From the NCBI GenBank assembly GCA_045863335.1, contig BTVY01000003.1, positions 204,120 to 222,906 of the forward strand: 18,787 nucleotides of DNA, read 5' to 3'. Below are positions 1-18,787 of the stretch, piece by piece. Each line of letters begins with the position of its first letter. Position 1 is the stretch's first letter. The position numbers and the translations under genes were made by a program. This stretch comes from Candidatus Hydrogenedentota bacterium (lineage in GTDB: Bacteria; Hydrogenedentota; Hydrogenedentia; Hydrogenedentales; SLHB01). The notes under the pieces are model-generated. The model was given only the letters and a program-made list of their open reading frames with translations. It was not told the origin of the DNA and searched no databases.

Positions 1-104
1 GAGGCTGGAGAATCCCACACCGATCTGCACGGACCTCCACGGACGGACACGGACCGGGACCGCCGCGTAATCCGTCATCCTCGCGGACGCGGGGATCCAT
101 CTTC
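1..104 (+). repeat. Composite repeat, truncated at window edge: GAGGCTGGAG + ~10-bp-period CACGGAC units + CGTC-tagged palindromic repeat (72-104)
   Basis: 72-104 = ccgtcatcctcgcggacgcggggatccatcttc. Same module order as 629-740 (+) and 6683-6778 (-). Confidence 0.85.
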
Positions 105-172
105 TCCTGCTTCGCGCCATGAGCTGTCCTCGTTCCGATCCACACGTCATGCAAGCGCGCGGGCTGGGAAGG

Positions 173-427
173 TTACGGATTGTCATGCCTGTCGATCGCG
201 GCTCGCACTGACTCAGGGGCATCTTTGAAGTAGTGCGGGTGCGTTTTGCGGAGGTCATCCAGCTCCCTGGCGTCAAGGAGTGCGACCTCGTAATCAGCGC
301 CCTCATACTGCAACGCCAATTCGAGCGCCGCTCTGGATTTCTCGGCTTTGCGACGTTGCGCATCTTCGAATTCTTGGATGCGGATGACGGTGCCGTGATG
401 CGTGTCGTATTGGATAAGAAAGAGCAT
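173..427 (-). CDS. Small hypothetical protein (84 aa), paralog of 873-1154; resembles the CapRel/ATphRel-type antitoxin domain
   Basis: Gapless alignment with 873-1154 gives 25/67 identities. Motifs FLIxY...G.V....F.D and EVxLL......LRxTxxxYF. GAGGT lies upstream of the ATG. Family call is from recalled motif similarity. Confidence 0.75.
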   Translation of the reverse strand: MLFLIQYDTHHGTVIRIQEFEDAQRRKAEKSRAALELALQYEGADYEVALLDARELDDLRKTHPHYFKDAPESVRAAIDRHDNP

Positions 428-525
428 GTTATTGACCTCAGGCTGCCACCGTTTTCAAGAATATTACCTGCAAAGAGCGCAAAGAACACAGCGCGGCATA
501 GCCGAAACTAAACGAGGAGTAACGT

Positions 526-601
526 GTCCGCAGATGACGCAGATTGTCGCTGATGAACACAAGCGTAAGGTCCACAGATTTCACAGATTGTCACAGATGA
601 A
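526..601 (+). repeat. Two 32-bp blocks, each with three C(A/G)CAGAT-like units
   Basis: 526-557 gtccgcagatgacgcagattgtcgctgatgaa; 570-601 gtccacagatttcacagattgtcacagatgaa. A related 9-bp-period GCAAAGA run lies at 470-491. Confidence 0.8.
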
Positions 602-608
602 GATCAAG

Positions 609-849
609 AAGGCTGGAGACCGGAGGCGGGAGGCTGGAGGATTTCACACCTGCACGGACGGGCACGGCCCGCAAGGGCCGCCCAATCCGTCATCCTCTGT
701 CACCCTCGCGAACGCGGGGGGAACGCGGGGATCCATCTTTCTCTCCAGTCTTCGGACTCCGGTCTCCAGTCTTTCTTCCAATCCGCAATCCGAAATCCGC
801 AGTCCGCAATTCTTCCTCCTCCAGCCTCCGGTCTCCAGGCTCCAGCCTT
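609..849. repeat. Mosaic intergenic element: 33-bp heptamer-built inverted arms enclosing CACGGAC units, a doubled CGTC repeat (687-740) and a TCCGCAA-heptamer block (774-815)
   Basis: 609-641 vs 817-849 match 29/33 as inverted repeats. 774-815 is 41/42 identical to the reverse complement of 6565-6606. Confidence 0.85.
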
Positions 850-872
850 TTACCCTCTGCGTTCCTTCGCAG

Positions 873-1154
873 CTAATTGTCTGCCCTTCGAAGGTTGCGG
901 AACCGGCGCTCGATCTCGCCGTGCAACTTCGCCTGAATTTCCTCGAGGCTGCAGAAGTACCGCATATTCGTCCGCCGCAGGGTCTCTTCGCTCGCCGACT
1001 GCAGGAGGACCACCTCATGGTCGATCCCCCGCTGCATGACGGACTTTTCCAACGCGAATTGCGCGTCCGCAGCCCGTGACCACTCGGCATCGGGGAATCG
1101 GCGCATGCTGACCACCTCACCCTTGCGGCGATTGTATTCGATCAGGAAGAACAT
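873..1154 (-). CDS. Small hypothetical protein (93 aa), paralog of 173-427; CapRel/ATphRel-antitoxin-like
   Basis: MFFLIEYNRRKGEVV...EVVLLQSASEETLRRTNMRYF; colinear with 173-427 without gaps. Confidence 0.8.
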   Translation of the reverse strand: MFFLIEYNRRKGEVVSMRRFPDAEWSRAADAQFALEKSVMQRGIDHEVVLLQSASEETLRRTNMRYFCSLEEIQAKLHGEIERRFRNLRRADN

Positions 1155-1251
1155 GATCTGAACCCAAATGCACGATCGCCGACCGCGACAACATGCACGA
1201 AGTGTTTTCTCAATATGCCACTACGGATACAGCCTTCACACCTGTCACCGG

Positions 1252-2412
1252 TTAGCCGGTGCTCCACTTGCCATCCTTATCGAAATGTGGACTAGCCTCG
1301 ATACCGCAGGCATTCCACACGCTGTCGAAAACCGGTCGAAGCAGTGTCGGAATATCTTCCTCGTAGTCCCAGCATGTTACGTCAGGTAAACGCAAGTAAT
1401 CACGGTCTATGACGGTTGTATTATAGAAATGCGCAGGTTTCGTCGCCATGTGCGCCCCTTTCGCACCGACTATCGCGAAAAATAGATGAATTGGCGGAGC
1501 AATCGATAGCGCGCGAAGACCTTTGAAATAGCGCGAAATGGCCTCCACCTGAATGCGTTCAAAAAAGACACTGGGAATGAATCGCCTGCCGTCGCGATTC
1601 TGAACGATTCCCGCAAGCACGCTTTCGATTCGCCCAGAGCGAAAGAATTGGCAGTAGGCCTGCAGGTCGTCTTGAACCGAATGAGATATACTTCCATCAA
1701 CATTTATTCTTAGCCTTTGACCTCCAATCGCCATAGGTAAGAAATGCTGCTTCAACGCGAAAACTTCCTGTGCCGAGAATGCGTATTCGTCTCCCACGGT
1801 TTGCAGCGGTACAATATGAATTATTAGCCTTTCCGGAATCGAAAGCAGCGCAGGAGTGTCGTCACAGCATATGCGCTCGATACGTTCCGCCTGCCACTTG
1901 TGAATTCTCTCGGCCAACTCCAACTGCTCCATGAACGCTCCGCGTATATCGAAATAGGTCATTTGGTATTTTCCATTGCTGTGCCGTCCATAAAAACGAG
2001 ATGCTTGCTGTAAGGTGATCATATGAGGAGCGAATGAGCTGCGGGGAATCCGCATCACGACAACCGGCCCTTTAGTCCCACCGGATATGCATCGTAACTC
2101 GACCCCGAGTATCGGCGGCTGGAGGTTGTAGTGCAGGATGCTCTCGAGTCTTGTCCTCTCCTTGTCCTCGTCGAAGCCCTCGATCCCCACTAATTCCTTA
2201 GGGGTGCCATCCTGTTCGCGCACGCCGAATAGGATATAGCCTCCAACAGTGTTGGCGAACGAAGACACGTCAGCTAGAAATTCCTTCTTGTCCCGGTCTC
2301 TATCTCCCGGGCAAAGCAGCTTGTACTCAAGTCGACGAGACTCTTTGTACCCATATTGCACGAGATCTTGGATCTCGCGAAGTGTTACGCTCTCAATTGC
2401 CTGGCTTAGCAA
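1252..2412 (-). CDS. Schlafen/AlbA_2 domain-containing protein (~386 aa)
   Basis: N-terminal ESRRLEYK...DVSSFANTVGGYILFGV...VVMRIPRS..PH...FY.R pattern typical of AlbA_2. Start moved from 2526 to TTG at 2412, which follows GGAGA by 6 nt; ATG at 2451 is an alternative. Confidence 0.85.
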   Translation of the reverse strand: MLSQAIESVTLREIQDLVQYGYKESRRLEYKLLCPGDRDRDKKEFLADVSSFANTVGGYILFGVREQDGTPKELVGIEGFDEDKERTRLESILHYNLQPPILGVELRCISGGTKGPVVVMRIPRSSFAPHMITLQQASRFYGRHSNGKYQMTYFDIRGAFMEQLELAERIHKWQAERIERICCDDTPALLSIPERLIIHIVPLQTVGDEYAFSAQEVFALKQHFLPMAIGGQRLRINVDGSISHSVQDDLQAYCQFFRSGRIESVLAGIVQNRDGRRFIPSVFFERIQVEAISRYFKGLRALSIAPPIHLFFAIVGAKGAHMATKPAHFYNTTVIDRDYLRLPDVTCWDYEEDIPTLLRPVFDSVWNACGIEASPHFDKDGKWSTG

Positions 2413-2764
2413 TTTGTTTCTCCAACTTCTCCCAAGCGTTGCCTGCTGCATTTCGTTCGACAGAATGAGCAGACTTGATTGCTTTCCGCAAGAGTGCTCG
2501 CATACCGCAGTACATGCAAGGTGCATTGTATCTGTCTGTTAGCGCCTGCAAGGAACAACCGCAACTCGGCATTGGGCGACATGGAAGTTTACGAATTAGA
2601 TCCGCCTTCTGGCGCAATTGATGGATTGAATCGCAGTCGTTGCCTTTGCATTGGCCTATGACCTCGGATACCTTCGTTGAGACAAAATCGCCTTGAGCGC
2701 CACCTCGGGCTTCCGAACGCGGATGTGTCGGCCGGCGTATTGTTTTTTTTATGGCGTTTTCAGT

Positions 2765-2793
2765 ACTATACGAGCAGTTCTATGCTTTGTCAA
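2765..2793 (-). promoter_or_regulatory. Near-consensus sigma70-type promoter facing the AlbA_2 gene
   Basis: Minus strand TTGACA-17 nt-TATAGT. Confidence 0.65.
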
Positions 2794-2814
2794 TTCGTTG
2801 GAAGGGACTATAAA
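2787..2814 (+). promoter_or_regulatory. Possible divergent sigma70-type promoter for 2892-3260
   Basis: TTGTCA-16 nt-TATAAA; its -35 overlaps the -35 of the minus-strand promoter. Confidence 0.4.
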
Positions 2815-2891
2815 GCGCTCGTCGGGCGATCCAGGGCACGACCGGGATGCACGCACAAAGTTCAATTATAGTTCCCTTGGGAGTGTGGGGA

Positions 2892-3260
2892 ATGAAAGTA
2901 CCGCAAGGCGGCACGCAAATGTGGTGTCCGGAATGCGAGTCAGTGCAAGTCTGCGCGGCAGTTTCGCTCTCACGGCTCGGCTACGAGTCAGGACAGCGGT
3001 GGTACAAGAGCGACCACCCCGACATCAACTGGTTTCGCCGGGGTCGCGTGTGTCAAAACTGTGGCTGTGAGTTCGTGACCGCTGAGTTGAACGAGAACTT
3101 CTTGGAGGAACTTGTCGAATTGCGTGTCGCGCTTACTGATGTCAAGTCAAATGCCGAGCAGTACATTCTGGATTCAGACAAAGCTTCGACGACACTCAAA
3201 CAGCTTTCTCAGTCTTTGAAGATACTGAAATCGCTTAGGCTGTATAAAGATGCAAGGTAG
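2892..3260 (+). CDS. Zn-ribbon protein with C-terminal helical/coiled-coil region (122 aa)
   Basis: CPEC...RRGRVCQNCGCEFVTAE resembles the NrdR N-terminal ribbon, but no ATP-cone is recognisable. ATG at 2892 follows a GGGAG-containing tract. Confidence 0.75.
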   Translation: MKVPQGGTQMWCPECESVQVCAAVSLSRLGYESGQRWYKSDHPDINWFRRGRVCQNCGCEFVTAELNENFLEELVELRVALTDVKSNAEQYILDSDKASTTLKQLSQSLKILKSLRLYKDAR

Positions 3261-3376
3261 CCAGTAGTTTCTGTCCTGGGCAACACACGCCAGGCAATGC
3301 CAGGAAAGGGATCAGACTTGAAGGAGCGATTCGAAACGTTGACGGCCCATCTGGCAGACAAGCGAGGAATCGTTCA

Positions 3377-4312
3377 ATGCGGACCATTCTCATTCTCTTA
3401 GCTACAATCTGCTGCCCAGTAGTGTCATTGAGTGACTCTATTCGATTGGAAGATGGAACCCTCGATGATGTGTACATTTCCGAAAGTGGCACAATGTACA
3501 TTATTTGTTTTCCAGAGGATGGTAGTACGAAGAGCATCTCCAAATCGGCAGTTAATCCCGACCAAGTCATGTTTTCAGATGACCAGAACGAACGTGAGCG
3601 CTTGAAGTCGCGGTGGCTGAAATCCAGAGAAGAGATTGTCGCCGAGAAAGAGCGTCAAGAAGAACTTGAACGACTGCGCCGGGAAAGGCTTGAGAGGCAG
3701 GCTATTGAGCGAGAATCTGCCGATATGCATAAGCGCGAGATCGAGAGGCTCAAGGAGCGTGAGAAAAAAGAGGCAGTGGAAGCTGAGAAACGTAGAGCGG
3801 AAGAAGAGCAGATTTTGGCGACGCAGGCTGAGCAACACGAAAAGGACAAACGGCTAGCCCGCTTGGCCGTTTTCGCGAATCAGCTACCGATCCAACAGGT
3901 ACGGACCGATCAGCGGGCCTTTATCGGGAAGACTTTCTCGTTCTTAGCGGCCGTCGAGGTAAGTTCGTATTATAACTACGGCTGGGCGGATGCCCAGGCT
4001 TCTCACCATGCGTTTCAGTTAACGTGCCTCGGAAGAGACGCGAGAGACATCGGGACGGCATACGTCTATATGAAACGCTCTGAAAAGAGCGAAGCCTTGC
4101 GTCGAGTGGTTCTGAGTAGCTCCGATCCCAACGACACGGTTTTCATTTGTGGGCTTCACTTCCCGGCCAACAGGTTCGAAGATAGCATGGATTTACACGC
4201 TCAATTAGTCGATTACATCAGTTTGGAAGACTTCGAGCGACTCATCAACGAAGTCAAGGAGGATGGAAGTCTCGTTTACCTCGAAGGCGTTATAGATAGA
4301 CTCCGAGAGTAA
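3377..4312 (+). CDS. Exported hypothetical protein with E/R/K-rich coiled coil (311 aa)
   Basis: GAGGA RBS; signal peptide MRTILILLATICCPVVSLS; long charged helical middle; globular C-terminal domain. Confidence 0.8.
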   Translation: MRTILILLATICCPVVSLSDSIRLEDGTLDDVYISESGTMYIICFPEDGSTKSISKSAVNPDQVMFSDDQNERERLKSRWLKSREEIVAEKERQEELERLRRERLERQAIERESADMHKREIERLKEREKKEAVEAEKRRAEEEQILATQAEQHEKDKRLARLAVFANQLPIQQVRTDQRAFIGKTFSFLAAVEVSSYYNYGWADAQASHHAFQLTCLGRDARDIGTAYVYMKRSEKSEALRRVVLSSSDPNDTVFICGLHFPANRFEDSMDLHAQLVDYISLEDFERLINEVKEDGSLVYLEGVIDRLRE

Positions 4313-4511
4313 CCTGGTAGTCGGAGCGTACGAAAGCTTCACTGCTTCATTCTGCAACAATGCGCCGTTCCATTCCCAATCAGAAGCCTGCCGTGAAGTC
4401 AGGAATTTGAGACCGCAGAATCGCTTTGCGTATGCATTCAAGTTGCTGCAAAAAGATGACTTGAGTCAGGGCTGTAAGAAACAGCCTTGATCGTCCTTGA
4501 TTCTGTTGCCT

Positions 4512-4528
4512 TTGGCACACCCCTTGCA
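4512..4528 (+). promoter_or_regulatory. sigma54 (RpoN) -24/-12 promoter upstream of dnaK
   Basis: TTGGCAC-ACCCC-TTGCA with exact GG-N10-GC spacing (GG 4514-4515, GC 4526-4527). Confidence 0.75.
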
Positions 4529-4639
4529 TTTCCCTTTCCCGACGGGCGTGGACTGCCCGTGAAACTACGCAGAAATCCTGTCCGCCGCGCGGCCCCGTTT
4601 AGGCTGCGCTGGTGTGATTGGGAAGGAGGTTTGGTTGAA

Positions 4640-6562
4640 ATGGGTAAGGTAATTGGAATTGACCTGGGCACGACGAATTCGTGTGTGGCGGTCATGGAAG
4701 GCGGGGAGCCGGAGGTGATTGCCAACACGGAGGGCAACCGGACGACGCCGTCGGTGGTGGCGTTCACGAAGGACGGGGAACGGTTGGTGGGGGCCGCGGC
4801 GAAGCGGCAGGCCATCACGAACCCGGCCAACACGGTGTTCTCCATCAAGCGGTTTATGGGCCGTCGCCACGGCGAGGTGTCGGCGGAAGAGAAGCTGGTG
4901 CCGTACAAGGTCACCGGCGCGAAGGACGGCGACTGCCAGATCGAAGTGCAGGGCAAGACGCACCGTCCGCCGGAGATTTCCGCGATGATCCTGCAGAAGA
5001 TGAAGGAGACGGCGGAGTCGTATCTCGGCGAGAAGGTGACGCAGGCGGTCATCACGGTGCCCGCGTATTTCAACGATGCGCAACGCCAGGCGACGAAGGA
5101 CGCGGGGAAGATCGCGGGGCTGGAAGTGCTCCGGATCATCAACGAGCCCACGGCGGCGGCGTTGGCCTACGGGTTGGACAAGAAGAAGAACGAGAAGATC
5201 GCGGTGTACGACCTTGGCGGCGGCACCTTCGACATCTCGATCCTGGCCATCGGCGATGACAGCTTCGAAGTGTTGAGCACCAACGGAGACACACACCTCG
5301 GCGGTGACGACTTCGACCAGCGGATCATCGATTGGCTGGCGGATACCTTCAAGAAAGAGCAGGGCATCGACCTGCGCAAGGATCCGATGGCGCTCCAGCG
5401 CTTGAAGGAAGCGGCCGAGAAGGCCAAGTGCGAACTGTCGAGCAGCATGCAGACCGACGTGAACCTGCCGTTCATCACGGCCGACGCGTCGGGTCCGAAG
5501 CACCTGAACGTGAACCTCACGCGGGCCAAGCTCGAACAGCTCTGCGAAGACCTGCTCCAGCGGACGAAGAATCCGTGCCTGCGCGCGCTGGAAGATGCGG
5601 GCGTGAAAGCGTCGGATGTTGACGAGGTCATTCTCGTCGGTGGTATGACGCGCATGCCGGCGGTCGGTGCCATCGTAAAAGACCTGTTCGGCAAAGAGCC
5701 GCACCGGGGCGTGAACCCGGACGAAGTCGTTGCCGTGGGCGCGGCGATTCAGGCGGGCGTGTTGTCCGGCGATGTGAAAGATGTGCTCCTGCTGGACGTG
5801 ACGCCGTTGTCGCTGGGTATCGAGACCCTCGGCGGTGTGACGACGAAGCTCATCGAGCGGAACACGACGATCCCGGTGACGAAGCGGCAGGTCTTCTCGA
5901 CGGCCGCGGACAACCAGACGGCGGTGACGGTTGTGGTACTCCAGGGTGAGCGTGAGATGGCGCGCGACAACCGCGTGCTGGGACGCTTCAACCTGGAAGG
6001 CATTCCGCCTGCGCCGCGGGGGCTGCCGCAGATCGAGGTCGCCTTCGACATCGACGCGAACGGCATCGTCCACGTGTCCGCGAAGGACCTCGGCACAGGC
6101 AAGGAACAGAAGATCCGCATCGAATCGTCGAGCGGCCTGTCGGAAGCCGACATCGACCGCATGGTGAAGGACGCGGAGTCCCACGCCGAGGAAGACAAGA
6201 AGCGGCGTAAGGAAATCGAGGTGCGCAATAACGCGGACGCGTTGCTCTACAGCACCGAGAAGACCTTGAACGAACACGGCGACAAGGTGAGCGCGGAGGA
6301 CAAGGCGAACATCGAGTCGGCGTTGAACGAGCTGCGCGAAGCGCTGAAGGGCGACGATGTCAGCCGCATCGAATCGGCGACGGAGAAGGTGACGACGGCG
6401 TCGCACAAGCTGGCGGAGGCCATGTATCAGCAGGCCAACGCGCAGCAGGCGCAGCCAGGACCGGAGACGGTTCACGAGCCGCAGGGCGACGCGGGCGCGT
6501 ATGACGCGGACTTCACCGTCGTGGATGACGAGAAGAAGAAGGACGACGGTCACGCGGCGTAG
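4640..6562 (+). CDS. dnaK: Molecular chaperone DnaK (Hsp70), 640 aa
   Basis: [30 protein letters not shown], linker [27 protein letters not shown] at 4623-4630 places the start at ATG 4640. Confidence 0.99.
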
Positions 6563-6564
6563 TT

Positions 6565-6803
6565 GAAGAATTGCGGACTGCGGATTTTGGATTGCGGATT
6601 GGAAGAGGGGTCGGAGGCTGGAGGAAGAGCTTCGGTCTCCGGTCTCGCGGAGAACGGACGCAGCGACCGCTCCGTGCGGACTGAAGATGGGTCCCCGCCT
6701 GCGCGGGGATGACGGTTCGGGCGGCAGTTGCGGTCCGTGACAGTCCGTGCAGGTCCGTGTGAATTACTCCGGCCTCCGGACTACAGACTCCAGACTACAG
6801 ACT
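6565..6803. repeat. Mosaic intergenic element between dnaK and dnaJ: TTGCGGA heptamers, CGTC repeat (6683-6715, -), GTCCGTG units, TCCAGAC-type heptamers
   Basis: Same modules in the same order as 609-815 read on the opposite strand. Confidence 0.85.
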
Positions 6804-6826
6804 GAACATCGCGAAAGGTCTCAACC

Positions 6827-8020
6827 ATGGCAACGGTACAACAGAACGATCTCTATGAAATCCTCGGCATTTCCAAGGACGCGCCGCAGGAGGAGATCCG
6901 CCGTGCCTATTTGAAGCTGGCGAAGCAGTATCATCCAGATAAGACGGGCGGTGATAAGGAAGCGGAAGACAAGTTGAAAGAGATCAACGCCGCGTACGAC
7001 ACGCTGAAGAGTCCAGAGAAGCGCAAGAAGTACGACGAGGAGCGCGAGGCCCGCTCCGCTTTTGGCGGTTTTGGTAGCGGCGGATTCTCCGGGAACTACC
7101 AGGACTTCTCCGGCGCGGGCGGATTCGGCGGGTTCGAAGACCTGTTTTCCACCATGTTCGGCCAGGGCGGTGCGCATGCGACGCGTCGTCCTGCCGTTCG
7201 GCCCGGCAACGACCTCGAGATGGCGGTGCAGGTCGACCTCCATGACGTAGCCAACGGCGCGAAGAAGACGTTGCGCTTCAAACGCTGGGATCGCTGCACG
7301 GAATGCAATGGAAGCGGCGCGGAACCCGGCACGCAACCGCAGACCTGTCCCGACTGCCACGGCTCCGGCATGGTGACGCACACCAAAGGCGCGTTCAGCA
7401 TGTCGCGGACCTGTCCGAAGTGTCAGGGGCAAGGCACGTTCATCGGCGTGCCATGCAAAACATGCGCAGGACGTGGCCGTCAAAAGACGGACCGCACGGT
7501 GCAAGTGACGATTCCGCAAGGCGTCGAGACGGGCACGCGGTTACGCGTTCCACGTGAAGGCGAAGCGGGCGATCCCGGCGCGCCGAACGGCGACCTGTAC
7601 GTCCACATCGACGTGCGCAAACATGAACTGTTCGAGCGTGATGGCGCGGACCTGATTTGCGAAGTCCCGATTTCGTTTCCGCAGGCGACGCTCGGTGCGA
7701 CGGTGCTAGTGCCGACGCTCACCGGCAAGGCCAACCTTACCGTGCCCGAAGGCACCCAGTCGGGGGCGATGCTGCGGATGAAGGGGCTTGGATTGCCGCG
7801 ACTTGGCGGCGGCGGCAAGGGCGATCAGTACATCCGCATCAATGTGGAAGTGCCTAAACGCCTGAACGGCGAGCAGCGCGAGATCATCGAGAAACTCTAC
7901 GGCATCGACAATCCCGAAGGCTACCCACAACGCCGGAAGTTCGAAGAACTCGTCAGCCGCTACGCGTCGACCATTCTATGGGCGGCCGGTCTTGGGGCGC
8001 TGGCTACGTGGTTGGCATAG
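6827..8020 (+). CDS. dnaJ: Class A DnaJ co-chaperone with hydrophobic C-terminal extension (397 aa)
   Basis: J-domain HPD, G/F-rich region, four CxxCxGxG repeats (CTECNGSG, CPDCHGSG, CPKCQGQG, CKTCAGRG), C-terminal substrate-binding domains. Confidence 0.97.
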   Translation: MATVQQNDLYEILGISKDAPQEEIRRAYLKLAKQYHPDKTGGDKEAEDKLKEINAAYDTLKSPEKRKKYDEEREARSAFGGFGSGGFSGNYQDFSGAGGFGGFEDLFSTMFGQGGAHATRRPAVRPGNDLEMAVQVDLHDVANGAKKTLRFKRWDRCTECNGSGAEPGTQPQTCPDCHGSGMVTHTKGAFSMSRTCPKCQGQGTFIGVPCKTCAGRGRQKTDRTVQVTIPQGVETGTRLRVPREGEAGDPGAPNGDLYVHIDVRKHELFERDGADLICEVPISFPQATLGATVLVPTLTGKANLTVPEGTQSGAMLRMKGLGLPRLGGGGKGDQYIRINVEVPKRLNGEQREIIEKLYGIDNPEGYPQRRKFEELVSRYASTILWAAGLGALATWLA

Positions 8021-8035
8021 GGATTCAGCCAGAAT

Positions 8036-8187
8036 GGAGGGCGGGTTTTCTAACCCGCCGATACCTGGCACTTGAATTGGGGCGGTCGCTCCGCGAATCG
8101 GAAAGCCCGCGGTGAGCAATCCTGCTATTACGCAGATGCTTTCCCAAACGGATCTGCTTGTGGGGCGGGTTGGAAAACCCGCCCTCC
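8036..8187. repeat. Inverted pair of GGAG-tagged (GTAG-superfamily-like) REPs, REPIN-like, between convergent genes
   Basis: 8036-8059 ggagggcgggttttctaacccgcc and 8164-8187 ggcgggttggaaaacccgccctcc match 23/24 inverted; each copy is itself a hairpin. Confidence 0.85.
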
Positions 8188-8194
8188 TAACTCG

Positions 8195-11089
8195 TCAGTT
8201 CGCGTTCTTCACGGTAACGGTCATGCTGGCCGAAGCGGTGTGGTCTCGGAAGTCCGTCGCGTAGACCGTGATCGCATATTCACCGTCCGGATAGTCGCTG
8301 GTTCTCCAACACAACTTCGAATGGTCTTCCTCTAACTCGCGCGCAGGTTCATCTGCAGGCGCATTGGTAATGATGTAATAGGAAAGGCTTTTGTTTCCCC
8401 GAGTCGTGTCCGGTCCAAACAACCGCGGATGCTTGTATGCGATCTTCGTGAGTTCCGTATTGTAATCGCGGTGCGTTGGGGAGTTCTTGATGACGAGTCC
8501 TGTGAAGTCGAAACTCGCGCACAAATCCTCTTTTCCGCTTTCTACGGAGCGGATCCCGTACTCAACCTTGGCCACGCCGAGCCGGTCCCCGTACCCATTA
8601 TCCCGCGCATGAGCGTATAGACCCTGCTCGCGCATGGCAACGACGATATCCACGTCTCCGTTCACGGCAATAATGCCGGACGCATCCGGCGCGAACACGT
8701 CGTCGCTTTCATTCCGAAAGAAATAGTACGGGGTTTGAATCACCGGCGGTTCGTCGTCGGGATACGTAAAATGGCCATTGGGCATTAGCGTATACTGCCA
8801 CTCGCCCCAATACGGATCTTGCGAGTACAATTTGTCGAGATGGATATGGGGTAGTCCATCGAACTCCACCTTTCCGATGAACGTTCCGCGCGGCACGTAC
8901 TGCCCGACGTCCACCTGGATATCGCCGAGGTGCACATAGTACCACCCGAACGCGGGTTCTGGGCCCTTCGTAGCAACGACTGCGACCGCGCCATGCGCGA
9001 TGGACTTAACCCATCCGTCTTCCATAGCGTAGATCGGCGTTCCATTGTCCAACACGAAATCCAGGCCGGTATGGAAGTACGCCATCCGCTCGTCGCCCTG
9101 ATACAACGGAAAGTCGTTGATGATCCAGACGCTTTCAGCCAATTGCTGCCGTTCCGCCTCGCTCAGGCCGGGTGCTTCGTGCGGCCACGGCAGAGGATAC
9201 CGTTCCGGTTCCGGCGGCGGGTCAAGTTCCGGCGATGGCGGGAGACTTGGCATAGACCGCGCGTACACGGGCTGCGCATCGGGATAAACTCTGCCAGGAT
9301 GCTGAAGAACATCCGGCGGGTACTTGGCAGTCTCCGCGATTTGCTCGTTCGATGACTGGCCAGTTCCCACCGCCATCGGCGAAGTGACCTTGAGAAGCAT
9401 TCCCTGATTAGCGCCCTGTTCGATCCAGGATTCGACGAGTTCAGTCACATCAATCCGCAGAATACCGTCACGCGGTCTCACGTCGGCGGTTGCTTTTGGG
9501 GTCGGTTCGAAGGCGGGTTGGTTGTCCCATTTCGCGGTACTCTCGTCCCAGCGTTCCAAAACACGATAGACACCCAGCTCGAAAGAGTCTTTCGGAGGAA
9601 TTGCGGAGAGCCGGGCGTCCAAAACCAGTTCCGCTTTCTGAAGGGCCTGACCAACTCTGGGTTTTACGGAGCCGAATCGAAGCAGCACGCGGTCGAAATC
9701 GCGGAGACTGATGGAAAGATCCGGATGGACGCGCCAGTTGCGATCGGGGATGTGCGCCAGCACCATCACGTCGGCCAAGACGGGTACGTTAATTTCGTAG
9801 CGATCGAATTGAAGCTCCAGTCTTGGCGGTTGTCCGGTGGTATTCTCCCTGCTCGTGAAGTATATCCAATCGCCGGGATGATTCTGGCCACGAGCCGGTT
9901 CAGACGCAACAACGGCAGGAGTCTTGGGGGGATCGGATACACGAATTGCCTGCAGCGCGGGTTTGAGCTTGTCGTAGTCCAGTTCCAGCGCTCGCGCCAC
10001 GGTTTGCGGATCGTACTGCGACGAGTCGAACAACGTGTCGAACGTCCACAGCACGTAGCTGAATCCATAGTGGCGCGCACGCGTGTCAAATGTCTGTAAC
10101 TTCGCTGGATCGACTTTGTCGTTCTCGCCCCACGTCACTTTGGCGAGGTTCGCGCCCATCTTGTCTCCGAGGCGTTCGGCAAGCCTCGTCATCTCAAAGG
10201 TATCTGTTCCGACATCGACGTCTTCCTTGATGAGGAGGTAGGGATGCGCCACGTCGATGGTGTCTTTAATGTGATTCCAGTAATCGGGGTCATTGACCGA
10301 TACCACGCCAACCCGCAGGTCCGGCTTGATAGATTTCCACGTCGCGCGCGCCTGGGTCAGAAACTGCGCAACATCGCCATGGGCGCCCGCTGGATGGTTC
10401 CGGCTTGCCGCCGCTTCAGGCGACTGATCGACGTTGCGCGGATTGTAGATTATGACTTCGTCGAAACCGGGACATTGCTCGATGATTTCTGAGCCCCACT
10501 GTATTCCCCACGCGCGTGCTTCTGGACTCGTGTATCGAATCTCGCTGCCATGGTCCCAGGCAGGACTGCCGTCGGCCTTCACCTGAATCGGAACCGTTGG
10601 CGTTCCGAGAAATCGCGGCCGGTACATAGCCAACACCTCGATGCCGCGTTTTCGCAACGCATCGACAAATGTATTGACCGCCGCGAAATCCGTCCGTTCC
10701 CAGTGATGTGTTATCCAGGCCCAGTCCACGACGATGGGCCGGAAATCCCCCGCGACAACGAACGCCTCCAACGCATCCACGGAGTACCGGTGGCCAATGT
10801 CCGAAGCGAGTATGGCGATGCCGCGGGTTGCTTGGCGGGGTGCGATTTCGGTGGGATTGGACACTCGCGGAGACGCTGCACCTGAAAACGCCTCAGCAAC
10901 GATCGGCGGCGGCGCATCCGAATCCTGCAGGCTCACCAACGGAATTTGATCTGCTTGACGACCGCCAACCGCGTACCCAACAAGAAACGCGCACGCGAGT
11001 AGCAACCCCAAACATACGATACCCAGCATGATATATCGAGACACAGCGGCCCCCAGAATCGCGGTAAATGCTCGTCTTGCTGCGGGCAT
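8195..11089 (-). CDS. Membrane-anchored multidomain protein: GH-like domain + DNRLRE-like domain + M23 peptidase + C-terminal Ig-like segment (~964 aa)
   Basis: N-terminal TM segment; M23 motifs HTGLD, YYVHL and PHIHL; DNRLRE-type W.E...WDNQP...DVTELVESW..NQGMLL. ATG at 11089 lies 1 nt after the upstream TGA. Confidence 0.85.
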   Translation of the reverse strand: MPAARRAFTAILGAAVSRYIMLGIVCLGLLLACAFLVGYAVGGRQADQIPLVSLQDSDAPPPIVAEAFSGAASPRVSNPTEIAPRQATRGIAILASDIGHRYSVDALEAFVVAGDFRPIVVDWAWITHHWERTDFAAVNTFVDALRKRGIEVLAMYRPRFLGTPTVPIQVKADGSPAWDHGSEIRYTSPEARAWGIQWGSEIIEQCPGFDEVIIYNPRNVDQSPEAAASRNHPAGAHGDVAQFLTQARATWKSIKPDLRVGVVSVNDPDYWNHIKDTIDVAHPYLLIKEDVDVGTDTFEMTRLAERLGDKMGANLAKVTWGENDKVDPAKLQTFDTRARHYGFSYVLWTFDTLFDSSQYDPQTVARALELDYDKLKPALQAIRVSDPPKTPAVVASEPARGQNHPGDWIYFTSRENTTGQPPRLELQFDRYEINVPVLADVMVLAHIPDRNWRVHPDLSISLRDFDRVLLRFGSVKPRVGQALQKAELVLDARLSAIPPKDSFELGVYRVLERWDESTAKWDNQPAFEPTPKATADVRPRDGILRIDVTELVESWIEQGANQGMLLKVTSPMAVGTGQSSNEQIAETAKYPPDVLQHPGRVYPDAQPVYARSMPSLPPSPELDPPPEPERYPLPWPHEAPGLSEAERQQLAESVWIINDFPLYQGDERMAYFHTGLDFVLDNGTPIYAMEDGWVKSIAHGAVAVVATKGPEPAFGWYYVHLGDIQVDVGQYVPRGTFIGKVEFDGLPHIHLDKLYSQDPYWGEWQYTLMPNGHFTYPDDEPPVIQTPYYFFRNESDDVFAPDASGIIAVNGDVDIVVAMREQGLYAHARDNGYGDRLGVAKVEYGIRSVESGKEDLCASFDFTGLVIKNSPTHRDYNTELTKIAYKHPRLFGPDTTRGNKSLSYYIITNAPADEPARELEEDHSKLCWRTSDYPDGEYAITVYATDFRDHTASASMTVTVKNAN

Positions 11090-11090
11090 G

Positions 11091-11843
11091 TCACGAGCCA
11101 AAAGAGAGCTCGTCGAACCACACCTTGCCCCCACCGGTCAGCATCACTCCGTATGAAACTTCCTGCGTGTTGGCGGGGACCTCCATCATGATCGTGTAGG
11201 TGCGCGCCTCTTGAGTGCCCTTAATCGGACGATCCTGCATATTGTCGAAGCCCAATGGCACATCACCCGGCCCGTCGATCCGCAGCCACATCCCCACCCA
11301 ATCGACCACATCTTCCGTCCGAATCGTCCCCGTCAACGTCACCCGCTTGCCGAGGTAGGCAGTCGCTGGGACGGCCTTCATCACGGTTGAAAACCCTTGT
11401 GGATTGGGGTTGGCCGACCGAATGAACATGGCGTCGGAATCATATCCGGGAACTGATTGCTGGGTTCCCGTCACGTAGCCGGTGAAATTGTCTCCCGCCT
11501 GCGCCCAGCCCGGCAGCAACTGTCCTACACTTTCGACGCCGAGAGCGGGTACTGGCGCCGCAACACCGGCATTGTCTGTCTCGCTGGTTGCGACAGACTC
11601 GCCCGCCCGGAAGGCCGAGTACACCAGCGGAAGCACCACGGCGATGAGTCCCAATACGACCAGTGCCCAAAGCCATGCGCGCCCATCCGAAGCAGTGCGG
11701 GCACAACTCAGGCGTCCAATTTCAGGAACTGATCGGGGGTTCTTTTGATTAGGATGCTGTCTCGCCCGCAACGCCGTCTGCGATGGACTCTGGTGCAGAT
11801 GAGGCGTCTTCCCGTTTGCGCGATTTTTCGACTCGATGTCCAT
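11091..11843 (-). CDS. Single-pass membrane protein with C-terminal galactose-binding/CBM-like jelly-roll domain (250 aa)
   Basis: GGAGG RBS 9 nt before ATG; TM WLWALVVLGLIAVVLPLVY; domain signature GKRVTLTG.IRTEDV..W.GMWLRIDG....FDNMQDRPIKGT...VWFD. Confidence 0.8.
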   Translation of the reverse strand: MDIESKNRANGKTPHLHQSPSQTALRARQHPNQKNPRSVPEIGRLSCARTASDGRAWLWALVVLGLIAVVLPLVYSAFRAGESVATSETDNAGVAAPVPALGVESVGQLLPGWAQAGDNFTGYVTGTQQSVPGYDSDAMFIRSANPNPQGFSTVMKAVPATAYLGKRVTLTGTIRTEDVVDWVGMWLRIDGPGDVPLGFDNMQDRPIKGTQEARTYTIMMEVPANTQEVSYGVMLTGGGKVWFDELSFGS

Positions 11844-12201
11844 TGGAGCCGTCCTCCCCCGGGCGAAGGCTGTAGATCCCCCGCGCCAATTCGTCCCAAT
11901 GACTGTTCATCATTGTACAACAATTGACGCCGTTCGGCGTTAGCGCGTAATACTTACGCGCGGGGCCGTTGGGGGATTCTTCGAGGCGCGCGCGGAGGAG
12001 TCCCGCTTTGCGCATGCGGGATAAGAGGGGATAGATGGAACCTTCGGCGATGCCCAGCCCGCGCATTTCGGTAAGCTTCCGCACCAAGTCATAGCCGTAG
12101 ACCTCGCCTTGGGCGACCATGTTCAGCACGCAGAGTTCAAGCAATCCGCGGCGGATCTGGGTGGCCCAGTTGTCTACGTTGAAATCGTCTTGTTGCGGCA
12201 T
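11749..12201 (-). CDS. PadR-family transcriptional regulator
   Basis: QIRRGLLELCVL...YGYDL...EGSIYPLLSRM...ESPNGPARKYYALT..G...W; GGGAG RBS. Confidence 0.93.
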   Translation of the reverse strand: MPQQDDFNVDNWATQIRRGLLELCVLNMVAQGEVYGYDLVRKLTEMRGLGIAEGSIYPLLSRMRKAGLLRARLEESPNGPARKYYALTPNGVNCCTMMNSHWDELARGIYSLRPGEDGSNGHRVEKSRKREDASSAPESIADGVAGETAS

Positions 12202-12233
12202 GGACTACTCCCGAGGACTCTTCATCTATCTAT

Positions 12234-12262
12234 AGGTTACCATAAGCTAGCATTTGTTGCAA
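12234..12262 (-). promoter_or_regulatory. Putative sigma70 promoter of the padR operon
   Basis: Minus strand TTGCAA-17 nt-TAACCT with a TGn extended -10, ending 32 nt before the ATG. Confidence 0.5.
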
Positions 12263-12499
12263 GGTAGTTGTTGCTTTTTCCGGAGAATAACGATGACGTA
12301 ATCGCAAATTATTATTAATAAGATACTTAGGCGCAGTAAACGAGACTGGCGGCATCTCAATAAGGTAGAAGTCGGTGTGTCTCAAGTAGACCAGAACAAG
12401 CGGGGGCAAAGCAGCCCCAAGGGGCCGCAGTCCATAGAGCGCACTTGTCTCGTTAGGGCTCTTCCGATACCGTACGGAATCGAACGGGAGAGGTAAACA

Positions 12500-14599
12500 A
12501 TGCCTTCGATTCGATTCGTGATGCTGGCGACGCTGTGTGTGACGACCCTCCACGCCGCTGAGCGATTGCCATTGCCGCGGTCTGACGGCCAAACCTTGCA
12601 TGTGGACTTCGAGCAGTACGCCGACGGTTGGGTGGGGCCCGTGAACGCGGGGGTACGTTGGCTCGGCGATCCGTTTACGGATATCAAGCAGAACGTGGTT
12701 GATGTCTTGCGTGAGCCTGATGCCGCATTTGCCGGCGAACGGTGCGCGTATGTGTTTACGAACGTTCCCGATGAACGGGGCCGGGTTATGTTTCAGCGGG
12801 CGTATGACGCGCCGGAGTTTGAATACGAAGTGATTGAGTTTGTTTTCCGTCCCGCGCGCGAGGGCGCTGCCGATTTGAATAAATTTGAGATCTGGACCGG
12901 ACTTGGATACTCGTCCGGGAAAGTGGGGATTCAACTCATCGCGAATGGCGATGTGGCGTCGGGTGCTTATGTCGTGGACGTGGTTTCGGTAGAACGGCAC
13001 GAAAAGGTTTTGACGGATCTCGCGCAGACGCAATGGATGCATTTCGTGCTCCGTCGCGACCGCGCGGCGAAGACCGTTGACCTGTGGGCCGGGCCGCCGG
13101 ACTCGGAAGTGTTCATAGGCACCTATCCCGATCTCGATCCCGAGCGGGCTACGGGCCGCGCGGAAGTCGGGGACACCTCCAGCGAAACGGTCATCGGTTC
13201 GGGGTACTGGGACGACATTCGTATCGGCGCGCCGCTTGCAATGGGCGGCGAGATCAGCCCCGCGGAGACCATGCGCGACGTTTCCAGAGAGGTGCCGGAG
13301 ATTGCGTATCCGATTGTCGTCGACGACACGAAGCAGCTATTCGTGGATGACGTGCTGATCGAGTCCATGGACGGACTGGAGCGGACCTTCCACTCCGTCC
13401 AGAAGCATCCCGACAATCCACTCCTTGTTCCCGAAACGGCGTGGGAAACGGGCGGCACCTGGTATGTGCCCTACAACGTGCTCTGGCAGGAGCCGGGGAA
13501 GACGTTGCGCACGTGGTACGGCGCATACCGTCGTTCCGCGGACAAGTTGACGTACACCTGCGTGGCCGATTCCACCGACGGCATTCATTGGAACCGGTTA
13601 TCGCTCGGCGTTTTCGACTTCGAGGGGTCTACCGACAACAACATCATCTGGGCCGGTCGCGCGATCAAGGTCAACTACGATCTCCAAGATCCCGATCCGG
13701 CGCGGCGCTACAAAGGCATGATGCGGAGCGACGGGTTTACAGCCATGTATTCGCCGGACGGGCTGGACTGGTCGATCAGCGAGGAACCCGCGATCCAGCA
13801 GTGCTACGACGCGACCTCGTTCCATTGGAATCCGGTCGAGAACAAGTGGATCTCGTCAGTGAAGATCTGGCACGACGGCAAACGAGCGCGTGGTTACGCC
13901 GAGAGCACCGATTTCGACCACTGGACCGACACCTACCTCATGCTCAAGGCCGACGAGCGCGACCACCCTGCGGACCAGACCTACTCCATGTGGGTCAGCC
14001 ACTACGAAAGCGTGTTCATCGGCTTATTAAAGATCTTTCACGTGGCGACCGACCGGTGCGACGTGCAACTCGCGTTCAGCCGCAACGCGAAACAGTGGGA
14101 ACGCCCCTGGCGCGAGCCGTTTATCGACTGCTCACCGACGAAAGGCGACTACGACTACGGCAACCTCGATCCCGTCGCCGATCCTATCCCCATGGGCGAC
14201 GAACTTTGGATCTACTACGGCGGCCGCAGCCTCGAACATTACGAACCCCCAACCGATACGAACGGATCGCTCTGTCTCGCCACGCTTCGCCTGGACGGCT
14301 TCGCCTCCATCGGCGGCAATGGCACGCTGGTGACCAAGCCGATCGTTCTCGAAGGTGACGCCCTTTACATGAACGCCGACGCGAAAGGCGGGGAGATTCG
14401 CGTGGAGATACTGGACGCCGAGAGTGGGAATCCAATAGAGAAACTTGGCGAGACTGACTGCCTCCCAATTCGCACAGACTCAGTTCGCCACGCCATAGAA
14501 TGGAATGAGAGCGAAGGTATCGATTCTGTGCGCGATCGGCCCGTCCGATTCCGCTTCGATGTCAAGAACGCTCACCTCTACGCAATTTGGATGGAGTAG
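12500..14599 (+). CDS. Secreted protein: N-terminal beta-sandwich-like domain + five-bladed beta-propeller glycosidase-like domain + C-terminal beta-sandwich (699 aa)
   Basis: GAGAGG RBS; signal peptide; QLFVDD, KHPDNPLL, Asp-box-like S.DG..W repeats, LRLDGFAS, NADA..G...VE..D. Confidence 0.88.
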   Translation: MPSIRFVMLATLCVTTLHAAERLPLPRSDGQTLHVDFEQYADGWVGPVNAGVRWLGDPFTDIKQNVVDVLREPDAAFAGERCAYVFTNVPDERGRVMFQRAYDAPEFEYEVIEFVFRPAREGAADLNKFEIWTGLGYSSGKVGIQLIANGDVASGAYVVDVVSVERHEKVLTDLAQTQWMHFVLRRDRAAKTVDLWAGPPDSEVFIGTYPDLDPERATGRAEVGDTSSETVIGSGYWDDIRIGAPLAMGGEISPAETMRDVSREVPEIAYPIVVDDTKQLFVDDVLIESMDGLERTFHSVQKHPDNPLLVPETAWETGGTWYVPYNVLWQEPGKTLRTWYGAYRRSADKLTYTCVADSTDGIHWNRLSLGVFDFEGSTDNNIIWAGRAIKVNYDLQDPDPARRYKGMMRSDGFTAMYSPDGLDWSISEEPAIQQCYDATSFHWNPVENKWISSVKIWHDGKRARGYAESTDFDHWTDTYLMLKADERDHPADQTYSMWVSHYESVFIGLLKIFHVATDRCDVQLAFSRNAKQWERPWREPFIDCSPTKGDYDYGNLDPVADPIPMGDELWIYYGGRSLEHYEPPTDTNGSLCLATLRLDGFASIGGNGTLVTKPIVLEGDALYMNADAKGGEIRVEILDAESGNPIEKLGETDCLPIRTDSVRHAIEWNESEGIDSVRDRPVRFRFDVKNAHLYAIWME

Positions 14600-14621
14600 A
14601 TTGAAGCAGGACAATTGGACT

Positions 14622-14695
14622 CCTTGCGTCTTTGAGTCTCTGCGACTTTGCGTTTGGGCTTCAACGCAATGACGCGAAGTCGCTAAGACGCAAGG
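14622..14695. repeat. Imperfect 33-bp inverted repeat built from 8-bp TTTGCGTC-like units; possible bidirectional terminator/stability hairpin
   Basis: Arms 14622-14654 and 14663-14695 are 26/33 complementary with an 8-nt loop, between convergent stop codons. Confidence 0.75.
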
Positions 14696-14707
14696 CGGAA
14701 TTTTGGG

Positions 14708-16177
14708 TCAGTGTTTGGAATCGTGGATTTGGAAACCATACAGGGTGCTGTTATCCAGAACGAATCGAATGCCCACGGGGCGCCCTTGTGCCAAGTCGCC
14801 CAGCGATCGCTCGGTGTCGCCATCCCGCCAAACGACCCGGTAGCGTAGTGAATCTTGTCGGATGAGGTGCGAGGAATCGCGTCCCGCCCCTTGGATAACG
14901 TTGCCTTCGGCATCGACGAGTTCGACCGCAAGCCCGCTCTCGGCGACATCCGCGTTGATGACGAGTTCGTTTCCTTCGAACGAGAGACAGTGCGTCTCCA
15001 GCACGGCGTTCGTCGCGCCTTCCTGGACCCGCAGGCCGACGAACCGGTCCTCCGGCAGCGTCGCGAGGCCGATGCCCATCTCGCCCCAGCCTTCGCCGTG
15101 GCGGGTGCTGACGCCGGTATAGTAGATCCAGACCTTGCCGTCGCGGCGGAACATAGTTGTGCCGGGAAACACGCGGCCCGCATCCCAGGTGCCGGGCGTG
15201 GGAACCAGGAACGGCGCTCGGCCCGCGACACGTTCCCAGTTGCGGCCGTCGCGGCTCACGACAAGCTGCGTGTCCATGTGACCTTCGCTGTTGTTGCCCT
15301 CGACTTCGTCGAGATGCAGCAACCAGAGGATTCCGATCAGCACATCGCCGTAGGGCGTCACGGAGATGCCGTAGGGTTGGGACCAGGGGTAACCGTCTTC
15401 TTCGTCCGTCGTGAGGACCGTCTCCTTGGGGGTCCAATCGACGAAATCCTTGCTCACGGAAAGGCCGACGCCCCGCATCACGGCGGGCCAATCGGGATCG
15501 GGTACCTGCGCACGCACGTAGGCCAAGTATTCGCCGTTCCACCTGACCACGCAGGTGCTTGTGTCGTTCTTGCCGACCGCGTCGCGCCAATTGCGGATGG
15601 TCCACGTCAACCCATCCGGCGACTCGCCGACCGACGCGCCGCCCGCGCCTTTGTAGCGCTTTGAAGGGTCCGGGTCGTTCGGCGTCGGGAGCACGCAGAA
15701 GCCGTGCGTGCCTTCGATGATGACGTTGTGCTTTGCGTGACGCCCGAAGGGCTCGCGGCCCACCAACGGTTTCGTCCAGTGCAGACCGTCAACCGATTCC
15801 GCGTAGCAGGTGTAGTACTCCGCGGTCTTGGGGTGCTCTGGATTGTCCGGGATGCCGTCCTTGAATTCATTTGCGAGGTACCAGCAGCGGAACTGCTGCC
15901 GCGATTCGTCGTAGAGCACGGTTCCGTAGATATCCAGGATGCGTTTCTCCCACGGGTGCTCGGGAACGATGACGGGATTGGCCGGGTGCTTTTCCGGTTG
16001 TACCATCACGCGTTTCAGGTTCTGCAAGTCGCGGATGAGATAATCGTCGAGGAAGAGTTGCGGATTGCCGGAGATGGCGATTGGGGAATCGTCTGCCTGT
16101 GCCATCGTGAAAGCCGAGGCGGCCACGATTACGAGGATGACTACAATCCATGCAGTTCGTTTCGCGCTCACGGCCAC
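14708..16177 (-). CDS. Secreted five-bladed beta-propeller glycosidase-like protein (~489 aa), same family as 12500-14599
   Basis: QLFLDD, KHPANPVI, AESVDGLHW, SRDGRNW, IYYTG, NADV. Start moved to GTG 16177 (GGAGG 8 nt upstream, signal peptide follows); the longer ORF only reads through a repeat. Confidence 0.88.
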   Translation of the reverse strand: MAVSAKRTAWIVVILVIVAASAFTMAQADDSPIAISGNPQLFLDDYLIRDLQNLKRVMVQPEKHPANPVIVPEHPWEKRILDIYGTVLYDESRQQFRCWYLANEFKDGIPDNPEHPKTAEYYTCYAESVDGLHWTKPLVGREPFGRHAKHNVIIEGTHGFCVLPTPNDPDPSKRYKGAGGASVGESPDGLTWTIRNWRDAVGKNDTSTCVVRWNGEYLAYVRAQVPDPDWPAVMRGVGLSVSKDFVDWTPKETVLTTDEEDGYPWSQPYGISVTPYGDVLIGILWLLHLDEVEGNNSEGHMDTQLVVSRDGRNWERVAGRAPFLVPTPGTWDAGRVFPGTTMFRRDGKVWIYYTGVSTRHGEGWGEMGIGLATLPEDRFVGLRVQEGATNAVLETHCLSFEGNELVINADVAESGLAVELVDAEGNVIQGAGRDSSHLIRQDSLRYRVVWRDGDTERSLGDLAQGRPVGIRFVLDNSTLYGFQIHDSKH

Positions 16178-16198
16178 CGCGCATTCCTCCAATTTTTT

Positions 16199-16400
16199 GA
16201 AGATGGGTCCCCGCGTTCGCGAGGATGACGGATTGGGTACGTGTGGGGTCTCTCGTTTCAACGTGAGTGCGTTCGTCATTGTATTGTCCTACCGCTCGTT
16301 GTCGAATAACTGCTTTCTACGTTGCGGACTACGCAAGGATAAGCCCGTACCCGCACACCCTCCCAAGCCGTCATCCTCGCGAAAGCGGGGACCCATCTTC
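16199..16400. repeat. 202-bp REP doublet (REPIN-like): CGTC repeat (-) 16199-16231, spacer, CGTC repeat (+) 16368-16400
   Basis: gaagatgggtccccgcgttcgcgaggatgacgg ... ccgtcatcctcgcgaaagcggggacccatcttc; spacer homologous to that of 16908-17110. Confidence 0.92.
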
Positions 16401-16692
16401 AAAGTAGATCGTCGTACAGGTCCCGCCACTGTGAGTTTTCTTGTTCAATGAGTTCAATCTTCCAAGCACGTTTCCACTTCTTCAGAGCTTTTTCGCGATC
16501 GATCGCGTCTTGCATGGTGCCAAGGAACTCGTAGTATACGAGGTGGTGAACGGCGTACTTCGAGGTGAATCCGCTAAACGAGCCGATCTTATGTTGCCAG
16601 ACACGCGTCTTGAGATCGCTGGTCACGCCCACGTAGAGGGTGCCGTTGGGTTTGCTGGCGAGAATGTACACTGCGGGTCGACGCTCGGTCAT
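16399..16692 (-). CDS. Stand-alone GIY-YIG nuclease, Ssn (SsnA-like site-specific ssDNA nuclease) type, 97 aa
   Basis: AVYILAS..NGTLYVGVTSDL..RVWQHK...GFTSKY....LVYYE......AIDREK.LKKWKRAWKI.LIE..N..W.DLY; abutted on both sides by palindromic repeats. Confidence 0.92.
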   Translation of the reverse strand: MTERRPAVYILASKPNGTLYVGVTSDLKTRVWQHKIGSFSGFTSKYAVHHLVYYEFLGTMQDAIDREKALKKWKRAWKIELIEQENSQWRDLYDDLL

Positions 16693-16697
16693 TGGGT

Positions 16698-16907
16698 TAA
16701 GATGGGTCCCCGCGTTCGCGAGGATGACGGTGTGGGAGTGTGTGGGGTTTTACGTGTCAATGTGTGTGCGATCATCGTTGTGGCGTCCTAGCGGTTGTTG
16801 CGGAAGATGGTTCCCCGCGTTCGCGAGGATGACGGTGTGGGTGCGTGTGAGGTTTTTCGTGTCAATGTGTGTGCGATCATCGTTGTGGCGTCCTAGCGGT
16901 TGTTGCG
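16698..16907 (-). repeat. Two 105-bp tandem units (CGTC repeat + 72-nt half spacer)
   Basis: Repeats start at 16698, 16803 and 16908 (period 105). The two 72-nt spacers are near-identical and homologous to the first part of the doublet spacer. Confidence 0.92.
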
Positions 16908-17110
16908 GAAGATGGTTCCCCGCGTTCGCGAGGATGACGGTTTGGGTGCGTGTGGGGTTGTTCGTTTCATTCTGAGTGCATTTGTCCTTGTATCGTCCTA
17001 CCCGTTCATCGCGGTTTTATCTTGCTTCACGCGGCAAACTGCGCATGGATAAACCCATACCTGCACATCGGCCCGCGCCGTCATCCTCGCGAACGCGGGG
17101 ACCCATCATT
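16908..17110. repeat. 203-bp REP doublet (REPIN-like): CGTC repeat (-) 16908-16940, spacer, CGTC repeat (+) 17078-17110
   Basis: Diverged direct copy of 16199-16400. Confidence 0.92.
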
Positions 17111-17229
17111 GTATGCACTCGGCATGGCTTCGTTTCATCGCGTGCGCAATCGCATGTCTATTCAAGACGATTTGCGCCCCTCGACTGTTATACCATGCGT
17201 CCTGGCAATCGTATCACGGGAGCGCAACT

Positions 17230-18579
17230 ATGGACATCGCGGCGTTGATTATCCTTGGGCTAACATCCGTACTTAGCGGCGCGGGCTTCGAGTTGTCCGC
17301 CGAAGTCCCTCTCCACGATTTTGGTGGTATCCCCTTTGTCTACGACATCGACGGCAAACCCGGCGCGGAGATCCTGTGGTTGCAATCGCCGGGAATCTTT
17401 CATAGCCGTGTCTTCGACGATGGCCCGTGGAAAGGCCGCATCCGGGAAGACGAGCGCGTACACTTCTGCTTGACGGCCACGTCGCCCTCCGGCGAAGTCC
17501 TCTGGCAGATCGGCACACCGTGGACCGGCGACCGGCCTTTCCTTACGCACTGCGGTGAGCGGGGACTCGACTGCGCGGATATCGACGGCGACGGTGCGCC
17601 GGAGATCGTCTGTGTGCGAAACGATGACATTCTCGTGATCGACGGACGCACGGGAACCATCGAGAAGACCGTTACCGCCCCCGCCGACAACGCGCAGATT
17701 GTTGGGCTGGCGCATACGGGCTTCGGGTCGGTCGATTGGACCGTTCTCGTCAAGAATTCCGAATCCGCGTATGCGCCCCACGAGTACGCGAATCCTTGCT
17801 GGTTCTATGATGGCGAATTGAATCTCATCAAGACCGCTGACTACCGCGGCGCCGGGCATGCGCCGGTGATCCACGACATCGACGGCGACAGGCTCGACGA
17901 GTTCCTCATCGGGTTCAACGCGATCGACAACAATCTGAATACGCTGTGGACGTACCGCACGGTCCCGGATGAAGCGTGGGACGCCGCGGAAATGCATGTG
18001 GACACGATCGCGGTTGGCGAGGTTGGGGGACGCCACGCGGTCGCGCTCGCGGCGAGCAACATGGAGTACCTGCTCGACGCGCAAACGGGTGAATTGATCT
18101 GGAGCTTCGAAGGGACACACCCGCAGGTCTGCGCGATTGGCCATTTCCTGCCGGGCGAAACCGAGGCGCAGGTCGTCGTGCACAACAAGCGCGCCGACCT
18201 TCAGCTCTTTGACAGCAAGGGCCACGAAGTCTGGCGAATGACGCCGCCCGAAAACTTCCCGCTGGGCAAGGCTGAAGCGTGCAAACAAGCCTTCCACACC
18301 TTCGAACCGTTGCAGATTCTACGCGGCGGGGGGGAGAAGAATACTGACCTCATCATCTTCTCCGACGCGGGTTGGCCCTACGTCATCGGCAGCGACGGTG
18401 CGCGCTCGCTCGAGTTCCCCCACACGTCGAACGTAGCACAGGACTGGGGCGAAGTCCCCGGCCGTCCCGATGACTACGGCTACGGATTCTATGTCCGTAT
18501 CCACGACTTCAACGGCGACGGCAAAGACGAGGTCATGATCAACGACCGCCGTTTCGCCTGGTTCTACCGCCTAAAATAA
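17230..18579 (+). CDS. Exported FG-GAP/VCBS-like beta-propeller protein (~449 aa), reminiscent of PL11-type folds
   Basis: Repeated DxDGDG motifs (DIDGKPG, DIDGDGAPEI, DIDGDRLDE, DFNGDGKDEV). ATG 17230 follows GGGAG and precedes a hydrophobic N-terminus. Confidence 0.85.
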   Translation: MDIAALIILGLTSVLSGAGFELSAEVPLHDFGGIPFVYDIDGKPGAEILWLQSPGIFHSRVFDDGPWKGRIREDERVHFCLTATSPSGEVLWQIGTPWTGDRPFLTHCGERGLDCADIDGDGAPEIVCVRNDDILVIDGRTGTIEKTVTAPADNAQIVGLAHTGFGSVDWTVLVKNSESAYAPHEYANPCWFYDGELNLIKTADYRGAGHAPVIHDIDGDRLDEFLIGFNAIDNNLNTLWTYRTVPDEAWDAAEMHVDTIAVGEVGGRHAVALAASNMEYLLDAQTGELIWSFEGTHPQVCAIGHFLPGETEAQVVVHNKRADLQLFDSKGHEVWRMTPPENFPLGKAEACKQAFHTFEPLQILRGGGEKNTDLIIFSDAGWPYVIGSDGARSLEFPHTSNVAQDWGEVPGRPDDYGYGFYVRIHDFNGDGKDEVMINDRRFAWFYRLK

Positions 18580-18609
18580 CGCAGGGCGCATCGCGGCCGA
18601 CGGAAGAAC

Positions 18610-18748
18610 ATCCCCCTTGATCCCCCTTCGAAGGGGGATGAATCACAACGCTTTGCGTTGTGCGAAAGCAATGACGATCGTCGCGGATCAATTCAGTAGA
18701 CTTCTGAATCTCAGTGCACGACGCTAGCCCACTCCCCCTTTGAAGGGG
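18610..18748. repeat. CCCCCTT-NN-AAGGGGG palindromic repeat pair; first copy could act as a terminator-like hairpin
   Basis: 18620-18639 atcccccttcgaagggggat is a perfect 20-bp palindrome preceded by an extra atccccctt half; degenerate copy tccccctttgaagggg at 18733-18748. Confidence 0.7.
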
Positions 18749-18787
18749 TGCAGATCTGGGAATACCGCGAATTCTGTAATAAATAAA

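Follow-up and report, generated by a model that had tools for sequence, protein, structure and literature searches.

Nucleases of the Ssn family, which has been equated with the CDD entry cd10448 (GIY-YIG_unchar_3), have a hairpin motif beside their own genes, and for four Ssn homologues, binding and cutting of the motif that flanks each of them was reported with single-stranded DNA (ssDNA), not with RNA (Chenal et al., Nat Commun 2025, PMC11893778). The family is characterized by cleavage immediately 5' of the motif in ssDNA, as opposed to dsDNA or RNA. According to the same report, cleavage was lost with the mutations Y6A, Y17A, and E64A, and the meningococcal enzyme was inactive when the palindrome was changed and the hairpin kept. 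In Neisseria meningitidis, SRM-marked ssDNA was shown to be trimmed and recombination at SRM-marked loci to be modulated. The authors likened the NTS-ssnA-NTS arrangement to IS and to RAYT-REP-BIME, suggested that the element drives repeat expansion, and left the question of whether Ssn nucleases read the repeats or multiply them (PMC11893778).

Hairpin repeats with a CGTC tag were classified by Di Nocera, De Gregorio and Rocco (BMC Genomics 2013, PMC3733652), whose CGTC-1 family includes Neisseria dRS3 and Rickettsia RPE-6. That article places CGTC repeats in five phyla (Proteobacteria, Chlorobi, Bacteroidetes, Spirochaetes, and Thermotogae), with Hydrogenedentota absent, and reports no transposase or dedicated enzyme for them. 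Ssn and CGTC REPs are linked implicitly, as dRS3 figures in both accounts. Our literature search found no publication that ties the 2013 statement on the lack of a dedicated enzyme to Ssn, and Di Nocera is not cited by Chenal et al. 2025 (PMC11893778).

When analyzing the window, by which we mean the whole 18,787-nt stretch of Hydrogenedentota DNA, we found a small GIY-YIG gene framed by inverted copies of a 33-nt repeat. Taken as a whole, the locus is very probably a cassette of the form SRM-ssn-SRM that belongs to the published Ssn family. Judged from sequence, the repeat is almost certainly the recognition hairpin (SRM) of the predicted nuclease, because the relatives show a recurring gene-plus-hairpin layout. 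The features are as follows.

16399-16692 (stop codon included), minus strand: ssn gene, predicted from the ORF translation to encode a 97-aa single-domain GIY-YIG nuclease; TGA stop at 16399-16401, ATG at 16692
16698-16730, minus strand (the gene strand): upstream SRM hairpin, ending 5 nt ahead of the ATG, CGTC head away from the gene
16368-16400, plus strand (opposite the gene): downstream SRM hairpin, sharing 2 nt with the stop codon; it also forms the right arm of doublet A
16196-16403: doublet A, head-to-head SRMs at 16199-16231 (minus) and 16368-16400 (plus), spacer of about 136 nt
16699-17013: tandem array of three 105-nt units, each opening with a minus-strand SRM (16698-16730, 16803-16835, and 16908-16940)
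16905-17113: doublet B, head-to-head SRMs at 16908-16940 (minus) and 17078-17110 (plus)
72-104, plus strand: distal SRM with loop GGAC and an 8-bp stem, in a partial mosaic repeat cut by the window start
687-740, plus strand: disrupted SRM (ninth copy) with a 21-nt internal partial duplication, within the mosaic repeat 600-860
6683-6715, minus strand: distal SRM in the spacer between dnaK and dnaJ, all of its stem pairs Watson-Crick, within the mosaic repeat of about 250 nt at 6555-6830

The preliminary description had called the gene an Ssn-type GIY-YIG gene of 97 aa, and the protein searches agree. The sole Pfam match was PF01541 (GIY-YIG), spanning residues 7 to 79 (E value of 3.1e-15, 56.6 bits, cutoff of 22.6). 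BLASTP aligned the protein without gaps to a 94-aa N. gonorrhoeae ORF, with 55 of 93 residues identical (59%; E value of 1e-40); from its length, its Y6/Y17/E64 residues, and its NTS flanks, we infer that this ORF is the SsnA orthologue. By tblastn, the N. gonorrhoeae chromosome was matched at an E value of 2e-29, which places the protein within the tblastn homology threshold of Chenal et al. 2025 (E < 1e-10). Residues Y9, Y20, and E67 align with the catalytic Y6, Y17, and E64 of Neisseria SsnA and are invariant across an alignment of 32 homologues, whose 31 invariant columns, including Y9, Y20, R30, H34, E67, and N86, are all kept in the window protein. The closest homologues are 72 to 73% identical (JGI), and the best among the searched genome contigs is 66% identical. 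Relatives with 58 to 71% identity include Kaustia mangrovi, Kaistia terrae, Sphingomonas faeni, Dyella mobilis, and Pseudomonas guguanensis, and these five genomes are flagged "ssnA homolog, >60% identity, cd10448: YES" in Supplementary Data 4 of Chenal et al. 2025 (PMC11893778).

The AlphaFold model of the protein is one compact domain with a pLDDT of 90.4. A fold search of the PDB with this model gave generic GIY-YIG domains as all of its top matches, with weak E values (best, 1.3e-3), and a PDB search with the sequence found no solved Ssn structure. UPF0213/YhbQ-type proteins were far weaker matches than Neisseria SsnA, with TM scores of 0.54 to 0.59 by fold and marginal E values by sequence (0.042 for BH0048 and 0.11 for EF2693). 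A homing endonuclease of the I-TevI type was rejected, as there is no second domain beside the catalytic one. The group I intron endonuclease model of NCBIfam, TIGR01453, reached only 21.4 bits against a cutoff of 56.05 and covered residues 7 to 41 only; the NCBIfam search of the protein gave nothing besides this subthreshold match. Neither the small ORFs of the window nor its large unknown ones scored over threshold in Pfam searches.

With up to 3 mismatches allowed, the 33-nt repeat has eight copies, starting at 72 (+), 6683 (-), 16199 (-), 16368 (+), 16698 (-), 16803 (-), 16908 (-), and 17078 (+), against none expected (0 of 200 dinucleotide shuffles had any match). Together with the disrupted copy at 687, this confirms what had been noted initially, namely, that six copies cluster near the gene with further loci at 72, 687, and 6683 and that inverted copies flank the gene, one over the stop codon and one just ahead of the ATG. 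The 4-nt loops had been described as variable, with a T.G pair usual in the stem; all four loops are indeed present, GAAC in six copies (16199, 16698, 16803, 16908, 17078, and 687), GAAA at 16368, GGAC at 72, and GCAG at 6683, and T.G occupies one stem position in eight of the nine copies, with C-G there in the 6683 copy. Because of this T.G position, seven of the eight folded copies are only modest hairpins (-4.9 to -5.9 kcal/mol, z scores of -0.8 to -1.9); the 6683 copy alone folds at -9.2 kcal/mol (z score of -3.55). The tail of the window SRMs reads CCCAT(CTTC).

We compared the copies with the degenerate pattern published for SRMs by Chenal et al. 2025, HGTCWY N0-2 YYVSBRH N0-5 WNVSBRG N0-2 RNCYNB. 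Seven of the nine match it, those at 72 and 687 being the exceptions, and where the window has seven matches, 200 shuffles averaged 0.2 and never gave more than 3. Six of the strict-pattern SRMs are no farther than 500 nt from the window ssn, and both immediate flanks are filled. Between 16000 and 17400, a promoter and terminator scan gave one promoter-like site (shuffle mean, 0.9) and no intrinsic-terminator-like sites (shuffle mean, 1.9).

The 33-mer is part of larger repeats, namely, 105-nt tandem units, doublets of about 203 nt, and a mosaic of about 250 nt. Relative to the reference unit at 16699-16803, the tandem units at 16804-16908 and 16909-17013 are 95% and 77% identical, respectively, at a spacing of 105 nt. 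Doublets A and B are homologous over their whole length and identical in orientation. The arms of doublet A are 53 nt long and 89% complementary, and as ssDNA it would fold at -70.9 kcal/mol (z score of -12.7); the corresponding values for doublet B are -52.6 kcal/mol and -6.1. All three distal copies (72, 687, and 6683) are embedded in the mosaic repeat, of which the 600-860 copy is the reverse complement of the 6555-6830 copy, and both of these contain simple G/C-rich repeats. As the SRMs are copied within these tandem units, doublets, and mosaics, their local multiplication looks like block duplication or recombination and not like hopping of a bare 33-mer.

We investigated the same layout in 79 ssn loci of relatives from ten named phyla. 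The preliminary description had held that a lack of flanking repeats beside close homologs would count against its proposal; such repeats are common, as 66 of the 79 loci have one or more strict SRMs no farther than 500 nt from ssn and 35 have them on both sides. SRM density was 1.76 per kb near ssn versus 0.08 per kb farther away, a 22-fold difference. A same-strand SRM lies within 40 nt of the ssn start in 24 of the relatives, and an opposite-strand SRM lies within 10 nt of the stop in 20. All 15 loci without a strict match within 200 nt have CGTC-hairpin-CCAG-like units within 300 nt in a relaxed scan, for which there is no chance control. TGTC variants of the tag are present in the relatives. 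Most of the 79 relatives, like the window, have SRM heads that face away from ssn; in the gonococcal locus, the heads face towards the gene.

The gene and its two hairpins, a cassette at 16369-16729 in the window, behave as a discrete heritable unit, collinear in related genera and found in unrelated contexts across the ten phyla. The flanks of ssn are collinear within Sphingomonas, within Thiobacillus, in Xanthomonadales-type genomes, and in others. Between nonsyntenic pairs, DNA homology stops within 5 nt of the SRM head at 139 of 405 left ends and 163 of 474 right ends and passes the head by more than 5 nt at only 12 left and 8 right ends; the remaining ends fall inside the ssn gene. A Bipolaricaulota metagenome-assembled genome (MAG) and a delta-proteobacterial MAG have a common 345-nt cassette that is 80% identical. 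On the protein tree, phylum labels change 22 times, where 9 changes would be the minimum and shuffled labels average 27.1. The tree is poorly resolved (98 columns, 6 of 76 inner branches starred), and we claim no specific transfers from it because the alignment is too short to resolve them.

Among the 79 relative loci, tblastn with the window proteins gave matches to DnaK and DnaJ only, in loci L017 and L048, and none to the genes on either side of 16199-17110 (14708-16171 and 17113-18579). There are Hydrogenedentota genomes with a DnaK 94 to 98% identical to that of the window. Blastn of the window against the 79 loci gave only a dnaK match to L017. In an Uhrbacteria genome, a whole ssn cassette sits where the dnaK-dnaJ spacer of the window has its solo SRM. 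A 1.6-kb insertion beside an SRM in locus L018, seen by comparison with L013, was considered as an SRM-bounded cassette and rejected; it is a conventional IS, which has a 454-aa transposase-like ORF and terminal inverted repeats of its own. No homologue of the 97-aa protein was found in the phage collection at an E value of 1e-10. In the plasmid collection, 32 records matched it, all below 60% identity; 31 of them are typed as nonmobilizable, several of the matches are to chromosomes or megareplicons, and these records give no sign of a small-plasmid vehicle for ssn.

The hairpin is maintained through compensatory changes in its stem. Alignment of 124 SRMs (73 distinct) gave the consensus CGTCATTCCCGCGAAnGCGGGAATCCAG, and 96.6% of the cells in the 8-bp helix are paired, versus 20 to 51% in slid controls. 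Double-sided changes occur at 5 of the 8 stem pairs, and the observed covariation, which none of 500 shuffles matched, is strong, with the proviso that the SRMs of this set were picked by the published pattern, which itself favors pairing. The earlier conclusion that the hairpin is under selection thus stands on these stem changes, while the argument first given for it, loop variation within the window, is weak by itself. We also compared SRM distance with protein distance in a Mantel test on 60 genes with a 28-nt SRM (59 of the 79 relative loci and the window) and obtained an r value of 0.30, with none of 2,000 permutations as high. Whether repeat sequence varies together with the nuclease had been proposed as a check; we rejected a reading of this correlation as coevolution of specificity, since joint inheritance of the cassette predicts it as well.

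By analogy with the four assayed homologues, the 97-aa protein would bind the folded SRM hairpin in single-stranded DNA only, recognizing both the CGTC tag and the C directly after the stem. Hydrolysis would then take place about 3 nt 5' of CGTC, on whichever strand has the motif in sense. Since recognition would be limited to ssDNA hairpins, the protein would act wherever SRM-bearing DNA becomes single-stranded, for example, in transforming or conjugating DNA and in replication or repair intermediates. The likeliest outcome would be that SRM-marked ssDNA is trimmed and recombination at SRM-marked loci is modulated, as in N. meningitidis; the Neisseria phenotype may not transfer to this Hydrogenedentota bacterium, which need not be naturally transformable. 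Cognate recognition of the T.G/CCCAT variant by the predicted nuclease of the window is only assumed, because the palindrome change abolished the activity of the meningococcal enzyme.

An alternative is that Ssn works much as a RAYT does for REPINs, creating new CGTC-repeat copies as well as copies of its own cassette, and is the "missing" mobilizing enzyme of CGTC REPs. We regard this as unlikely. To our knowledge, GIY-YIG enzymes hydrolyze DNA with no covalent intermediate and have no strand-transfer chemistry, which argues against such a role. The inverted SRMs frame ssn as in an IS or RAYT locus, but they leave one motif in cleavable sense per strand, which rules out single-strand excision of the IS200/IS605 type. 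The head-to-head doublets resemble REPINs; however, the SRMs are copied in larger blocks, for which slippage or recombination suffices without a dedicated enzyme. Where cassettes lie in unrelated contexts, their homology breaks off at the CGTC heads, near the expected cleavage position, but ends as sharp as these are equally expected if the SRM is merely a conserved binding site. The heavy mixing of phyla on the protein tree and the cassette common to the Bipolaricaulota and delta-proteobacterial MAGs would fit active spread, yet the tree is largely unresolved and errors in MAG binning could mimic transfer. Collinearity in related genera resembles the vertical, single-copy behavior of RAYTs. 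One example of a route would be an SRM nick in ssDNA followed by copy-in repair or template switching, amounting to "homing" between SRM sites. The literature lends the idea some room, in that no transposase is given for CGTC REPs by Di Nocera et al. 2013 (PMC3733652) and the hypothesis itself was raised by Chenal et al. 2025 (PMC11893778). Against this, and with repeat-rich relatives that lack the gene named in the preliminary description as refuting evidence, the table of Chenal et al. 2025 (PMC11893778) lists several genomes of Wolbachia in which SRMs number about 190 to 260 and no ssnA homologue is given, so the repeats are able to persist without the enzyme. A broader form, in which Ssn is the missing enzyme of the whole CGTC REP superfamily and nicked extruded hairpins seed the copying of SRM-bounded blocks, its own cassette included, to other SRM sites, is in our view quite improbable. 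The cassette ends at CGTC heads, the doublets and tandem units by the gene, and the Uhrbacteria cassette in place of a solo SRM are compatible with it, and if true, it would mean a hydrolytic, homing-like repeat expansion, distinct from HUH transposition and going beyond the restriction of incoming ssDNA.

It is hardly credible that the hairpins are generic REP-type elements (RNA stabilizers, terminators, or recombination hot spots) in permissive intergenic DNA and unrelated to the nuclease. SRMs do occur far from ssn, as in the dnaK-dnaJ spacer of the window, and Di Nocera et al. 2013 (PMC3733652) argue that many REPs are transcribed and are RNA elements. Such a passive neighborhood is contradicted by the 22-fold enrichment of SRMs within 500 nt of ssn across the relatives of ten phyla, by their fixed placement at its start and stop, by the cutting of the flanking motif as ssDNA and not RNA by four homologues (PMC11893778), and by the absence of terminator-like sites around the gene. 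That ssn is an inactive remnant of a once-active cassette, with only the repeats mattering now, is very unlikely. The lack of a Shine-Dalgarno-like sequence in the 5 nt between the upstream SRM and the ATG, a closest homologue that is only 73% identical, and a terminal branch of 0.47 for the window protein on the tree point that way; the ORF, on the other hand, is full length and ungapped against its homologues, retains every invariant column, and yields a confident structure model. The SRM-ssn-SRM cassette of the Ssn family thus remains our explanation of the locus.

Read as such a cassette, the locus offers a clear-cut Ssn/SRM pair without damage, from a candidate phylum of which few genomes have been studied, and its motif is slightly shifted, with the T.G stem position and the CCCAT tail. 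The pair could add an enzyme and its site to the ssDNA tool kit proposed by Chenal et al. 2025 and could be used to test how far Ssn tolerates a stem mismatch. The composite repeats by the gene, together with loci that are collinear and not scattered, are material for the question of whether Ssn nucleases read or multiply repeats.

Compared with the published Ssn family, the window encodes the same kind of single-domain GIY-YIG protein of about 94 to 97 aa with the catalytic Tyr/Tyr/Glu kept, and CGTC hairpins flank the gene on both sides, cluster nearby, and recur in other intergenic DNA. It differs in its tail, CCCAT(CTTC) versus TCCAG, in the T.G stem of most copies, and in its Hydrogenedentota host, and the activity of its protein is a prediction. 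No name starting with Hydrogenedent or Planctomycet was found in the supplementary tables of Chenal et al. 2025 that were searched. The window SRMs are also of the CGTC-1 REP type, with a 5' CGTC tag, a 7- to 8-bp stem, a loop of 4 nt, and a short tail of the CCA type; head-to-head dimers are the predominant form in that family too, but the doublets of the window have a long spacer. With REPIN-RAYT and BIME systems, the locus shares one small nuclease gene with inverted hairpin repeats on either side, inverted doublets that can fold into long hairpins, and collinearity in related genera, whereas its enzyme is a GIY-YIG protein, predicted to be hydrolytic, and not an HUH/Y1 (IS200/IS605-type) transposase, and its tag is CGTC, not GTAG. 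The REPIN-RAYT-like layout reported in the preliminary description is real as to the inverted framing at start and stop, but the analogy is not new, having been drawn by Chenal et al. 2025. Alternation of SRMs with other repeated blocks, the 105-nt units by ssn and the mosaic of about 250 nt, is reminiscent of Neisseria. Neisserial intergenic mosaic elements are arrays of repeat units bounded by dRS3. Mosaic intergenic regions are mentioned by Di Nocera et al. 2013 (PMC3733652), and the interleaved blocks in the one 18.8-kb window compared are unrelated in sequence to the neisserial ones. The pair had been announced as a new Ssn/recognition-motif pair, which is not supported, as most copies fit the published pattern, the repeat is a CGTC-1 REP, and only 2 nonloop positions set it apart from the SRMs that adjoin ssn in Ectopseudomonas guguanensis and an Acetobacteraceae MAG. 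The window locus is an ordinary member of the Ssn family; new here are its Hydrogenedentota host, the T.G stem variant, SRMs carried within larger composite repeats, and the strong covariation of the hairpin.

The window (18,787 nt, G+C content of 58%) carries a small gene encoding a single-stranded DNA (ssDNA) nuclease of the Ssn family (ssn) among CGTC-tagged hairpin repeats, the Ssn-related motifs (SRMs). The window DnaK shares 98% identity with a protein labelled Candidatus Hydrogenedentes, and every named match listed for it falls in that phylum, which places the host in Hydrogenedentota. The preliminary description had assigned the 97-amino-acid product to the Ssn-type GIY-YIG enzymes, and sequence comparison bears this out. 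In a homologous-protein search, 8,000 candidates were scored and at least 7,992 proteins reached an E value of 1e-5 or better; among the matches listed, the closest non-self protein has 73% identity, and the named homologues include Alphaproteobacteria, Chloroflexota, and others. A tblastn search of a plasmid collection matched 32 records, two of them from Neisseria gonorrhoeae (NZ_CP119140.1 and NZ_CP119142.1, 2.17 Mb each), which PLSDB files as plasmids and which are evidently chromosomes. The matching gonococcal open reading frame (ORF) encodes 94 amino acids, has hairpins of the Neisseria NTS type on its flanks, and aligns with the window protein without gaps over 93 residues (59% identity, E value of 1e-40). 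Meningococcal SsnA is likewise a single-domain GIY-YIG protein of 94 amino acids, whose mutants Y6A, Y17A, and E64A keep binding and lose cutting (Chenal et al. 2025, PMC11893778). These residues align with Y9, Y20, and E67 of the window protein, which are among the 31 invariant columns in an alignment of 32 homologues, as are R30, H34, and N86. Supplementary Data 4 of the same study flags five species, Kaustia mangrovi, Kaistia terrae, Sphingomonas faeni, Dyella mobilis, and Pseudomonas guguanensis, for an ssnA homologue with more than 60% identity and cd10448; homologues from these species share 58 to 71% identity with the window protein. The AlphaFold model has a pLDDT of 90.4, and the top matches in a PDB fold search are all GIY-YIG domains (UPF0213 proteins, Slx1, and the UvrC N-terminal domain); no solved Ssn structure was found by PDB sequence or fold search.

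The gene and repeat layout that had been reported was recovered throughout, as listed below.

ssn gene, SRM copies, and composite repeats in the window
16399-16692, minus strand: ssn ORF, 97 amino acids; Pfam GIY-YIG catalytic domain, residues 7-79, E value 3.1e-15
72 (+), 6683 (-), 16199 (-), 16368 (+), 16698 (-), 16803 (-), 16908 (-), 17078 (+): 33-nt repeat copies with at most 3 mismatches
687-740: ninth repeat copy, its 33-mer split by a 21-nt partial duplication
16196-16403: doublet A, about 203 nt, two SRMs head-to-head (CGTC ends facing), spacer about 136 nt
16905-17113: doublet B, about 203 nt, two SRMs head-to-head, spacer about 136 nt
16699-17013: tandem array of three 105-nt units, an SRM at the head of each
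600-860; 6555-6830, reversed, in the dnaK-dnaJ spacer; 1-125, partial: mosaic repeat of about 250 nt

None of 200 dinucleotide shuffles contained a copy of the 33-nt repeat at the threshold that yields eight in the window. The copy at 16368-16400 shares 2 nt with the TGA stop codon of ssn, and the copy at 16698-16730, on the same strand as ssn, ends 5 nt short of the ATG. Doublets A and B are homologous to each other over their full length, and as ssDNA both fold far more stably than shuffled sequences (z scores of -12.7 and -6.1, respectively). The three distal SRMs lie in a separate composite, the mosaic, in which GAGGCTGGAG-type and CACGGAC-type simple G/C-rich repeats are combined with a central SRM and a 59-nt block (757-815 and 6565-6623, 86% complementary). 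As the SRM sits in 105-nt units, doublets, and mosaics, the hairpin has been copied within blocks in this stretch.

Several other features were noticed in the window. Two small minus-strand ORFs, 173-427 and 873-1154, are paralogues (84 and 93 amino acids, 36 to 37% identity) that each adjoin mosaic repeats; a Pfam search gave no family above threshold for either. The large ORFs 12500-14599 (plus strand) and 14708-16171 (minus strand) are divergently oriented paralogues (32% identity across 437 amino acids) with no Pfam family. A sigma-70-like site (TCGACA, 16 nt, TACAAT; 10 of 12 matches) lies at 16305-16278 on the minus strand, within doublet A and directed towards gene 14708-16171, and the number of such sites in 16000-17400 is not above chance (1 versus a shuffle mean of 0.9). 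A long minus-strand ORF antisense within dnaK (4565-6553) matches Pfam NAD-GH (PF10712, E value of 5e-182); we interpret it as a shadow ORF, not a gene, because all of it is complementary to DNA with a very strong HSP70 match (E value of 1.4e-276).

The motif had been thought new, which does not hold: it is a minor SRM variant. Chenal et al. 2025 (PMC11893778) define the NTS as CGTCATTCCCGCGMAVGCGGGAATCYRG and supply a degenerate SRM search pattern, which fits seven of the nine window copies (mean of 0.2 and maximum of 3 in 200 shuffles). Only two differences outside the loop separate the window SRM from those flanking ssn in an Acetobacteraceae metagenome-assembled genome (MAG; locus L013) and in Ectopseudomonas guguanensis (L045). 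The repeat is also of the CGTC-1 REP type of Di Nocera et al. 2013 (PMC3733652), described as a CGTC tag, an 8-bp stem, a 4-nt loop, and a CCA tail, with head-to-head dimers predominating and Neisseria dRS3 included. Its tail reads CCCAT(CTTC), and a T at one stem position creates a T.G pair in eight of the nine copies, which lowers predicted hairpin stability: T.G copies reach -4.9 to -5.9 kcal/mol, and the copy at 6683, with C-G, reaches -9.2. An SRM in a Poriferihabitaceae MAG (L002, 4826-4853) has T.G at the identical position, and the source genome is therefore not alone in having this wobble.

The pairing of enzyme and motif, also proposed earlier, extends well beyond the window. One alignment-based scan of GTDB representative genomes returned 79 ssn loci from ten named phyla (57 to 69% identity, best segment). 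An SRM by the strict published pattern lies within 500 nt of ssn in 66 of them and on both sides in 35; inside that 500-nt range there are 1.76 SRMs per kb, compared with 0.08 per kb across the other 597 kb. All 15 loci without a strict SRM within 200 nt have CGTC-hairpin-CCAG-like units within 300 nt, in a relaxed scan that has no chance control. The nearest upstream SRM within 200 nt shares the strand of ssn in 34 of 46 loci, and 37 of 53 loci have their nearest downstream SRM on the other strand. Of the 79 loci, 24 have a same-strand SRM no more than 40 nt from the ssn start, and 20 have an opposite-strand SRM no more than 10 nt from the stop; the exact SRM-ssn-SRM layout of the window, with both together, is common (11/79). 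On a single Thermodesulfobacteriota chromosome (OZ245366.1; L026 and L028), two identical Ssn proteins are encoded within long arrays in which two kinds of hairpin, one built on the stem TTCCTGC (4-nt loop) and one on TTCCGTG (5-nt loop), alternate on opposite strands; both kinds escape the strict pattern.

In 124 aligned SRMs (8 window copies and 116 of 128 flank SRMs, the 12 not 28 nt long being excluded), 96.6% of the cells of the 8-bp helix are paired, in a sample selected with a pattern already biased to pairing. Both-sided changes occur in five of eight pairs; for example, among 73 distinct rows C-G was swapped for G-C 26 times and U-A for C-G 21 times. The observed covariation was reached by 0 of 500 shuffles, and slid controls paired at 20 to 51%. 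Within this pattern-selected sample, the SRM hairpin is under selection.

Where blastn homology between non-syntenic loci covers ssn, it breaks off no more than 5 nt from the opening base of CGTC in 139 of 405 cases on the left and 163 of 474 on the right, passes the CGTC head by more than 5 nt in 12 and 8, and otherwise stops inside the gene (254 and 303). Such ends fit a putative discrete SRM-ssn-SRM unit, which in the window spans about 360 nt (16369-16729); they would also be expected if conservation simply stopped at the SRM. The flanks of ssn are collinear in related genomes (two Sphingomonas, three Thiobacillus, a Xanthomonadales-type group, and others), which indicates that, on this scale, vertical inheritance has been stable. 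The Ssn protein tree shows strong mixing of phylum labels (22 changes; minimum of 9, shuffled mean of 27.1), and we claim no specific transfers because only 6 of its 76 inner branches have good support. Two contigs of one Alphaproteobacteria MAG (L005 and L009) share a 755-nt segment at 98.9% identity; it comprises ssn, the 171 nt preceding it, and the 289 nt following it, and represents a recent duplication of both cassette and flanking hairpins. In a Candidatus Uhrbacteria MAG (L017, 2941-6388), an ssn cassette (4980-5294) lies between dnaK and dnaJ; the window dnaK-dnaJ spacer (6563-6826) holds a solo SRM within a mosaic, and this sharing may be coincidence or a common preferred site. At another locus (L018, 5418-7049), an insertion sequence (IS) that has terminal inverted repeats of its own and encodes a transposase-like product of 454 amino acids abuts an SRM and is missing from the collinear locus L013.

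Four assayed Ssn homologues bind the hairpin in ssDNA only; cutting needs nucleotides upstream of the palindrome, binding needs the C after it, and, judging from the oligonucleotide lengths given, cleavage falls 3 nt 5' of CGTC (Chenal et al. 2025, PMC11893778). By analogy with these enzymes, the window nuclease would act likewise at its own SRMs, cutting whichever strand has the SRM in sense. In N. meningitidis, Ssn trims SRM-bearing transforming ssDNA, with less integration (PMC11893778). Ssn could also be hypothesized to be the enzyme that mobilizes SRM repeats, as the SRM-ssn-SRM layout, the head-to-head doublets, and the cassette boundaries would suggest. However, its chemistry is hydrolytic, each strand offers only one cleavable motif, local duplication goes block-wise, and the list of Chenal et al. 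2025 includes SRM-rich Wolbachia without ssnA.

The REPIN-RAYT-like reading in the preliminary description has a precedent, since the RAYT/REP/IS analogy and element-driven repeat expansion are already discussed by Chenal et al. 2025 (PMC11893778), the only study in the literature searched to tie a GIY-YIG enzyme to these repeats; that study does not cite Di Nocera. Compared with the known Neisseria system, the window locus differs in orientation: the gonococcal locus has the reverse polarity, with the SRM heads towards the gene.
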